From Candidatus Hermodarchaeum yapensis (GTDB lineage: Archaea; Asgardarchaeota; Hermodarchaeia; Hermodarchaeales; Hermodarchaeaceae): DNA of 64,000 nt. How positions within the stretch are numbered: the first letter of the stretch is position 1; each line of letters opens with the position of its first letter. Positions 1 to 64,000 of this stretch are shown piece by piece. Below the pieces are notes generated by a model. That model was not told where the DNA came from. It did not search any database and saw nothing but the letters and a program-made list of their open reading frames with translations. Made by a program: the position numbers and the translations under genes. The stretch is taken from positions 1 through 64,000 of the forward strand of contig JAEOSK010000013.1 in the NCBI GenBank assembly GCA_016840405.1. Reading direction: 5' to 3'.

Positions 1-98
1 TTAAAGGGAAGCCATCGTTGATCAATCATCTTCACAATATGATTTTCCATTTGCACAGCTAGTAAATCCAATTCTTGCTCATCAATCTTCACGCGCAT
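1..98 (-). CDS. N-terminus of a probable methylthioribose-1-phosphate isomerase / eIF2B-like protein (runs off the window)
   Basis: Manual translation from ATG at 98: MRVKIDEQELDLLAVQMENHIVKMIDQRWLPF; VxxIDQRxLP is the typical MtnA N-terminal motif. Confidence 0.6.
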   Translation of the reverse strand, partial: MRVKIDEQELDLLAVQMENHIVKMIDQRWLPF

Positions 99-207
99 TT
101 ACAGCCCTCCAAATGTGGTATTGATTATATTTAGGAAACAAAAGGGTTTGGGGATGACTTATTAGGAATATTCCCAGCAAAGAAAAAGCACACTAGGTGT
201 ATGGTGA

Positions 208-882
208 ATGCTTTACGAACGAAATATCGAAGCAATGCTCTTTGACCTGGATGGCACATTAGTCAAGCTTCCGGAAATCTGGAATTTTTTTGATGAGTTA
301 CTCGTGGAAACGTTGACGGAATTTAAGATTCCTGTCCCTTCACAGCAGACTCGGCTTGATGTTTGGCATTCAGGGGGAGATTTTGAGCAGGTGATTCGAA
401 GCTGGGGAGTTAAGGACTATGATGCGTTTATTCATCGCTTTGATGTGCTTGACTATGAAAAGAGAAAGAAAATGATTCAGAGAGGAGAGGTTCGTCTTTT
501 TGATGATGTCGATGTTTTGGAAACATTGCATAAACGGTTCAAAATGGGTCTTCTAACAAATACGCCACCTGATATCGCCTTGCTAGAGCTCGAAGCCTTT
601 CAATTAAAGCAGCACTTTGACGACCTGGTGATGCTAGGTTCTGTAGAACAGCATATCGCTAAACCAGAACCGGATGGCTTCTTACGATGCCTCAAGAATT
701 TAGATGTTGCCCCAGAACAAGCGGTTATGGTAGGGGACAGTAGTAGTGATATCATAGGTGGAAATCGTGTTGGTATGACAACTGTTTACATTCAACGTCC
801 TGACCAGCCCTACCCGAAGAATATGCAACCACCTCCAGACCTGATCATCACTAACTTACATGAACTCCTTAAATTCATCTAA
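208..882 (+). CDS. HAD-superfamily hydrolase (phosphoglycolate phosphatase-like)
   Basis: FDLDGTL motif I, LTN motif II, KPEP, VGDSSSD motif IV. Confidence 0.9.
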   Translation: MLYERNIEAMLFDLDGTLVKLPEIWNFFDELLVETLTEFKIPVPSQQTRLDVWHSGGDFEQVIRSWGVKDYDAFIHRFDVLDYEKRKKMIQRGEVRLFDDVDVLETLHKRFKMGLLTNTPPDIALLELEAFQLKQHFDDLVMLGSVEQHIAKPEPDGFLRCLKNLDVAPEQAVMVGDSSSDIIGGNRVGMTTVYIQRPDQPYPKNMQPPPDLIITNLHELLKFI

Positions 883-899
883 AGGGTTGAAGTTCTTGG

Positions 900-2315
900 C
901 TATTCGGTGGGACGTCGAAGGATTTCTCCATATTCAACAAGTGCGGCCATTCCCCGAGCTCCCCTAAGAGGGAGATGGTACGCAGGGACACCAGCAAGTC
1001 GTAATTTGAACATTCGTTCACGAATCGCCTTCGTTGAAGGGACTGAAACAACGACAATGGGTTTCTTCCTCTGTTCACTGGCTTCAACAATGGCTTGACT
1101 CACTTGTTCAGCATCCAGAAGCGGTGTCATAAACAAAGGAATGACGATGAGTCCATCGATTTCATCACTTTCAAGCAGGGTATTCATCGCAAACGCAAAT
1201 TGCTCAGCCGTTGATGAACCTGTGAGATCCACGGGATTCTTCACTGAGTAATAGTGGGGGAGTTTTGTGTGCAAGCGTTTCTGAAGGGATTCGGAAAGCT
1301 CGGGAGCTTGGAGGTCATAATCAACGAGAGCATCAATTGTCATGACCCCAAACCCACCACCACTAGTAATGACACCAATCCGGTTTCCTTCGGCAGGAGG
1401 TTGATTGACCAAGGCACGAGCTACGTCAAAGAATTCACCTATTGTTTTTACGCGTATGATTCCAGCGGCTTCAAAGGCTGCATCATAGATACGATCTGTT
1501 CCAGCCAGTGAACCAGTGTGACTGGAAACAGCACGAGTACCTGCTTCGCTACGCCCAGCTTTGATAACTACGAACGGTTTTCTTCTTGAGGCACGGCGAC
1601 AGATATCGATGAATTTACGACCGCGATTAATAGACTCGAGATAGAGCCCGGTTACCTTGGTGTCTTCATCGTCTTCGAGATAATCGATGAGGTCGCCTTC
1701 ATCGACATCGAGTGCATTCCCAAAACTGACAAATTTATTGAAGCCAATGTTTTCGTTATATGCGAAGCTCATTACTGCGCCACCCACGGACCCAGACTGG
1801 GTGAGAAAAGAAATTTGCCCAACACCGGGTCGAGGTGTTGTGCTTTCAGGGAGAAAGAGGGTATCGATATGGGTCTTGGGGCTAAAGGTTCCAAGGCAGT
1901 TGGGCCCAAGAATACGAATATCCCCCTTTTGGGCCAGATCTTTCACTTGGTTCTCGAGTTTGATTCCCTCTGGGCCAGTTTCACGGAACCCACCAGAGAC
2001 AATAATCACATTTGAAACTTTCTTTTCGACGCATTCCTCCATTGCGATTGGCACATATTTCGCAGGAATCACAATAATCGCAAGATCAATTGGCCCTCCA
2101 CAATCTTTGAGTGAAGCATACGTCTTGATTCCCAGAATGTGACGACCCTCTTTCGCTGCCTTGGGGTTAATCAAGTATAATCGTCCCGGAAATTTCGCAG
2201 CAACCATTTGCTCAACGACAATATGTCCAATTCGACCAGGGCGTCGTGAAGCGCCAATGATTGCGACATTACGGGGTTTAAAAAAGCGATCAATCTGGGT
2301 TTCAATTGAATCCAT
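900..2315 (-). CDS. acdA: ADP-forming acetate/acyl-CoA ligase alpha subunit
   Basis: CoA-binding IIGAS, GPNCLG, TQSGS, phospho-His SHTGSLAG, NPVDLTG. Confidence 0.9.
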   Translation of the reverse strand: MDSIETQIDRFFKPRNVAIIGASRRPGRIGHIVVEQMVAAKFPGRLYLINPKAAKEGRHILGIKTYASLKDCGGPIDLAIIVIPAKYVPIAMEECVEKKVSNVIIVSGGFRETGPEGIKLENQVKDLAQKGDIRILGPNCLGTFSPKTHIDTLFLPESTTPRPGVGQISFLTQSGSVGGAVMSFAYNENIGFNKFVSFGNALDVDEGDLIDYLEDDEDTKVTGLYLESINRGRKFIDICRRASRRKPFVVIKAGRSEAGTRAVSSHTGSLAGTDRIYDAAFEAAGIIRVKTIGEFFDVARALVNQPPAEGNRIGVITSGGGFGVMTIDALVDYDLQAPELSESLQKRLHTKLPHYYSVKNPVDLTGSSTAEQFAFAMNTLLESDEIDGLIVIPLFMTPLLDAEQVSQAIVEASEQRKKPIVVVSVPSTKAIRERMFKLRLAGVPAYHLPLRGARGMAALVEYGEILRRPTE

Positions 2316-2495
2316 TGTTCATCCACACTCTCATAAATAAAACACGATCTTCGTCTGATAGATAACCTGATGTTTTTTTACCAACAGAACTTCGGAGTAA
2401 ATAAATTGATGCCATAATACTCGACAATAAGGTTAATTTGGGGTTTGCATGATTGTCAGGTGAGATATTTCGATATTTGAAGTGGAGTCATTGCA

Positions 2496-3689
2496 TTGAG
2501 GAAACAGATAGCTCAGGATCAAGTTCTGGTGCGGTATGGTGAGATTGCGCTCAAGAGTGCGGGTATACGTGGGCATTTTGAAGTGCAGTTAACCAGGCAT
2601 CTTAAGGCAATGCTTGCGTTGAAGGATGTTCCGTTTTCAAATATTAAACGGGAGCGTGGACGTTTCTTCATCCAGACTAGCGATCCACAGGCTATCGCTG
2701 AAGTGGTAGCGCGGGTTTTTGGTGTTGTTTCAACTAGTCCTGTTTGGACGGTCCCCTCAAAGCCGGACCAGATTGTAGAATTAGTTGGTCGACTTACCCC
2801 TCACTTGGTTAGTGATGGAGATGCTTTTGCGGTACGAGCTCGAAGGTTGAAAGACCTTCCTTTTACTAGCCAAGAGCTTGCGGCTCAAGTGGGTGCGAAA
2901 ATCGTTGATACGGCAAAGGCTGCAAATCAGCTGGTGAGTGTGAATTTAGACAAGCCTGATGTGGAAGTGCATGTGGAGGTTCGGCAAAAGTCAACCTATA
3001 TCTTCACCCAGATTATTCCGGGACCTGGAGGGCTCCCATACGGGTCCCAAGGCATGGTTATTGGTCTCCATTCGGGGGGCCTTGATAGTCCAGTCGCCCA
3101 ATGGTTGATGATGAAACGGGGTGCTAGTGTTCTCCCCCTTTTCATGGACTCGGATAGCACCACGGAAAAGCAATTTCGTAATCGGGCTATTGAGTCAGCG
3201 AAAGCCCTTGCGGACTGGATTCCGAGTACCAAGGTACAGATACTCATTGTTCCATTTTATGAGATATTGAAACTCATAAAAGAGATGGGGGATGGGAAAC
3301 TGACGTGCGTTCTTTGTAAACGTATGATGTATCGTATTGGGGCGATGGTCGCAGCTCAAGAAGGGGCACATGCGTTAGTTACGGGTGAGACACTTGGGCA
3401 GGTGGCTTCGCAGACTCTGACTAACCTTACGATTCTTGACTCTGTTGTGTCCTTACCCATTTTTCGTCCACTAATTGGTATGGATAAAACCGAAACCATG
3501 GATCTTGCCCGGCGAATTGGTACCTATCAGGTGTCTAGCAAGGATGTCGGAGATTGCTTTGCGGTTCCTAAGAAACCGACAATTGGGGCTGAACTAAACA
3601 AGGTCCATGAGGCTGAATATCGGTTGCCAATTACGAAAATGGTTTCTAATGCAATGAGCCAGCTTGAACGTTTGCCGCTTGAAAAATAG
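2496..3689 (+). CDS. thiI: tRNA 4-thiouridine synthase, archaeal type without rhodanese domain
   Basis: VRYGEIALKS, THUMP region, PP-loop SGGLDS, CVLC, GETLGQVASQT, RPLIG. Confidence 0.95.
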   Translation: MRKQIAQDQVLVRYGEIALKSAGIRGHFEVQLTRHLKAMLALKDVPFSNIKRERGRFFIQTSDPQAIAEVVARVFGVVSTSPVWTVPSKPDQIVELVGRLTPHLVSDGDAFAVRARRLKDLPFTSQELAAQVGAKIVDTAKAANQLVSVNLDKPDVEVHVEVRQKSTYIFTQIIPGPGGLPYGSQGMVIGLHSGGLDSPVAQWLMMKRGASVLPLFMDSDSTTEKQFRNRAIESAKALADWIPSTKVQILIVPFYEILKLIKEMGDGKLTCVLCKRMMYRIGAMVAAQEGAHALVTGETLGQVASQTLTNLTILDSVVSLPIFRPLIGMDKTETMDLARRIGTYQVSSKDVGDCFAVPKKPTIGAELNKVHEAEYRLPITKMVSNAMSQLERLPLEK

Positions 3690-3758
3690 AATAATTTAAT
3701 TGTAGGAAGATAATAAATAGAAATTCTAGAGGCAACGTTAATAAAAAGCCAGTTTTCA

Positions 3759-4487
3759 ATGATACTCAAATTCCATGGAGAAAGGGCTGTTTGGATTATG
3801 TCACGAAAAGCTATCGGTCGCGTCTTGGATCGCTATGAAATCGATCAACGTATCGTTGAAATTGTTGCAGTTAAACCCAATTCAACTATCGATGCTATTT
3901 CCACTGAAACGGGATTGAGTTACACTGCAGTGCGGAACAGTCTCCAACGGCTCATCAGTCTAAAAGTCATCGTCGAAACCTATGATACCGAAGGTCCCAG
4001 CCGCCGAGGACGCCCAGCCACCCTTTTCCGAATTGATAAGGGATTACAAATCTTCATCCCGCCAAGACAATTCCAACACCTCGCCCTCACACTGATTGAA
4101 CAACTCATCAAGGAAGATGGGACCGAACATGTGGCTAATTTACTTGATCGGGCAGCACAACTCCAAGTTTTGCGAATAACCTCCGAATGGGAAGAAGCCA
4201 ATGCCCTACCAAAAACCCTTGAGAATGTTGTTGAACGAATTTGTGATTACATCAATGAACAAGGATGCTATGCAACGCATTCACCCTTTGAAAAGGGGTT
4301 TTACATCCAGGTGAATAACTGCGTCTATAATAGTATCGCGACAACTTACCCAGGAACCATCTGTCGGTTTCATGAAAGCTTCGTCACACACATGATTCAA
4401 CATCATGACAAGGCAATTAACGTCTCTCATGAACAGTCCATAGCCGAAGGCGCTCATTATTGTCTTTATGTCATCCGTCCGCCCTAG
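3759..4487 (+). CDS. wHTH transcriptional regulator with Cys-containing C-terminal sensor domain (SufR-like); start may be ATG 3798
   Basis: HTH followed by RRGRP wing; C-terminal NNC...ICRFH...SIAEGAHYC. Confidence 0.75.
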   Translation: MILKFHGERAVWIMSRKAIGRVLDRYEIDQRIVEIVAVKPNSTIDAISTETGLSYTAVRNSLQRLISLKVIVETYDTEGPSRRGRPATLFRIDKGLQIFIPPRQFQHLALTLIEQLIKEDGTEHVANLLDRAAQLQVLRITSEWEEANALPKTLENVVERICDYINEQGCYATHSPFEKGFYIQVNNCVYNSIATTYPGTICRFHESFVTHMIQHHDKAINVSHEQSIAEGAHYCLYVIRPP

Positions 4488-4553
4488 AATATACAATTAA
4501 AGCGATTTTTGACGGTAAGTTATCCGCATAAAGAGTTTTTGACATAAAAGTTC

Positions 4554-4628
4554 ACCACGCTAACACGTGTTGTTCACGGTTATAAAGACCCTCTTCTAAC
4601 ACGTGGACTGAACGCAAATAATTAAATA
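4554..4628 (+). promoter_or_regulatory. Promoter with two CTAACACGTG boxes and TATA-like AATTAAATA
   Basis: CTAACACGTG at 4560-4569 and 4596-4605; AATTAAATA at 4620-4628. Confidence 0.6.
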
Positions 4629-4664
4629 GTATTTGTCATTGATTGTTGAACGGAGTGGTTTGGT

Positions 4665-6464
4665 TTGAAGTATACAAAGATATGTGTATTACTTTTTAGT
4701 GGAATTCTCTTGGTAAATTTTGGTGGGATGGTAGTATTTTCTTCAGATAGCTATTACAGCGGACCACCAACTACAGTTCTAGTATTTGGTGATGACCAAG
4801 ATATTCAGTACGCTAGAGAACAGATTATGGGGGAATTTATCCAGTTCATAAAGGATGACCCATTCATCAGACAGCGTCTCATACTGATTTGCAATCCCTC
4901 TCTGGACATTATTAGCTCTCTTGGGGGAATTGTGGTTTATGTATCACACGGGTCACCCGATGGACTAGTTACGCAAACAAATATCATACCATGGGCGCAG
5001 GTAGCTGCCAGGATAAATCAGTCACCCGCCAAAGTCCATATGTTTACAGCTTGCTATTCGAGCCAAGCTTCTAGGATGACATCTTCTCAAGAGGTTCTGG
5101 GTTTCGCAGGTCCCGTAGATGTGGATGTGGCCATGGCGTTAATAGTATCTCAGGAGCTTTCAATCCTCCAAGGACCAGAAGAGGGAATGCGATACTTTTG
5201 GTCGAAACTCATTGAAGGCGGCTTGATATGGAAGTACCTTTTCCCACAGAGAACACTTGACCCTGCTGATGAAATGATACAAGGTACTGGAGAATCGTCA
5301 AACCTTGCTGGTGAGATGCAAGGTCAGTCAGCAAATCCCCTTGGAATTACTGTATCGGGAGCTGTTGGCGCACAGAGCTATCTAGACATCAATGTCCACA
5401 ATTTGGGACAAACCGCAACCCTCCGGGTTGGTTGCGAGTTCATGTCGGTGGCACCATTTTTTAGGCTGTTTCTCAACGTGTTTTCTCAAGCACTGGGAGC
5501 TGAAATTTCAGTATTTCCGGTAGCCCTAACTGGAATAATAACAATTACTGAATCATTGGAAAACCTGATTTTAGACATGCTAATAGGAGGAATCGTGTCG
5601 CTAGCAATAATGCTAGCGGGAGTGAAGCTAGCAACGTACGTCGCAATGGCAACTATGTCTCTCCCATATGGAGTAATACCCCTTGCAGTGGCTCTGGGGA
5701 TTGAAATAGTTGAATGGGCATGGTGGACCTTTATAATGCCTAGTATTGGACATCTCGTAGCAATTGCCTTTGTGCAGCTACTAGCACTTATCTTAGGCGT
5801 TGGCAGTATACTTCATATCGGAGGATTAGCCCCTGGGGTAGCCACAGCAGCCCTTGAGACGGCAGCCCTCACCAGCTTCACCACTGTTCTACCGCTTCAT
5901 GTTCTCCACATGATTGGAAGTGCAATTATTCTCATGCTATCTTTCTGCTCTATCCACTATCTGATTTCATTAATCCCCCCACCACCGCCGCCACCACCAC
6001 CGCCGCCACCACCACCGCCGCCGCCAGGTGGCGGTTGCCCGATTCTCTCAGTCTACGATGGAAAACAGTACATCTCAGAGGGTTTATTGGACATTCACGC
6101 ATCTGAAGATGTCGTTAGACGGCATAGAATCTGCACTACGCCCGAACCCAATGGGCATAGATATCTGCTCCGGCTAACCGAACATCCGCAGACCATCTCC
6201 CACATCGACAACGTGCGATTGTTGGCCAGAGTGCAGGATGGAAGGATTCTGGAGTTACCTCTTGTTTCTGCGGTGCATACAGCACGCGGCAATGTTCTTC
6301 GGGAACTGCTCTCAAGCGACGATGTCCGCGTGGACACCTTGGGTGCTGACCATACTAACGGCAACAGCGAGTCCATCGACCTGCAATTTGTGGCACCACC
6401 AGGACTTGAAATCGTCGAGTGGTTCTTCTTCATCGAAGGATACAATGTGATTGTTAAATATTGA
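4665..6464 (+). CDS. Secreted multidomain protein: signal peptide, caspase/CHAT-like Cys peptidase domain, multi-helix hydrophobic region, Pro17 linker, C-terminal beta-rich domain
   Basis: N-terminal hydrophobic stretch; VVYVSHG (H95) and HMFTACYS (C130) dyad pattern; several hydrophobic helices at about aa 300-437; GGGCPILSVYDG domain. Confidence 0.65.
   Translation: MKYTKICVLLFSGILLVNFGGMVVFSSDSYYSGPPTTVLVFGDDQDIQYAREQIMGEFIQFIKDDPFIRQRLILICNPSLDIISSLGGIVVYVSHGSPDGLVTQTNIIPWAQVAARINQSPAKVHMFTACYSSQASRMTSSQEVLGFAGPVDVDVAMALIVSQELSILQGPEEGMRYFWSKLIEGGLIWKYLFPQRTLDPADEMIQGTGESSNLAGEMQGQSANPLGITVSGAVGAQSYLDINVHNLGQTATLRVGCEFMSVAPFFRLFLNVFSQALGAEISVFPVALTGIITITESLENLILDMLIGGIVSLAIMLAGVKLATYVAMATMSLPYGVIPLAVALGIEIVEWAWWTFIMPSIGHLVAIAFVQLLALILGVGSILHIGGLAPGVATAALETAALTSFTTVLPLHVLHMIGSAIILMLSFCSIHYLISLIPPPPPPPPPPPPPPPPPGGGCPILSVYDGKQYISEGLLDIHASEDVVRRHRICTTPEPNGHRYLLRLTEHPQTISHIDNVRLLARVQDGRILELPLVSAVHTARGNVLRELLSSDDVRVDTLGADHTNGNSESIDLQFVAPPGLEIVEWFFFIEGYNVIVKY
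5976..6026 (+). repeat. Poly-proline codon repeat (17 Pro; ~3 copies of a 15-bp CCACCACCACCGCCG unit)
   Basis: Read directly from the sequence. Confidence 0.95.
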
Positions 6465-6563
6465 TCTTAAATGCAGCAGACGAACACTCAGCGGTGGCGG
6501 CAAGGATTTATACTCAAGTGATGTAACGAAAGAAATGACGAATCAATTAGAGGAGAAAGCAAC

Positions 6564-7583
6564 GTGTCAGAACAGGCACAGGAATCTAGGCACCGTATTT
6601 GGCCAGAGAGTCTAGCTTACGGACTGGTAGTTTGGTTGCCGGTCGCTGTGATATCACTATGGCTTGGTCTCCCTACACGATTAATGAGTGGATTGGGGTC
6701 CACAGGGTTGCTGGCAGAGATTCTGGGATTCTACGTGATTTCCTATCCAGCCTTTATAATTCCAACTTTAGTTCGCGCGTGGAAGCGGGGCGCTATTATC
6801 GGTGATGGAGTAAAAATACTCGCTTGGATTCATTACGCTGTGGTCGTTTCCATACTGAGCGGGTTTGGTTTGTTTAATCTCCTTGTGGCGATGGGTGTTC
6901 CTCCAGCAGAGGCTTTCTCATTTGGACCTCCCCTCGCAGGGATATTGGCTATCGGCGTCATCATATTACTTTCAAAGTTGGAAAAACGGTTGGTGTCAAG
7001 GACTGGGCAGTCGTCTAACACATCTACATCCGATACTGCCTTGGCGATTCCAATTGACTTGTGGTCAAGTCGGGGTGGAGCCTGTGCGTTTTTTGTTGCT
7101 TTTTGTGGCACCGTGCTACTCTATTGTGCAGTATCCTACTTCGTATTATTAGGTTTCGGGCTTGACTTCCCGCCATCGACCTTTCTTGTAGCAACTATCC
7201 TTGCTTCTATTACGGGAGTCCTTGCCTTTTGCTATTCAGCAACGGGATGGATACAAAGCACATACCTCTCTGCCCTGCTCTGGGTGAGCGTTATTCCTGC
7301 CCTCCTAGTCGCAGGGTATCTCAGCGCCGTATGCCTAGTACCACTCTACTTTGGTTCATTATGGGGGAATCGTGTGGCAGACCGGGAACGAATACCCCGA
7401 TTGGCCGCATTCTTGCGAGAACGCCTAGAGCCTGGGAAAACCTTGGATTTGAAGCATCTCAGTTGGCTCAAAGAAAAGAGGGACTTCATACGTTATGCTT
7501 GGAAATTTAAGCTTTTAAAAGCAGCCGCAGAGATAATAGACTACCACATAAGTTCCAGTTCTACGTTGGAATCAATCACCTAG
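6564..7583 (+). CDS. Hypothetical polytopic membrane protein
   Basis: 339-aa ORF, about 7-8 hydrophobic helices, GAGGAG RBS upstream of the GTG. Confidence 0.7.
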   Translation: MSEQAQESRHRIWPESLAYGLVVWLPVAVISLWLGLPTRLMSGLGSTGLLAEILGFYVISYPAFIIPTLVRAWKRGAIIGDGVKILAWIHYAVVVSILSGFGLFNLLVAMGVPPAEAFSFGPPLAGILAIGVIILLSKLEKRLVSRTGQSSNTSTSDTALAIPIDLWSSRGGACAFFVAFCGTVLLYCAVSYFVLLGFGLDFPPSTFLVATILASITGVLAFCYSATGWIQSTYLSALLWVSVIPALLVAGYLSAVCLVPLYFGSLWGNRVADRERIPRLAAFLRERLEPGKTLDLKHLSWLKEKRDFIRYAWKFKLLKAAAEIIDYHISSSSTLESIT

Positions 7584-7783
7584 TTAAATACTACATATGC
7601 CCTCATCGCCACGAATTCAGGTAAGTACTCATTCGATAGTTATCTCAACAAATTCAGCTACTCTAAGGTATGACCAGTCAGGTTATCTGGGCTTCGTTCT
7701 CCTCATGAACCTAATTCTTTAGAAGGATCTCTATCTGCTCACATGAAAAGTTAAACTGATTTTCTAATCCTAAACCCACTCGT

Positions 7784-7912
7784 CTAACACGTAGTTTCAT
7801 GTTATCCACGTGTTAGGTATTTACCTAGAGTTAAGGGATCACTACCACGCGTTACTACCCTTTTACCACGTAACACGTGGAGCAGTAGTAAGCATAAGAA
7901 ACAAATTAAATA
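7784..7912 (+). promoter_or_regulatory. Second promoter with a cluster of TAACACGTG-type boxes and AATTAAATA
   Basis: CTAACACGTA 7784-7793, inverted CCACGTGTTAG 7806-7816, inverted variant CCACGCGTTAC 7845-7855, ACCACGTAACACGTGG 7865-7880, AATTAAATA 7904-7912. Confidence 0.6.
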
Positions 7913-7951
7913 TCAAATAGCACATTCATCTATTGACGAGGGTAGGGATTC

Positions 7952-8361
7952 TTGGACGGTGCAAAGGGCTGGGTGTTCATTGCTGTTGTTCTTGTGATTT
8001 TAGGGTATTTCCTGCCCATGCTCTATATCACAATTCCAACAATCACCATACATTGGATAGATTCCCTTCTCATCACTTTCTTAGAAACTCCAAGCATTGG
8101 AACTCCCAGCTTTGTTTGGTGGCTGTTCCCCATTCCCCTCATTCTCGCCATCATTGGCTGGGCCGGCTTCTCCTATCGACCCCGCCTTGCGTTTCTCAGA
8201 ATCGGCTTTTATCCTACGAGCATTCTCGTTATTCTCCTTCTGATATTTTCGGTATATCTAGCATCGATATCTTCATTCCCATTAACGCAATCGCTTTCAC
8301 TTTCGCAGCCCTGGCAGCACATCAAGCCAAAAAAAGACTCTCCCAAACCGAAAAGTCGTAA
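7952..8361 (+). pseudogene. Small membrane protein, apparently frameshifted at a T4 run (8246-8249)
   Basis: ORF 7952 is hydrophobic up to VILLLIF; adding one T continues into the 7933 frame FGISSIDIFIPINAIAFTFAALAAHQAKKR (TM helix plus basic tail). Confidence 0.55.
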
Positions 8362-8532
8362 CCTATGGAGGACCCATTGGATTACCTACAGAAAACTGTC
8401 TTACTTTCTCCTTCGTGTTCAATATATTTTATAATGAATAAAGAGTGCATTGGGAACATAAAGCAGGGAAAATCATCGTGAAACAGGGCAAATACTGGGT
8501 TGGCATGGAAGCAGCCGGCATTTAAGAGATGG

Positions 8533-8889
8533 TTAAATCAATGGAAAAATGAAACATAATAGACCGTCTGATGTGACACTAAGAAGCATGGAGCGCCGCC
8601 GTTGGCAGACAGCGTCAATCGTTTTAGGTAAATCGTCGTTATGTATCCAGCGAAGGAACGGTTTAATCCGCCACAACAGAGATTGGCGAGTAACCAGCGA
8701 CGGCTTTGTGTTTAGAAACTCATCCAAGTCCTCAACACTGATTTTATGCCACGGTTTGTTACAGAATTCCCCGAAGCTGTAAAGTGTGGATTTGTATTGA
8801 ACCCGTGTGCTTTTTGTAAACCGAGGATTTTTCAAGTACTTATCAACTAAATGGAAATCCGGCATAACACCATTAGCCATTGGCTCCAA
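8533..8889 (-). pseudogene. Truncated tyrosine recombinase/integrase (N-terminal SAM-like domain only)
   Basis: TKSTRVQYKSTLYSFGEF...ISVEDLDEFL...IKPFLRWI pattern; no catalytic R-H-R-Y domain follows. Confidence 0.6.
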
Positions 8890-9010
8890 ACGTTTAAAGT
8901 TTAAAACCGAATTTTCTTTTCTACAATTTTTCCAATGTAAGTTATCCTTTTAAGTAAAAACACCTCAACATTGGCAGAACCTTCTAAACTCTTAGATTAG
9001 GTGAAAACTA

Positions 9011-9331
9011 TTGGTAGATACTCCAAAAGAAGGCATAGAAGCCATGGCCGGAACCTTCGATCCTTCAGCGGCAGCCGGCTGGAATTGCGTTATCGAAATG
9101 GACATCCAAGGCGATCAGAAATACAACATTATTATCAAAGACCAGAAACTTGACTGGGGCGAAGGAGCTCCAGACAAGGCAGATCTCGTCATCAGTATTA
9201 GCAAAGACGACTGGATGGCCATCTCAAACGGCCAGCTCAACGCCGTCGCAGCCTTCATGTCTGGGAAGCTCAAGAGCCAAGGCGACATGAGCCACCTCAT
9301 GAAGTTGCAAAGCGTCTTCAAACTCGGCTAA
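9011..9331 (+). CDS. SCP2 sterol/lipid-binding domain protein
   Basis: GQLNAVAAFMSGKLKSQGD SCP2 signature. Confidence 0.9.
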   Translation: MVDTPKEGIEAMAGTFDPSAAAGWNCVIEMDIQGDQKYNIIIKDQKLDWGEGAPDKADLVISISKDDWMAISNGQLNAVAAFMSGKLKSQGDMSHLMKLQSVFKLG

Positions 9332-9394
9332 ACAATTCGAAGTTCTGGATATTTCATCTATCCTTGCCGCTGTTAGCGGTGCTTGGATTCGAGC

Positions 9395-9435
9395 TAGAAG
9401 GGTGGAGTTCTGACCACCCTCCTACTCCTCTTTTT
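9395..9435 (+). terminator. Hairpin plus T-tract after the SCP2 gene
   Basis: AGGGTGG (9399-9405) pairs with CCACCCT (9414-9420), followed by CTCCTCTTTTT. Confidence 0.5.
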
Positions 9436-9517
9436 ATCCAAGTTGTTATTCGAACACACCAGAAATTAAAGACTGGAATTCTATTAGCTGTTTAGTGATG
9501 ACTATGTCCTATACGTA

Positions 9518-9718
9518 TTGTATCGTATGAAAGATGTGCTTGATGGAAAGGTTCAACCAGATAGCATTGAACCCCAGTATATTCTTGTGGGTGCTAAACA
9601 ATTATTGCCAGAGAAGTTTATGGAAGGCGTAAATTATTTTGCGAAATTTGGTTGGCGACCCGTAGGATATGGGAAGGAGGAATGGTATTTTCAGTGCCTA
9701 ATGGAGCGGGTGGAATAA
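9518..9718 (+). CDS. Small hypothetical protein (DUF4177-like C-terminus); start may be ATG 9527
   Basis: VNYFAKFGWRPVG...LMER resembles the LN..G..GWE.V...FKR pattern; fills the intergenic gap. Confidence 0.5.
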   Translation: MYRMKDVLDGKVQPDSIEPQYILVGAKQLLPEKFMEGVNYFAKFGWRPVGYGKEEWYFQCLMERVE

Positions 9719-9737
9719 AACCCTTCAAATATTCGAG

Positions 9738-11081
9738 TTATTTCACGCGATTAACAGCTTTAGCAAAGCGTTCAAGAGCAAGGTCTATTTGTTCAACAGT
9801 TATGTTGAGAGGGGCTAGGAACCTAACAGCGTTTCGCCCAGCACCGAGTACCCAAAGCTTTTCCCTTTTAACACAGTTGGCAACGACTTCGTCGCGACGT
9901 TTCGGATCAATGGCGTTGGATTCACGATCAGTAACTATTTCTACTGCGCACATGAGTCCGCGACCACGAACATCGCCAATAATCTTACTATTTTCTTGAA
10001 TGTCGCGAAGCCCTGCGAGGAGTTGAACTCCACGGTTTTCGGCGTTTTCAAGGAGTCGATCCCGTTCTATCGTTCGGAGAACAGACAGAGAGATTAGGGC
10101 TACGTAGGGTTCTGCACCAAAAGTTTCTGAATGCCGGCTGAAGTCAGTATACAGGGGTTTGGGTCCAATGCAAGCCCCAAAGGGGAATCCGCCACCGAGA
10201 GCTTTGGCTGTGCAGATGTAATCAGGGACAACGTCAGCGTGCTCGATAGCCCACCATTTACCCGTACGTCCAAGGCCTGATTGAATTTCATCTGAGACAA
10301 TGGGCGTTTCATAGTCATCAGCAAGCTTTCGAAGAGCTTTGAGCCATTTGATTGGAGCTGGAAGGAACCCACCTTCCCCGCAGATTGGTTCAACAAAAAT
10401 CCCAGCAAGGTCAATGCCTTCACATTCAATGCTATCCCGTAGATAGTCTAAACATTCTAGGCTGCAGTCTGCTTCGTGTTGCTTGAATGGACAACGGAAA
10501 CAGTAGGGGTAGGGTCCGCGAACAACATCTAGCCCTTGGGGAAAGAAGTCTCTATGGGCATGTTTGCTTGCCGTTAATGCCAAGGCATATCCTGTTCGTC
10601 CATGGAATGCGGGACGAAAGGCGACAAATCGATGGCGATGGCGAGTATCCATTAGTGATTTCACGGCGGATTCCACAGCTCTCCCGCCACTTGTCGTGAA
10701 AAATACTTCTTTCTCAAAATCACCAGGGGTCAGACCAATAAGGCGTTCGGCGAGTAGAGTTTGTGGAACCACATCAAAATCTTGTCCAGGAATTTCGCGT
10801 AAATAGTTCTGGATGCGTTGTTCAAAATCGCGAATAGCAGAGCTTCGGAATCCGAGGGCGCGAACAGCAACGCCCGCGGTCATATCCAAGTACTGGTTTC
10901 CTTTGAGGTCATAGATCCAGGGACCTTCTCCTTGGGTATGGTCGACCACGGGGTAGATATCGCGGCTTTGGGTGGTTTTCGCGATGACTTTTTCGGAGCG
11001 TTCAATCCATTCTTTACTGCTCTTTGTAATGGGCAGGTCAGGGCACAATTCTTTGAGGAGTTCTTCTGCATCTCGTTTCAT
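9738..11081 (-). CDS. Class III PLP aminotransferase (GABA/ornithine type)
   Basis: AFHGRT, EPICGEGG, DEIQSGLGRTG, TAKALGGG. Confidence 0.92.
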   Translation of the reverse strand: MKRDAEELLKELCPDLPITKSSKEWIERSEKVIAKTTQSRDIYPVVDHTQGEGPWIYDLKGNQYLDMTAGVAVRALGFRSSAIRDFEQRIQNYLREIPGQDFDVVPQTLLAERLIGLTPGDFEKEVFFTTSGGRAVESAVKSLMDTRHRHRFVAFRPAFHGRTGYALALTASKHAHRDFFPQGLDVVRGPYPYCFRCPFKQHEADCSLECLDYLRDSIECEGIDLAGIFVEPICGEGGFLPAPIKWLKALRKLADDYETPIVSDEIQSGLGRTGKWWAIEHADVVPDYICTAKALGGGFPFGACIGPKPLYTDFSRHSETFGAEPYVALISLSVLRTIERDRLLENAENRGVQLLAGLRDIQENSKIIGDVRGRGLMCAVEIVTDRESNAIDPKRRDEVVANCVKREKLWVLGAGRNAVRFLAPLNITVEQIDLALERFAKAVNRVK

Positions 11082-11236
11082 GAGGTGTAATCACCATTTG
11101 AAAACCATTACTGCGGTAACAGGAAATGTCTCAGTCTATTTAAGTCCGTGCCATTGGATAATTAATAATCACTCTTTGTGTAGTGGCATTCAGACTTGAA
11201 GAGTTATATACAGACTTACTGCTTTGAGTAGTTGCT

Positions 11237-12748
11237 ATGAAAAGCAGTAACCGACCCAAGACCGTTGGTTTTTTTCTGGTAGGATTTGGACTGGTAATCT
11301 TGTGTATGCTCATTGAATTCATTCTTGGAGCAATTCTGCCCAATGAAGTAATGCACTGGTTGTACGTAAATGGAGTATTTGTACTTCTGATCATTCTATT
11401 ATTGGCCAGCGGTCTCCTTTTCCTTAGACGAAGTCTACTCGGTCATTGGCGATACCTGTATGATAGTGTCATTTACGTGATTGCTAGTGTAATTTGCTTG
11501 GCTTCGGCAGTTCAAACAATTATTGGACTTCAGGTGGGTCATCCATGGTTGGAGTTGGCAGAAACCAATCCAATTCTAATGAATGTACTCTGGATGTTTA
11601 TTCTCCCACCCCTGAACCCTTTCACAACTGTTGCCTTGGGTGTGTTATTCTCAACTTTGGCTTGGTCTAACTATCGATTTGAACCAATCCACGTGTTATT
11701 CATCGATGCAACAAGAGAAAGACAAGTAAGAGCAGATCACTCGTATCACTGGTGGGAGCTTCTTGGAGGTTTAACCCGCGTTTCAGTGTGGCTTGGGTCA
11801 ATTTTTCTTCTTATTCTGAGTTTTCTCATTCTTGGCAGTCCTCCCCTTAGCGTTCCACCAAACATTCCGTTGTATGTTCCTCTCACGTGGATTCAGCTCC
11901 TTGTTGGTATCATCTCGGTGAGTTTCCTTAATTCTGCTGCGTTTATCGTCAATCAGATGGGAGATGTAGATACAGATCGGTTTCATTCTGAGAAAGCGAA
12001 TCTACCTATCAGTTCAAGAAGGATAAGACGTCGAACTGTCGGACTGCTGGTGGGGATTTTCACTATTTTGGGGATTGTTCTTGCTAGAGTTGTTGGAGTT
12101 TTTTTCTTCGGTGTGATGCTTTTTATTTTCTTTTTTGCTGCGATCTATTCATTTCCTCCCATTAGGCTTAAAGGGCGACCTATTTTTGACTTGGTAATGA
12201 TTGGTTTTGCGTTTGGGACTTGGGCAGTTCTTGCTGCATGGGCAGTTCTAGCATCCGTACCCTTCTCTGGATCCGGTCCTGGAGTACCGTTTGTGCTTCT
12301 TTTCGGAGCAGGATTATTTTATGCGGGAACTCATGGGATTCATACGGCTTCTGATTATCAAGCGGATGCCCAGGCGGGAGTGAATACGTCGGCAGTGTTT
12401 CTAGGACCAAAGCGGGCCTCGAATTTGGGAATTGTGTTAATTGCTTTTGGTATGCTTTTGCTTTATGTTGCTGTGGGATATTTCACACACTTATTTTGGT
12501 ATGGGCTTCTCAAATACCGGAGTATCTTTCTGCTCATTTTTTGTGGTCTTCCTTTCTTTGCCCTTTTACAGCAATTTCGAGTCAGACAACTAACTGAAAA
12601 GAGACGAGAGGAGATTTTGTGGTGGTTGCAAAGAAAAGGGCGAGTGGTTTCCTATCTGTTCTTTTTCATTCTTGTAATCTATTTACTATTCTATGTCTTC
12701 CTCTTCTATCCTGTGTACTATCCAAGTTATCTTTTTCCTTGGAGCTAG
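11237..12748 (+). CDS. UbiA-family prenyltransferase with an N-terminal multi-TM extension
   Basis: NQMGDVDTD, YSFPPIRLKGRP, DYQADAQAG. Confidence 0.8.
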   Translation: MKSSNRPKTVGFFLVGFGLVILCMLIEFILGAILPNEVMHWLYVNGVFVLLIILLLASGLLFLRRSLLGHWRYLYDSVIYVIASVICLASAVQTIIGLQVGHPWLELAETNPILMNVLWMFILPPLNPFTTVALGVLFSTLAWSNYRFEPIHVLFIDATRERQVRADHSYHWWELLGGLTRVSVWLGSIFLLILSFLILGSPPLSVPPNIPLYVPLTWIQLLVGIISVSFLNSAAFIVNQMGDVDTDRFHSEKANLPISSRRIRRRTVGLLVGIFTILGIVLARVVGVFFFGVMLFIFFFAAIYSFPPIRLKGRPIFDLVMIGFAFGTWAVLAAWAVLASVPFSGSGPGVPFVLLFGAGLFYAGTHGIHTASDYQADAQAGVNTSAVFLGPKRASNLGIVLIAFGMLLLYVAVGYFTHLFWYGLLKYRSIFLLIFCGLPFFALLQQFRVRQLTEKRREEILWWLQRKGRVVSYLFFFILVIYLLFYVFLFYPVYYPSYLFPWS

Positions 12749-12827
12749 TGATTCACGTCGTTTAATGAAGGAGGAGTACCAAAACTTTTTCCACACTTAC
12801 CACATTGATGACGGCTGTGAAGTTACT

Positions 12828-13490
12828 GTGTCAGCTCGGGGATTAATTGCTTTCGACTTGGATGGAACCTTAGTTCGGATTTGGAGTGCATGGAGCTGGA
12901 TTCATCGACTCCTTGGGACTCTTGAAGCAGCGAAGCCCAGTGCCGATCGTTACTACGCTGGAGAAATTGATTATACTAAGTGGGCAGAACTTGATGTCGA
13001 GTTGTGGCACGGCGTTCCGTTGAGTCGTATTGAACAAGCTATCCAAGAGGGGTTAGAATTCATCCCAAATGCTGCAGAGCTCGTTGAAACCTTGCAGGAG
13101 TTTGGATTCACTACTGCGATTATTAGTTCGGGTCTAGCAGTGTTTGCGGATAGAGCGAAGGAAGAACTCGGTATTGAAATTAGTCGAGCTAACAAATTGA
13201 AAACGAATGAGAAGGGTCGAATCTGTGGTGTTGAAGTTCACGTAGCCTTCGATAACAAAGACCAAGTTCTGAAGGAGATTGCAAATGATCTAGGAATCCA
13301 ACTATCGCAGTGTGCTGCCATTGGTGATTCCCGCAATGACATTCCAATGTTTAACATCGTAGGGTTTTCAATTGCATTTAATCCTTCAGCTGCAGAAGTG
13401 GCGAATGCGGCATCCACTATTGTTCAGAGTGAAAACGCCTTGGATTTACTTCCTCCATTGCAGAGTTATTTTCAGCTAGCACCCGAGTAG
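12828..13490 (+). CDS. HAD-IB phosphatase (SerB-like); likely start GTG 12828
   Basis: FDLDGTL, IISSG, GDSRND, AFNP. Confidence 0.85.
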   Translation: MSARGLIAFDLDGTLVRIWSAWSWIHRLLGTLEAAKPSADRYYAGEIDYTKWAELDVELWHGVPLSRIEQAIQEGLEFIPNAAELVETLQEFGFTTAIISSGLAVFADRAKEELGIEISRANKLKTNEKGRICGVEVHVAFDNKDQVLKEIANDLGIQLSQCAAIGDSRNDIPMFNIVGFSIAFNPSAAEVANAASTIVQSENALDLLPPLQSYFQLAPE

Positions 13491-13594
13491 TGTGCGTGGC
13501 ATACAAAATAGCTAGACTTTAATGTGAGAATTGTGCGGTAAACAGAACCATCTTTTATGGGTGGGATTCGACTTCCATTAGGGAGTGTGCGAAT

Positions 13595-15349
13595 ATGAGT
13601 CAGCGAACGCTAATTGATGCAAGTATGGGTCGTATAAAGGCAGATGTGGTCATCACCGATGTTCAGCCTATCGATGTAATTTCAAGAGAGATCCTCGAGG
13701 GCGGGATCGCCATTAAGGAGAATTCGATCTGTCGCATTGGTGATGTGAAAGACCTCATCGGAACCAAGACTAAGGTAATCAAGGGCCGTGGACGATATGC
13801 AGCCCCGGCTTTCATCGAATCACATATTCATGTCGAAAGCACGATGTTGACTCTCACAGAATTCGCTCGCGCTGCAATCCCCCACGGAACAGGCACCGCG
13901 ATTATTGACCCGCATGAGATGGCAAACGTCTCTGGTATCCGCGGATTGGAAATTTTAATGGAAGAGGCACGCAACCTTCCCCTTCGAATTCTGATGGAAG
14001 TTCCAAGCTGCGTACCAGCAGCGTCACCTGAATTGGAAACTGCGGGAGCCCGTCTGGATGCGTTTACGATTGATCGTCTTCTTCAAGATCCCATGGTAGT
14101 TGGTTTGGGTGAGGTTATGAATGTCCCAGCGGTGTTGAATAACGATGAGGACATTCATCTGAAAATCCAATTTGCCCGGAGCCAAGGTAAGGTCGTGGAA
14201 GGTCATGCTCCTGGATTAACTGGAAAACGACTTAACGCGTATATTGCTGCAGGTATTATGTCGGACCATGAATGTGAAACAGCCGAAGAAGCGGTTGAGC
14301 GACTTCGAATGGGAATGACCATCATGGCTCGTGAGGGATCCATTGCACGAAATATGGTGGACATACTTCTCCCATTGTATAAGGAAGGACGGGATTTACG
14401 GCATTGTACAATTTGTTCCGATGATATGTCTCCAGTCGAGTTGGCCGATATTGGTCACCTTGACCGCAGCCTTCGTCGGGCGATTGATGCGGGTATTGAC
14501 CCACTTGTTGCTATTCAATTAGTCACTTCGAATCCAGCACGATTTTTTAATTTGTCGAGGTTAGGACATCTTGCGCCTGGTAATGTGGGTGATATCGTTC
14601 TTCTTGATGACCTTAAGAAAATTGACGTTAGTTTGGTGCTGCACCGTGGACGTGTTGTGGCGAAGAATGGACGGCTCACTGCGAAACTTCCTCGTTTTCA
14701 ATACCCTCCAGACTTGACCCATACTATTCGTTTTGGTGCAATCCCCACTGTGTTACATTACATGGTATCTGCTAAGGATGGAAAACACAAGGTTCGGGTT
14801 ATCCATGCACGCGATGGGAGTCTTATTACTAGCGCTGAAACCCACACACTTACAGCCTCAGATGGATACGTCCACCCCGACTTAGACAAGGATATTACGA
14901 CCATAGCTGTCACTGAAAGATACATGAAAGGTGGAAATATCGGAGTAGGATTCATTCGTGGTTTTGGCATCAAGGAGGGGGCAATTGCTAGCAGTATAGC
15001 TCATGATTGTCACAATATCATAACAGTTGCTACAACGCCCGAAGATGCCCTGATGGCTGTTAGTACCGTTTCGCAAGGTAATGGAGGAATTGCAGCTGTA
15101 AACGGTCGAAAGATATTAGCCACGTTGCCCCTACCCATTGCTGGGATAATTACCGATGAACCAGTGGACAAAGTAGCTCGAAAACTACAAGCAGTACGTA
15201 AAGCAGCTAGTGACTTAGGGTGTCAACTCGAGCATCCCTTCCTAACTTTAAGTTTCATGGCTTTGCCCGTTATTCCCGAACTTCGAATCACTGATAAAGG
15301 ACTGGTTGATGCCGAGGAAATGAAAGTTGTCCCCGTTCTCCTCGATTAA
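13595..15349 (+). CDS. ade: Adenine deaminase
   Basis: HIHVES, DPHE, PSCVPA, GHAP, DHE, AHDCHN, LSFMALPVIPELRITDKGL. Confidence 0.95.
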   Translation: MSQRTLIDASMGRIKADVVITDVQPIDVISREILEGGIAIKENSICRIGDVKDLIGTKTKVIKGRGRYAAPAFIESHIHVESTMLTLTEFARAAIPHGTGTAIIDPHEMANVSGIRGLEILMEEARNLPLRILMEVPSCVPAASPELETAGARLDAFTIDRLLQDPMVVGLGEVMNVPAVLNNDEDIHLKIQFARSQGKVVEGHAPGLTGKRLNAYIAAGIMSDHECETAEEAVERLRMGMTIMAREGSIARNMVDILLPLYKEGRDLRHCTICSDDMSPVELADIGHLDRSLRRAIDAGIDPLVAIQLVTSNPARFFNLSRLGHLAPGNVGDIVLLDDLKKIDVSLVLHRGRVVAKNGRLTAKLPRFQYPPDLTHTIRFGAIPTVLHYMVSAKDGKHKVRVIHARDGSLITSAETHTLTASDGYVHPDLDKDITTIAVTERYMKGGNIGVGFIRGFGIKEGAIASSIAHDCHNIITVATTPEDALMAVSTVSQGNGGIAAVNGRKILATLPLPIAGIITDEPVDKVARKLQAVRKAASDLGCQLEHPFLTLSFMALPVIPELRITDKGLVDAEEMKVVPVLLD

Positions 15350-15467
15350 CCGCTCTTTTGGGGAAACCATCCAAGAAACTTGAGGAACAAATTCGAAACC
15401 TGCCTGACTCCAAATCCTTTTTAGGCTCAATTCATAAACGACCTATAGAACGGAGGACCAAGTTGAA

Positions 15468-16139
15468 ATGTCATTAACACTAATCCTCGCAAACTTAGCA
15501 CCCTTATTCCTTGCATTAGGATCCATTGCAGCCTTTGCTTGGTTCCTTGATAACCTGATGGGTCCAGCTTATCGCGCAAGTGGTGGAAGCAAGAAAGAAG
15601 AGGAATCGGAAAAACCCGCTGAACCCAGCATTGATTGGCGACGCGGTCTTGTCCGTCTCATCGGATTAATTGGGATTCCCATGGGAATCCTTTGCTTTGC
15701 TTCATTGGTGTCAATAGTGCTTAATCCTGGGTTGACCCCCTACGGTGACCTCTTGACACTAGCCCTTCTCGCTTGGGTAGGAATTGCTATGTTCCTTACA
15801 CCAATCAATAAACTCCCTTGGGCTGCGTTAATCGGTGTGGTCGCAGGGATTATTGCTGTCATCGCAACAGCAGCATTAAGCCCCATAATTCCAGACTTCA
15901 TCACAGGACAAATACCCCTCAACTACATTCTAATAGCGATTTTCATTATAGTCGGCGTTATCGTGTTTACCCTGTTTAAATGGGCGGAAAACATCATCGA
16001 CCTTCTTACAACGGTATTAGGGTCACGACCTGCCTTGTTACTTCTAGCTTTCATCGCTATGGCCCAAGCCATTGCTCTCCCAGTGGTATGGCTCGCATTT
16101 GGTGGAGGTGGCGGCCTACTCTGGTTCTTCATCCATTAG
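15468..16139 (+). CDS. Hypothetical membrane protein
   Basis: 223-aa ORF with about 6 TM helices, GGAGG RBS. Confidence 0.75.
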   Translation: MSLTLILANLAPLFLALGSIAAFAWFLDNLMGPAYRASGGSKKEEESEKPAEPSIDWRRGLVRLIGLIGIPMGILCFASLVSIVLNPGLTPYGDLLTLALLAWVGIAMFLTPINKLPWAALIGVVAGIIAVIATAALSPIIPDFITGQIPLNYILIAIFIIVGVIVFTLFKWAENIIDLLTTVLGSRPALLLLAFIAMAQAIALPVVWLAFGGGGGLLWFFIH

Positions 16140-16141
16140 AT

Positions 16142-17566
16142 TCAAGTAAAGTTAAGTGGAGCCGGAATCGGTAAGAAGAACAAGCGAAACAGAAGATAAC
16201 CTGATCCTACCAATAAGAACATAATGAACATAATCATTCCAACACGCAAAAACCGACCATAATCAATGGGACGATTCTCTCTTTCAGCAACTGTCATCGT
16301 CATCACATTCGCAACACTAGCAATGGGAGTCAAAGCACCGCCTAATACAGCACCAGTAATAAGAGCACTCCAAATGCCTCCAGCCGCCGAAGCCCCACTA
16401 AACGCAGCCAAATCTCGTGCCACTGGGATTAGCGTTGCCGTGACAGGAATATTATCGATAGCTCCACTAGTAAATCCTGTTATCCACAACATAGTCAACA
16501 TCGCAAGTGCTGGATCGCCCCCTGTAATATTTTGGACAACGACACCAATATTGTAGAGTACCCAAAATTCTTCCATGCATCCAACGATCATGAAGAGTCC
16601 AATGAAGAAGAAGAGAGCGGTCCAATCGACCTCGCGGAAAATCCGGTTTGATGGAATCCCACTTAACAATACAAAGAGCATAGCCATGACAAAGGCAACA
16701 ACCCACGTTAATCCGATTGAACCAAAGATGATAAACCCGATAATCATTACAATAAAGAGGATGGCTGTCCGATAGAAGACATTCCGATCTTCAACCATCG
16801 TCCAGGCATCCAGAGCCATTAGATCGGATACACGACTTTTTCGTGGCGTAATGAAGTCTCGACGAAAAATTCGCATTGAAACGAGAATTGTTGCCCCAAG
16901 AAGTATGATACCCAAAGGTAACAGATTCTGTGCAAACCACAAGAAATCATAGAACGTTACTCCGGCAACGAGCATCGTTGGAACACTCGCAATTACTGTG
17001 GTGATACCACCAACATTACCACACATGGCAGTAGAAATCAAGTACGCCATGGGATTTTGTTCAAGCGCATCACAAGCAAGTATAATCAAGGGTCCAATGA
17101 TGAGAACTGTCGTGGCAATAGCTGTTGACATAAGAAACGTAATAGCACAGAAGATGACCAAGAGATATCGAGGATTTCCTTTGCTGAAGCTGAGGGCTTT
17201 TACTGCAATAAATTGGAAGAGCCCTGAGTCTTTGGCAATTTCGGTAATCACCATTAGTGCAAGAATGACGATGATTGTGGGTAGGTCAATCCATTCGGTG
17301 AAGAAATGTCCAAATACTTCGGCAGTGAAGAATGGGTTATCCGTATACCACTGAGCTTGCTCTAACAGTCCTAGGCTTGTATAGGTCTCTACTTGGTGAA
17401 GGTGCCACGTTGGCCAGATTTGCCACAAGTAGATGATGGCTAAAGAGGCACCAATGAGAGCAGCGATAGTGTGATCAACAACGTCGAAAGTGATAAGCAA
17501 AATCACAGCGATAAAGATTAAGATGATTACAACCGCAGGGAATATCATAAATATCGTGGATTGCAT
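16142..17566 (-). CDS. ArsB/NhaD (P-protein-like, ion transporter superfamily) transporter
   Basis: NVGGITT, IDNIPVT, LGGALTPIASVAN motifs. Confidence 0.85.
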   Translation of the reverse strand: MQSTIFMIFPAVVIILIFIAVILLITFDVVDHTIAALIGASLAIIYLWQIWPTWHLHQVETYTSLGLLEQAQWYTDNPFFTAEVFGHFFTEWIDLPTIIVILALMVITEIAKDSGLFQFIAVKALSFSKGNPRYLLVIFCAITFLMSTAIATTVLIIGPLIILACDALEQNPMAYLISTAMCGNVGGITTVIASVPTMLVAGVTFYDFLWFAQNLLPLGIILLGATILVSMRIFRRDFITPRKSRVSDLMALDAWTMVEDRNVFYRTAILFIVMIIGFIIFGSIGLTWVVAFVMAMLFVLLSGIPSNRIFREVDWTALFFFIGLFMIVGCMEEFWVLYNIGVVVQNITGGDPALAMLTMLWITGFTSGAIDNIPVTATLIPVARDLAAFSGASAAGGIWSALITGAVLGGALTPIASVANVMTMTVAERENRPIDYGRFLRVGMIMFIMFLLVGSGYLLFRLFFLPIPAPLNFT

Positions 17567-17697
17567 GCTTCATCGCCTGTGACCCATTACAAAAATCATT
17601 CAAGCAATGATGTTGTTTGAGTCTCTAGATTCCTTTAATGCAACCCTGCACAAAAGCTTTTCACTCGTTTTCTTTCAAATTTTAGGGCGTATGGGGA

Positions 17698-19077
17698 TTA
17701 AGGTGCAGGAATTGGGAATATCAGGATTCGGAGGAAAAGATAACCAGTACTTATTAGAAGAAATACCAAGGTTAGAATTACGCCAGTTCGAAGAAAGGTA
17801 TTTTTTGGGAGGGGTCGTTCCTCTTTTTCTGCTATTGTGACAGCTAAAACATTGGCAGCGCTAGCAATTGGGGTAAGGCAACCCCCAAGGACAGCCCCAA
17901 CCAATAGTGAAGCCCAAAGATTACCCACAGGAAGGGCAGGTGGCCCTATTGACAGAATCTGTACCACTGGAATGAATGTGAGTGTAACAGGGATATTATC
18001 GACAAACCCACTCGTGAGTCCAGATATCCAAACCATCAAGAAGGTTGCAAAGAATGCATTACCCCCTGTCAGAGCCAATATTCCGTGCCCAATGGTTTCA
18101 AGAACGCCAAATTCTTCCATGAGACCAACCAGAAAGAAGAGCCCCATAAAGAAGAAAATCACAGACCATTCAATTTCCTTGAATATTTCACCTGGTCTGA
18201 AACCACTAAGAGTCACAAAAGCTAGTGCCCCACCTAACGCTACAAGAAAAGTCAATCCCAAAGATCCTATAGTAACAAATCCCACAATTATCACAATCAA
18301 TAGAATTGCGGTTCGATAGAAGACTAAGCGATCCGGTACTAATTCCCATTCATCAATTTCTAGTAGGTCATCAACCCGAGACCGTCGAGGAACAATGAAA
18401 TCCTTTCGGAATAATCGTAATACAATGAATATGGTGATGGCTAGTAATGTAAGACCAAGGGGCATTATATTGACGATGAACCATTCAAAAGTATACAACG
18501 TGGCTCCAGCAATGAGCATTGCAGGAACGCTAGCAATAAGAGAAGTAATTCCTCCGACATTAGTAACCAATGCAACAGAAATCAGATAGGGTGCCGGATT
18601 GGTTTCTAATGCATCACAAGCAAGGAAAATGAGAGTACCCATAATAAGCATAGTAGTAATTTGTGTCAGAATCGTCGTCATACCAAAGCTAAGTAGGCAA
18701 AAAATGATGAGAAGTTTACGAGTATCACCACCACTGAATTTGATGGCTTTGATAACAATGAATTGGAATACACCAGAATCCTTGGAGACCTCAGTAATGA
18801 CCAGCATTGACAGAATTAAGATTAGTGTTGGGAGGTCTACCCATTTATTGAAAAAATATGCAAATACCTCTGTATTGAAGTGCTCAGGTAAGAGTTGGTA
18901 TGGGGAGCTTGGATCAGCAAAAATTACTGCGGCACGCCATGTAGGCCAAATTGATGCTAGATAGAAAATTGCGATTATTCCACCGATTAGGGCTGCTGCA
19001 GTATGGTCCAGTACATCTAACATGATTAGGAGAATGATGGCAATAAACAGAATGAGGGCAAATACTGCTGGAAACAT
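17698..19077 (-). CDS. ArsB/NhaD transporter, tandem paralog of 16142-17566
   Basis: Colinear similarity: DHTAAALIG, DSGVFQFI, ACDALE, VDNIPVT, LGGCLTPIASAAN. Confidence 0.85.
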   Translation of the reverse strand: MFPAVFALILFIAIILLIMLDVLDHTAAALIGGIIAIFYLASIWPTWRAAVIFADPSSPYQLLPEHFNTEVFAYFFNKWVDLPTLILILSMLVITEVSKDSGVFQFIVIKAIKFSGGDTRKLLIIFCLLSFGMTTILTQITTMLIMGTLIFLACDALETNPAPYLISVALVTNVGGITSLIASVPAMLIAGATLYTFEWFIVNIMPLGLTLLAITIFIVLRLFRKDFIVPRRSRVDDLLEIDEWELVPDRLVFYRTAILLIVIIVGFVTIGSLGLTFLVALGGALAFVTLSGFRPGEIFKEIEWSVIFFFMGLFFLVGLMEEFGVLETIGHGILALTGGNAFFATFLMVWISGLTSGFVDNIPVTLTFIPVVQILSIGPPALPVGNLWASLLVGAVLGGCLTPIASAANVLAVTIAEKEERPLPKNTFLRTGVILTLVFLLISTGYLFLRILIFPIPAP

Positions 19078-19189
19078 CGATGTATAGTGTCGCCCCTTTT
19101 ATTGGTCTACTTGAAACCACCAATTGCATAACGTCTCAAATAAACATTTTCTCATAATAGTCAACAGAGCCAAATCGTTTCAACTGCAG

Positions 19190-19993
19190 CTAGAGCATAT
19201 TTACGAAGTCAACTATTGTCTGTACTAGAGCTTTTGGTTGTTCAAATTGGATAGCGTGATTAGACTCATCAATAATCTGCACATCTACATTGGAAAGGTG
19301 TTCTTGGTAGAAGTCACCCCATTTCACAGGAAATGTATCATCCTGAGCTGCGATGGTTACTAAAGTGGGTAGTTTGATTTCTTTGACCCGGTCCTGAATA
19401 TTGAAGCTGGCAGCTGCGCCCATGGCATACCCATGACTGTTTGCGAGCTGTTGTGCATCGCGTTGGAGAAATACGAGAAGGTCGATCATTCCTGGGGTTT
19501 CTCGGATTTTTTGGGGGTTGTAGTAGACAAATTCAAGGCTCTTTTCAACGGCCTCCTCTGGTGATAGCCCATAGGCGAGTTGGGCAATTTTAATTTGAGC
19601 ATGGGCTCCTTCGACATCTGTTGTTGGTGCAGTATCAATGAGAATGAGCGATTTGAGTCGGGATGGAGCATCGAGTGCCATTTGTTGTGCGATGAATCCG
19701 CCAAGACTATGGCCCGCCACATGACATTGCCCGATTTCTAAGTGCTTGAGCAATTCAAAATGGTCTAGAGCAAACGTATCAACCTTGGTCACTTCAGAGA
19801 GTTCACTGGATTGTCCATGTCCCCGAAGGTCGGCAAAAATCGTTTGAAAGTGTTCTGTAATAAACGGGCGGACATATTCCCAATTTCGAATCGAACCCCG
19901 GACCCCGTGGATAAGCAGGAGAGGTTCACCGGAACCTTCCACTTCATAATAGATCTTCGCATTGTTAACCTCAGCATACGGCAACGAATTCAC
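19190..19993 (-). CDS. Alpha/beta-fold hydrolase
   Basis: LIHG, DLRGHG, GHSLGG nucleophile elbow, C-terminal His. Confidence 0.9.
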   Translation of the reverse strand: MNSLPYAEVNNAKIYYEVEGSGEPLLLIHGVRGSIRNWEYVRPFITEHFQTIFADLRGHGQSSELSEVTKVDTFALDHFELLKHLEIGQCHVAGHSLGGFIAQQMALDAPSRLKSLILIDTAPTTDVEGAHAQIKIAQLAYGLSPEEAVEKSLEFVYYNPQKIRETPGMIDLLVFLQRDAQQLANSHGYAMGAAASFNIQDRVKEIKLPTLVTIAAQDDTFPVKWGDFYQEHLSNVDVQIIDESNHAIQFEQPKALVQTIVDFVNML

Positions 19994-20173
19994 CTACTCC
20001 CAGTCCCTAGTAAGAAGAAGCTAATCTGTTTTGTGCTTTCAAAGTGATTTGATAAAGCGGGTGTCTTGCCGGAAAAGTAAACTCTAATAACCGTGAATTT
20101 TCTTAGAAGTAATTAGAGGGAACCTTGATCGACAATCGATTAGGAAACGGGTTTCAAAAATTCAATAGGAGGT

Positions 20174-20668
20174 TTGAGGTTGATACTAATAATATTCCCA
20201 TTTGGCTTCATCATCATTATCCTAGCAATTTGTATAATCTACGCTGCATCACGAGATTCTTTTGATGCCCCGCCTCGAAGGTATAACCGAGAGAGCCACC
20301 GTGATCCCTGGGTGCCAGTTGCTCAAGCTCAACCAAAAGAGCTTGTTTGGGAACCATCGCACCATCTGGTGGATGTTCTCGTTTGCACGTGTGGGAAATG
20401 GAATTCACCGGAACAAACTGCGTGTTGGAATTGTAATAACCATTTGTCTGCGGTTTCTCGAGAAACGTTTACCTTTGAAACCGTTGAAAAGTGTGCAGTG
20501 TGTGGATTCTGGGTTTATGAGGGGGAAGAATTACTTTTGTGTCCGTCTTGTCATGCCCAAGGACACCGGGCGCATTTGTTAGAGTTTCTGAAAGCAAAAG
20601 GTGTTTGCCCGGTTTGTAATCAGAAGTTGTATGCCCATCAGTTACTCAAGACGATTCCTAAGGTGTGA
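20174..20668 (+). CDS. Membrane-anchored protein with a RanBP2-type zinc finger and a RING-like domain
   Basis: TM at aa 3-25; CTCGKWN-x6-CWNC; C-x2-C-x12-C-x2-C-x4-H-x2-H-x10-C-x2-C. Confidence 0.75.
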   Translation: MRLILIIFPFGFIIIILAICIIYAASRDSFDAPPRRYNRESHRDPWVPVAQAQPKELVWEPSHHLVDVLVCTCGKWNSPEQTACWNCNNHLSAVSRETFTFETVEKCAVCGFWVYEGEELLLCPSCHAQGHRAHLLEFLKAKGVCPVCNQKLYAHQLLKTIPKV

Positions 20669-20721
20669 AACACTTCAGACGGGTAATGGTTGGCAGTAAC
20701 TGCTGAGCTCAGTCCAGGAAT

Positions 20722-21915
20722 TTAGAGGAAAATCGTTCGAGGTAGTTTAGTGATGGTCTTGGCGCCCTTCGATGTGACCAGAAAATCTTCTTCGAGACGG
20801 ACTCCACCGATTTTTTGATAATAGAGTGCAGGTTCAATGGCAATGACTGCACCAGGAAGGAGTGGAGTGGGTTGAAGTGAGAGACCAGGATATTCGTGTA
20901 CATCGAGTCCGATACCATGACCTAGAGAGTGAAGCATTCCTTCTTTGATGCCAGGAGTTCTGTTTGCGGATTGGTGACCATTGCGTTCAAAGGAGTCAGT
21001 CATGGCATTCGTGAGGTCTTCAGCTGTTCCTCCTGCTTGGAGAGCATCGATGACTGCGTCGAAGGCTGCTTCTACGGATTCGAACAGGTTGTTTAGCTTC
21101 GTGGATACATCACCGCGGATAAAAGTGCGTGTAATATCGGCATGGTAGCGTTCTTCTAATCGTCGTGGAAAGATGTCAATTATAATCGGTTCGTGGGCAT
21201 GAAGGACGTCATCTCGAAGTCCTAAGTAGTGATAATCCGCACCCTTTGAACCGGCGGCTACTATTGATTCTTCACTATTTTCAGAGTCATTGTCTACAAG
21301 TGAATGTTCGATCATTCGTTTCACTCGACCCACCGTCAAGGGTTTCTTCTCATAGAAGAGAACGTGTTTGGCACCAATCTCTGTGTTCTGGAAAACATCG
21401 ATGAGGTGTTGAAATGTGGCTTCAGTTGCTTGACTGGCCTTTTTGATGGCTTCGATTTCTGAGTTGTCTTTGGTTTCCCGGGCTTTGAAAAAAAGACCTT
21501 GAACGGGTTTTGTCTTAATGCCCAGTTGTTGGAGGTTGTGCACGTGTTGCGCATCAGTAGTTCGGGGAATCCCAATTACTCCCTTCTCTGGGAATAGATT
21601 TTTGGCAATATCCGCAATGATGCGTTTTTCTAATTCGTCACGACGCACTCTTTCACTAACGGCGTGATGAATCGTGGGACTCACACTGTGGAACTTGCGA
21701 ATATGTGAGTATTTTTTGGCACGTTCACAGACCATATCGATGGCTGCAAGAACGCCTGGTTGATCACGCTGTTTTAGATAATAGGCTGGGTCGACCGCGA
21801 GAAACCGAGTCATGTAGTAAAGGTCGGTGTTAAGGAGGCTTTTCCCTTCGAGAAATAGTGCATCGACCTCATATTGTGCCATTAATCCATCAATATCATC
21901 CAGCAAGGAAACCAC
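20722..21915 (-). CDS. Xaa-Pro aminopeptidase, family M24
   Basis: DIFP, ADITRT, HSLGHGIGLDVHE, IEP, GVRLEED. Confidence 0.92.
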   Translation of the reverse strand: MVSLLDDIDGLMAQYEVDALFLEGKSLLNTDLYYMTRFLAVDPAYYLKQRDQPGVLAAIDMVCERAKKYSHIRKFHSVSPTIHHAVSERVRRDELEKRIIADIAKNLFPEKGVIGIPRTTDAQHVHNLQQLGIKTKPVQGLFFKARETKDNSEIEAIKKASQATEATFQHLIDVFQNTEIGAKHVLFYEKKPLTVGRVKRMIEHSLVDNDSENSEESIVAAGSKGADYHYLGLRDDVLHAHEPIIIDIFPRRLEERYHADITRTFIRGDVSTKLNNLFESVEAAFDAVIDALQAGGTAEDLTNAMTDSFERNGHQSANRTPGIKEGMLHSLGHGIGLDVHEYPGLSLQPTPLLPGAVIAIEPALYYQKIGGVRLEEDFLVTSKGAKTITKLPRTIFL

Positions 21916-22079
21916 TTTCTTGAATAACAGTTAGCTCCGTCGAGCGAAGGAGAACAACCATTATAGTTTCTCACCTAAAGTCTTCTGATTGTTTCACGTG
22001 GAGCATAATAAGCTGAATTTTGAAGTTACTAACGCTGTTGGACTAGCACAATACCTAAGTACCCTCAAGTATGCGTCAG

Positions 22080-22099
22080 GTGACCAGAATTCTGGTCAC
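22080..22099. promoter_or_regulatory. Perfect 20-bp palindrome GTGACCAGAATTCTGGTCAC, putative operator
   Basis: Lies between the divergent M24 and MFS genes; extra half-site TGACCAGA at 22125-22132. Confidence 0.65.
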
Positions 22100-22155
22100 A
22101 AAGTTACAGATTGCATAAGTCTTCTGACCAGACCAAAGCATCATAGTGATAGAAT

Positions 22156-23616
22156 ATGCCAGATGATACTGTCGAAGAAAAAACTGAAACTCAAGATATA
22201 CAAATGACATCAGATCCGATTATACCTCCTCTAGAACCAGCCCCAGAGACACCTCCACCAGAAGAGGGGCCCAAGACTGAGAAAGGGTTTTGGGCATCAG
22301 TTAAAACGGTCTTAGCGTATCGGAGCTATTCTGTTTACCTGGTGACATCTTGGATTCTTGGTATCTTTGGTATCATTATGGAAAGCTATCTGATGCTCTT
22401 TCTCCGGGACTTTATGCTTCTCTATATTCCTGATCCAAACTTTGTCTACATCGCCATTGGATTATTCATTGTTCTTTTCATGACAATTGAATTAGTTGCC
22501 CGGTTCTTTGGTGGCTATGTTGGAGATAATTACAACCGCAAATGGTTGTCTGTCCTGACGATGGCGATTTCCGGTGTTGGAATGCTCATTCTAGGCTTAA
22601 GCACGAATATTCCTTTCCTCTTAACCGGTGGGCTAATTATGGCTGGATCAGCCCTAGTTGCCAGTGGGTCTACTGCGTATATTTATGAACAAATGCCCCA
22701 TGAACACAGTGGCCTAGCCATGGGAATATTCCAGACTAGCAGCGGATTTGGCCTAATTGGATTGGGTTTGGTTACCTATTTCCTGGCGATTGGAATCTCC
22801 TTTGTTGCCACAATTCAACTCGTTTTCTTGATAGGATCAATCTGTTACTTCATTGCAGCTGCTATTCGTGCTGTATTCCTTGCACCTGCAATCCCGATTA
22901 AACGCGAAAACCAAGCAAAAAATCGTGCACGCGAATTTCTTAGACAAAATGCAAACGCCCTCAAGCTCCTCTATATCATTCTTCCAACATTTATGGCGGT
23001 ACTCATATTAGACGCGCTCAGTGATGGCTTCTACCGTTTTGTCAGCATCCTCTATCTCAATGAAGCCTTAGCCTTCACTTATGGGGAAATTAGTTTAATG
23101 TTGATTATCGTCCTTGCGTTTTCTATTCCTTTGTCAATTACGGTTGGAGGCTTCTTCGACAAACGCGGAAGTCGTCGAGCCATTCTAATAGTCTACAGTG
23201 TTATGCCAATCACCTTATTGCTCCTCATCTTAGCACCAATGTTTCCATACTGGCTCCCCTCCAATCTGGTTATTCCAGTAGTAACCGCTTTTCCGATTCT
23301 TGAGCCTCTGTTGAGTACAGCATTTATCGCTATTGCAATGAAACGAATTAATGATATTCTGTGGATGACTTTAATCTTGACTTATCTTCGGAAGGCGATG
23401 CCGCGATCAGAAACCGCAAAGATGCTAAGCATCTTTATGATTGTGATTATGATTGCCTTTATTATTACACCAGTGCCATCCGCATTCCTCTACACCTACC
23501 TAGGAGCAATCCCTGTGCTGACAATTGCACTAACCCTTAACCTGTTAATTATTGGAGTCCTCATTTTCACGAATATCGAACCGAAACCAATTCCGGAGGA
23601 ATACAAGAACCTCTGA
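22156..23616 (+). CDS. MFS transporter
   Basis: GGYVGDNYNRK and GGFFDKRGSRR motif A copies, about 12 TMs. Confidence 0.85.
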   Translation: MPDDTVEEKTETQDIQMTSDPIIPPLEPAPETPPPEEGPKTEKGFWASVKTVLAYRSYSVYLVTSWILGIFGIIMESYLMLFLRDFMLLYIPDPNFVYIAIGLFIVLFMTIELVARFFGGYVGDNYNRKWLSVLTMAISGVGMLILGLSTNIPFLLTGGLIMAGSALVASGSTAYIYEQMPHEHSGLAMGIFQTSSGFGLIGLGLVTYFLAIGISFVATIQLVFLIGSICYFIAAAIRAVFLAPAIPIKRENQAKNRAREFLRQNANALKLLYIILPTFMAVLILDALSDGFYRFVSILYLNEALAFTYGEISLMLIIVLAFSIPLSITVGGFFDKRGSRRAILIVYSVMPITLLLLILAPMFPYWLPSNLVIPVVTAFPILEPLLSTAFIAIAMKRINDILWMTLILTYLRKAMPRSETAKMLSIFMIVIMIAFIITPVPSAFLYTYLGAIPVLTIALTLNLLIIGVLIFTNIEPKPIPEEYKNL

Positions 23617-23643
23617 GGGTAGATAAGTTTCAGGAAATCGTGA

Positions 23644-24894
23644 TTAGTCAGAGGTTTTGGGTTCATGGATGAATGGTAACAAGATTGCTGCGATGACAGT
23701 TAGGAATAGGGCTAATCCAAAGGTGTAACTTGGTCCAAGGAAGACCCATAGGAATCCTGCAATGACACTAGCAGGTAGCAATGCGAATCCGATAAGCATC
23801 TGATAGAATCCAAGAACGCTCGACCGAATCTTCAGTGGCGAGAGTTCGGAGATGAGCGCGCTTTGCATTGGAACTGTTGCACCGATGCTGATTCCGTAGA
23901 AAATGAGGGCAAAGAGGACTGTCCAAAAGTTGGGGGTGAATAAGAAGATGGCACACATGCCCCCAAAGAAAAGGAATCCGATGAGAATGGTGCGTCGTCG
24001 CCCAATGCGGTCACCTAATCTTCCAAGTGGAGCAGAGGTCAGAGCCGCTGCTAGAGTGAATACCAGATAGGCCACAGGTACTCCAAGAATTGGATTAATT
24101 GCAGGCGGGATAATAAAAATTCCAGCGTAGAGTGTGACTAGGGACCAACTAAACGAGGCAAGGGCAAAGATGACACTTAACGTAATAAAAATTGCTAGAC
24201 TCCTGTTTATTCCGCTTATGTGGAAAACAGCTTTCCCAGGTTCTTTTCGATAATCGACGATTCTATAAATAATAACCAGTGCACCAATGAATGTGGGAAT
24301 AGCGGCAAGGAGGAAAAGGAGTCGAATGTTCATTAGCAGATCGAAACCATAGACAAGCGTAAGCCAGGGGAAGACGAAAGTTACAAATGCAATCGTGATG
24401 AGGATACCAGCTGTTGCCCCAGTGTGGTCAGCCGTTCGTAACAAACCAAAATTCTTACCACGGGTCTCATGTGTTGATACGTCTGCCACTATGGCGTCTC
24501 GTGGTGCACCCCGCACTTTACCTGCCCGATCTAATATTTTGGCAGGTATCAGCCATTGCCATGTAGGCGAGAAAGCATAGACAATACGGGATGTGGCACC
24601 CATCATATAACCAGACCAGATGAAGGGTTTTCGCTTCTGAATTCTGTCTGACCATATTCCTGAAATTCCTTTTAGTATGTTTACAACGAGGTCACCCGTA
24701 CCATCAATTATTCCAAGGATTAGCGGGGTTAAACCTGGTGGAGATAATAAACCGACGAAGATTGGCCAGATGGAGAAAACAATGTCACTGCCCATATCGT
24801 TGAGAAAGGAAGCCGCACCAAAAGTGCGAACGACAGTTTTCTCTGATGGAGCGTCACTCAGGAGTGCTTTATCGGAAGAAGGCACTTCGTTCAA
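23644..24894 (-). CDS. MFS transporter
   Basis: SFLNDMGSD, DRAGKVRGAPRDA, GRLGDRIGRRR. Confidence 0.9.
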   Translation of the reverse strand: MNEVPSSDKALLSDAPSEKTVVRTFGAASFLNDMGSDIVFSIWPIFVGLLSPPGLTPLILGIIDGTGDLVVNILKGISGIWSDRIQKRKPFIWSGYMMGATSRIVYAFSPTWQWLIPAKILDRAGKVRGAPRDAIVADVSTHETRGKNFGLLRTADHTGATAGILITIAFVTFVFPWLTLVYGFDLLMNIRLLFLLAAIPTFIGALVIIYRIVDYRKEPGKAVFHISGINRSLAIFITLSVIFALASFSWSLVTLYAGIFIIPPAINPILGVPVAYLVFTLAAALTSAPLGRLGDRIGRRRTILIGFLFFGGMCAIFLFTPNFWTVLFALIFYGISIGATVPMQSALISELSPLKIRSSVLGFYQMLIGFALLPASVIAGFLWVFLGPSYTFGLALFLTVIAAILLPFIHEPKTSD

Positions 24895-24938
24895 GATGGT
24901 CTCCTCAAGAGAGGAGTCTATAAACGTAAGTGCCTTTT

Positions 24939-25100
24939 ATTCCTTTAATTTCAGTCAGGTGAACTACCCCGTCTTGAAGGGCGGAGTTTCCTGCTTCATT
25001 CCATCGACTAATGCCGACTGGTCCACAGGCTCTACTCGCCGTTCCGGCGATGTTGTCCGGTTATGATGCCGTGGTTCTTGGTCACCATAGCCGGAACCTC
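24939..25100 (-). ncRNA. Putative TnpB-type reRNA/omegaRNA scaffold plus flanking guide
   Basis: Stems TCCGGCTATGGTG/CATCATAACCGGA and TCGCCG/CGGCGA, CCTG/CAGG pairing, terminal hairpin; TATA-like TTATAT at ~25121-25126 on the minus strand. Confidence 0.55.
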
Positions 25101-25172
25101 AACTAGAAATTAATAAGAGCATATAATAGCACCACGATTTATCTCCGCTTTGGAAGGACAAGAGTTTCTCGA
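24959..25172 (-). mobile_element. Non-autonomous IS200/IS605-family element (PATE-like), no ORF
   Basis: Minus strand ends ...GCCTGTGG...ATGAAGCAGGAAACTCCGCCCTTCAAGACGGGGTAGTTCAC (typical tnpB right end); degenerate matching hairpin at ~25140-25170 as the left end. Confidence 0.75.
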
Positions 25173-25176
25173 AGCT

Positions 25177-27018
25177 TTAGATAAATAGTGAAGCAGCATA
25201 GGTTTTGGCGAAGTCAGAGTGGCGGGCTAAATCAACAAATTCTACTGATTTGGCGAGACGAGTCGCATGCTTGCGTTGGGTGGTGGAAAGGAGAGCCAGT
25301 TGAGCACCACTCAAAGCAGCGTTCCCAACGAAGGAGACTTTGTCTAAGGGAATGTTGGGAATAAGTCCTATTCGTTGAGCACTGGCAGGATTGAGATAAT
25401 TTCCAAACGCACCTGCGATGAAAACATGACTAAGTTTAGCTGGTTTGAGCTTTTGATGTTGGAGAAGTATGGTGTATCCGGTTTGAATGGCGGCTTTGGC
25501 AAGTAGGAGTTGTGAGATGTCGTGCTCTGATAGAAGTAGGGGAGAGTGGCCCGTTCCTGTTGGGTGAGTATAGATGACTATTGATCGTGTTTTTCCTTCA
25601 GAGATTAGATAGTGATTCGCCTGTTCTGTGAATCGTCCCTTGGATGAGAGAAGATTGGCTTCGGCGAGTTGAGCGATGGCATCGACGACGCCAGAACCAC
25701 AGATTCCGATGGGAACGGCATCATCGATTGTTGTAATTTCAAATTCCATTGAGGTTTTGTCCAGTGTTAGTCGTTCGATGGCTCCACTGACGGCTTTCAT
25801 TCCATGTTCAATTTGGGCACCTTCAAAGGCAGGACCTGCTGCACAGGAAGTAGCTGATATGCGATCTCGATTTCCAAGGATGACTTCGCTGTTTGTTCCG
25901 ATATCGATGAGTAGACATGGTTTTCGTTGTTGGTGCAGGCTAGTGGCGAGGATATCAGCAATGGCGTCTGCTCCGACATAGCCTGCAATATTGGGTAGAA
26001 CATATACAGCAGTTTGTGAGGAAAGTTGGAGACGTAACTGATTAGCTTGGGTCTCAATTGGTCCACGGAAGGGGGGAGTAAAAGGTCCATAGGCGAGATG
26101 GGTGGTATCTAGTCCAAGGAAAAGACTTGTCATGACAGTATTGCCAACAACCACAAGCTCATAGATACGTTCGGATTGAACACCTTTCGAAGTGAGAGAG
26201 TCCAAGATGGTGTTTATCCCTTCGATTGCAGCAGCTTGGAGTTCAATTAGATTATTGGGGCTAACAGCTGCGTAACTGAGGCGAGTCATGATATCTTCGC
26301 CGAAACGTAGTTGGGGATTTTCTACCCCAGCTGAAGCGATGTGCTCTCCGGTGGCTAGTGAGAATAAACTTCCTCCGAGTTTGGATGTTCCAATATCTAA
26401 TGCAACACCATACATGATGTCTCGAGCATCACCAGCATGAATATCCAAGAGTTGGGTGTTATTTCGGATTACCAGAGTCACCTGACCACTAGCCGTTCTC
26501 ACAGCGCTAGATGTTTTAGCGATAACGGGTACAGGATACTCCCAACGTGTTTTCCTTTTTTGTCCAAAGAGATTTGATAATCCCATTAGGACTCGTTCTG
26601 TGTCGGGAACTGAAAAATCTGGATCAACTGGGGGAACATTGACTAGGATTGTTTTTAGTGCCGGATTTAATTTCATAGCCTTCATTTTACCAGCAATCTG
26701 AATACGTCTGCGTAATGTTCGCGTCGCAGCTGGTATCATGACAACGATGTCTTGTTTTCCAATCAGCCTAGTCTGACAGGCTAGCCGAAATCCAGCTTTT
26801 CGATTTTTTGTAGTTAAAAGCGAACACTCAGCAGTTGTGGGTTTATTCACCGCCTCTAACGGTTTGACATGAACACGGCATTTACCACAGGTGCCTTTTC
26901 CCCCACAGTCAGAACGTAATTGCAGTCCACCTCGATCTGCAATCTCAAAAAGAGTTTCACCTGATTTCGCGGAGATTTGTCGACCTTCTGGTTCAAAGGT
27001 TACTTTCCTATCCGACAA
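25177..27018 (-). CDS. RACo/RamA-type ATP-dependent corrinoid reductive activator (2Fe-2S plus ASKHA domains)
   Basis: CGGKGTCGKC, RLACQ, DIGT twice, AAGPAFEG, GICGSG, AGAFG. Confidence 0.9.
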   Translation of the reverse strand: MSDRKVTFEPEGRQISAKSGETLFEIADRGGLQLRSDCGGKGTCGKCRVHVKPLEAVNKPTTAECSLLTTKNRKAGFRLACQTRLIGKQDIVVMIPAATRTLRRRIQIAGKMKAMKLNPALKTILVNVPPVDPDFSVPDTERVLMGLSNLFGQKRKTRWEYPVPVIAKTSSAVRTASGQVTLVIRNNTQLLDIHAGDARDIMYGVALDIGTSKLGGSLFSLATGEHIASAGVENPQLRFGEDIMTRLSYAAVSPNNLIELQAAAIEGINTILDSLTSKGVQSERIYELVVVGNTVMTSLFLGLDTTHLAYGPFTPPFRGPIETQANQLRLQLSSQTAVYVLPNIAGYVGADAIADILATSLHQQRKPCLLIDIGTNSEVILGNRDRISATSCAAGPAFEGAQIEHGMKAVSGAIERLTLDKTSMEFEITTIDDAVPIGICGSGVVDAIAQLAEANLLSSKGRFTEQANHYLISEGKTRSIVIYTHPTGTGHSPLLLSEHDISQLLLAKAAIQTGYTILLQHQKLKPAKLSHVFIAGAFGNYLNPASAQRIGLIPNIPLDKVSFVGNAALSGAQLALLSTTQRKHATRLAKSVEFVDLARHSDFAKTYAASLFI

Positions 27019-27175
27019 CGCAATTGGACTCCATTCAGAATGACTCGAGATAGTATCGTTTTTCTACAATAATTGGACCGCTGTAATTTTAAACCGTCGG
27101 ACCTATGGTTACTGGAAGATTATAAGGGAAAAGGACGTACACTAGATTGTCTTTGCCCCTTGAGGTGACAGGAAC

Positions 27176-27457
27176 TTGGCAGAAAATCCCCCTCCATCAA
27201 CTCCACCAGAAGCTCCTCCTCCGGGAACTCCTCCATCGGCTCCTCCTCCAGCAACCCCACCTGTTCAACCACCCGCTGAGCCAAAACCCGTAGAAAAGCC
27301 CCTTGCACCAGATCAATGTCCTCGTTGTCGGAGCGATGTAACCACAATTTTACGAAAAGTGCCCATTGCTTATGGACATGATGTCACACGGAAATGTGAT
27401 AAATGTGGAAACATCTGGACTTACAAATCAAAATTTGGTGCAGGCGCCTGGCCTTAG
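27176..27457 (+). CDS. Small Pro-rich protein with a C-terminal zinc ribbon
   Basis: Three 9-aa PPPxTPPxx repeats; CPRC...CDKCGNIW; GAGGTG RBS. Confidence 0.7.
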   Translation: MAENPPPSTPPEAPPPGTPPSAPPPATPPVQPPAEPKPVEKPLAPDQCPRCRSDVTTILRKVPIAYGHDVTRKCDKCGNIWTYKSKFGAGAWP

Positions 27458-27524
27458 GAATCCCGAAAAGACTAGGGCTCCATCTACGGTATGACAGAGG
27501 GTGCTATTCTACCAGTACGAGGAA

Positions 27525-27713
27525 TTATGCTTTTTCAAACCCATAACAAGCAGATTTATCAGGTAACAATAGGTAATGCCTATCGCCTTTTTTCGCAAAA
27601 GGATTAGTCGCCCGACATTGTCCTTGTTTTTGATGATAGTGTATGCACTTAAGACAAATTGAGGTAATGGCCATCTCATTGGGCAAAATTCTCTGAGGAG
27701 CCATAGCAAACAC
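27525..27713 (-). CDS. Small Cys-rich hypothetical protein
   Basis: CLKCIHY...C...CYGFE pattern; fills the intergenic gap. Confidence 0.55.
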   Translation of the reverse strand: MFAMAPQRILPNEMAITSICLKCIHYHQKQGQCRATNPFAKKGDRHYLLLPDKSACYGFEKA

Positions 27714-27830
27714 GATCTCAATGGTTTATCATAATTCGGAACTTGTCAAAACGTGGGTTGCTTAGGGAATGGAGAAGCTAATATCTTTTGCATCATATAA
27801 TACCTGAGTTCCTCTCTGGAGAGTTTCATC

Positions 27831-28355
27831 ATGACAGGTAATCAAAAAGTTCAGAATGACTTGATTCAATCAATTCGAGACATCACTGAAACCATAGCTC
27901 AGATTTTGGTTCAACAAAACTCGACAATCATGGTAGCAGAGTCCGCAACAGGGGGTCTCATCCAACATTTTTTAACAGAGATACCTGGGAGCTCAGGCTT
28001 TTTTCTCGGAGGTATTGTTGCTTACTCTGATAATCTGAAACAGTGTCTATTACAGGTTCCTGAATCCGTGATTCAACGTCATGGTGCGGTTAGTGAGGAA
28101 ACTGTAGCTGCCATGGCAAATGGAATTCGATTGATACTTCGTACAGACTATGGCTTGGCGACTTCGGGAATTGCAGGTCCAACTGGAGCACGTCCAAAGA
28201 AACCCGTGGGATTGGTGCACATTGCGGTATCACATCGCGGATTTGAAACCATTGCCCGAAAACTCGTCTTCAAGGGAACACGTACCGAGAATAAATTACA
28301 CTTTTGCAAAGCTGCCCTTCAATTCTTGCTAGAAGCAATTTCCACAGAGAAGTAA
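27831..28355 (+). CDS. CinA C-terminal domain / NMN deamidase (PncC-like)
   Basis: AESATGG, PGSS, GAVSEE, GIAGPTG, KPVG. Confidence 0.9.
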   Translation: MTGNQKVQNDLIQSIRDITETIAQILVQQNSTIMVAESATGGLIQHFLTEIPGSSGFFLGGIVAYSDNLKQCLLQVPESVIQRHGAVSEETVAAMANGIRLILRTDYGLATSGIAGPTGARPKKPVGLVHIAVSHRGFETIARKLVFKGTRTENKLHFCKAALQFLLEAISTEK

Positions 28356-28410
28356 CAAATATCCAATTAGCGATGGCGGAATCCTCTTAAAGAACGGGCT
28401 CTCACGCAAC

Positions 28411-29331
28411 ATGAGTTTCATGCCCCCATTTTCCTTCGGTTACCCAAATTACCTTGAACCACCTGTGTTTCGCCCTCCTAGTGAAGCTGGTAGCCTCATT
28501 CTTCAAGCAACTTTAGGGTGTTCCCATAACCGTTGTACATTTTGTGGGAGTTATCGAACCAAACAATTCAAAGTCAAACCCTTTCCTCAATTCCGTGAAG
28601 AAGTCGAGGAACTGGCACGAACTCAGCGGATTCGTCCGAAACGGATTTTCATCGCGGATGGTGATGCGTTCGTTCTTTCAGCATCCCAGTTACTTGAGAT
28701 TCTCACAGTACTTACCAAGGAGTTTCCTGATGTTGAAAGGATTAGCATCTATGCGAGTGGTACGAATGTCCTTCGGAAAACCGATGAGGAGCTCACACAA
28801 ATCCGAGAAGCTGGACTAGACATGGTGTACATCGGTTTGGAATCAGGAGATGACGAGGTCCTTCAACTTGTCAATAAGAGCATAAGCAATGAGGATCATA
28901 TTACAGCATGCCTCCGTCTCAAAAAAGCAGGATATACAGTTTCGCCTATTATCATCTTAGGAGTTGGTGGGAAAAGTCGGAGTCACCAACATGCAACCCA
29001 AACAGCAGCTACGATCCGAGCAATTGATCCTCCATATCTGGCAGCTCTGACGCTGATGTTAGTTCCAGGCACCGAACTTCATGCCCAAGCACAACGGGGT
29101 GAATTCCAACCACTTGATCCCCTCGAAACTCTCGAAGAACTTCGAACCATAATGGACGGACTAACCGATTTGACCCATTGTGTATTTCGAACAAACCATG
29201 CTTCTAATTATCTTCCCCTCCGAGGAATACTCTCGCAAGATCGACAACAACTCCTCGATGCAATAGACACTGTTCTCAATGATCCCCAAGCAGCTAACAA
29301 ATTACGCCCCGAATATATTCGAGGATTGTAA
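28411..29331 (+). CDS. Radical SAM protein
   Basis: RPPSEA, GCSHNRCTFC, GLESG, NHASNY. Confidence 0.9.
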   Translation: MSFMPPFSFGYPNYLEPPVFRPPSEAGSLILQATLGCSHNRCTFCGSYRTKQFKVKPFPQFREEVEELARTQRIRPKRIFIADGDAFVLSASQLLEILTVLTKEFPDVERISIYASGTNVLRKTDEELTQIREAGLDMVYIGLESGDDEVLQLVNKSISNEDHITACLRLKKAGYTVSPIIILGVGGKSRSHQHATQTAATIRAIDPPYLAALTLMLVPGTELHAQAQRGEFQPLDPLETLEELRTIMDGLTDLTHCVFRTNHASNYLPLRGILSQDRQQLLDAIDTVLNDPQAANKLRPEYIRGL

Positions 29332-29334
29332 CAT

Positions 29335-30107
29335 TCTGGAAAATTCTATTATGACACTTTTGAATCAGTGGACCCAACATATGCCAATCCATTCTTTCAG
29401 GATTCCTGTGTCAGGCATAACTAATGGATGAAAAAAATTAGATATTGAGGAATTAATGTGAATGGTGAACCACGAAAAAAGAAACCAAGATTTTCACTTA
29501 CACACTACAGAAACGATGAGAGACTTGTAGAGCTCGTGAAAAAAACTGACCATAAAACATTGGCAGTCTGGGCAATTGATTGTGCTGAGCGTGTTTTACC
29601 ATATTTTGAAGAAAAATATCCAGAAGACCAGCGACCTCGGAGAGCCATTGAAACACTCAAGAATTGGATAAATACAGGGGTGTTTAAGATGGCTGTTATT
29701 CGCACGGCTTCACTTGATTCCCATGCCGCCGCTCGTGAAGTAGGGAGAGATAATGCAGCCCGCTCTGCTGCCCGTGCAGCAGGTCAAGCGGTGGCAACCG
29801 CACATGTTTCAACTCATTCTATTGGTTCTGCAATTTATGCCTTACAAGCTATCCATAGAGCCATAGACTCACCTGATACACACGCAGCCGTAGCTAAAGA
29901 ACGAGATTGGCAATACCAGCACTTACTCAGATTAAGAGAAGAATACGGACTGAAGTACTAAACGAATACAGCACAGGATTAGTTCCTCTTTGAAGTTTGA
30001 AAAATGAGGAAGAGTGCTATTCTGACACTTTTGCCCCCTATTGTGACACTATTTAGCAGAATACAGTGGTTATTGCATAATCTGGATAAAGATATTATGA
30101 CACTTTT
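29335..30107 (+). repeat. Four direct copies of TATTnTGACACT(T/A)TT framing the Imm5-like gene
   Basis: 29347-29361, 30018-30032, 30039-30053, 30093-30107; the outer two extend to TCTGGA-N6-TATTATGACACTTTT. Confidence 0.8.
29458..29961 (+). CDS. Imm5-like putative immunity protein
   Basis: WAIDCAERVL, DQRPRRAI, HAAARE, AARAAGQAVATAH, ERDWQ. Confidence 0.8.
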   Translation: MNGEPRKKKPRFSLTHYRNDERLVELVKKTDHKTLAVWAIDCAERVLPYFEEKYPEDQRPRRAIETLKNWINTGVFKMAVIRTASLDSHAAAREVGRDNAARSAARAAGQAVATAHVSTHSIGSAIYALQAIHRAIDSPDTHAAVAKERDWQYQHLLRLREEYGLKY

Positions 30108-30323
30108 TGCATGACAAAACTAGCACGGGTCTGCAGTCAGCTAAGGGGCTGAGATTTCCCTGCAGCCTCGGCGTACGAAGGAGCCAATTTACTCCTATAA
30201 TCTTCGGAATCTAGAAGGAATTGATCACTGGAACTTCGAACCATTTCAGTTTCTGTAGTTGTAAATGCTGTTTTCTATTGAAAAAACCGAATTCTTACAC
30301 CAAATTATGAAAGCCCAAGGGCG

Positions 30324-31265
30324 TTAACGACCTTCATCTCCAGACACCTGAAAAGAAACCAGGGTCTTCGGAGTTTGTCGGCGCGATAACCACACAGCCC
30401 CAGCTATAAAGCCTGTCCATCCCAATGCGGCGATTATGAATAGGATATCCATTAGTGGTTGCCACATCTGAACCACGGTAATCTGCACCGACTGGTCGAA
30501 CTCGGTCGTTAGATCAAAAAAGTAGAGTCCTGGCCCTGGCACCTGAAGGATGGTACCACCCGTTTGGCTTGCAGGACTGCGGACGAATAACCACACGGAA
30601 GAACGAATGGCGTTCAGATACAGTTCGGTACTACTCACAAGAACACCGCTGTCATCGCGTACATCAATCTGAATGCTGATATTGTCAAAAGCCCATGACA
30701 CATTGGACGGAAAACTCAAGTATTGTGCATACACCCAGAATTGCTGCTGACTCACAAGAGGATAATCAAGCATTGATGTGGAAAATTCCAGACTGCCGTC
30801 TAGTGACATCTGTGACCCCTCCCTGACCGCACTATAGTTCCCAAACACGACAAGATACGGTATTGTAGAGCCAATGAGAAGGAGCACTAATAAGAACCAA
30901 ACATATCGCCGACGCGTAACGATTTTGTCTACCTTGGGAACATCGGTTGATACGCGGTCTTTCCGACCTCTCAGATAACTAGCGATGCTGACACCGAGGG
31001 TGATTACTGAGCCCCAGAAACCTCCATTGAAGAATGCATCATACAAGGGGAGTGCTGTTAGTGCAGCTATTTGAATCCAAATAAGGAGGGTGATAATAAT
31101 AACGACCAAAAAGAGAAGACCTATTTTGCCGTTTTCAATTAATCTCTCACGGTTCGGAAAGCCGGGGAATATGAGGCGAATCCAGTTACGCTGAAGCACC
31201 ACAAAAATAAGAAGCATGAGAAGTACGATGAGCAAAATTAACAAGGCAATATGCCAAAAGAACAT
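30324..31265 (-). CDS. Hypothetical membrane protein
   Basis: 313-aa ORF, four N-terminal TMs, beta-rich domain, C-terminal TM. Confidence 0.7.
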   Translation of the reverse strand: MFFWHIALLILLIVLLMLLIFVVLQRNWIRLIFPGFPNRERLIENGKIGLLFLVVIIITLLIWIQIAALTALPLYDAFFNGGFWGSVITLGVSIASYLRGRKDRVSTDVPKVDKIVTRRRYVWFLLVLLLIGSTIPYLVVFGNYSAVREGSQMSLDGSLEFSTSMLDYPLVSQQQFWVYAQYLSFPSNVSWAFDNISIQIDVRDDSGVLVSSTELYLNAIRSSVWLFVRSPASQTGGTILQVPGPGLYFFDLTTEFDQSVQITVVQMWQPLMDILFIIAALGWTGFIAGAVWLSRRQTPKTLVSFQVSGDEGR

Positions 31266-31332
31266 GATCTCTCGGCTTCTTTGAATACACCCAAGAATTT
31301 GAATATTTCTGGAAGAGATATTGTGGAATGTA

Positions 31333-31455
31333 ACCAGTTTCTTCTAGTAATTCTCTTTGGGCACCTTCAATATTTTCTTCTCCTTCTTCGAGAGTTCCTG
31401 TAACCCCTTGCCAAACCCTCCACGACTTTCTATTCTTCTTTTCTGAAGTAGTAGA
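31333..31455 (-). pseudogene. Nudix hydrolase remnant (NudB-like)
   Basis: Manual translation LLLQKRRIESRGGF / WQGVTGTLEEGEENIEGAQRELLEETG (complete Nudix box) with a 1-nt frameshift at ~31414; no start or C-terminal half. Confidence 0.7.
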
Positions 31456-31950
31456 CTGCTGCGATGATGGCTAGCGCCAATCCAGCTCCAAGAGTTAAGA
31501 TTGGTAATAAAGCCTGGAGTGATTCTTGGGCATCAGCACCAGCCACTACTGGAATGTTCTGGCTGTGGGAAAAGTGTCCTGAGGAGATTCTGTCTTGTCC
31601 TGAATAGATTTGGCGCCCAATGGTATATGTGAGCATGAGATAGTTATAGCCGGTTTCTGGTAGTTACTGAAGACCTGGATTTCGATGCTGCTGACATTTC
31701 CTCCCTCTTCGACTTGTAGTCTGGCTTGTGCAAATTGGCTAGGAAGCATCTGTACATAGAGCTCGCCAACAAAATTAGACGATTGAGCGTCCCACGAAAA
31801 TATGTGTGTGTGTCTGCTCATGGGCATGAAAGCCGGTCCGGGAATAAACATGCCCAATGCCCCTAACAGGATTAGAGTCAAACCCACACCAAGCAATACC
31901 CCTTCGAATCGGATTCCATGAAATGGACTTTGGGTTTTCACTTTCTTCAC
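31430..31950 (-). pseudogene. Frameshifted membrane-anchored protein (ORFs 31546-31950 and 31430-31636)
   Basis: N-terminal TM in one frame and C-terminal TM plus RK in the other; one extra base near 31655-31665 joins them (NYQ/ETGYNYLMLTY). Confidence 0.55.
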
Positions 31951-32090
31951 AGATGCTCACCAAAAGGGTTGTTCGACACATTGGTTATAATTCGATGCAT
32001 TCGAACATTTGATTCTAGCGTATCTGGAGAAACACATAAACTCGGTGTCTCAAAAGAGTTGGTAGTTCTTAATACAGGAGTGGAATTAGA

Positions 32091-32270
32091 TTGGGTAATC
32101 TACGACCAGAAGATATCGATCCACTACGTCGTGGCCCGCGAAAGATACCTCCCGACGATTTAAAGCGTGGAACAGATTTGGATATCGTCTCATTACTTCG
32201 TCAACTCATCGTACGTGTTGAGCAACTTGAGAAGGATATGCGTCAAGTAAAAGAGAAACTCAACTTATAG
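32091..32270 (+). CDS. 59-aa basic/coiled-coil protein (below the ORF-track cutoff)
   Basis: MGNLRPEDIDPLRRGPRKIPPDDLKRGTDLDIVSLLRQLIVRVEQLEKDMRQVKEKLNL; AGGAG RBS before the TTG; heptad pattern. Confidence 0.65.
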   Translation: MGNLRPEDIDPLRRGPRKIPPDDLKRGTDLDIVSLLRQLIVRVEQLEKDMRQVKEKLNL

Positions 32271-32310
32271 CTGGCTAAGAGCAAACCGATTTCTCGAAGA
32301 ACATTGCTTC

Positions 32311-34266
32311 CTAGGCGCGTCTACGTTTCCAAATAATTACGATGCCAAGGGCTAGTGCAGTCACAACCACTATCCCCACAACGCCATAAAGGATGGGAGA
32401 TCCGGGTCCAAGAGCTAGAAAGAGGGATCGCAGCCCATATTGGCAGAGAAGGAGCTGTTCTGGATCAAGTGTCAACTGTAGTGGAAATTCAGACACGGAT
32501 ATATTCAGGACAGATGTTGGAGAAGCTTCCATCCAGACCCACACCACTTCACTCGTTGCTCCAAAGGAGATGGCTAAAGGCACACGAAGCCGGACAAGAG
32601 TAGAAGCGCTCTGGAGTAAAGTAAAACTAATTGTCCATCCGTCGACTCCTGCCGACAGAGTGGCTGCTCCGAGGCTCAACGTGACAACCCCACTCCCAAA
32701 CACCCAAGGCTCGAAGAACCAGTCTAATGACTCACCAACAGAGGTTTCGAAATACTGTTGAATGGTCCGTGCTCGAACGTTTTGATGAATCGCCAAAGAA
32801 TAAATGTCTTGCCAGGCTTGGTAGAACGTACCATCGCCTAATTGATGGCGGAGCATATCATAAACAAGTGCGGCTTTGGAGTACACAATGCTACCATAGG
32901 CGTCCCAATAGGTGTTTTGCCAGAATGCCATGGACTGGTTGATGCTCTCATCACCGCCATTGGCTACATAGCCCCAATATCGATTCAAATCATAAAGCCG
33001 ATAGTCCGCAAGTGTACTAGGCCCGTAGACATGTTCCACCCATACATATTCACAAAATGAAGCAAATCCTTCGTCAATCCATGGTTCAGTATAGCTATCA
33101 GTTCCAATGGTAAAGGGAATCCATTCATGCCCAATCTCATGCGCTACAACTGAGGCAAAATAGGAGAGTCCTGCATAATCATCGTAGAGGACAGTCCCAA
33201 TCATAACGAGTTGGGGGTATTCCATGCCTCCTGCCCAAAAATCAGCCTCCACGATTTGAAGACTCTCCCAGGGATAGGGTCCAAAACGGTTTCCAAATAC
33301 TTCAAGACATTGCGTCGCGATTTCGAGGGCCCGTTGCCCAGCCAATTCATGGCCAGCAATGTGATAGCTAGTCACATTCACACCTTGCGTTTCAACACTG
33401 AGTGTTTGGTAGTGGGGGCTTGCACACCATGTGAAATCACGGACAGGTCCGGTCACGAAATGCCAAGTTCGTGTTCCTCCACCAGCACTCGTGCTTTCAA
33501 GCTCGCCAGTTGCCGCAATGACATAATCATTAGGAACGGTGATATCGACGTCATAAATTGCGACATCACTGTAGAAGCTCTCCCCCAGATGGGAGTAAGG
33601 CGTCCTGTCCCATCCCCGGTCATCATAGACTGAAACAATCGGATGCCAGTTGCCCAAATTGAACGCCAGAAGGTCGAAATCTTCGGTTTCTATAGTTACA
33701 CCAAATCGATCGAACCGCTCTGGAATCAAGACCTGCCAAAGTAAATCAAGAGTCACATTCTGTCCCGGAGCCAACACCCCAGGACCAGACCCACTTACTA
33801 AATTAACCCAAAGCAGAGAATCATCGGTACCACTAATCATGTAGGGTAAGGAAGTATCGTTGAATAGAACATCGAAAACCTCAATCCATCCCTCTGGTTG
33901 GAAGGCATTAGGATACAAATGAAAATACAACTCAGAAAGGGAGTCGGTTGCATGATTTACATAATTGATGGTTGTGGATCCATTCACATGATGGGTCAAT
34001 GGCAGTAAGAGGGCATCAATCGAATAATTAGTGAGGGGTGTTGGAGCAGCAGGCGGAGCAATAGAACCTGCAACCGAGTTGATTTCATCTGCTAGGGCAG
34101 GTTGTTTGTTAGAATTCACACCTGGTAAGTTGTTCACTTGGTTAAGAGTGGAAATGATTGGAATACAAAGGAGTGGATGGGTTACTGTAGTCACTAAGGA
34201 GAAGACGAGTAAACAAGTCATTGTAAAAAGGAGACTGCGACGAGTCCGCACTGCCAAGCTAAACAA
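32311..34266 (-). CDS. Secreted, membrane-anchored M1-family aminopeptidase
   Basis: Signal peptide, GGMEYP, HEIGHEW, WIDEG, YSKAA, C-terminal TM plus KRRR. Confidence 0.9.
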   Translation of the reverse strand: MFSLAVRTRRSLLFTMTCLLVFSLVTTVTHPLLCIPIISTLNQVNNLPGVNSNKQPALADEINSVAGSIAPPAAPTPLTNYSIDALLLPLTHHVNGSTTINYVNHATDSLSELYFHLYPNAFQPEGWIEVFDVLFNDTSLPYMISGTDDSLLWVNLVSGSGPGVLAPGQNVTLDLLWQVLIPERFDRFGVTIETEDFDLLAFNLGNWHPIVSVYDDRGWDRTPYSHLGESFYSDVAIYDVDITVPNDYVIAATGELESTSAGGGTRTWHFVTGPVRDFTWCASPHYQTLSVETQGVNVTSYHIAGHELAGQRALEIATQCLEVFGNRFGPYPWESLQIVEADFWAGGMEYPQLVMIGTVLYDDYAGLSYFASVVAHEIGHEWIPFTIGTDSYTEPWIDEGFASFCEYVWVEHVYGPSTLADYRLYDLNRYWGYVANGGDESINQSMAFWQNTYWDAYGSIVYSKAALVYDMLRHQLGDGTFYQAWQDIYSLAIHQNVRARTIQQYFETSVGESLDWFFEPWVFGSGVVTLSLGAATLSAGVDGWTISFTLLQSASTLVRLRVPLAISFGATSEVVWVWMEASPTSVLNISVSEFPLQLTLDPEQLLLCQYGLRSLFLALGPGSPILYGVVGIVVVTALALGIVIIWKRRRA

Positions 34267-34386
34267 CTCTTACTTGTCCTCATAAAGATGATAAGAAAAA
34301 GTCTTCGAAGGGAGCAACTGCCCCTTTTAAAAATTATGATATGCCTTCCTGAGAGAAGTAGATTGGTAACCTAGGATGTCCCGATC

Positions 34387-34536
34387 CTAAGCTTCCTCAG
34401 GAACGGCGGGAAATTCATAGCCGCAGGATGGACAAGCAATTGAGCCACAGGAGCGGGCCATCATACAGCCAGCACATCCAGAGGCTTGCGCTTTTTGAAA
34501 TGTACTACCACACATGGGGCATCTATATTCTGCCAT
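34387..34536 (-). CDS. 49-aa seven-Cys protein downstream of feoB (below the ORF-track cutoff)
   Basis: MAEYRCPMCGSTFQKAQASGCAGCMMARSCGSIACPSCGYEFPAVPEEA; GGAGG RBS; alternative ATG at 34554. Confidence 0.8.
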   Translation of the reverse strand: MAEYRCPMCGSTFQKAQASGCAGCMMARSCGSIACPSCGYEFPAVPEEA

Positions 34537-34605
34537 TGTTGATATTTCCTCCATTTTCAATTGTTATCAAGATTGTTATTCTACTTTAGGTTCACCTTTT
34601 GAAGG

Positions 34606-36840
34606 TTATGGTAAACCTAGACCGAGGAGCAGCCAATTTACTATACCTCCTAAAAGTAATGCTAGAGTAATGGTTGTCGCCGCTAGAACTAAGGTGTACT
34701 TCCAACCATACTCTCGACCCAACACAGCTATGGTAGCAATGCAGGGAATGTATATGGTTGTGACGATAGCAAAGACAAACATTTGACGGATAGTCATGAA
34801 AGTTTCGATGCTTCCGCCGGCGAGAACAACAAGTAGTTCGACCGTTAGTTCTTTACGCAAAATTCCGTAGATTAGAGCGGCTGCTGCTTCAGGAGGCAAA
34901 CCGAGCCATCCAACAACAAGGGGAGTCGCTGGATTGATGATGAAGTAAAGATACCCAAATTCTAGTAGCACTCCAAGGATGGCTCCACCGATAATAATGA
35001 GGGGAAGCGCAATGTAGACAAACTCTCTAAACCGAATCCATGTCTTTTTCAGTATTTGTGTAAGTCGAGGAGCTCTAAGTGGCGGGATTTCCATGACGAG
35101 ACCATAGGAGGGGCCTGGTAAGGTATGCTGTAGGAGGGCGCCTAAGCCTATCATGACGCTAAGGATGATTCCATAGATAATGAAGGCGAAGATGATTGAG
35201 CCATAAAGGGCGACGGTTCCGAGAATGATAGCAAGTTGGGCAGAGCACGGTACGAGAACCACTAGGAATCCTGCAATCCACCGTTCTCGTTTTGTATTTA
35301 GGATTCGGTTACCTAACACGCCAGGGACATTGCACCCCATGCCCGTGAGCATGGGAATAATTGCTCTCCCGTGCAGACCGAGGCGGTGCATGAAGGCATC
35401 TAATAGAAACGCTATACGAGCAAGATAACCCGTATCTTCCATAATTGATAAGAGAATGTAGAAGGTGGCAACATATGGAATTGCGATGAAGAGCCAGCCT
35501 TGAATACCAAGAACAAGCCCGTAAAACAGGATAATTTGCAGAATAGGCCATGGTACATATGTGGTAATAAGAAATTCAGCCATAGGATTAATGAAAGCTT
35601 CCCAAAATTCGCCAATGGTTGCTGAGAATATGGCTCCCATGGCGAAGATAAAGAGAAGCGATCCAATCAATATCAATAGCGCGATGGGTAATCCAAACTT
35701 CCGATGAGTGAGTACAGTGGATATCCGTTCAGTAAATGGAACTCTTTCACCTTTCCCTTTCTGGACCTGTTCAGTGATGTAGGAGGCATAGTCGAGACGC
35801 TTTTCTCCGAGAACTAACACAACATCGTTATCAAACTCTGATTCAATTTCGTCTCGCACTTTTTGAACCAATTGGACGGCTTCTTCTTGATCATGTCGCA
35901 ACTCAATACAGAGGGCGCATTCTGCGTATTCTTCAAGGAGCTGTTGGGACACAATTCGTAAAGGTAAATTTAGGGGACACAGTTGCATATTTTCGAGCTT
36001 CTGTTCCAGCCTCCGAAGTTTAGCCTCAATTCCATCAGGAAACAGCAGCCGACGGGGATGTTGTTCTCGACCTTTCGAGATTGCAGTTTTAGCCGCTACT
36101 CGGAGGAGAAGTTTCAGATTTTTGCCATGGATAGCGATGGTGGGAATAACTGGGACACCGAGTAGATTTTCTAATGCTCCAATATCAACTTCAATGCCCA
36201 TGCGCTGAGCAAGATCAATTTGGTTTAGACAAACTACAAGGGGAATATCAAACTCTAATAAGGCGAGAGTGAGAAGAAGATTCCGCGGAAGATTGGTTGC
36301 ATCGATGATATTAATAATAACGTCGGGAGGGTTTTGTTGGAGATAGCGGAGGGTGACTTTTTCGTCTTCGGCAGTAGGACTCACAATTGTATAGGAGCCG
36401 GGTAAGTCAACAATATCAAGGCGGATGCCCTTCTCGGCTTCAAATTCTGTGTCTTTTTTCCACTTTCGAAAGTGGCGTCCGAACCCACGTCGACCTCTTC
36501 TTCGACGGAATCTATCGCCTTCAGAATCCGGTGTTGCATCCTCTAATTTGATTATCTCCTCTGAAGGTGATTCCCAGTCTTTGACTGTTGGAAGCCATAT
36601 TGGAGAAAACACATCGTTTTTGGAGAGGTATACTGTTCCTTCGAGAATCTCCACAGTGGTTCCAGGATAGTTTGAGACAATTGCCCCAAGACCAGTCCAT
36701 TGATTAAAAATTACACTTTTACCAACATTGGGTTGACCTACTAAGGCTATCCGAACCGATTCTGTTTCCAATACCTGGTGGCGGTGACGGTATTTCCGTT
36801 TCCGATGGCCACTCACACCAAACATCTCCCTCGCATTCAT
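34606..36840 (-). CDS. feoB: Ferrous iron transporter B
   Basis: GQPNVGKS, NYPGTT, DLPG, NQID, EDTGYLAR, GCNVP, PCSA, RKE, YIPC. Confidence 0.95.
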   Translation of the reverse strand: MNAREMFGVSGHRKRKYRHRHQVLETESVRIALVGQPNVGKSVIFNQWTGLGAIVSNYPGTTVEILEGTVYLSKNDVFSPIWLPTVKDWESPSEEIIKLEDATPDSEGDRFRRRRGRRGFGRHFRKWKKDTEFEAEKGIRLDIVDLPGSYTIVSPTAEDEKVTLRYLQQNPPDVIINIIDATNLPRNLLLTLALLEFDIPLVVCLNQIDLAQRMGIEVDIGALENLLGVPVIPTIAIHGKNLKLLLRVAAKTAISKGREQHPRRLLFPDGIEAKLRRLEQKLENMQLCPLNLPLRIVSQQLLEEYAECALCIELRHDQEEAVQLVQKVRDEIESEFDNDVVLVLGEKRLDYASYITEQVQKGKGERVPFTERISTVLTHRKFGLPIALLILIGSLLFIFAMGAIFSATIGEFWEAFINPMAEFLITTYVPWPILQIILFYGLVLGIQGWLFIAIPYVATFYILLSIMEDTGYLARIAFLLDAFMHRLGLHGRAIIPMLTGMGCNVPGVLGNRILNTKRERWIAGFLVVLVPCSAQLAIILGTVALYGSIIFAFIIYGIILSVMIGLGALLQHTLPGPSYGLVMEIPPLRAPRLTQILKKTWIRFREFVYIALPLIIIGGAILGVLLEFGYLYFIINPATPLVVGWLGLPPEAAAALIYGILRKELTVELLVVLAGGSIETFMTIRQMFVFAIVTTIYIPCIATIAVLGREYGWKYTLVLAATTITLALLLGGIVNWLLLGLGLP

Positions 36841-37583
36841 TCATCGTCTTTTTCGCGATGAACTCGGACACATTTAGCAAGTTTGCTACTCAACGCAAAG
36901 TGGGCAGTTCCCACTTCGATAAGCAAAGTATCCCCGATAGGAGATATTTGGACAATACGAACGATTTCACCCGGAAGCATGCCCATCGCAGCCATCATCC
37001 GGAGCAGGTCAACATTCTCATTACTAATACAATCAATAACCGCCTTCTCATTTTGTACAAGATCAACGAGAGTCAGTTCAGGAAGGGACGATACGGTGCC
37101 ATTAGCTTCAGGAATTGGATTGCCATGTGGACATGTCGCTGGTTCATCTAATCGATCAAGAATCCGATTACATAATTCGGGAGTAAGCATATGCTCCCAC
37201 TCACACGCCACATCATGAGCTTCTTCCCAGCTAACTCCTAATAAATCAACAAGTAATCTTTCTGCAATCCTGTGCCGTCGTAGCACATCCAGAGCTAGTT
37301 TTCGCCCTTTGCGTGTAAGAAGCACACCTCGACTCTTTTCGTATTTCAAGTAATTTTTTGTGGCGAGTTTTTGCACCATTTGAGTGACACTAGCTGGTTT
37401 TACACCGAGAACTTCAGCTAATTCGCCGGTCTTGGCGTACTTCCTTTTATTCTGTAGGAGCCTGAAAATGGCTTCGAGATACTCTTCGATACTGGCACTT
37501 GGTATGTCATATCGCCTTGCAGTGGACGTAGATTTCGATTCTTCTTGGGTTGTACCAGCAGGATTACGTGGTCCAGGATTCAT
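36837..37583 (-). CDS. DtxR/IdeR metal-dependent repressor with a C-terminal FeoA domain
   Basis: EEYLEAI, RRHRIAE, ACEWEH, CPHGNPIP, FeoA-like tail; 4-bp overlap with feoB. Confidence 0.92.
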   Translation of the reverse strand: MNPGPRNPAGTTQEESKSTSTARRYDIPSASIEEYLEAIFRLLQNKRKYAKTGELAEVLGVKPASVTQMVQKLATKNYLKYEKSRGVLLTRKGRKLALDVLRRHRIAERLLVDLLGVSWEEAHDVACEWEHMLTPELCNRILDRLDEPATCPHGNPIPEANGTVSSLPELTLVDLVQNEKAVIDCISNENVDLLRMMAAMGMLPGEIVRIVQISPIGDTLLIEVGTAHFALSSKLAKCVRVHREKDDE

Positions 37584-37590
37584 AAATTTA

Positions 37591-37608
37591 ATTTAGGCGT
37601 GCCTAAAT
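37591..37608. promoter_or_regulatory. DtxR/SirR-type operator ATTTAGGC-GT-GCCTAAAT
   Basis: TTAGG-N4-CCTAA palindrome between the minus-strand TATA (TTTATATTT ~37605-37613) and ATG 37583. Confidence 0.85.
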
Positions 37609-37644
37609 ATAAAGCTTTACATTGTGTAAATGTAACCTAAACCG

Positions 37645-38556
37645 CTATACAAGCCCGAGCACCTGAGCACACATTAAAAAATATTGTACCAATGCCCCAA
37701 CCGCGCCCCATCGTTTTGCAACTCGTTCAACATCACGCCGTTTCGCTGGTCGCCCATTCATGTATAGTTGCGAAATGATTTGCCGGATGCCGAGATCATC
37801 AGATGGAAATACGTCCAGCCTCCGTAACCCAGTTAACACCGCAAGCTCTGCAGTCCAGACACCAATCCCCCGTATTGCATCGAGTTCACGTATTGCTACC
37901 TCGGTACCAGATTGTGCAAGCATATCTAATTGCAGTGACCCGCTTGTCAGCTGTTCAAAAAGCCCAATAAGATAAGGTGCCTTGTAACCAACTTTAGAAG
38001 CCCGGAGATCCGCTTCTGAAAGACTTACTAGAGTGTCTAATGTTGGAAATCCGTATAATTTCCCGTCTCCGAGTTGACATTGTGGTCCATAGGTCAAGAC
38101 CAGTCTTCGAGTGACTTGATTCGCAGCCCGAAAACTGACTTGTTGTTGGAGAACAGCTTTCACAAGCGCTTCAAAAAGTGACGGTTGAGAATAGGGCCGA
38201 AGGCCTCTCAAGGGTTTAGCAAGATGAGCTATTACAGGATCTTGTTTTATCGCTGCGAGAACTGGTTGGGTATCCACATCCCAACCTAACAGCCATTCTA
38301 CTAAAGAGGTGATGGCTTCATGTTGAGTCCCGTACTTGACTGGCCATTGAATCAGTAGACTAGGATGAGACCCTTTTCGCAACTGGTAAACGCGAATAGG
38401 AACCTGAACGTTCTCGATTTGTATGCAACGAGCAAATTCCCCAGGTCGTTTCATCTCAGGCGCTGGCTGAATATCAGGATAAATCCAACTATCCACGGTC
38501 ACGTCAAGGTCATAAGGGCTATTCAGCTCCACCTGAAACCCATGGATATCAGACAT
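37645..38556 (-). CDS. alkA: DNA-3-methyladenine glycosylase II (HhH-GPD)
   Basis: LQQQVS, IRGIGVWTAE, FPSDDLG. Confidence 0.88.
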   Translation of the reverse strand: MSDIHGFQVELNSPYDLDVTVDSWIYPDIQPAPEMKRPGEFARCIQIENVQVPIRVYQLRKGSHPSLLIQWPVKYGTQHEAITSLVEWLLGWDVDTQPVLAAIKQDPVIAHLAKPLRGLRPYSQPSLFEALVKAVLQQQVSFRAANQVTRRLVLTYGPQCQLGDGKLYGFPTLDTLVSLSEADLRASKVGYKAPYLIGLFEQLTSGSLQLDMLAQSGTEVAIRELDAIRGIGVWTAELAVLTGLRRLDVFPSDDLGIRQIISQLYMNGRPAKRRDVERVAKRWGAVGALVQYFLMCAQVLGLV

Positions 38557-38658
38557 TCAGCCACCATTCCCCCTCGAAGCTACAAGGACTTATTTTATCT
38601 TATTCCTCATTACACTGTCTTTAGATAGCATTTTGAATAAGGGTTGATATAGATAGTG

Positions 38659-39120
38659 GCACAACCGACCACAACATTATTATCAAACAATAACTATTTT
38701 TACACACCAATAAAACGGTGAACCAAAGAATGGCACTCTTAGGCGTTCAACAAATCATGACGGGTAAGAAGGTTGAAGCAAGCGACGTTATGCACTGCTT
38801 TCTTGGACTTCGGAACCTAGAAATCGATGTCTACTTCTCCCTGCTCAAAGGCCAAGCTACCGTTAAAGAGACTTCAGAAGCCCTTGGGCGAAACCGGAGC
38901 ACAATTCAGCGCGCAATTCAGAATCTAGTTCAACGTGGATTTGCATACCGTCGAACCCGAACATTACGAAAGGGCGGATATGTCTATGTCTATGAAGCCG
39001 TGAGCTTGTCAACTTTGAAAGATCTTATCAAGGACACATTGGACTCCTTCTACAAACAGATTGTGACTTTTTTGGACAAATATTGGGCGGAATCAGCGAA
39101 GAAACGTTAATCGGTTGTGC
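38659..39120. promoter_or_regulatory. 10-bp site GCACAACCGA upstream of the regulator, inverted copy upstream of the trxA operon
   Basis: GCACAACCGA 38659-38668; TCGGTTGTGC 39111-39120. Confidence 0.55.
38718..39110 (+). CDS. TrmB-like wHTH transcriptional regulator
   Basis: CFLGL..LEIDVY, RNRSTIQRAIQNL, GGYVYVY. Confidence 0.85.
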   Translation: MNQRMALLGVQQIMTGKKVEASDVMHCFLGLRNLEIDVYFSLLKGQATVKETSEALGRNRSTIQRAIQNLVQRGFAYRRTRTLRKGGYVYVYEAVSLSTLKDLIKDTLDSFYKQIVTFLDKYWAESAKKR

Positions 39121-39230
39121 ACAGTAGTGGAACTATCGATAGCTTTATATTATCACACATCCACCGAAAGTTAGTAGCTGCAAAAGAAGGAAAAGAAATG
39201 ACGTGCAGCTAAAAGGACGGTGAACGAGTA

Positions 39231-39461
39231 ATGGCAAAAATCGGTTGTCCGTTCTGTACCAAACAAGGAATAAGCATGGTCATTATTGGTCTAGCCCTTG
39301 TAATGCTGAGCATAACGATAGCAATACCCTGGCTAGCAATAATCGGGCTAGTCTTCCTACTCGCCGCATACATCGTCCCCAACTTCAGGAGCGGAGAAGG
39401 ATGCCACACTCAAGGTTGCACCAATCCCGCTCATAACCACGGAGAGGAGGAATCACAATGA
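39231..39461 (+). CDS. Small two-TM protein with CPFC and a Cys/His tail
   Basis: MAKIGCPFC, two hydrophobic helices, CHTQGCTNPAHNH; ATGA overlap with trxA. Confidence 0.75.
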   Translation: MAKIGCPFCTKQGISMVIIGLALVMLSITIAIPWLAIIGLVFLLAAYIVPNFRSGEGCHTQGCTNPAHNHGEEESQ

Positions 39462-39874
39462 GTGAACACCCCGATCCGGAACTTGCACGATTACGTGAAC
39501 AAAAAATTAAGGAGTTAAAACAAACAATGACAACCCAAACAGAACACCCCCAAACCCCACAAGGGGTTCTCCATTTATCCACCCAAGATTTCGATCAAAC
39601 CATTAGCAAAGGCGTCACCCTCGTAGACTTTCATGCTGAATGGTGTGGACCCTGTAAAATGATGGCACCAGTCGTCGATCAACTCGCCAAAGAATATGCT
39701 GGGCGAGCAAAAGTAGCAAAAATCGATATCGACCTCAATATTGAGATAGCAATGCGATATCGCGTCCAAGGTGTGCCCACCTTTGGCATCTTTAAAGATG
39801 GACAAATGGTCCACCGAATCGTTGGGGGCGTAGGTTACCAACCATTGAAAGGGGCACTGGATACTTTTCTTTAA
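39458..39874 (+). CDS. trxA: Thioredoxin
   Basis: WCGPC, VQGVPT; archaeal N-terminal ELARLREQK helix. Confidence 0.95.
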   Translation: MSEHPDPELARLREQKIKELKQTMTTQTEHPQTPQGVLHLSTQDFDQTISKGVTLVDFHAEWCGPCKMMAPVVDQLAKEYAGRAKVAKIDIDLNIEIAMRYRVQGVPTFGIFKDGQMVHRIVGGVGYQPLKGALDTFL

Positions 39875-39953
39875 ACCAACCGTTTCATGCTAGCTACTAT
39901 AATTCTGATTCAAGTATCTCCGAAAATCTTTTATTTTGTCATCAGATTTTTGT

Positions 39954-40033
39954 GAGCTGCTGATGCCCGTAATGCCTTCGGCATTACATCCAGAAAACGC
40001 TCAGCAGTATTTGGGATTTGGTAACAACAGCTC
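39954..40033 (+). ncRNA. Candidate structured leader or small RNA upstream of grpE
   Basis: GAGCTGCTGATGCC/GGTAACAACAGCTC closing helix and perfect GTAATGCC-TTC-GGCATTAC hairpin. Confidence 0.4.
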
Positions 40034-40064
40034 CCTTCATAACTAAGCAAGCAGAACACGTTTC

Positions 40065-40754
40065 ATGAAGAGTATGAGGTCGATTCGATCAATGACACAC
40101 AATCCTCATAACCAAGACGAAGTGACAAAGTCAAAAGAGGCTAAGAGTGAGGAAATTGAAGCTGCGAATCCCAGAAAGAAAGCCAAGAAACCTACGTTGA
40201 CTAAGAAGCAGCTGGAGAAAGCCTTAGACGAAGCCCAAGCCGAAGTTGAGAAACACAAGACACAACTTGCTTATGTCCAGGCAGATCATGAGAATTATGT
40301 CAAATCCATGGAAAAACACAAAACCCAGTTGCGACTCCAAGCCAATCGTGACTTGATTTTGTCATTGCTGCCAATCTTGGATGATTTAGAGCGAGCACAA
40401 ATTATGGTACCTCAAATTGAAATGAATGCCCCCTTTATTGAAGGGCTTAGTATGCTAGTTGATAACCTGAAAACTACCCTGCAAAATGCCGGCGTAAAGG
40501 CGATTTCCTGCGAGGGACAAGCCTTTGATCCTCTGCGTCATGAAGCGGTGGTTCGTAAAGAAACTTCAGAAGTCCCCCCAAATACCGTAATTGAAGAATT
40601 GCGGAAAGGTTATCTGCTAAAGGGAGCGTTATTGCGCCCGTCCACGGTGAAAATTGCAATTGCTCCCAAATCTCCAGAAGCTGCCAAAACCTCGCCAGTA
40701 AAAGGAGAAAAACCGAAGAAAAATTCATCAAAAAAAATGATTGTAACTGATTAA
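40065..40754 (+). CDS. grpE: Nucleotide exchange factor GrpE (start may be 40092)
   Basis: [31 protein letters not shown]. Confidence 0.93.
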
Positions 40755-40773
40755 TGATACAGAGTTGATTCGT

Positions 40774-42684
40774 ATGGCAAAAATTATTGGAATTGATCTG
40801 GGAACAAGTAACTCTGCGGCAGCCGTGATGCGCGGAGACCGACCAGTCATCATTCCCAGTGCAGAAGGTCAAACCCTATCAGGGAAAGCTTTCCCCTCCT
40901 ATATCGCCATCACCGATGATGGAACACGGCTAGTAGGTGAACCCGCCCGACGACAAGCAGTAGCAAACCCGGAAGGGACAGTTACAGCAGTCAAGCGGAA
41001 AATGGGCACCCGAAAAAAGATCAAGATAAGAGATAAAACCTACACACCTGAAGAACTCTCCTCGTTTATTTTACGTAAAATCAAAGCAGATTCAGAGGCC
41101 TTCCTTGAGGAACCAGTTCTGAAAGCAGTTATCACAGTTCCTGCCTATTTTAATGATAACCAAAGACAGGCAACGAAAGATGCTGGAGAACTTGCGGGTT
41201 TAGAAGTAGTGCGTTTGATTAACGAGCCGACGGCAGCCTCTCTTGCATATGGTATTGATAAGCTTGATCAGGAATTGAAGATTCTCGTGTTTGATCTCGG
41301 CGGAGGAACACTTGATGTCACTATCATGGATTTTGGACCTGATCCTGATACTGGGAGTGGACTATTTCAGGTCGTATCAACCGCAGGAGATACACAACTA
41401 GGTGGAACGGATATGGATCTCTCAGTAGCCAATTGGCTTGCTGACGAGTTCAAAGCTGAGCATGGAATGGATCTTCATGATGATCCAACTGCTTGGCGAC
41501 GGTTACTCGAAGCTGCAGAAAAGGCAAAAATCGAGCTCTCGAATGTTATCGAAACGGAAATCAACCTCCCGTATCTCACCGCCGACAAATCGGGTCCGAA
41601 ACACATGCAACGAAAATTAACTCGCGCAAAACTGGAAGACCTAGTTCGAGTGATCATTGAACGTTGTGACGGTCCAATGCGTACCGCAATCAAGGATGCC
41701 AAGTTACGACCGAAAGAAATTGACAAGATCATCCTTATTGGCGGACCAACACGCATGCCTATTGTCCGCCAGTATGTCGAGAAATTCATTGGGAAGAAAG
41801 CGGAACGTGGTGTAGATCCTATGGAAGCAGTGGCTCTTGGAGCCGCCATCCAAGCTGGTGTTATCACCGGAGAGGTCAAAGACCTCCTTCTTCTTGACGT
41901 TACACCGTTATCGTTGGGTGTGGAAACCAAAGGAGAAGTGATGACACGAATCATCGACAAAAACACAACTATTCCTATCACGCAGAGCCAAATCTTTAGT
42001 ACTGCAAGCAATATGCAGACGGTTGTGACAATTCATGTCCTTCAAGGTGAACGAGCTATGGCTCGTGATAATATCTCCTTGGGACAGTTCAACCTCACGG
42101 GTATTCCACCGGCGCCAATGGGTATTCCTCAAATCGAAGTCACTTTTGATATTGATGTTAATGGGATTCTACATGTGTCTGCAAAGGACCTCGGTACGGG
42201 TAATGAACAAAAAATTACGATTTCTGCATCGACAAAACTAACGGATGATCAGAAGGAGCGAATGGTTGCGGACGCTGAAAAGTATGAAGAAGAAGATAAG
42301 CGCCACCGGGAAGAAGTCGAAGAATTCAACAAAGCAGAATCAATGGTCTATACGGCTCGGAAAACCCTGAAAGAACATGGCGATAAAGTAAGTGAGGAAG
42401 ATCGCCAAAAGGTCGAAGAGTCTACCAACCGGCTTGAAAAAGCCGTGCAAGACAAAGACCTCGCTGCAGTGAAAGAGGAAATGGAAACACTCACTGACGT
42501 AATACAAGGTCTTGGAGCTGCGGTCTACCAGCAAGTCGCTGAAGAACAAGCTCGACAACAAGCCCAAGCAGGAGTTCCTGACGAAGAGCCATCTGAACCA
42601 ACGAAGAAGAAGAAAAAGAAAAAGTCCAAAGAAAAAGTCGTTGACGCTGATTACGAAGTCGTAGACGATGAAGACAAGAAGTAA
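40774..42684 (+). CDS. dnaK: Hsp70 chaperone
   Basis: [31 protein letters not shown]. Confidence 0.98.
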
Positions 42685-42779
42685 TCAGATCTTTCGACAC
42701 AACACTAATTCATCCTCATTCAGATTAACGTTGGCAGAACAAATAAAAGCCCAGTTTAGATTCCTGTTTACTGTATTCG

Positions 42780-43895
42780 GTGACTAGCGTGAGTTATGGC
42801 AATAACCAAAAACGCGATTATTACGAAGTCTTGGGAGTCCCGCGTCAGGCTACAAAAGAAGAGATTCGTAAAGCATATCGAAAACTCGCGCTTAAATATC
42901 ACCCCGACCGTAACAAGGAGCTGGATGCCTCAGACAAGTTCAAAGAGATCTCGGAAGCCTACGCGATTCTTTCCGATGATCAAAAACGAGCTCAATACGA
43001 CCAGTTCGGTCATGCAGGCATAAGTGGCCGTTATACTGCCGAAGATATTTTCGGCGGAATTAATTTTGAGGATATCCTCCGAGGCTTTGGCCTCGGTGGT
43101 GGTCTAGGCGGCTTTGGAAGCGTATTCGATTTCTTCACGGGCAGAAGGGGACGCAGCGCCCCCGGTCGCACCACAGCTATAGACCTCCGTTATGACATGG
43201 AAATTACACTCAAAGAAGCAGCGACTGGTATTGAAAAAGAAATCAGCCTCAAACGAGATGAACAATGCCCACATTGTGAAGGAAAGGGGGCTGAACCCGG
43301 AACGCCTTTGAATACCTGTACTAATTGTGGAGGTTATGGGGAACTCCGTCAAGTCCAACAAACAATGTTCGGGCAAGTTATCCGCGTGGGTACCTGTCCT
43401 ACCTGTCAAGGTAGAGGACAAATCGCTGAAACCCTCTGTTCAGAGTGTAAAGGAAAACGAACCGTTAAGGAAAAGCGAAGTATCCGGGTCCAGATTCCAC
43501 CTGGTATCGAATCTGGTTCCATGCTCCGCTTGAAGGGCCAAGGGGCGTCTCATGATGGGGGGCGTCCTGGTGACCTCTATGTTGTGGTTCATATCAAAGC
43601 GGATAAAACATTCCAGCGCGTGGGTGATGATCTTGTTATTGAAGTGTCAATCACCATCACTCAAGCCACATTGGGATCAGAGATTGAAGTTCCGACTCTC
43701 ATGTCTCAAGCCCGGTTAAAAATTCCTGCAGGTACACAACCGGATACGGTCCTTCGCCTTAGGGGTCAAGGTATGCCACGTACGCAATGGCGAGGAAAAG
43801 GCGATCTGTTGGTTCGCATTAATGTTCAAGTGCCCAAGAAATTATCAAAGCGTCAGCGTGAGTTGTTAGAGCAGCTATCCAAGGAATTAGATTAA
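42780..43895 (+). CDS. dnaJ: Chaperone DnaJ
   Basis: HPD J-domain, G/F region, four CxxCxGxG-type repeats. Confidence 0.97.
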
Positions 43896-43919
43896 GGGTC
43901 TACACGTAAATGAACAAAA

Positions 43920-45314
43920 TTACTCAGCTTTAGCCACAACTTGGATATTGCGAAACTGAATGGAAGGACCAATTATTGATCCTCCACCATCTGAGAGATA
44001 TGCTCGTACATCGCTACCGACTTCTTCAGCTTTTTTGATGAATTCGAATGCATTTCCAGCAAGCATTAGTCCATGGACGGCTCCGACGAGCTTCCCATCT
44101 TTGATTCGAAAGGCTGGATTGCCCACCACACTGTAATCGCCTGTTTCTTGATTCGAAGAGTGGGCGCCTTGTAATCCGTTGATGAGGTATCCTGATTTGA
44201 TGTCGCTGATCATATCCTCTTGTGAACGTTTGCCTCCAGGAACGACAATGTTTGTTGGGGCAATATTGAGTACTCCTGTTCGGAGGTTTCGCGTCGCATT
44301 TCCTGTGGTGATTCCACCATGACGTTGTGCCCAATAGTTATTCCATAAGAACGAACGGAGTTTTCCTTTCTCAATAAGGGGCGTCTTTTGTCGGGCAACC
44401 CCTTCGCCATCGAACAGCTCTGTTGCATATCCATTTTCTTTGAGTCCATCATCGGTGAAGGAAAGAATTTTGGAAGCGACCATGTCACCCATCTTGTCGG
44501 CTAGCATTGATTTTTCGCGGACTACATTATCTCCCTTGATGGCGGGCATAAAGGCGTAGGTAAGTAATTTATCCAAGGCAGATGCATTAAAAATCACTGT
44601 TCCGGTTTCCGTTTTCCCTTTTGCTGAATTCTTTGCCAAATGAACATCTTTCAGGGTATTTTCGACAACATAATCCAAGTCTAGTTGGAAATTGCGGTTC
44701 ACATCGATGGTCCAAACCATCGGAGTCATCCCCGATTCAATGGGCGTCACAAATGCAGCATAGGCGTATACACCAGTACCTCGATCCGAAATCGCAATGT
44801 CATTGGAGTTTGCATACGCTGTCCATCCAAAAAAGCCACCTGCACCTCCCTCACCAAAGATGATTTCTGGATCTCGTTGTTTTGTTTGCTGAATCATTGT
44901 TGTTGACATATCAACGAATACACCTGGGTCAGTTTCTGGAATTTTGTTATCCCAGACCTTCGGTTCTTTGGGATATTTCTTTGGTTGAGGAAAATCTTGC
45001 CATGTCGAGTCAGAGGTACTTGCCTTTGCTGCCGCAATTGCTCGCTTCACGCTTTTCTCCAAAATACTTTGTTCCAGACGATTTGTGAAAGCTGAACCAA
45101 GGCGTTGATCAACGACACAGCGGATGGAGGCGCCAGCTTCTTGGGATTTAGATGTCCGGTTAATTTCTCCTAAAATAATTTCGGCACTTATTTCAAAATT
45201 ATTTCTTATGAGGACTTCGATTTGATCGGAGTGTTTCATGCCATAAGCCACGGTCTTTTCTGCTAGAGCAAGTAGGGTTTGTCGGTTTTCTTTCATTCTT
45301 AATTCACGCTCCAT
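43920..45314 (-). CDS. pmbA: PmbA/TldE protein
   Basis: FDGEGV, TTGNA, TGDYS; no HExxH; adjacent to tldD. Confidence 0.85.
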   Translation of the reverse strand: MERELRMKENRQTLLALAEKTVAYGMKHSDQIEVLIRNNFEISAEIILGEINRTSKSQEAGASIRCVVDQRLGSAFTNRLEQSILEKSVKRAIAAAKASTSDSTWQDFPQPKKYPKEPKVWDNKIPETDPGVFVDMSTTMIQQTKQRDPEIIFGEGGAGGFFGWTAYANSNDIAISDRGTGVYAYAAFVTPIESGMTPMVWTIDVNRNFQLDLDYVVENTLKDVHLAKNSAKGKTETGTVIFNASALDKLLTYAFMPAIKGDNVVREKSMLADKMGDMVASKILSFTDDGLKENGYATELFDGEGVARQKTPLIEKGKLRSFLWNNYWAQRHGGITTGNATRNLRTGVLNIAPTNIVVPGGKRSQEDMISDIKSGYLINGLQGAHSSNQETGDYSVVGNPAFRIKDGKLVGAVHGLMLAGNAFEFIKKAEEVGSDVRAYLSDGGGSIIGPSIQFRNIQVVAKAE

Positions 45315-45320
45315 GTAGAA

Positions 45321-46736
45321 TCACGCTTTTCCTCCAAAGGTAATCGGTCCACTCCCAAAACGAATTCGCGGGCCACCATCACTGATTAATGCTTCTTGCC
45401 CCTTTCCGCATCGTCCTTCTTCAAATCTGAATTCATCTTTTCCGACACCTTCGATTTGGAGTAAAGCATCGGTGGCAATTCCAGAAATAGACATGTTGGT
45501 TACAGAATTCCCGAGTTCACCATTCACAATCTCATAGGCTTCTTGAATTCCGACTTGAAAACTCGCATTCATTTGGGCTTGACCTCCTGCTACACTGAGG
45601 CAATAATACCCGAAGTCAATGCCCTCAAAGAGTTCATCATCTGACACATCACCACGCTCGAAGAATGTATTTCGCATTCGAATCATCGGACTGTAGCGGT
45701 AGTCTTGAGCTCGCGCATTACCTGAAGCGGGTAATCCGGTTCTGTGGGCATATTCTCGGTCGGTTAGGAGGGCGTGTAGAATGCCATCCTTGATGAGTTC
45801 CACACGGCTCGTGGGAACGCCCTCATCATCATACTTGTCGGTTCCCATTCCATCCTTGATGGTACCATCGTCCACCATGGTTACTCCCTTTGGAGCAATG
45901 TATTGACCCATTTTTCCGTTGAAAGGACTTTGTAAGGTGAGATCAGCTTCTCCGAGATGACCTAGGGCTTCATGAGCAAGGGTTCCAACAACATTGGGAC
46001 CTAACACACATGGGAAGCTTCCAGGTTTAGGTGTTGACCCAGCGAGTTGCCTTTTCACGCGATTGACGACTCTCTCTGCAACAACCTCTGGTGTCTGGTT
46101 ATGTTCATAATACTCCCATCCAAGAGATGATGATCCTGTCTCATCACGTGATCCTGTGATTTTTCCATTCTCTTTTGCGGTAACCCATACCCAGAGATGT
46201 ACATGACCGAATCCTATTTCGAGTTGAGTTCCTTCGTTGGTCGCAATATACTTCGTTCCATACCCATCGCGTTGACGAACAGTGATGGCTGAGACACGAG
46301 AATCAAGTCGTTGTGTTTCCTTCCAGAGCTTGGCGGCGTAAGCGATTTTTTCGTCGGGGTCAACCTCCGTGGGATTTCGTCCAACTTTGAGGAGAACCTT
46401 ATCTTGGACTGGTTTGATTTCAGCTAGCTCAATTGGTTGGTTTCGAGCTTTACTTGCACTTAGGGCAAGTGAATAGGCATCCTTCACTGAGGATTTTAGA
46501 CCGTCTATTGATAGGTCGCTTGTAGATACAAATCCCCAGGTTCCACCAGCTAAAACACGGATTGCTGCGCCTTCTTCGATGCGTTGGCTGATGCTGCGCA
46601 CACGTCCATCCTCATACTGAGAATTGTTCCGATTAAGAGACTCAGCACGCAATTCCGCGTATGTGGCACCGAGGCTTTGACCGTAGTCAGCAGCCTTCTG
46701 AAGTTTGTCAATCAATCTAATCACTTCAAGGGGCAA
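45321..46736 (-). CDS. tldD: TldD metalloprotease
   Basis: HEALGHLGEAD, DDEG, RMRNT, CGK. Confidence 0.9.
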   Translation of the reverse strand: MPLEVIRLIDKLQKAADYGQSLGATYAELRAESLNRNNSQYEDGRVRSISQRIEEGAAIRVLAGGTWGFVSTSDLSIDGLKSSVKDAYSLALSASKARNQPIELAEIKPVQDKVLLKVGRNPTEVDPDEKIAYAAKLWKETQRLDSRVSAITVRQRDGYGTKYIATNEGTQLEIGFGHVHLWVWVTAKENGKITGSRDETGSSSLGWEYYEHNQTPEVVAERVVNRVKRQLAGSTPKPGSFPCVLGPNVVGTLAHEALGHLGEADLTLQSPFNGKMGQYIAPKGVTMVDDGTIKDGMGTDKYDDEGVPTSRVELIKDGILHALLTDREYAHRTGLPASGNARAQDYRYSPMIRMRNTFFERGDVSDDELFEGIDFGYYCLSVAGGQAQMNASFQVGIQEAYEIVNGELGNSVTNMSISGIATDALLQIEGVGKDEFRFEEGRCGKGQEALISDGGPRIRFGSGPITFGGKA

Positions 46737-46767
46737 TCAAGAATCAGTATCGTGCCGATAAGTAGTA

Positions 46768-47310
46768 GTGAATCCTTTAAAAGAAAGGTGGATATCGTAT
46801 AATTTGGAGAAAGAAATTGTGATCCAAAACCCTCCAACCCAACCGAGGTTTATTCTTGATGGGATGCTCGGATCACTAGCCCGATGGCTTCGCCTATTCG
46901 GTTATGATACTCTATACAGTGATACACAATCGGATGACGAAATCTTAGACCTAATCCAAGATCGAGTGCTGCTTACGAGAGATATCGAGTTGATTGCTCG
47001 GGCTCGTGCACAGGGCTTCAAAGCGTTGAATCCGGGTGAGGGATCTGTGGAAACAATGTTAGAATCACTTCAAGATAAGTTGGGAGTACGATTCACTGAG
47101 GATCCAAATCGAAGTCGATGCTCCCAATGTAACACACCTGTCCGACTTGTCCCAAAGGAAGAAGTCGAAGGCGATGTCCCAGAGGGTTCGTTCAAACGTC
47201 ATCACAAGTTCTGGCGGTGCACAAATCCTGCTTGTCAAAAAGTGTATTGGCAGGGTCGCCATTGGATACGAATTCGCAGGATCCTTAATCAGCTAGGTTC
47301 GAATAGTTAG
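46768..47310 (+). CDS. Mut7-C RNase (PIN-like) domain protein
   Basis: DGMLGSLARWLRLFGYD, LLTRD, RCSQCN, YWQGRH. Confidence 0.9.
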   Translation: MNPLKERWISYNLEKEIVIQNPPTQPRFILDGMLGSLARWLRLFGYDTLYSDTQSDDEILDLIQDRVLLTRDIELIARARAQGFKALNPGEGSVETMLESLQDKLGVRFTEDPNRSRCSQCNTPVRLVPKEEVEGDVPEGSFKRHHKFWRCTNPACQKVYWQGRHWIRIRRILNQLGSNS

Positions 47311-47316
47311 CAGATG

Positions 47317-47844
47317 TTAGGGAATGAAATACTGGGGGAGGAGGAAACGAGGTAATGCACATATGACGGCATCACGTAGAATTTGGGTTCGTGTCAGCTG
47401 ATTTTGGGTGAGTACGCCAACCACTCCTTCTTGGTGAAATATATTGGAGCGCCCCAGAAGCTGTTCAACTGTTTGTTTACTTCGGTCACTAGAGGGATCG
47501 ATTTTTGCTATGAGATTAGGTGAAACCTCAAACGCCACTGAACAACCCAAACCCACTTCATCATCTTTTCTTACAACGGCAAAGCCTTGCACGAGAAAAT
47601 AAGTTTCAATTGAGAAAACGCCAGCTTCGATACCTACAGCATAATCTATTGAGGTGTCAGCCTCCCAAGCCTTTTGAGCTCGATTGTGTGCCCCTGTGAG
47701 TGTTTCCTGCTGAGACATGGGAAAGGGTTGAACCCCGGAGTCAACAGAGACGGGCACTAGTTCTAGCTCATCGAAATAAAGACCAAAGGCTTGATTGACA
47801 GCTTCAACTTTAACTGAATTTTGTGAACCAACAGCGATGCGCAT
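47317..47844 (-). CDS. yjjX: Inosine/xanthosine triphosphatase
   Basis: GSQNSVK, SGV, GAHNRA, GIEAG, GVLT. Confidence 0.85.
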   Translation of the reverse strand: MRIAVGSQNSVKVEAVNQAFGLYFDELELVPVSVDSGVQPFPMSQQETLTGAHNRAQKAWEADTSIDYAVGIEAGVFSIETYFLVQGFAVVRKDDEVGLGCSVAFEVSPNLIAKIDPSSDRSKQTVEQLLGRSNIFHQEGVVGVLTQNQLTRTQILRDAVICALPRFLLPQYFIP

Positions 47845-47899
47845 ATGTGGGAGTAGTCTCTTTGGGTTTTAAAGACTGGGTTTCAAATGAGTTCCGTAG

Positions 47900-48529
47900 C
47901 TAGGTGGATGGGGGAATCTGTCCGAGGGGCATAATTTCGCGTTTGTACGTCTCATTTAGCACTGATGCAAGTCCATAGTAAATCCCAACGAATCCTGCAG
48001 CAACGCCTACCCAGCCGGCAATCCAGACGAGAGTGATATCAGCAATGGTTGTAGTATTCCAACTTTCCCAAGCATGGAAATACCCGAAAGCTACGAGCCA
48101 TAAGAAAATGGCGAGTAGAAAGAAGTTGATCTGCAAGACGCGATTTGTTTTCATGGAGCTGAGAAACAGCCAAAAGGCTAGAAGTCCCCAAAGGAAGAAG
48201 AATGGCATTTGCATCAGCATAGCTACTGCAGGTTCTGTAACCGGTGTTACTAGTCCAAGTGCGGGAAGGAAGTAGATGAAGGCATAGGAAAACCAGAAAG
48301 TAGCCGCCAGTATGTACGTGATTGCTGCAAAGGAGTTTCCTGTTTTCAATGACCACAAGCCGGCGATGAGCGGGGCTAGTCCGCCAGCGAATAACCCAGT
48401 GGCTAGAATAACGCCCATGGCGTTGGTATCAAGGATTTGAGCCATATAGAGAGACAGGAGTAATAGTGAAAATCCGAATCCAATTGCTCCAAATGAGGTT
48501 GTATTAGCAACCGGTTGGTCGTTCATCAA
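47900..48529 (-). CDS. GPR1/FUN34/YaaH acetate uptake transporter (SatP-like)
   Basis: ANTTSFGAIGF, GNSFAA, FW, YYGLASVLNE. Confidence 0.85.
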   Translation of the reverse strand: MMNDQPVANTTSFGAIGFGFSLLLLSLYMAQILDTNAMGVILATGLFAGGLAPLIAGLWSLKTGNSFAAITYILAATFWFSYAFIYFLPALGLVTPVTEPAVAMLMQMPFFFLWGLLAFWLFLSSMKTNRVLQINFFLLAIFLWLVAFGYFHAWESWNTTTIADITLVWIAGWVGVAAGFVGIYYGLASVLNETYKREIMPLGQIPPST

Positions 48530-48714
48530 AATTCACCAAATGAGTAGTTCTAGCTGGCGTTTCATGCCTTGAATTATATAAGCGTGCGTATTTTCGATTT
48601 TTAGCCCTCAAAGTGTAGTAAAACCTACCAGAGGAATTATGCCGGGATGGTCAATCTTTTAATTTACGAATTTCTTAGATTCAGACAGAACGAAAGACGA
48701 AGTCTTTTGGAGGA

Positions 48715-49689
48715 ATGGTATTAATGGAATTAGATACAGTTGAAACTCTGGCAATATTAGGCGGAATCGGAGCAGTCCTAAGTCCAATTATTGCAGTTTC
48801 TAGATTTTGGATTATTCCTATCATATGGCAACCTTTCTACTATTTGTCCCAGCTGGGATTTCTCCTGCTCTTGCTATCATTCTTAGGCGGGATAGTAGGT
48901 TGTATAATGGCTGTAAGATCAGGGGGATTTGTGAAGAAAATGCCACAGCGGGCAGCCTGGGATCTAAAGTACGTTGGGATTGTGGTTCTTGTGGTGGGAA
49001 TACTTGCCCCCGTGAATATTTTCCAAATCATATCAGGGTCGCTAATCCTAATTGCTGGCGTTGATGTAGGTGAGACGTGGATGAAGATTCAACGGGCGCG
49101 AGGACAAACCGGTTGGCCTTATGCAACCGTGGCAACAGCGGTTGGTAGTGACTGGACCCGTCGGTTGTCTTGTCGATTTTGTGGTGCACCTCTAGTCGTC
49201 CGTGCTGTGAAAGCTAGGAACCATCTAGTTCTTCTAAAAACAAAGTGTGCATTAGATAAAACCAGCGATGTGATTCGATTGCCTCTTGCACAATTAGAAT
49301 CATGGTTGCCTTCGGTTGCTGACCGCATCCATCGCTGTGAAAAATGTGGTGAGCGAACGGTTGCACTGCTTGTTGTGAGACAAGATGCTAATTCAACGTA
49401 TCTTCATCCATACTGCCCAAATGGGCACCCCAACCGGAACTATCGAATTGTATGGACGCCTATGTATCCCCACCTAGCACGATCACCAGCTGTTGGTGTG
49501 GGAGTTCAATCTCAAATTCAACCCCAAGTTCGACCCCAAGTCATCCCAGTCACACAACCCATATCCATATCAGCTAGAGTTACACAAACTAATATGCGGG
49601 ACCTACCCATTCAATATTGCAGTAATTGTGGAGTCCGAATTAATTATTCGGATAAATTCTGTTATCGATGTGGGTCCCAAATCCAATAA
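48715..49689 (+). CDS. Membrane protein with tandem Cys/His zinc-binding units and a C-terminal double zinc ribbon
   Basis: About 4 TMs; CRFC...C, CEKC...CPNGH; YCSNCG...FCYRCG. Confidence 0.8.
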   Translation: MVLMELDTVETLAILGGIGAVLSPIIAVSRFWIIPIIWQPFYYLSQLGFLLLLLSFLGGIVGCIMAVRSGGFVKKMPQRAAWDLKYVGIVVLVVGILAPVNIFQIISGSLILIAGVDVGETWMKIQRARGQTGWPYATVATAVGSDWTRRLSCRFCGAPLVVRAVKARNHLVLLKTKCALDKTSDVIRLPLAQLESWLPSVADRIHRCEKCGERTVALLVVRQDANSTYLHPYCPNGHPNRNYRIVWTPMYPHLARSPAVGVGVQSQIQPQVRPQVIPVTQPISISARVTQTNMRDLPIQYCSNCGVRINYSDKFCYRCGSQIQ

Positions 49690-49706
49690 GCAAACGTGAA
49701 AACTCT

Positions 49707-50249
49707 ATGGTAGAATCAGCAATTCAAGCGAATTTCACCTGCTCATGTGGTGCTCCTTTCATTGTAATGGCTCTTGATCCAGCACCCAAAGATAAAATCA
49801 CCGCACTATTAGTGTGTCCACGCCATCGAGTAGGTCATCACCTAACGCTAGACCATTCAGGACTGGATCTTTGGGCCGGGGTAGTCGCGGATAATTTGTA
49901 CCGCTGTGGTGTTTGCGGACGCGAACTATCACCAGCCACAGGCGTCAGTTCCACGGAAGTTGCTACGACATTTACACTGAACTGTCCCATTCATGGAACC
50001 CAGAATAATACACGGACCATTTGGAGCGTACTTTACCGTCGGCTTCTTTCAGAAGCACGGCGACGCCGAACCCCTCCAGCTACGCCTCAACCCCCTGTAA
50101 CACCCGCTCCGACACCACCACAGGAGACTCCACCAACTACACAAGAGGGTACAAAATCGACACCCGATGCCCAATTTTGCCCTGAATGTGGACAGAAAAT
50201 ACGTCCCCGTGACAATTTCTGTTACCACTGCGGAGCGTCGACTGATTAA
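49707..50249 (+). CDS. Soluble paralog of the preceding zinc-binding domain with a double zinc ribbon
   Basis: CSC...CPRH, CGVC...CPIH, Pro/Thr linker, FCPECG...FCYHCG; likely start ATG 49707. Confidence 0.8.
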   Translation: MVESAIQANFTCSCGAPFIVMALDPAPKDKITALLVCPRHRVGHHLTLDHSGLDLWAGVVADNLYRCGVCGRELSPATGVSSTEVATTFTLNCPIHGTQNNTRTIWSVLYRRLLSEARRRRTPPATPQPPVTPAPTPPQETPPTTQEGTKSTPDAQFCPECGQKIRPRDNFCYHCGASTD

Positions 50250-50282
50250 CTTCAACTACGAACATATCTTCCTTTTTTGTGG

Positions 50283-51863
50283 CTAAGCCGATTCGAAGAA
50301 TGCTTTATTGAAAGAATGGAAAAGCAGTCGTTTTATCATAGAGGCTGCGGGGTTTCTCCGTGCGTAGACGAAATATACCAGACTCCCGAAAATCGGTACA
50401 AGAAATGCACTTGCAAAAGCCTTCCATGAATTCATTCTGAGTGAAGGTCGCCACACATCAAGATTGAATTTCCAAGAACGTGTAAAAACTTCCCATTGTA
50501 AATCGGTGAGAGCTTCAATTTGAGGACGACTCCCTTCACTCAGAATTGACGGTCTCAATGGGACCCAGAGTAAGGGTGTCACAAACAAGTTCATCCCTTT
50601 CATATCATCGAGGAGTTCGAGGGTGGCAATCACATCTTCTTCTTCCTCATCTGGGAGACCAACTAACCAAGTTGTTAACGGAAACCACTGATTATCATTG
50701 AGGATTCCAATGGCTTGTTTCACGATTTCAGGCCATTCTTCTACTTTGAAAGGGAGAGCTTTACCAGCCATACGCCGTTTAAAGAGGCGGACACTTCCCG
50801 TTTCTATACCCGCCTCAGCAGTAACATAGGGTTTTCCTCGGCGCTTATACCGGGCACGATTTATGAGAAGTTCTGCAACTTCTTCGGTACATTTTGGGTC
50901 AGCAACAACAGGTGCCAATGCAATATGAGCAGGTTGGATGTAATGAATGCCAGGGACGTTCACCAAATTATCGATAAGATTGACAACAGCTTTCCGATTT
51001 GGGATAAACTTAGGTGATTCAAGTCCATACAGAAAGAGATCTTCTGTTGCGAGAATAATCATCTCATTACCTGAATCAGCATTTACCCGTACTTCCTGCA
51101 GAATGTGTTCGAGCGGTAATGAAAACCGTCTTCGCTGAGTTGGTGAACAAAATTGACAGCCTCGACCACACCCACGTGTGATTTCAACCGCCCCATGAAT
51201 AGAACCACCTCGAATTAGAGGAATGTCTTCAGGGGCTTTTAGCATTCCACCAACATCTGTTGTGGGGAGAGGTTTGCCATCGATCGCATTATGAAAAAAT
51301 TCCACCAGGTGAGGGCTAACTTCACCTGTAATGACACAATCAATTCCCAATGTTTGCCTTGCTGTTTGACCAGCTACTTGCCAAGCACCAGCTCCACCAA
51401 CAATCACTTTTGCTTGACCACGATCATGCACTTTGGCGATAGGGCTTTTCCGTAATAGATGACGGAACTCACGACGATTGCGTGGCTCGCTGCCCAGGGA
51501 GAACATATTGGAGTAGGTTAAGCTCACATAGGCAATTCCAAGGGGGTCCATGCTTGAAACGCCCACTACCCGTGTATCTGATCCCATGAAATGCTTAAGA
51601 TTTGAGGGATGAACCACGGCTACCTCGGTTTCATCAAAGCCATTATCGAGGAGAAGCGCTTCCACTTTTCGTAACCCATATGGTGCAAATCGGGATCGTT
51701 TGCTCAATTGGTCTTCTTCTTTCGGCATGTAGAGGGGTTTGAGAAAACTTGGAATGAGGAGGAATGACCCAGCAAAGGCTCCGAATGGATCTTCACCGAA
51801 ATGGCTCATTTCGATTTCAGAAGCAGTCAATACGACTTTCGTGCCATTCTTGGGAAGAACCAT
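50283..51863 (-). CDS. Radical SAM protein with a B12-binding-like N-terminal domain
   Basis: APYGLRKVEA, RGCGRGCQFC, GIETGS. Confidence 0.88.
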   Translation of the reverse strand: MVLPKNGTKVVLTASEIEMSHFGEDPFGAFAGSFLLIPSFLKPLYMPKEEDQLSKRSRFAPYGLRKVEALLLDNGFDETEVAVVHPSNLKHFMGSDTRVVGVSSMDPLGIAYVSLTYSNMFSLGSEPRNRREFRHLLRKSPIAKVHDRGQAKVIVGGAGAWQVAGQTARQTLGIDCVITGEVSPHLVEFFHNAIDGKPLPTTDVGGMLKAPEDIPLIRGGSIHGAVEITRGCGRGCQFCSPTQRRRFSLPLEHILQEVRVNADSGNEMIILATEDLFLYGLESPKFIPNRKAVVNLIDNLVNVPGIHYIQPAHIALAPVVADPKCTEEVAELLINRARYKRRGKPYVTAEAGIETGSVRLFKRRMAGKALPFKVEEWPEIVKQAIGILNDNQWFPLTTWLVGLPDEEEEDVIATLELLDDMKGMNLFVTPLLWVPLRPSILSEGSRPQIEALTDLQWEVFTRSWKFNLDVWRPSLRMNSWKAFASAFLVPIFGSLVYFVYARRNPAASMIKRLLFHSFNKAFFESA

Positions 51864-51944
51864 GACAGCCTCCTTCTAACTCAGTGTAGAACGGTGATTG
51901 ATTGCTTTATTCAATTAAAGCTTCTGCTTTTTATAAAAGGAAAA

Positions 51945-52400
51945 TTATGTCGGGTTCTCGATTTGGGCTTTTAGAGTAGTGAGAGTTTTTCGAGCATCGA
52001 TGCGAATTTGATTATCCAACCCTTTTCGGGTTTTCTCGTCAATCTTCCGACCAAGAAAAATTTTGGGAAGTTGGTAGGTGATTTCGTAGGTCACACGAGT
52101 TCCCGATGCGGTGTGTTCAAAATACCATTTTGCATCTTGGAATGGTTGCCCTGAAAGTGATCGAACGTGTAAGCTACGGCCTAGCTGTAGTTCGATGACT
52201 TCTAATTCTTGGGTGAAGCGGAAATCTTTGACACTTACACCCATGGCAAATCGTGTGCCAACCCCCCAGAGGGCTTCTGTTGTTGGATCATAGCTGGTGA
52301 CAGAGGCGATGAATTTTGGGACGTTTCGATAATTAACAGTGTACTTGAAGACTTTTTCAAGAGGTGCTTTGATTTCTATGCTTTCACTGATATCGGTCAT
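51945..52400 (-). CDS. SRPBCC/START-fold protein
   Basis: SIEIKAPLEKVF, GTRVTY pattern. Confidence 0.8.
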   Translation of the reverse strand: MTDISESIEIKAPLEKVFKYTVNYRNVPKFIASVTSYDPTTEALWGVGTRFAMGVSVKDFRFTQELEVIELQLGRSLHVRSLSGQPFQDAKWYFEHTASGTRVTYEITYQLPKIFLGRKIDEKTRKGLDNQIRIDARKTLTTLKAQIENPT

Positions 52401-52445
52401 TTTCTTTTCCCTGGTTAGTGTAGGTTATCTTTGTATTCTTAAAAT

Positions 52446-53792
52446 TTAGCGATGCAGATACCATTCCCATTCTTGGTCGGTTACCGCTGCGTGGGTGTAT
52501 TGATACCATTCGGCTTCACGAATTTCCTGGTAGAGCTTGCTGAATTCCTGACCGAGTACATCATTGAGAAGCTTATCTTTTTGGAGTGCCTGAAGTGCAC
52601 CTTGCAGAGTGTCTGGTAATTGCTCAATCTTGCGTTGTGCAAGATGTTTGGGTGACATATGGTACAGGTCTTCAGTGACCGGTTCTGGAGCCTTAAGCTG
52701 CCTTTCCACACCATCCATTCCTGCACCCAAGAGCACAGCAAAGAGTAAGTAGGGATTTGTTAATGGATCAGGAGATCGAAATTCGATAGCCGCTTTTTCA
52801 GCTGAGGTGAAAAGTGGGATACGGATAAGGGCTGAACGGTTAAGATAACCCCAGGCATTGTAAACGGGGGCTTCAAATCCAGGAACCAACCGTTTGAAGG
52901 AATTTACCGTGGGATTCGCTATCGCTGTGATTGCTGGAGCGTGATGCATTAATCCAGCCACAAAGTGAATCCCTATGTCGGTGAGGGTTCCATCGGGATT
53001 CCCAAATAGATTCTGATTGCCTTGCCAAAGTTGGAGGTGACAATGTAAACCACTCCCCGCTTGACTGGGAAACGGTTTAGGCATGAAGCTGACTTCCACA
53101 TCATACAATGCAGCCCGTCGGCGAACTAGGAGTTTGAAAAGCAAAAAGTTGTCTGCCGCCTGACTGAGTTCTGTGAAATTCAGTTCAAGTTCTTGTTGAC
53201 TTTGCCCGTGTTCTGAATGAAGCCAAGCGGTTTCAATTCCTGCTGCACGTAGATCTAAAGCGGTTTCCAGTAGTAAATCCATTCCCTTGTTTTCAGGAAA
53301 AATATCAGCATAGCCCGCTGCATCTAATGGTACACCATCTTCTGTCAGGAAATAAAATTCAGGTTCCAATTTCACACGCATTTCCATGCCTTTAGCTGCA
53401 AGTCGTTCAACATTGCGTTTTAGAATTGTTCGTGGCGCTAAGGGATGAGGACTCAGGCTTCCATCGATGGCACGTTTGAACACATCAGATATCACAACCA
53501 CCCTGCGGGGTACACTATTCGGTAACTCTTGAATTGTAGTTGAATCAGGAACTAACCGAAGATCGGAGGTAGTGATTGTCGCGAGACCCTTGACTGATGA
53601 GCCATCGATACCGCATTGTGGAATAGGTGATGTTCCTTTTTGCAGAGGTGTGATGGAATCGATAGGGCTAATGGGCACAGTCATTCCTTTGGGAACACCG
53701 TCAATATCCACAGTTAATAATTCTACAAAATGAAGTTTCCCGCGACTTTCGCTTGAAGTTTGTTTAACCGGCATCGGAATCAATCCCAACAA
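52446..53792 (-). CDS. glnA: Glutamine synthetase family protein
   Basis: DGSS, EPEF, FMPKP, GSGLHCH, RLVPGFEAP, NRSALIRIP, EFRSPD. Confidence 0.85.
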   Translation of the reverse strand: MLGLIPMPVKQTSSESRGKLHFVELLTVDIDGVPKGMTVPISPIDSITPLQKGTSPIPQCGIDGSSVKGLATITTSDLRLVPDSTTIQELPNSVPRRVVVISDVFKRAIDGSLSPHPLAPRTILKRNVERLAAKGMEMRVKLEPEFYFLTEDGVPLDAAGYADIFPENKGMDLLLETALDLRAAGIETAWLHSEHGQSQQELELNFTELSQAADNFLLFKLLVRRRAALYDVEVSFMPKPFPSQAGSGLHCHLQLWQGNQNLFGNPDGTLTDIGIHFVAGLMHHAPAITAIANPTVNSFKRLVPGFEAPVYNAWGYLNRSALIRIPLFTSAEKAAIEFRSPDPLTNPYLLFAVLLGAGMDGVERQLKAPEPVTEDLYHMSPKHLAQRKIEQLPDTLQGALQALQKDKLLNDVLGQEFSKLYQEIREAEWYQYTHAAVTDQEWEWYLHR

Positions 53793-53924
53793 AAGCTAGG
53801 AAAGAAACCAACAGTGACAAGAGCTTTTAAAGATTAACAAAGCCAATTTTTGAACCATGGGGAGGTTGGATTTGGATAAATTTATTGGGGGAAACCGCTC
53901 TTGAGGGCATAAGAGGGTAATTGC

Positions 53925-55889
53925 ATGAAAGGGACACAACCAATTCTCTTGGCATTGCTTCTCCTGATGCCCATTATTTCACCAATCTCATTACTTGGGG
54001 CCCATTTTAGTACTTTTCATACTCAGGAAGCCCTCCTTAGTTCCAAACCTCACGAACCATTAAAAATTGGCGGGATTTCATCAACCGTTGCTCTAAGTCC
54101 AGAAGACACAACCCAAAATATTGGCTCAAGAATTCCAGTAACCAATGGGAATTCTCCGAGAAACTGGACCATCCTGATGTATATGTGCGCTGATAACAAC
54201 TTAGATTTAGCAGCAATAAACCAGATTATCGAATTAGAAACAGAAGGGTCTACCCAACAAGTCAATGTTCTTGTTTACGTCGATTTTACCTCATCAACTG
54301 CAACCCCGGGTACAGGAGCGTTTACATACAACATTACCCAAGCGCTCCTGGGAACTTCAATTCGGTCTGAACCCCTGAACACCACTCTCCCTGTGGAACC
54401 GAACATGGGTGACCCCTCCACTCTTGTAGAATTTATCAGGTTTGGCCAAAACTACTCGGAAGCTGAAAATTATCTCCTTGTCCTTTGGGATCATGGAACA
54501 GGTTACTTAGGAGTCTGTAATGATGAGACCAGTGGAAATGATCAACTTCTTCCACATGAAATTGCTATTGCACTGGAAAATGAGACCATTGATCCGATTG
54601 ATGTTGTAGCCTTTGATGCGAGTTTTATGGGTCAGCTGGAACTAGCCTATGAAATTCAAAATGGAACAGATTTGATTGTCTTCTCGGAAAACTACATTCC
54701 TCAACGAGGTTTTCCGTACAGCACAATTCTTCATAGCCTCAATCTCATCCCCAATAGTAACCCCCTAGCATTATGCAAAGAAATGGTTGACCGATACATC
54801 CTAGCTTATTCACAAGGAGGAGAATATTCGACATACTATCCAAGTGGAATTTCTGATCTCTGTCTTTCTGTTATCAACACAACCAACATCAACAACCTTG
54901 TCTACTGGTTCAACGAAACAGTCGAATGGTTACTCAACCCTGGTGTACTTACGACGAATTACTCAATCATAAGTGGAGCACGAGGATCCACCCAACACTT
55001 TGTCATCCCTCACTTCATTGACTTATGGGACTTTTCAAACCAAATCGCGGCCCAATCAATAAATCCCGTGATCCGTAGTCTTGCAACCAATATGTCGCAG
55101 TCAGTTCGTGCAGCAATTGCTCATGAACAAAGTATGCAAGGCATACCTGGCGCAGTTGGTTTAGCAATGAATTTCGCAGATTACGAAGCGGTTCCGTTGA
55201 CGTTACTTAATGTTACTCGCTATTCTGAATTCATTAATGAATTTCATGGAATCGGAGAAACCACCATTAATTCCGTTATGCAGTTTGAGTTCGTTCCATT
55301 GAACGGGTATCTTGATGGAAAGAATGATTCGGTGTATTTCCGAATCACAGTACCGATTCCTACTGAATACACCATAGTTCTTAGACCGTTTGAGAATTAT
55401 GATGCAGATTTTGATCTCTATCTCTATGACAGCAATCAAAATCTCTTGGCCCGATCAATATCATTGAACTCTACGGAAGCGATTCAATATTCCTTGCTTC
55501 CTGATCAAATCTACTATATCAGGGTCATATCCTATCCCCGGAGCGACATTACCTACGGACTAGGTTCAGTGCACATCGACATTGTCCCTGGTTCACCGAT
55601 TAATCCCATTATCTTCGTCATAATGGGGTGTCTCATTGTCGTTGTCCTCTGTTTCATCATTCTTTGTTTCTTTTTCCTGTTCCGTTATTGGAAACGACGG
55701 GTCCTGCAACGACAAATCGAACGAATACAGGAGCCTACCGAGTCAGATAGTGGCGATTTAGTCGTTTCAGCTACTCAAACAGCATTTTGTACAGAATGTG
55801 GTGAAATATTTCCTGATAAAGCGAAATACTGTCCAAGATGCGGAAAAACCTTTGAAGGCACTGAAACCAGTGAATCGAAAGAAGGGTAG
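53925..55889 (+). CDS. Membrane-anchored clostripain-family (C11) protein with PPC domain and cytoplasmic zinc ribbon; catalytic Cys replaced by Ser
   Basis: WTILMYMCADNNL, EPNMGDP, LWDHGTG, FDASFMG, DFDLYLYD, TM, FCTECG...YCPRCG. Confidence 0.85.
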   Translation: MKGTQPILLALLLLMPIISPISLLGAHFSTFHTQEALLSSKPHEPLKIGGISSTVALSPEDTTQNIGSRIPVTNGNSPRNWTILMYMCADNNLDLAAINQIIELETEGSTQQVNVLVYVDFTSSTATPGTGAFTYNITQALLGTSIRSEPLNTTLPVEPNMGDPSTLVEFIRFGQNYSEAENYLLVLWDHGTGYLGVCNDETSGNDQLLPHEIAIALENETIDPIDVVAFDASFMGQLELAYEIQNGTDLIVFSENYIPQRGFPYSTILHSLNLIPNSNPLALCKEMVDRYILAYSQGGEYSTYYPSGISDLCLSVINTTNINNLVYWFNETVEWLLNPGVLTTNYSIISGARGSTQHFVIPHFIDLWDFSNQIAAQSINPVIRSLATNMSQSVRAAIAHEQSMQGIPGAVGLAMNFADYEAVPLTLLNVTRYSEFINEFHGIGETTINSVMQFEFVPLNGYLDGKNDSVYFRITVPIPTEYTIVLRPFENYDADFDLYLYDSNQNLLARSISLNSTEAIQYSLLPDQIYYIRVISYPRSDITYGLGSVHIDIVPGSPINPIIFVIMGCLIVVVLCFIILCFFFLFRYWKRRVLQRQIERIQEPTESDSGDLVVSATQTAFCTECGEIFPDKAKYCPRCGKTFEGTETSESKEG

Positions 55890-55895
55890 GAGTTC

Positions 55896-57680
55896 TTATT
55901 TGGTTAATGATTCGAGTTCGTTGATGAATTCTTCGGCTTGTTTCATTCCTAAAGCCCAGAATTCAGTCGTGGCGATGTCGAAGCCGAGTTCGGTGGCTAG
56001 TTCACGAGGTGAGTGGGTGGATCCAGCTGCGAGTATGCGTTTCAACTTTGGAACGAACTCTTTTCCTTGCTCCTTGTAGAGCCGGTATAATGCAAAGACG
56101 AAGAGGTTTGCGAAGACATAGGGATAGTTATAGAATCGAAATCGTGGAAGATAATAATGTACTTTGAATGTCCACTCCCACTTACTATTCGGTAGCCACT
56201 CAATGGCATCTCCATACATCATGTCACGACCTTTCACCCAGTATTTGGAAATGGTCTCACCATCCAGATATTCCCCGCGTTCAATGGCGTCATACAAATC
56301 CACTTCAAAAAAGTACCGGGCGGAAACTTGGAAAACTGACATACCAAACTCGTCAAGGACTTTGGCAAGGACTTCAAGTTTCTCCTCTTTGGTTTTGGCT
56401 TCAGCGATTAATTTGTCAACGAGAAGGAGTTCTCCGAAGATACTTCCAACCTCTGCTATGCACATTCCGATTTCTGTATTAAGAGGTTGTTGAGCCTTGG
56501 ACATGAGAACACTGTGGACTGCATGACCATTTTCATGAACCAGTGTGAACACTTCGCCCAACCGTCCATTGTAACTCAAGAAAATAAATCCAGATTTTTC
56601 ACTCAGCCAATCGGAGAACCACGCCCCGGACCCCTTTCCTTTCCGAACTACACCATCAATCCGTTTATTATCAAACATACTTGCCACGATTTGAGCGAGT
56701 TCTGGATCAAATCCGTTGTATGTATCAATTGCGATTTGTCGGGCCTCTTTCCATGAGAATTTTCGTTCAGGCATATTCGGCAATGGAGCCACAACATCCC
56801 ATTCTCCGAGTTTGGGTAAGCCCATGATTTTTGCTTTGATTCCTAAATACCGCTGATAAAGCGTCACATGATCTTGTACTGACATCATGAGAGCATCAAT
56901 GGTTTCTGGATCAACATCATTGTCGATGAGACTTTGAGTTCGGGGAGAAGGCCATTTCCGATGCTTGGTTGTCTCAAGGTGGTCGCCAGCAATCGCCCGA
57001 AGGGCACTCGCCCACAAAATCTCATCTTGACTCAATCCAGTCCACACGATGTCTTTTGCGGCTTTACGGACGTCACGATTGGGATGCTCGTATAATCCGA
57101 TAATTTCCCCGAAGGGTATGATTTTCTTTTCGCCCTCAACCTCAATTTCGTAGGTCCTCGTGGCTAGCCAGTCATTTTGGAGCTGCGCCCATGAGTCAAT
57201 TCCATATCGGTCCTTTTGGATGAAGAGGCGTTCTTCAAGATCACTCAGCACAAAGGGAGCTTTACGCTTCGTAATTTCTAAGGCATGTTTGTACTCTGCT
57301 AGGATTGGATCTTCAATGAGTTCAGGTTTCGATGCAACCAGTTGAGTAAGTTCAATTACGATAAAGGCTTGAGCTTGTCGGATTTTCATATTCATTCGAC
57401 GTGCGATATCGGCTACTTTCTTCGCCTCAGGATCAAGTGAATTTGCAGCGTATGATAACCGGGCGAACATGAACGCACCTTCACGTTTGAGGGCGTTGTC
57501 TTGATATTCTTCCAAGAAGGTTTGAACTGCTTTCGCATCCATGGTACGTACTTTACCTTTGTATTTTGTAGCAAAATCTTCTGCAGTCTTTACGTGCTGT
57601 TCCATTAACGCCTGAAGTTTGTCAATTTTTGTTGAGGGAACCAATGGAGTGAGGTCCCATGCCTCACCTTTAACAGTCAT
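55896..57680 (-). CDS. pepF: Oligoendopeptidase F (M3B); likely start ATG 57680
   Basis: WDL, GKGSGA, HENGHAVH, AEVGS, FYNYPY. Confidence 0.9.
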   Translation of the reverse strand: MTVKGEAWDLTPLVPSTKIDKLQALMEQHVKTAEDFATKYKGKVRTMDAKAVQTFLEEYQDNALKREGAFMFARLSYAANSLDPEAKKVADIARRMNMKIRQAQAFIVIELTQLVASKPELIEDPILAEYKHALEITKRKAPFVLSDLEERLFIQKDRYGIDSWAQLQNDWLATRTYEIEVEGEKKIIPFGEIIGLYEHPNRDVRKAAKDIVWTGLSQDEILWASALRAIAGDHLETTKHRKWPSPRTQSLIDNDVDPETIDALMMSVQDHVTLYQRYLGIKAKIMGLPKLGEWDVVAPLPNMPERKFSWKEARQIAIDTYNGFDPELAQIVASMFDNKRIDGVVRKGKGSGAWFSDWLSEKSGFIFLSYNGRLGEVFTLVHENGHAVHSVLMSKAQQPLNTEIGMCIAEVGSIFGELLLVDKLIAEAKTKEEKLEVLAKVLDEFGMSVFQVSARYFFEVDLYDAIERGEYLDGETISKYWVKGRDMMYGDAIEWLPNSKWEWTFKVHYYLPRFRFYNYPYVFANLFVFALYRLYKEQGKEFVPKLKRILAAGSTHSPRELATELGFDIATTEFWALGMKQAEEFINELESLTK

Positions 57681-57751
57681 ATTCTTGCCCCGCGCAGTCA
57701 AGGAGAGACCCAGGGTTAAAAGTTGAGTGGATGCCTGAAAAGTTGGCTTCC

Positions 57752-59290
57752 TCAAGCATTCAATTGGTAACAGACGCCACTGAACTGGTCAAAGATATCT
57801 CGAAAAGCTTTGTAGAGTTTTTCATAGGTGGCTACGATTTCTGGGTCGGGATTGACTTCTTTGTCATATGTGAAGATTTTTTCCAACTCATCAAAAGACT
57901 TGTATTCTCCAAGGGCTACAGCGGCAACTAAAGCTACGCCCACAGTCCCGGCGTCCTGAAGTGTAGTGACACGTCGTAATGGGACATTTAGTATGTCAGC
58001 AAAGATTTGCATCCATAAATCGCTTTTCGCGCCGCCACCACAGATATTCAGTTGTGTAATCTCATGACCCATACTGCTCAGTGCCTCTTTGACCCAGCGT
58101 GTATTATAGGCAACACCTTCGAGCACCGCACGAACCATATGGGGTCGATTGTGATCGAAGCTGAGATTCAAGAAAGCACTTCGCACGAACGGATTGATAA
58201 ATGGGCAGCGCTCACCAATTGGCCACGGTAGATAGAGGAGGTTCCGACTACCGGGTGGTACTTCTTTGGCCTGTTCAGTTACGAGGTCATAGACATCCCT
58301 ATCGGCTGTGGAGGCTTGTTCACTTTCTGCAGTGCAAACGTTTTCCACGAGCCACGCCAAGCACGAACCTGCACTTTCCATGTGACCAGTGAGGAGTAAA
58401 CGTCCCGGAATAGCACTCTCAATGGTTCCAGCCCCACACAAATCGAACTGGGGCTCTTCTTGATGTTGAGAAATCCATCCTGAAGATCCAATATACAGAT
58501 GGGGTTTCCCAGGAGTAATTGCACCTGATCCAACTGATACCGCGACGAGGTCTCCACAGCCGCATACCACTTGTGTTTCAGGTGTAAGACCTAGGCTTTT
58601 CGCTGCCTCTGGGGACAGGGTACCGAGTATGTCGGTTGTTTTCACAATGGTCGAAAGATAGTCCATTGAGAGACCGAGGCCTTCTTCAATGATTTCTGGT
58701 TCGGGTTCGTGTTTATCGATTCTAAAGTAATTCCAGATACAGGCATGACTCCAATCTGTATAGAAATCGTCGACACCTGCTTGATAAAGAATCCAATCTT
58801 TGACATCAACAAACTTCTTAGTTTTTTTGAAAATGTGGGGTTCTTCATTTTTCACCCAGGCGATTTTCGCCAAAGGATCCTTAGCCGACATCACGGGGAT
58901 AATGTTCTTTGCCATCATGTCTGGGAAAGTGAACTTGTTCATCAGCGGTGTAACATGATCTACGCTTCGTACATCCATCCAAAGGATGGTCTTACGTAGA
59001 GGCCGCCCCTTAGTGTCAACTGGGATCACTGAGGCCATCATCGCATCTACTGTGAATGCCGTAACTGACCGTGGATCAATTTTGGTTTGGGCAAGCACTT
59101 GACGGGCTGTAGTGGTTATTGCATCCCAATAAACGTGGGGATCCTGTTCTGCCCAACGTTCTTGTGGATACTCAACCTGGTATGCCTGTTGGACAGTCCC
59201 TTGCACACAACCCTGCATGTCAATAATACTCGATTTCGTTGCACTCGTACCCAAATCACAAGCCAAAATGTACTTCTTCGACACAAACAA
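57752..59290 (-). CDS. FGGY carbohydrate kinase (xylulokinase-like)
   Basis: DLGTSATK, AEQDP, WMDVRS, GERCP, GGGAKS. Confidence 0.9.
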   Translation of the reverse strand: MFVSKKYILACDLGTSATKSSIIDMQGCVQGTVQQAYQVEYPQERWAEQDPHVYWDAITTTARQVLAQTKIDPRSVTAFTVDAMMASVIPVDTKGRPLRKTILWMDVRSVDHVTPLMNKFTFPDMMAKNIIPVMSAKDPLAKIAWVKNEEPHIFKKTKKFVDVKDWILYQAGVDDFYTDWSHACIWNYFRIDKHEPEPEIIEEGLGLSMDYLSTIVKTTDILGTLSPEAAKSLGLTPETQVVCGCGDLVAVSVGSGAITPGKPHLYIGSSGWISQHQEEPQFDLCGAGTIESAIPGRLLLTGHMESAGSCLAWLVENVCTAESEQASTADRDVYDLVTEQAKEVPPGSRNLLYLPWPIGERCPFINPFVRSAFLNLSFDHNRPHMVRAVLEGVAYNTRWVKEALSSMGHEITQLNICGGGAKSDLWMQIFADILNVPLRRVTTLQDAGTVGVALVAAVALGEYKSFDELEKIFTYDKEVNPDPEIVATYEKLYKAFRDIFDQFSGVCYQLNA

Positions 59291-59434
59291 CCCTCCTCCA
59301 TAATAGTGCTGAATCTATGATAAAGGCTTACGCTTTCCACTCGATTAGTCAATCAAGTGGCCAATCGTTGCGAATTTTTATGTATGAACGAGCATAAGCT
59401 GGTTTACTCCATTGAGAAACCGAGGAAGTAATCC

Positions 59435-60883
59435 ATGTCATCAATTGAACAAATTGGGAAAGAATATGAGAATTTGTACGCAATAATTGGAGAAGAATTT
59501 TTCAATCAGACAGCTGGACTTCCATTCGATGCTGAGCGTTTACAACAAGCTAGTCAGAAGATGACTCAGCTCTGTGAACAATTTCTCTCCAAATATACTG
59601 AACCTCGCCAAATGTATCGTGCATCCATTGAAGCACTAGCCCGGACTGCCTTTCTCCCTCATCGCCTGAAACTTAACGATGAGCGATTAAAACTAATAGC
59701 GGATCCTCATCACACCTTCAAAGAGAATCCAGTAACATGGGCATCCTGGCGTCAATTCAACGCCATCACAAAAGATGCTAAGATTCGAAAAGCCGTATTC
59801 GATCATTTCGTCAACCAAGCAGCTCAGCTTGTTCCCTTTGTCAAAAACGGATTTGATGCAATCGGTGGGGTTTATAACCGATTCGAAACCTCGCCCGTTA
59901 CCAACTACTTAGAAAAAGAAGCCTTCAGCTATGAAGAGTTAATCCAATTCCTGTCAAAGCTTGGAGATGGAGCTCGAGCAACATTTCTCAAAACTGCGGA
60001 TAGATACTCAAAGGAAATCAAAAATGGTCCCTTCGAATATTACGATGATTTCTATTTCTTCCGCAGTCAGGTATTCCGACCTTTAGACGACCATTTCAAA
60101 GGAATCGATTCGATCCCTGAGGTTCACAAAGTTCTCAGTAAGCTTGGATTCGCTGTAAATCAAATTAAGGTTGATAACAAAGATCGACCGAAAAAATCTC
60201 CATCAGCGTTTTGCTTTGGAATCCGCATCCCTCAAGATGTCCGAGTGGTCTACAAATTTACCAGCCCGGGAAGTACTCTTACATCTGTATTTCACGAATT
60301 CGGACATGGCATTCACGGTATCAGTGGTATCCCCACAGACCCCCCATGGAAACGACTCATCGTTCCCAATAGTGTCTCTGAAACCTTCTCAATACTCACT
60401 GAAACCTTGGTCACCAGCAACCAACTCTTCCTCACTGAAGATTTAAGACTTCCACCTGATGCGGCCCAGGATATCATGGATCGTAACAATTTCATGTACC
60501 TCTTTTTCTGCGTCTTCTATGCAGCCAATAGCTTGATGAAACTCGCCTACTGGAAGGAAGGACTTACCTTCCCCCAGGCTTCACAACGCTGGCAGGACCT
60601 CACTCGTCGCTTCTATATCGAAATTCCTGGTGACTATTGGCTTCTTCATCATGTGATGCCGCAATACGCTATCTACGCTCCGAGTTACATGATTGCCTCG
60701 GTTCGGGTGACACACCTCGTAAAGCATTTGGCAAAAGAGTTTGGTGATCGATGGTGGCATGAACCAAAAGCGGGTGCCTATATCTCTGAACTAGCTGCAA
60801 CTCGTGGAGAGTTTCCCATGAAAAAATTTTCACTAAATCCGCAAATCTACCTTGATCGAATTACCAATCTAAGCTTTCTTTAG
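59435..60883 (+). CDS. Divergent M3/M2-like gluzincin peptidase
   Basis: RPKKSPSAFC, HEFGHGIH, SETFS, YAPSY. Confidence 0.75.
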   Translation: MSSIEQIGKEYENLYAIIGEEFFNQTAGLPFDAERLQQASQKMTQLCEQFLSKYTEPRQMYRASIEALARTAFLPHRLKLNDERLKLIADPHHTFKENPVTWASWRQFNAITKDAKIRKAVFDHFVNQAAQLVPFVKNGFDAIGGVYNRFETSPVTNYLEKEAFSYEELIQFLSKLGDGARATFLKTADRYSKEIKNGPFEYYDDFYFFRSQVFRPLDDHFKGIDSIPEVHKVLSKLGFAVNQIKVDNKDRPKKSPSAFCFGIRIPQDVRVVYKFTSPGSTLTSVFHEFGHGIHGISGIPTDPPWKRLIVPNSVSETFSILTETLVTSNQLFLTEDLRLPPDAAQDIMDRNNFMYLFFCVFYAANSLMKLAYWKEGLTFPQASQRWQDLTRRFYIEIPGDYWLLHHVMPQYAIYAPSYMIASVRVTHLVKHLAKEFGDRWWHEPKAGAYISELAATRGEFPMKKFSLNPQIYLDRITNLSFL

Positions 60884-60887
60884 ACGG

Positions 60888-61562
60888 CTACTTCTTGACC
60901 TTCATAAGCTTCTTGAGTCGTTCAAGAAATTCAGGGTTATTGATAAGGGTCACAAGGTATCCGACATAGGTTTCAGTGAGAAAATGCTCTTCGAGTGGAG
61001 AGGTGGCCAGTATATCTAGCACTTGCTTGTCACCCTCCGTGGCGAGACGTTCGAGGGTGCTTTGGCGTTCTTGTTCGAATTCCATGAAGAGTTTTTGAAG
61101 CTCCTTTATTGGTGGTTGTTCGCCACCGAAAAGAAATATCATGAGCGTCCCGATACGTTTTGCAAGATTCTTACCTGATTTTGTCAACCACCACTCAGGC
61201 GCTAAATAGAAGAGGAGGAAAATTTGACCCGTTCGAGCAAACAGTGTTTCTGTAACCATTTTTCCACTCACAACCCGTTGGCCTGCAGGTACAACCAACT
61301 CGGCCTCTTCGAGCACTTTGAGATAGCGATAGATTGACTTGTCAGATTTTGGTTCGATGCCAGCATGCCTGTCAGCTTCCTCCTTGAAGGCTTGTTCTAA
61401 ATCGCGTACAGTCATAGGGCGTTTACGTAATGCAATCAAGATCACATAGTAGTTAGGAAGGAAAAATAGGTCGATGATTTTACGACTACTGATTACTTTC
61501 ACTGGTGGAGTTTGATAAGTCACAAAGTCCTGGTAGTTCTCAGGTTCCTTTTGTTTGGTCAT
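60888..61562 (-). CDS. Winged-helix domain protein, probable regulator
   Basis: PMTVRDL...KSDKSIYRYLKVLEEAELV...ETLFART. Confidence 0.75.
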   Translation of the reverse strand: MTKQKEPENYQDFVTYQTPPVKVISSRKIIDLFFLPNYYVILIALRKRPMTVRDLEQAFKEEADRHAGIEPKSDKSIYRYLKVLEEAELVVPAGQRVVSGKMVTETLFARTGQIFLLFYLAPEWWLTKSGKNLAKRIGTLMIFLFGGEQPPIKELQKLFMEFEQERQSTLERLATEGDKQVLDILATSPLEEHFLTETYVGYLVTLINNPEFLERLKKLMKVKK

Positions 61563-61696
61563 CGTGTTCGCCTTTCGTTTGTATGTTTTGAAATTTTAAT
61601 TGTTGGGTCACCTTACGTCAATTGCGAGTCTAAACAGAGATGGTCGTAAATTGCAATAACCGTTATGATTTTATACCTCTTTTAATTGTATGCCCC

Positions 61697-61767
61697 TTTA
61701 ATGCGAAAGTGTTTCTCAATCTATGAGAATAATATTCTCATCATAATAGAACCACTGCCGCATTAAA
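61697..61767. promoter_or_regulatory. 71-bp imperfect palindrome in a divergent promoter region
   Basis: Symmetric about 61732; 26 of 35 positions pair. Confidence 0.7.
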
Positions 61768-61777
61768 TAGTATAAAA

Positions 61778-62515
61778 ATGCTTGGAAGTGTCTATATGGA
61801 TACTAAACGAATGGGTTGTATAGCAGTCCTAATCGTGTTTGGGGCACTACTGGTAACATCCACGCAATTTAGTGGATTCAATTACTGCTCTGCTGTCACG
61901 ACTTGGATTGATAACTTTGAAGATGACGATATTAGTGACTGGACTGTTGAATTAGGAGATTTCTCGACAGCCGATGGCACATGTCGTGGTCAAGAGGAAA
62001 CGAATGCTCTGAGACACGATAGCTCATGTTTTCAAGGAAATTGGTCCTTTGATACACTTGGTTCAGTATATGTGACACTCTTGGCTGGAGTTACAAAAGA
62101 TGGAGTCGCCACGAGTTGTTACACCCTTCACGTCAGTAGGTACAAAATCAAGTTGCTAATATCTTCAGGATGGGTGAGTACCGAACTTGCCAATTGGGAT
62201 CCTCCAGAAGCGATAACCGGTTGGCAACACTTTGATGTAACCCGTGATGTTGATGGTCGATTTGCCATCTATGTCAATGGGACAGAACAGCTCGCAGCAA
62301 CAGACACCAGATACATGACAGCAAATTACTTCGTGTTCTACTGCTACAAAAATGGTGCCATAGACAACGTGGTTATCAATGATGACAACGGTGGAGGATT
62401 ACCAGCACCACCAGCTATGCCTGGATTTCCATTAGTAGCTATTGGCCTTGGTCTTCTGATTCCTATAACTACCGTGCTGGTCGTTCGACGTCGAAAATCA
62501 GTGAAAACGCAGTAA
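61778..62515 (+). CDS. Secreted beta-sandwich (ConA/LamG-like) protein with a PGF-type C-terminal sorting signal
   Basis: Signal peptide, DNFEDD, WQHFDVTR, IDNV, MPGF-TM-RRRK. Confidence 0.75.
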   Translation: MLGSVYMDTKRMGCIAVLIVFGALLVTSTQFSGFNYCSAVTTWIDNFEDDDISDWTVELGDFSTADGTCRGQEETNALRHDSSCFQGNWSFDTLGSVYVTLLAGVTKDGVATSCYTLHVSRYKIKLLISSGWVSTELANWDPPEAITGWQHFDVTRDVDGRFAIYVNGTEQLAATDTRYMTANYFVFYCYKNGAIDNVVINDDNGGGLPAPPAMPGFPLVAIGLGLLIPITTVLVVRRRKSVKTQ

Positions 62516-62538
62516 TCTCGTGATTGAATATTGTGAAC

Positions 62539-63636
62539 CTAATGAGACAAAGCGTGTTCGATTGCCTTAACACAGGCTCTGTTCTGTTCCTGTGTGCCCA
62601 CAGTGATTCGTACAAATTGACCTTCGAGACCAGCTTTACCCGTATAATCACGGACGATAATGCCCTCCTCAACTAGATGTTGGGCGATATCATAGGAATT
62701 TGCGGATGGTCCAAGGAATTTGGTGAGCACAAAATTGGTGTGGGAAGGATAGGTTTGGACGTCCGGAAGGGCGTTGAGAGCAGATACGAGATACTCTCTT
62801 CCGGACTTTATTTCTTTTTTAACATACTCAAGATACGAGGCATCGCCAAGGGCCGCAATAGCTGCTTTCGCTGTAATGCGATTTACAGGAAAGTGATGCA
62901 TCGCCTTCGACAGATATTCAGCAAGATTTGCATTTGTGAGAGCGTAGCCTAACCGGAGGCCAGCAAATCCGAAGGCTTTAGCCATGGTTCGTGTCACGAT
63001 TAAATTGGGATATTTATGGACGAGATGGGCTAGCGTTGTTTCCGCAAATTCATAGTACGCCTCATCGACCACAATAAGCAGATCACGGTCAAGGAGCCGT
63101 CGCATCTCTTTTTCTGGGATACAATTTCCTACAGGGTTGTTAGGACTAATAATGACAATCATCTTTGTGGCTGAGGTGATGGCATCTAAGACATGGTCGA
63201 TTTTCCAACCGTAATCGGGAGGGGATCGCGGTGCAAGCTGAGCCTCGCCATTGTAGATGGTTAGTCGAATCCGGTAGGGTCCATAATCGGGTGGGACAAA
63301 TAAGACCGCATCACCAGGGTTGATGAATCCACAGTATAATCCATCAATGAATTGCGTCGAGCCATTCCCGACCACGATATGCGTATCGGGGAAGCCAGTG
63401 TAAGTGGAAAGGGCCTGCTTAAGATCATGATAGGAGGAATCTGGATACAAATGGGCGCGATCCAGTTCATCGATAATGGCCTGTCGAGCCTGAGGTGAAA
63501 TACCATACGGCAATTCATTCCCCATGAGCCTAGCATAGTCGGGGCGCTGGTCGTAAAGCATTCGCAGAATAGCCGTGGGATTATATGCTTTGGCTTCGTG
63601 AATGTGTGATTTTAACAAGTGTGAAATGTCACCCAT
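62539..63636 (-). CDS. hisC: Histidinol-phosphate aminotransferase
   Basis: NELP, YPD, GNGS, PNNP, DEAY, RTMAKAFGFAGLRLGY. Confidence 0.88.
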   Translation of the reverse strand: MGDISHLLKSHIHEAKAYNPTAILRMLYDQRPDYARLMGNELPYGISPQARQAIIDELDRAHLYPDSSYHDLKQALSTYTGFPDTHIVVGNGSTQFIDGLYCGFINPGDAVLFVPPDYGPYRIRLTIYNGEAQLAPRSPPDYGWKIDHVLDAITSATKMIVIISPNNPVGNCIPEKEMRRLLDRDLLIVVDEAYYEFAETTLAHLVHKYPNLIVTRTMAKAFGFAGLRLGYALTNANLAEYLSKAMHHFPVNRITAKAAIAALGDASYLEYVKKEIKSGREYLVSALNALPDVQTYPSHTNFVLTKFLGPSANSYDIAQHLVEEGIIVRDYTGKAGLEGQFVRITVGTQEQNRACVKAIEHALSH

Positions 63637-63763
63637 AAGGGATACCCACCCAACCAGTTGTTGGAGCTACCTTTGCATTCGAGGGTTGCCTTAAAGGCAA
63701 TGGTTGTACCGAAATCTAACCATCCGTCTCCCTTTTAAAGATGAAGTAGCACAAACCTCGACT

Positions 63764-64000
63764 ATGACAGCCTATGACGAACTCATGGCGAAATCCCGTG
63801 AATACTACTTACTCCAAAGTGTCATTTCTAACATTGGCTGGGATACAGAAACGTACATTCCACCCAAAGCCTATCCACAACGTGGCGAACAAATGGCACT
63901 CTTATACCAACTAGCCCATCGAATGGGTTCTGACCCTAAGGTCGGGAAACTCCTCGACAAAGTGGAAAAGAAGACAGAATTCAACAAACTCGATGCAATC
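63764..64000 (+). CDS. N-terminus of carboxypeptidase M32 (runs off the window)
   Basis: Manual translation MTAYDELM...IGWDTETYIPPKAYPQRGEQMALL matches the M32 WD.ET.MP....R.EQ motif. Confidence 0.8.
   Translation, partial: MTAYDELMAKSREYYLLQSVISNIGWDTETYIPPKAYPQRGEQMALLYQLAHRMGSDPKVGKLLDKVEKKTEFNKLDAI

Follow-up and report, generated by a model that had tools for sequence, protein, structure and literature searches.

The window analysed here comprises 64,000 nt of Candidatus Hermodarchaeum yapensis (GCA_016840405.1, contig JAEOSK010000013.1, positions 1 to 64,000 of the forward strand). It carries an insertion of 4,422 bp that is exactly bounded by 11-bp direct repeats. Within it lie a gene for a putative protease (4665-6464, plus strand, TTG start, 599 aa), a co-oriented gene for a polytopic membrane protein, a frameshifted gene for a small membrane protein and, on the opposite strand, a tyrosine-recombinase remnant (Table 1).

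Table 1. Features of the insertion and of the proteins that it encodes, in window coordinates.
Feature	Residues	Position	Strand	Basis
Left 11-bp direct repeat GTAAGTTATCC at the island edge (att site or target duplication)		4515..4525	.	sequence, relatives' junctions
Two TAACACGTG motifs upstream of the protease gene		4561-4569, 4597-4605	+	motif count, sequence
Signal peptide or signal anchor	aa 1-27	4665..4745	+	hydropathy peak aa 5-26
Predicted clan CD peptidase-like domain	aa 33-200	4761..5264	+	AF2, VIA, Foldseek, conserved residues
Low-complexity Gly/Ser-rich spacer	aa 201-259	5265..5441	+	AF2 pLDDT <50, composition
Hydrophobic membrane region	aa 260-437	5442..5975	+	hydropathy, AF2 helices, composition
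Pro17 linker	aa 438-454	5976..6026	+	exactly 17 Pro (composition)
Conserved C-terminal beta-sandwich domain and stop codon	aa 455-599	6027..6464	+	homology matches, AF2
Partner gene, 339-aa protein with ~7 TM segments and soluble C-terminal tail		6564..7583	+	ORF list, hydropathy
Two TAACACGTG motifs upstream of the small gene		7807-7815, 7871-7879	-, +	motif count
Frameshifted multi-copy gene of a small 4-TM protein		7946..8337	+	tblastn with intact copy G000:C36, six-copy alignment
Remnant of a tyrosine recombinase (118 aa), limited to the N-terminal SAM-like domain		8533..8889	-	Pfam Phage_int_SAM_4, E 5e-5
Right 11-bp direct repeat GTAAGTTATCC		8937..8947	.	sequence, relatives, empty-site contigs

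The limits of the insertion are defined by its absence elsewhere. In two related genomes (G007 and G003) window position 4525 is joined straight to 8937, and the insertion is missing from other relatives as well. Empty-site contigs were also found in the public runs X5, X6 and X8, in which the 4,422 bases are lacking and the 11 letters fit both sides. The integrase-marked island proposed in the initial annotation is thus borne out as a discrete, repeat-bounded integrative element, with the particularity that its integrase is a remnant: the ORF list holds no catalytic recombinase domain after the SAM-like region. A relative of the remnant in G003 (contig C24) is an open frame of 380 aa. There is no tRNA gene at the insertion site, and the Rfam search of the island gave a single sub-threshold match to SCARNA7 (26 bits for a cut-off of 65 bits) that was taken as chance.

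The motif TAACACGTG is found five times in the window against 0.37 copies expected. Four copies lie in the island, two ahead of the protease gene and two ahead of the small gene, in agreement with the similar promoters that had been attributed to both. On the protease side the motifs are followed by an AT-rich, TATA-like stretch (~4618-4634). The small gene had been read as one ORF at 7952-8361, but these coordinates combine two reading frames, beginning in 7952..8434 and finishing in 7933..8361; the frame changes between 8266 and 8269, and four independent public runs have the same sequence at the frameshift. Its relatives are single genes coding for ~130-150 aa, and its DNA is 80-89% identical to copies in G000 (contigs C36 and C76), G005, G007 and G011. 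The intact copies are not adjacent to protease genes. A frameshifted member of a multi-copy family that is unlinked to the proteases does not fit the orphan immunity gene that it had been taken for.

The protease ORF has all the elements initially described for it, from the signal peptide to the separate C-terminal domain. Its N-terminal hydrophobic segment is shared by the 75%-identical homolog P0002 and by nearly all relatives. In the following domain (N-domain), VSHG carries H95 (codon 4947-4949) and TACYS carries C130 (codon 5052-5054). The sequence FPQRTL (aa 193-198) precedes the Gly/Ser-rich, low-confidence spacer (G+S 23% across aa 199-259), and a P-[QE]-[RK]-P-L (P-Q-R/K-x-L) motif is kept at this place in relatives. 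The hydrophobic block of 177 aa shows, by hydropathy, four strong TM-like segments and some weaker ones; it contains only two Lys/Arg, so that the positive-inside rule gives no orientation. The block had been described as a Gly/Ala-rich helical bundle. Its hydrophobic character and composition (Gly+Ala 20%) hold, while the bundle fold is not borne out: AF2 places helices at 296-317, 337-384 and 409-435 with low confidence, and pLDDT is <50 for aa 205-359. The Pro17 linker has counterparts in relatives, where Pro- or Gly-rich linkers stand ahead of the same C-terminal domain, which is also kept in the close homolog P0119.

The clan CD (caspase/haemoglobinase) fold is built on a parallel beta-sheet core of strand order 2-1-3-4 with flanking helices. 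The AF2 model of aa 33-200 (pLDDT 75-90; beta36-41, alpha45-62, beta72-76, alpha80-85, beta89-97, alpha110-119, beta124-128) is predicted to have this fold. Every one of its top 14 VIA matches is a clan CD or CHAT protein (Z 8.0-12.5). SAVED-CHAT 8tl0 comes first (Z 12.5 over 163 aa, rmsd 3.2), followed by legumain and the ligase OaAEP1 (Z 8.9-9.2), metacaspase (8.8), the CHAT domain of DdvA (8rot_B, 8.8 over 154 aa), and separase, C11, PIGK and caspases (8.0-8.5, PIGK 8.5). Foldseek gave E values of 2e-5 to 1e-3 with prob 1.0. In the model, H95-G96 lie at the end of strand 89-97 and A129-C130 just after strand 124-128, which agrees with the rule that beta3 and beta4 each bear a residue of the clan CD dyad at their C-terminal end (PMC4357240). 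Residues H95, G96, G100, W110, C130 and S132, the dyad included, are invariant in 12 aligned relatives at 17-23% identity. The caspase-haemoglobinase fold with intact His/Cys dyad that had been expected for this region is therefore upheld by the structural comparisons and the invariant residues; as modelled, the N-domain is clan CD peptidase-like and structurally nearest to CHAT.

The protease protein has no match in Pfam or NCBIfam, whose CHAT model is included, and neither it nor its 12 relatives reach the PF12770 gathering score or any Pfam match at E <= 1. Alignment of the N-domain family profile with CHAT-bearing relatives by hhalign is weak (E 0.04), the profile has no match among PDB sequences, and three family members show weak Peptidase_C25 matches (best E 0.026). 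The N-domain shares with CHAT peptidases (PF12770; SAVED-CHAT 8tl0, Craspase TPR-CHAT/Csx29, DdvA), which provide its best structural match, a His on strand 3 followed by a Cys on strand 4, but is much smaller (~170 aa) and lacks a CHAT HMM match even at E 1. The protease further differs from them in being predicted to be secreted and membrane-tethered, in lacking SAVED, TPR and anti-sigma modules, and in its pairing with a polytopic gene. With C13 legumain, C25 gingipain, C11 clostripain, C14 caspases/metacaspases and the C80 MARTX CPD it shares the fold, the HG and AC motifs and the beta3/beta4 dyad, but similarity is below any curated threshold and their pro-domain or Ig-like domain is missing. 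The C11, C13 and C25 enzymes are secreted as well.

DdvA is reportedly a transmembrane anti-sigma factor that controls a defence island through its CHAT domain. Its rank among the top structural matches, the proximity to the CHAT fold in general, the conserved membrane partner gene and the fact that DdvA likewise combines transmembrane topology with a CHAT domain (PMC11506125) could suggest that the protease is an envelope sensor or switch, whose extracytoplasmic CHAT-like domain would cleave itself or its membrane partner on an outside cue. Such a role is decidedly improbable: no cytoplasmic output domain can be recognised in the protease, all parts of which beyond the TM helices are predicted external, the ORFs and Pfam matches of the island include neither a sigma factor nor a CBASS or CRISPR gene, and its four proteins have no PADLOC match.

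The protease belongs to a large unnamed family. The N-domain profile matches proteins in 124/400 Asgard genomes and 44/85 genera, with up to 9 matches per genome; loci of the close homologs were not found in the metagenome scans or in the first genome scan. Typical members have 340-440 aa and are composed of an N-terminal hydrophobic segment, the N-domain and then at least two TM segments, usually two helices, at the position of the hydrophobic block. Relatives of the CHAT type that share the C-terminal domain have a 2-TM hairpin ahead of it. Judged from sequence, the block corresponds to the membrane anchor of the relatives rather than to the pore-forming payload that had been proposed.

The 339-aa product of the neighbouring gene has no match in Pfam, NCBIfam or PADLOC, and ESM Atlas returned nothing usable for it (best feature score 0.75, TM <=0.32). 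The position of its gene is nevertheless a recurrent trait of the family, which substantiates the pairing noted initially. A same-strand polytopic ORF adjoins family members at 6/9 loci of the order to which the window belongs (five of these in the genus and the sixth in the sister genus) and at ~11/19 loci phylum-wide, for a background of 5.7% among G000 genes. Polytopic genes are thus found next to the protease family far above chance. The partner proteins are mostly unlike one another, and a single function shared by them is therefore an assumption. The 339-aa protein is also represented elsewhere by its N-terminal half alone, encoded as a separate gene that is not near protease relatives.

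The C-terminal domain of ~145 aa surpasses the rest of the protein in conservation, with 50-75% identity across archaeal phyla. It begins with GGGCP, whose Gly-run and Cys are invariant. Its homologs (118 matches in one search and 578 representative clusters in another) have it nearly always at the extreme C-terminus, behind N-termini that are unrelated. The AF2 model is an all-beta sandwich (pLDDT 95) for which the PDB offers no clear relative (best VIA Z 5.9, best Foldseek E 0.011) and which no Pfam or NCBIfam model matches; in ESM Atlas it partly resembles T9SS tail domains (Por_Secre_tail, TM 0.61 over 101 aa) and bacterial UnbV_ASPIC/FG-GAP proteins. Many of the proteins that it ends are enzymes secreted by archaea of sediments (Asgard, Bathyarchaeia, Korarchaeota). 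The domain is found after secreted subtilisin, PKD, legumain and other domains in proteins without any TM segment, and it is therefore predicted to be extracytoplasmic. Like the T9SS CTD/Por_Secre_tail and CBM-like beta-sandwiches, it is a terminal module that follows a flexible linker in many unrelated secreted enzymes; it differs from the T9SS domains in being archaeal, far more conserved and opened by the invariant Gly-run and Cys-Pro. T9SS are not known from archaea. A Hint/hedgehog-like self-cleaving activity, which a TxxH-like motif and the start at G|C had suggested, was rejected for this plain beta-sandwich, which has no intein or Hint match.

The strictly terminal position of the domain behind its Gly-run and Cys, its partial likeness to T9SS tails and the matches of the N-domain to legumain and the OaAEP1 ligase (Z 9.2 and 8.9) and to PIGK could also point to a transpeptidase or sorting enzyme, akin to legumain-type ligases, PIGK or T9SS PorU, that would cut at a C-terminal signal (e.g. 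GGG|CP) and attach proteins to the envelope. The distribution of the two domains renders this highly improbable. Many near-complete Asgard genomes have the C-terminal domain but not the protease family (for example G182, G206, G224 and G249), and in family f20 the domain is present in 17 genomes and the protease family in only 10/135. In the window's own genome only two proteins, both of them the proteases, carry the domain, and clustering of the neighbours at 21 loci encoding it yielded no recurrent accessory gene. The protease family as processing enzyme of the C-terminal domain was likewise discarded, their presence being uncorrelated across genomes.

The initial annotation had combined these genes in a toxin/immunity cassette, in which the clan CD domain would cut after FPQRTL and free a pore-former, 6564-7583 would code for the immunity protein and 7952-8361 for an orphan one. 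The fold with its intact dyad, the adjacency of a polytopic membrane gene, the fast divergence of the partners, the expansion of the family, the location on a mobile island and the Gly/Ala-rich, nearly charge-free hydrophobic block are all in line with this scheme. They recall the polymorphic toxin systems of Zhang et al. 2012 (PMC3482391), with a peptidase upstream of other modules, a membrane gene directly after and a mobile location. Zhang et al. define such toxins by variable C-terminal toxin domains, whereas the C-terminus is here the constant module, common to subtilisins, PKD proteins and others (118 matches, 578 clusters). The homologs would have had to combine a constant N-domain with varying payload and downstream gene; the downstream partners do vary, the C-terminus does not. 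Export relies on a Sec-type signal peptide only, with no secretion, delivery, trafficking or repeat region in the protein and no recognisable toxin domain or toxin family match in Pfam, NCBIfam or PADLOC. In most relatives a simple 2-TM anchor takes the place of the supposed payload, half of the supposed immunity protein stands alone elsewhere, and the supposed orphan is a frameshifted gene whose intact copies lie away from proteases. The toxin/immunity reading is not supported, and we consider it unlikely.

ORF 4665-6464 probably codes for an exported, membrane-tethered clan CD cysteine peptidase with a partner gene, carried by a decayed element. Its signal peptide would direct the N-terminus across the membrane, placing the caspase-fold domain with the H95/C130 dyad outside the cell. 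An even number of hydrophobic helices, four of them strong, would then loop through the membrane as an anchor, and a rigid Pro17 stalk would present the beta-sandwich domain, again outside. The most likely role of this domain is to bind proteins or keep them at the cell surface, because it also ends many other secreted archaeal enzymes. The protease is likely engaged in limited proteolysis of surface or extracellular proteins, and the product of 6564-7583 may be its functional partner, e.g. a regulator, inhibitor, substrate or docking subunit. The gene pair would have arrived on the 4.4-kb integrative element that has since decayed. Fast partner turnover and paralog expansion also fit a conflict system. 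The protease and its fast-diverging membrane partner might form an undescribed envelope conflict or self-protection module, with a cognate inhibitor or immunity protein and the GGGCP beta-sandwich as a new surface-retention signal, a possibility that we hold to be rather unlikely.

Proteases of the caspase fold have central roles in eukaryotic cell death, in protein sorting (GPI transamidase, separase) and in bacterial immunity (CHAT), and Asgard archaea are the closest prokaryotic relatives of eukaryotes. The family described here, widespread in Asgard archaea and unmatched by Pfam or NCBIfam, is predicted to expose the caspase fold on the cell exterior, tethered to the membrane, and usually adjoins a membrane partner gene. 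Extracellular proteolysis by sediment archaea is ecologically important, and the protease family, together with its unannotated and highly conserved C-terminal domain, provides concrete targets for structural and biochemical work.

The 599-aa ORF at 4665-6464 (+) codes for a predicted membrane-tethered extracytoplasmic homologue of clan CD peptidases, member of a new family that is widespread in Asgard archaea. Here a beta-sandwich domain that is widespread among archaea is fused to the C-terminus of the homologue, whose gene is paired with a membrane protein gene and carried by a decayed integrative element. Every feature listed for this ORF in the initial annotation is present (see table), and no Pfam or NCBIfam match was found anywhere in the protein.

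Features of the main protein and of its partner gene
Feature	Position	Description
Hydrophobic N-terminus		main protein
VSHG	H95	main protein
TACYS	C130	main protein
FPQRTL	aa 193-198	main protein; followed by a Gly/Ser-rich stretch
Hydrophobic block	aa 260-436	main protein; 177 aa; 20% Gly+Ala; two Lys/Arg
Seventeen prolines	aa 438-454	main protein
Separate C-terminal domain	aa 455-599; window 6027-6461	main protein
Partner ORF	6564-7583 (+)	339 aa, about 7 TM segments; directly after the main ORF

The main protein has few close homologs (P0002, with 75% identity, P0124, P0008 and P0012). Six-frame searches of related genomes yielded a family of related proteins, about 310-390 aa long and each composed of a signal peptide, an HG...C domain and C-terminal TM helices. 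An alignment of 12 sequences (17-23% identity), in which H95, G96, G100, W110, C130 and S132 are invariant, served as AlphaFold input for the amino-terminal domain (residues 33-200). The resulting model (pLDDT 75-90) has the order beta-alpha-beta-alpha-beta(H95)-alpha-beta(C130), which is that of the caspase/haemoglobinase fold, whose catalytic dyad lies at the carboxyl-terminal ends of beta3 and beta4 (PMC4357240). Structure searches with the model retrieve almost nothing but clan CD enzymes, which supports the fold predicted initially. The best match is SAVED-CHAT 8tl0 (Z 12.5 over 163 aa, rmsd 3.2; Foldseek E 2e-5), while legumain, OaAEP1, metacaspases, DdvA, separase, C11 proteases, PIGK, caspases and gingipains are found at Z of about 7.5-9.2, and MARTX CPD is confined to the Foldseek matches (E about 0.007). 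Although CHAT is thus nearest in structure, membership in Pfam CHAT is unsupported, the domain having no match to the CHAT HMM and reaching only E 0.04 in profile-profile comparison. Reading the protein as a sensor appears quite improbable, and reading it as a transpeptidase is the least probable of the alternatives considered.

The profile of the peptidase-like domain matches 124 of 400 Asgard genomes, which represent 44 of 85 genera; a single genome has as many as nine matches, and most matches lie in open frames of 340-440 aa. The domain is also found within very large Asgard proteins of 1,300-1,950 aa (in genomes G388, G387, G328, G317, G032 and others).

At the position of the hydrophobic block the relatives carry a 2-TM hairpin, sometimes more, and such a hairpin is also found in CHAT-type proteins with the same C-terminal domain (P0011, P0010, P0004, P0003 and P0120). 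The block of the main protein features four strong hydrophobic segments and weaker ones. The model is unreliable in this region (pLDDT <50) and the scarcity of Lys/Arg precludes a charge-based orientation; with an even number of TM segments, the domains on either side of the block would both be extracellular. Most simply, the block is read as an enlarged membrane anchor, the role of this position in the relatives. A releasable pore-former, its initial assignment, is less likely and has nothing specific in its favour. In two relatives (L010 1291-2340; L006 973-1977(-)) the TM hairpin is directly followed by a D-x-N-x-D-G-S-I-D loop that resembles EF-hand/dockerin calcium-binding loops, in keeping with an external tail.

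A polytopic membrane ORF adjoins 6 of the 9 family members in genomes of the order (five in the genus and one in a sister genus) and about 11 of 19 in a phylum-wide sample, on the same strand as the protease and often only 1-25 nt apart. Such a neighbour is found for 5.7% of the genes of at least 250 aa in the window's own genome, or for 0.2% under strict criteria. Binomial figures overstate the significance since related loci are not independent; the association is clear despite this kinship. This recurrent adjacency is the element of the initial proposal that holds up. The protease and its partner likely form a functional two-gene module in which the second protein may be a regulator, an inhibitor, a substrate or an immunity protein. 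The partner proteins are mostly dissimilar to one another, conservation being limited to one subfamily (loci L066, L067 and L069) and one pair. The partner encoded in the window appears to be a mosaic: a stand-alone 4-TM gene of 150 aa in a related genome (G011:C9, L014 1471-1923(-); 53% identity), away from any protease gene, corresponds to its residues 9-145, and an 81-aa frame in another genome (G018:C29, L015) to its last 54 residues (285-338).

The proposed island is real, as G007, G003 and other relatives join position 4525 of the window straight to 8937. The 4,422 bp insert is flanked on both sides by GTAAGTTATCC. Contigs of the public sequencing runs X5, X6 and X8 have the empty site, whose 11 letters fit either side, and the insertion is therefore polymorphic in marine-sediment and estuary populations. 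Of its integrase, originally about 380 aa long, a 118-aa amino-terminal remnant is all that is left, and no tRNA gene was found at the insertion site. The shared promoter motif is likewise borne out: the window contains five copies of TAACACGTG versus 0.37 expected, four of which precede the two island genes. Elsewhere in the window's own genome (G000:C39 62.7-68.0 kb; L058 6725-12035), another region combines seven TAACACGTG copies with a 120-aa integrase amino-terminal fragment, several genes for membrane proteins and a small pair of genes (80 aa and 141 aa); it probably represents a related integrative element, also decayed, with a common putative regulator binding site.

The stretch 7952-8361, first taken for an orphan immunity gene, joins two reading frames. 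The DNA at 7905-8359 is 80-89% identical to copies in the window's own genome (C36, C76), G005, G007 and G011, whose intact forms code for a 4-TM protein of 128-149 aa and are not beside protease genes. Loss of 7 bases has caused a frameshift in the window copy (aa 5-112 at 7946-8266; aa 116-138 at 8269-8337). The same sequence is present in contigs of four public runs from at least three studies, so the frameshift is real rather than an assembly slip. This small gene of about 130-150 aa (also L017 281-730(-) and L018 5388-5774(+)) keeps 80-89% DNA identity among paralogs and species of the genus, whereas its flanking genes show much lower values (65-74%); the excess suggests recent spread or gene conversion.

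The best-conserved part of the main protein is its C-terminal domain, which starts with a Gly run and Cys-Pro and explains nearly all of the 118 word-indexed matches and 578 representative clusters (50-75% identity). It lies almost always at the extreme carboxyl terminus of secreted proteins from Thor-, Loki-/Prometh-, Hermod-, Bathy-, Kor- and Nitrososphaerota archaea and of one protein from a Dehalococcoidia MAG. The latter (L035 3546-4958) is a secreted protein of 470 aa with 52% identity in the domain, due either to horizontal transfer or to a binning error. In a Hermodarchaeota genome of the same family (YT1_014; G016:C10, L009), a protease+TM ORF (1228-2406) adjoins an ORF with the polyproline tract and the C-terminal domain (2418-2957) in a different frame; this break just before the proline tract is either real or a slip in the CCN repeat.

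The domain is modelled as a beta-sandwich (pLDDT 95), which rejects a Hint-domain identity, and structure searches gave no clear solved relative. Models of bacterial UnbV_ASPIC/FG-GAP and Bathyarchaeota CARDB proteins in the ESM Atlas share the fold (TM 0.85), a likeness offered only as a lead. The amino-terminal companions of the domain are mutually unrelated secreted modules (subtilisin, Big_7, PKD, Flg_new_2, CARDB, rhodanese, legumain C13 and CHAT). Its carriers usually have a signal peptide without a TM segment before the domain, which is therefore predicted to be extracytoplasmic. The domain stays constant while the proteins that bear it vary, the reverse of polymorphic toxins with their variable tip, and the toxin/immunity model is left unlikely. 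The domain occurs patchily among Asgard archaea (36 of 400 genomes), and its presence does not track that of the protease family, which is therefore rejected as its obligatory processing enzyme. This unannotated and very highly conserved domain of 145 aa (loci L028-L045) merits separate study.

Follow-up and report, generated by a model that had tools for sequence, protein, structure and literature searches.

Short protein-less repeats derived from IS200/IS605 elements and ended by palindromes (PATEs) have reportedly been seen in the archaeon Haloquadratum walsbyi, and haloarchaeal IS200/IS605 elements are said to express omegaRNA-type transcripts. TnpB-like proteins also include the nuclease-dead TldR repressors, whose guides are exapted and immobile.

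The PATE-like elements of Geobacillus stearothermophilus are protein-less, retain an omegaRNA, require both TnpA and TnpB in trans, and have both ends in common with tnpB-bearing elements of the same genome (PMC10055086). Meers et al. (2023; PMC10055086) remark in their Discussion that PATEs often encode omegaRNAs and that TnpB must then act in trans, and the cut-and-restore pathway that they demonstrated for tnpB-bearing elements is explicitly extended by them to PATEs. In the literature we found no paper showing that protein-less IS200/IS605 omegaRNA elements use TnpB in trans. For the omegaRNA of ISDra2 from Deinococcus radiodurans a 116-nt 3′ scaffold suffices, and it is held by TnpB mostly through the backbone (Nakagawa et al. 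2023, PMC10097598; structures 8exa and 8h1j). Its pseudoknot joins -6G, -5U, -3C and -2A with -106G to -102U, which form a GGAAU loop (PMC10097598).

Here we describe an element of this kind in an Asgard archaeon, a Hermodarchaeota MAG of 2.7 Mb in 77 contigs and 86% complete. The window is the 64,000-nt stretch of one contig that was analyzed, and its minus strand between coordinates 24959 and 25180 is a 222-bp protein-less, non-autonomous IS200/IS605 element of the PATE/MITE type. We estimate a probability of roughly 80% that this PATE is an internal-deletion derivative of an ISDra2-like tnpB element, in which the promoter has been fused to the omegaRNA region. PATEs encoding omegaRNAs are already known; new here are the Asgard host, which adds these archaea to the hosts of protein-less elements that keep an omegaRNA, the derivation of the promoter and the 5′ stem from the start of tnpB, an insertion that is neutral to a stop codon, and the contrast in selection between spacer and scaffold. 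Relative to the PATEs of Haloquadratum walsbyi, both the sequence families and the host phylum differ.

A 222-bp element inserted at a stop codon

On the minus strand, the insertion point of the mini-element is the stop codon of a RACo-like gene, and a gene coding for an MFS transporter follows downstream. The RACo-like gene ends at 25177 and encodes a product of 613 aa with RACo-type domains and a 2Fe-2S ferredoxin domain; its closest homologues come from MAGs of Candidatus Hermodarchaeota and Promethearchaeota, which places the host among the Asgard archaea. The RACo-MFS pair recurs in seven congeners, where only a short gap separates the two genes and the element is absent; in all seven the RACo gene terminates in ..TTA TTT AT(C/T) TGA. 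The sequence TTTAT at 25185-25181 (minus strand) is the TAM, and in it the RACo-like gene has its final codons (..F-I); when it is joined to the right flank, CTGACTG.., the result is ..TTT ATC TGA, by which the L-F-I-stop of the congeners is recovered. The first base of the element is therefore 25180 and its length 222 bp, and no target was duplicated; the initial annotation, which had started it at 25172, is corrected in this respect. The first bases of the element, CTAA, remake the isoleucine codon and provide a new TAA stop. The local genes are little affected, the RACo-like gene having received a new stop codon without any change to its protein, and the MFS promoter being intact.

The flanks of the 24959-25180 insertion show no repeat, and the insertion is 3′ of TTTAT. 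A (T/C)TTAT sequence directly precedes most of the 30 family copies that we collected, and in these 30 copies family conservation begins at the TAM, with unrelated DNA upstream of it. Insertion 3′ of TTTAT without target duplication is a hallmark of the IS200/IS605 elements. Subterminal hairpins are present at both ends of the element, on the same strand, and terminal inverted repeats are absent; at the left end, G-T pairs across the family make the hairpin strand-specific. The classification as an IS605-type element without tnpA or tnpB agrees with the domain searches, in that the contig of the window contains no match to either PF07282 or PF01797. The only open reading frame touching the element (24677-25066, plus strand, 129 aa) overlaps the start of the MFS gene in antisense and spans both unique flank and repeat, and is most likely spurious.

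Both borders are sharp. Other copies of the family on environmental contigs lose their similarity to this locus precisely at 24959, and four estuary metagenomes from separate studies, in which contigs were compared over 24500-25600, have the element in place at this site. Over the same interval, none of the contigs from these four metagenomes joins across the element as an empty-site allele would.

Copies and distribution of the family

A BLAST search of the genome for further copies had been suggested. With the region as query we found 13 protein-less copies in the genome, each of ~220 bp and 72-86% identical, together with tnpB-linked copies. All 13 end sharply in GTAGTTCAC, and the flanks beyond are unrelated and unique to each. 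Mini-elements are present in eight of the 15 genomes of the genus, and a total of 30 distinct full copies was assembled from the genus, from Hermodarchaeota YT2_032 and from Promethearchaeota DZ2S.148. The copies in the latter two genomes have the same layout, the order of which is TAM, left-end hairpin, BRE/TATA, a spacer of ~20 nt, a scaffold of ~140 nt, and the right-end hairpin.

In the window, one occurrence of a 19-mer taken from the element was counted where zero were expected. Scanning 185,579 species genomes for exact matches to a 21-mer gave seven in Hermodarchaeota and Promethearchaeota, and all of them are full mini-elements. Three bacterial matches to the 21-mer (in Acidobacteria, Synechococcus and Chthonomonadales) have no extension and were set aside as chance. 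There is also a third, more divergent protein-less subfamily, with members at L017:1375-1597 (C60:~13600-13824) and L016:1418-1635 (C73:~58780-58999), in which hairpin C (see below) resembles that of the tnpB-linked scaffold.

Probable derivation from an ISDra2-like tnpB element

Full tnpB elements in the same genome share the left end of the mini-element, as for example at C40:35012-33715. In these full elements TTCAAATA is followed 21-22 nt later by the ATG of tnpB, and this TATA-to-ATG spacing implies that the tnpB mRNA is leaderless. The BRE/TATA-like box of the mini-element (25135-25121, minus strand, including TTATAT at 25126-25121) aligns to TTCAAATA, and in a global alignment with the C40 tnpB element the box corresponds to the tnpB promoter, with GAGG occupying the place of the former ATG. 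The box is at least 90% conserved among the 30 copies, and in 27 of them GAGG, the start of the scaffold, follows it after 22-23 nt; the consensus of the box, GTGGAGTTTAAATA, reads as a putative archaeal BRE/TATA inherited from the tnpB promoter.

The scaffold begins with GAGGTCC and is ~140 nt long. Its first feature is a 5′ stem-loop, stem A (25055-25100, minus strand, with the long stem of the window copy spanning 25098-25055 and a conserved apical loop CCAAGAACCACGG), which is a remnant of the first codons of tnpB. Stem A aligns to ATG CTC AGG GCC TTC CGG .. TAC CCG AAC CAA of the C40 tnpB element, and the first TnpB residues matching it are M-L-R-A-F-R-Y-R-L-Y-P-N-Q. By alignment, the promoter together with the initial ~45 nt of the scaffold corresponds to the left end plus the first codons of an ISDra2-like tnpB element, and the last ~95 nt are 72-74% identical to seven or eight tnpB-linked 3′ ends in the genome, with which they share four helices. 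The earlier suggestion that the right end has the pattern from which TnpB reRNAs are transcribed is supported by this homology, which the right part shows to 3′ ends of the resident tnpB elements. In the tnpB-linked copies the tnpB reading frame extends to a TAG inside GTAGTTCAC, and similarity stops at GTTCAC in all copies, so that by position the end of the scaffold coincides with the right-end boundary.

No tnpB in the genome is associated with exactly the scaffold of the mini-element, the nearest being ~74% identical. A search of 400 genomes of the phylum with the pattern AAYGCNGC-N(15-45)-CCGAGAACCAAGG returned 0 matches, which says little because the loop CCGAGAACCAAGG derives from the 5′ and not the 3′ end of tnpB. 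The element has in common with the Geobacillus stearothermophilus elements all four of the features listed above, but differs from them in its Asgard host, in an archaeal BRE/TATA taken from a leaderless tnpB, in the TAM TTTAT, in a 5′ stem made from the first codons of tnpB, and in having no resident tnpB with its exact scaffold variant.

A scaffold with covarying helices

We examined covariation in an alignment of 14 protein-less and seven tnpB-linked copies, for which RNAalifold gives four helices with 26 pairs. Compensatory double changes are seen in 15 of the 26 pairs, which refutes the idea that the stems have decayed randomly among the copies. Paired cells amount to 94.1%, as compared with 28-51% when the partners are slid by 1-3 columns, and the covariation score is 0.441, as compared with 0.209 ± 0.016 after shuffling, with 0 of 500 shuffles reaching 0.441. 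The alignment of all 30 copies has 36 pairs, 14 of them with compensatory changes. The fold of the window copy alone is only modestly better than that of shuffled sequences (z = -1.9), and the strength of the evidence therefore comes from the comparison among copies.

The outer part of stem A has compensatory switches from GC to AU in eight copies of the 30-copy alignment. Hairpin B (TCGCCG-GAA-CGGCGA, 25036-25050, minus strand) contains an invariant GGAAC and, in comparison with the tnpB-linked copies, has double changes in three of its six pairs with 99% of cells paired, CGCCG/CGGCG being replaced by CGAGG/CCTCG between subfamilies. A CCUGU/GCAGG helix (24990-25029, minus strand, with CCTGT at 25029-25025 and GCAGG at 24994-24990) encloses hairpin C (25021-25001), which has compensatory changes in six of eight pairs, 97% of cells paired, and a switch from CCA..TGG to GCU..AGC between subfamilies. 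The right-end feature (24959-24987, minus strand) consists of a hairpin at 24987-24966, with compensatory changes in six of seven pairs, and the terminal cleavage motif GTTCAC at 24964-24959, which is 99% identical across the 30 copies.

The order of helices, with stem 1 followed by a stem 2 that encloses stem 3, and then stem 4, is the same as in ISDra2, as are the G-U-U-C-A at which the scaffold ends before the guide and the presence of a GGAA-containing loop. It differs from ISDra2 in that the RNA gene is alone, without tnpB, in its core of ~93 nt rather than 116, in a stem-1 loop of 3-5 nt rather than 19, and in the TAM, which is TTTAT here and TTGAT in ISDra2. The GGAAC in the loop of hairpin B and the terminal GUUCA are complementary, and their bases correspond to those named for the ISDra2 pseudoknot, by analogy with which we infer that they may pair; both partners are invariant, and covariation thus speaks neither for nor against this pairing.

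An Infernal search had been suggested as a check. No Rfam 15 family matches the window at its gathering score, and between 24600 and 25500 nothing relevant is found at E ≤ 10. The Rfam matches around the element are to snoRNA and lncRNA families only, with E ≥ 4, and are at chance level; the negative result means only that the curated models do not fit.

The apical loop CCGAGAACCAAGG (25069-25081; columns 111-123 of alignment A2) descends from the tnpB codons for Y-P-N-Q and is at least 90% conserved in the 30 non-coding copies. It falls in the part matching the dispensable 5′ region of ISDra2, and contains a GAAC that could pair with the terminal GUUC.

Conservation along the element and the state of the window copy

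Mean pairwise identity among the 30 copies is 0.77 in the TATA box, 0.37 in the unconserved spacer between it and the predicted transcription start (25101-25120, minus strand), 0.87 in the scaffold core and 0.99 in the terminal motif; the hairpin ends, at 0.57-0.62, are below the scaffold core. The window copy deviates from the family at six of 105 conserved columns, three of which are in the TATA box, where it has GTGGTGCTATTATAT rather than the consensus GTGGAGTTTAAATA. Its left-end subterminal hairpin (25143-25163, minus strand), for which the family consensus is CCCC-GTCC / GGGC-GGGG, is degraded: the arms are TCTTGTCC (25163-25156) and AAGCGGAG (25150-25143), only five of eight positions pair, four of them as G-T, and the fold energy of -4.4 kcal/mol ranks 19 of 30. 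The right-end hairpin is among the weaker ones, and the scaffold helices are intact.

The locus had been described as looking like a stand-alone guide-RNA gene, and the TATA box that precedes the scaffold by 22-23 nt fits this description for the family; for the window copy the description is weakened by the three changes in the TATA box and by the poor left-end hairpin. Judging from its damaged TATA box and weak left-end hairpin, the window copy is probably poorly expressed and hard to mobilize, and it is probably fixed and slowly decaying in the sampled populations.

These observations bear on whether the family might simply be inert selfish DNA, in which conservation reflects nothing beyond what TnpA needs at the ends, and no RNA is made or used from any copy. 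TnpA is absent from the genome assembly, the public sequencing runs listed include none of RNA, in the window copy the TATA box is mutated and the left-end hairpin weak, and the copies within the genome differ by 15-25%, indicating that there was no recent burst, all of which would be expected of a fossil. We nevertheless regard this explanation as unlikely, since it is the internal scaffold core (0.87) and not the hairpin ends (0.57-0.62) that is best conserved, next to a spacer that is saturated (0.37), and since the TATA box and its spacing are kept in 27 of 30 copies. Moreover, helices that TnpA does not use covary, and because these are internal they cannot be explained by the requirement of TnpA for end hairpins.

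Candidate TnpB and TnpA partners

The genome contains ~28 matches to the TnpB Zn-ribbon; they fall into several families, and in three of these the GTAGTTCAC end is found. An ISDra2-like family is nearest to the mini-element, and its 401-aa member on contig C59 is related to ISDra2 TnpB with E = 1.9e-67 and has the equivalents of D191, E278 and D361. Eight copies of this ISDra2-like tnpB were found, two of them intact (on contigs C59 and C67) and six disrupted. The initial annotation had looked to a cognate tnpB in the genome, and this holds insofar as there are related and intact ISDra2-like TnpB genes, but not for one with the exact scaffold. The disrupted copies have in-frame stops, a frameshift or a truncation; three are on contig C14 (139174-140373, 141129-142322 and 15094-15534) and the others are at C40:46818-48017, C36:14346-15536 and C40:33842-34924.

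Two more TnpB families have quite different 3′ scaffolds but the same right-end hairpin and GTAGTTCAC terminus, the first at C74:9567, C73:8329, C40:17294 and C67:11972, and the second at C9:14296 and C42:58099. One TnpA type therefore seems to be required by at least three tnpB lineages together with the mini-elements.

No Y1 TnpA (PF01797) was found in the 86%-complete assembly of this genome, and among 19 genomes of the family just one has it, with the element end GTAGTTGAC. Because TnpA is found in only one of 19 genomes, excision, which is the source of the guide target, may now be very rare. This single TnpA gene is in congener G013 (locus L094, contig C208, 2307 bp), where it is divergent beside tnpB in an IS605-type unit that ends in ..CGATGGTAGTTGAC, one base different from GTAGTTCAC.

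A close homologue of the ISDra2-like TnpB was not found in four congeners that carry the mini-element, all of them incomplete MAGs. Across the 15 congeners the co-occurrence of mini-element and ISDra2-like TnpB is partial, and it carries no evidential weight as the genomes are incomplete and related.

A possible cut-and-restore role in trans

The mechanism that we envisage would begin with archaeal RNA polymerase initiating near 25100-25096, ~22-25 nt downstream of the TATA box, and transcribing first the scaffold and then the flank. A TnpB from another element, with those on C59 and C67 as candidates, would bind this RNA in trans and use the first ~16 nt of the flank as its guide. For the window copy the flank that would serve is CTGACTGAAATTAAAGGAAT (24939-24958, minus strand), which is assigned by its position and is outside the mobile DNA. 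The only matching target would be the scarless donor joint of TTTAT with CTGACTGAAATTAAAG, formed if a Y1 TnpA excises the element, and repair of the cut joint from the sister chromosome would restore the element. With the element in place, the target would be preceded by GTTCAC and not by a TAM, and would be safe from cleavage. Since the 3′ 116 nt suffice for ISDra2 TnpB, with contacts mostly to the backbone, cross-use of an equivalent scaffold is plausible, and the C59 and C67 TnpB proteins may use the scaffold of the mini-element in this way.

We tentatively extend this to the family as a whole, which might be a guide-only hyperparasite of TnpB, that is, a self-promoted omegaRNA lineage that borrows the resident ISDra2-like TnpB. 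This proposal is a doubtful one; under it the family would have persisted across Hermodarchaeota species that mostly are without TnpA, with a scaffold variant of its own and a new conserved 5′ stem-loop. If the hyperparasite proposal is true, a dozen guide loci scattered over the genome would be served by a single TnpB, amounting to a naturally occurring multi-guide system outside CRISPR. The family offers a natural test case, having ~13 loci and a conserved promoter exactly at the former spacing of the tnpB start codon, a scaffold under visible selection, and two intact candidate TnpB partners in one small archaeal genome.

The guide region and the MFS gene

The MFS transporter gene starts with a TTG at 24894, and has its own TATA at 24924-24919, 30 nt before the TTG. 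The guide region is 15 nt upstream of this TATA box. All of the motifs listed in the initial annotation are present on the minus strand, including CTGACTGAAATTAAAGGAAT at 24958-24939; the guide that it placed at the MFS promoter does adjoin it, although this is a by-product of the insertion site. A search for matches to the guide next to a TAM had also been suggested. The sole perfect match of CTGACTGAAATTAAAGGAAT in the genome is its own site, for none of the copies does the guide have another genomic site with one mismatch or none, and the single TAM-like match has three mismatches. The guides having no second near-perfect site, nothing points to regulatory exaptation.

We considered two roles in which the element would act on the MFS gene or another gene. 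In one, the window copy would be chiefly a mobile promoter, with an outward transcript that enters the MFS gene and alters its expression; the two are co-oriented, and the stretch from the right end to the MFS start (24894) has no T run. We think this improbable, somewhat more so than an inert family, given that the TATA box of the window copy is damaged and that the MFS gene keeps a TATA of its own, so that read-through from the element is possible but not needed. A crude count of open frames, moreover, finds no bias in orientation, the next frame being co-directional for six, convergent for five and absent for two of the 13 copies.

In the other, a domesticated guide would direct a nuclease-dead, TnpB-derived repressor resembling TldR against the MFS promoter or some other gene. 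Exapted guides are known from TldR systems, and like TldR guide RNAs the element has a TnpB-type scaffold and a guide near a promoter, in this case 15 nt from the MFS TATA box. This role is very improbable, more so than any other considered here: the guide is just the flank of a multi-copy mobile element, which holds for all of its other copies too, the nearest TnpB retains all three RuvC residues (D-E-D) and with them an intact catalytic site, there is no second guide site with one mismatch or none, and the element is absent from the same gene pair in the seven congeners.

A 9-bp inverted repeat on the minus strand, AAGGCACTT (24936-24928) and AAGTGCCTT (24887-24879), brackets the TATA box and TTG of the MFS gene, and within it is a further hairpin, CTCCTC-TCTT-GAGGAG, at 24916-24901. 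The inverted repeat and its inner hairpin may represent an operator or, alternatively, a 5′ RNA structure.
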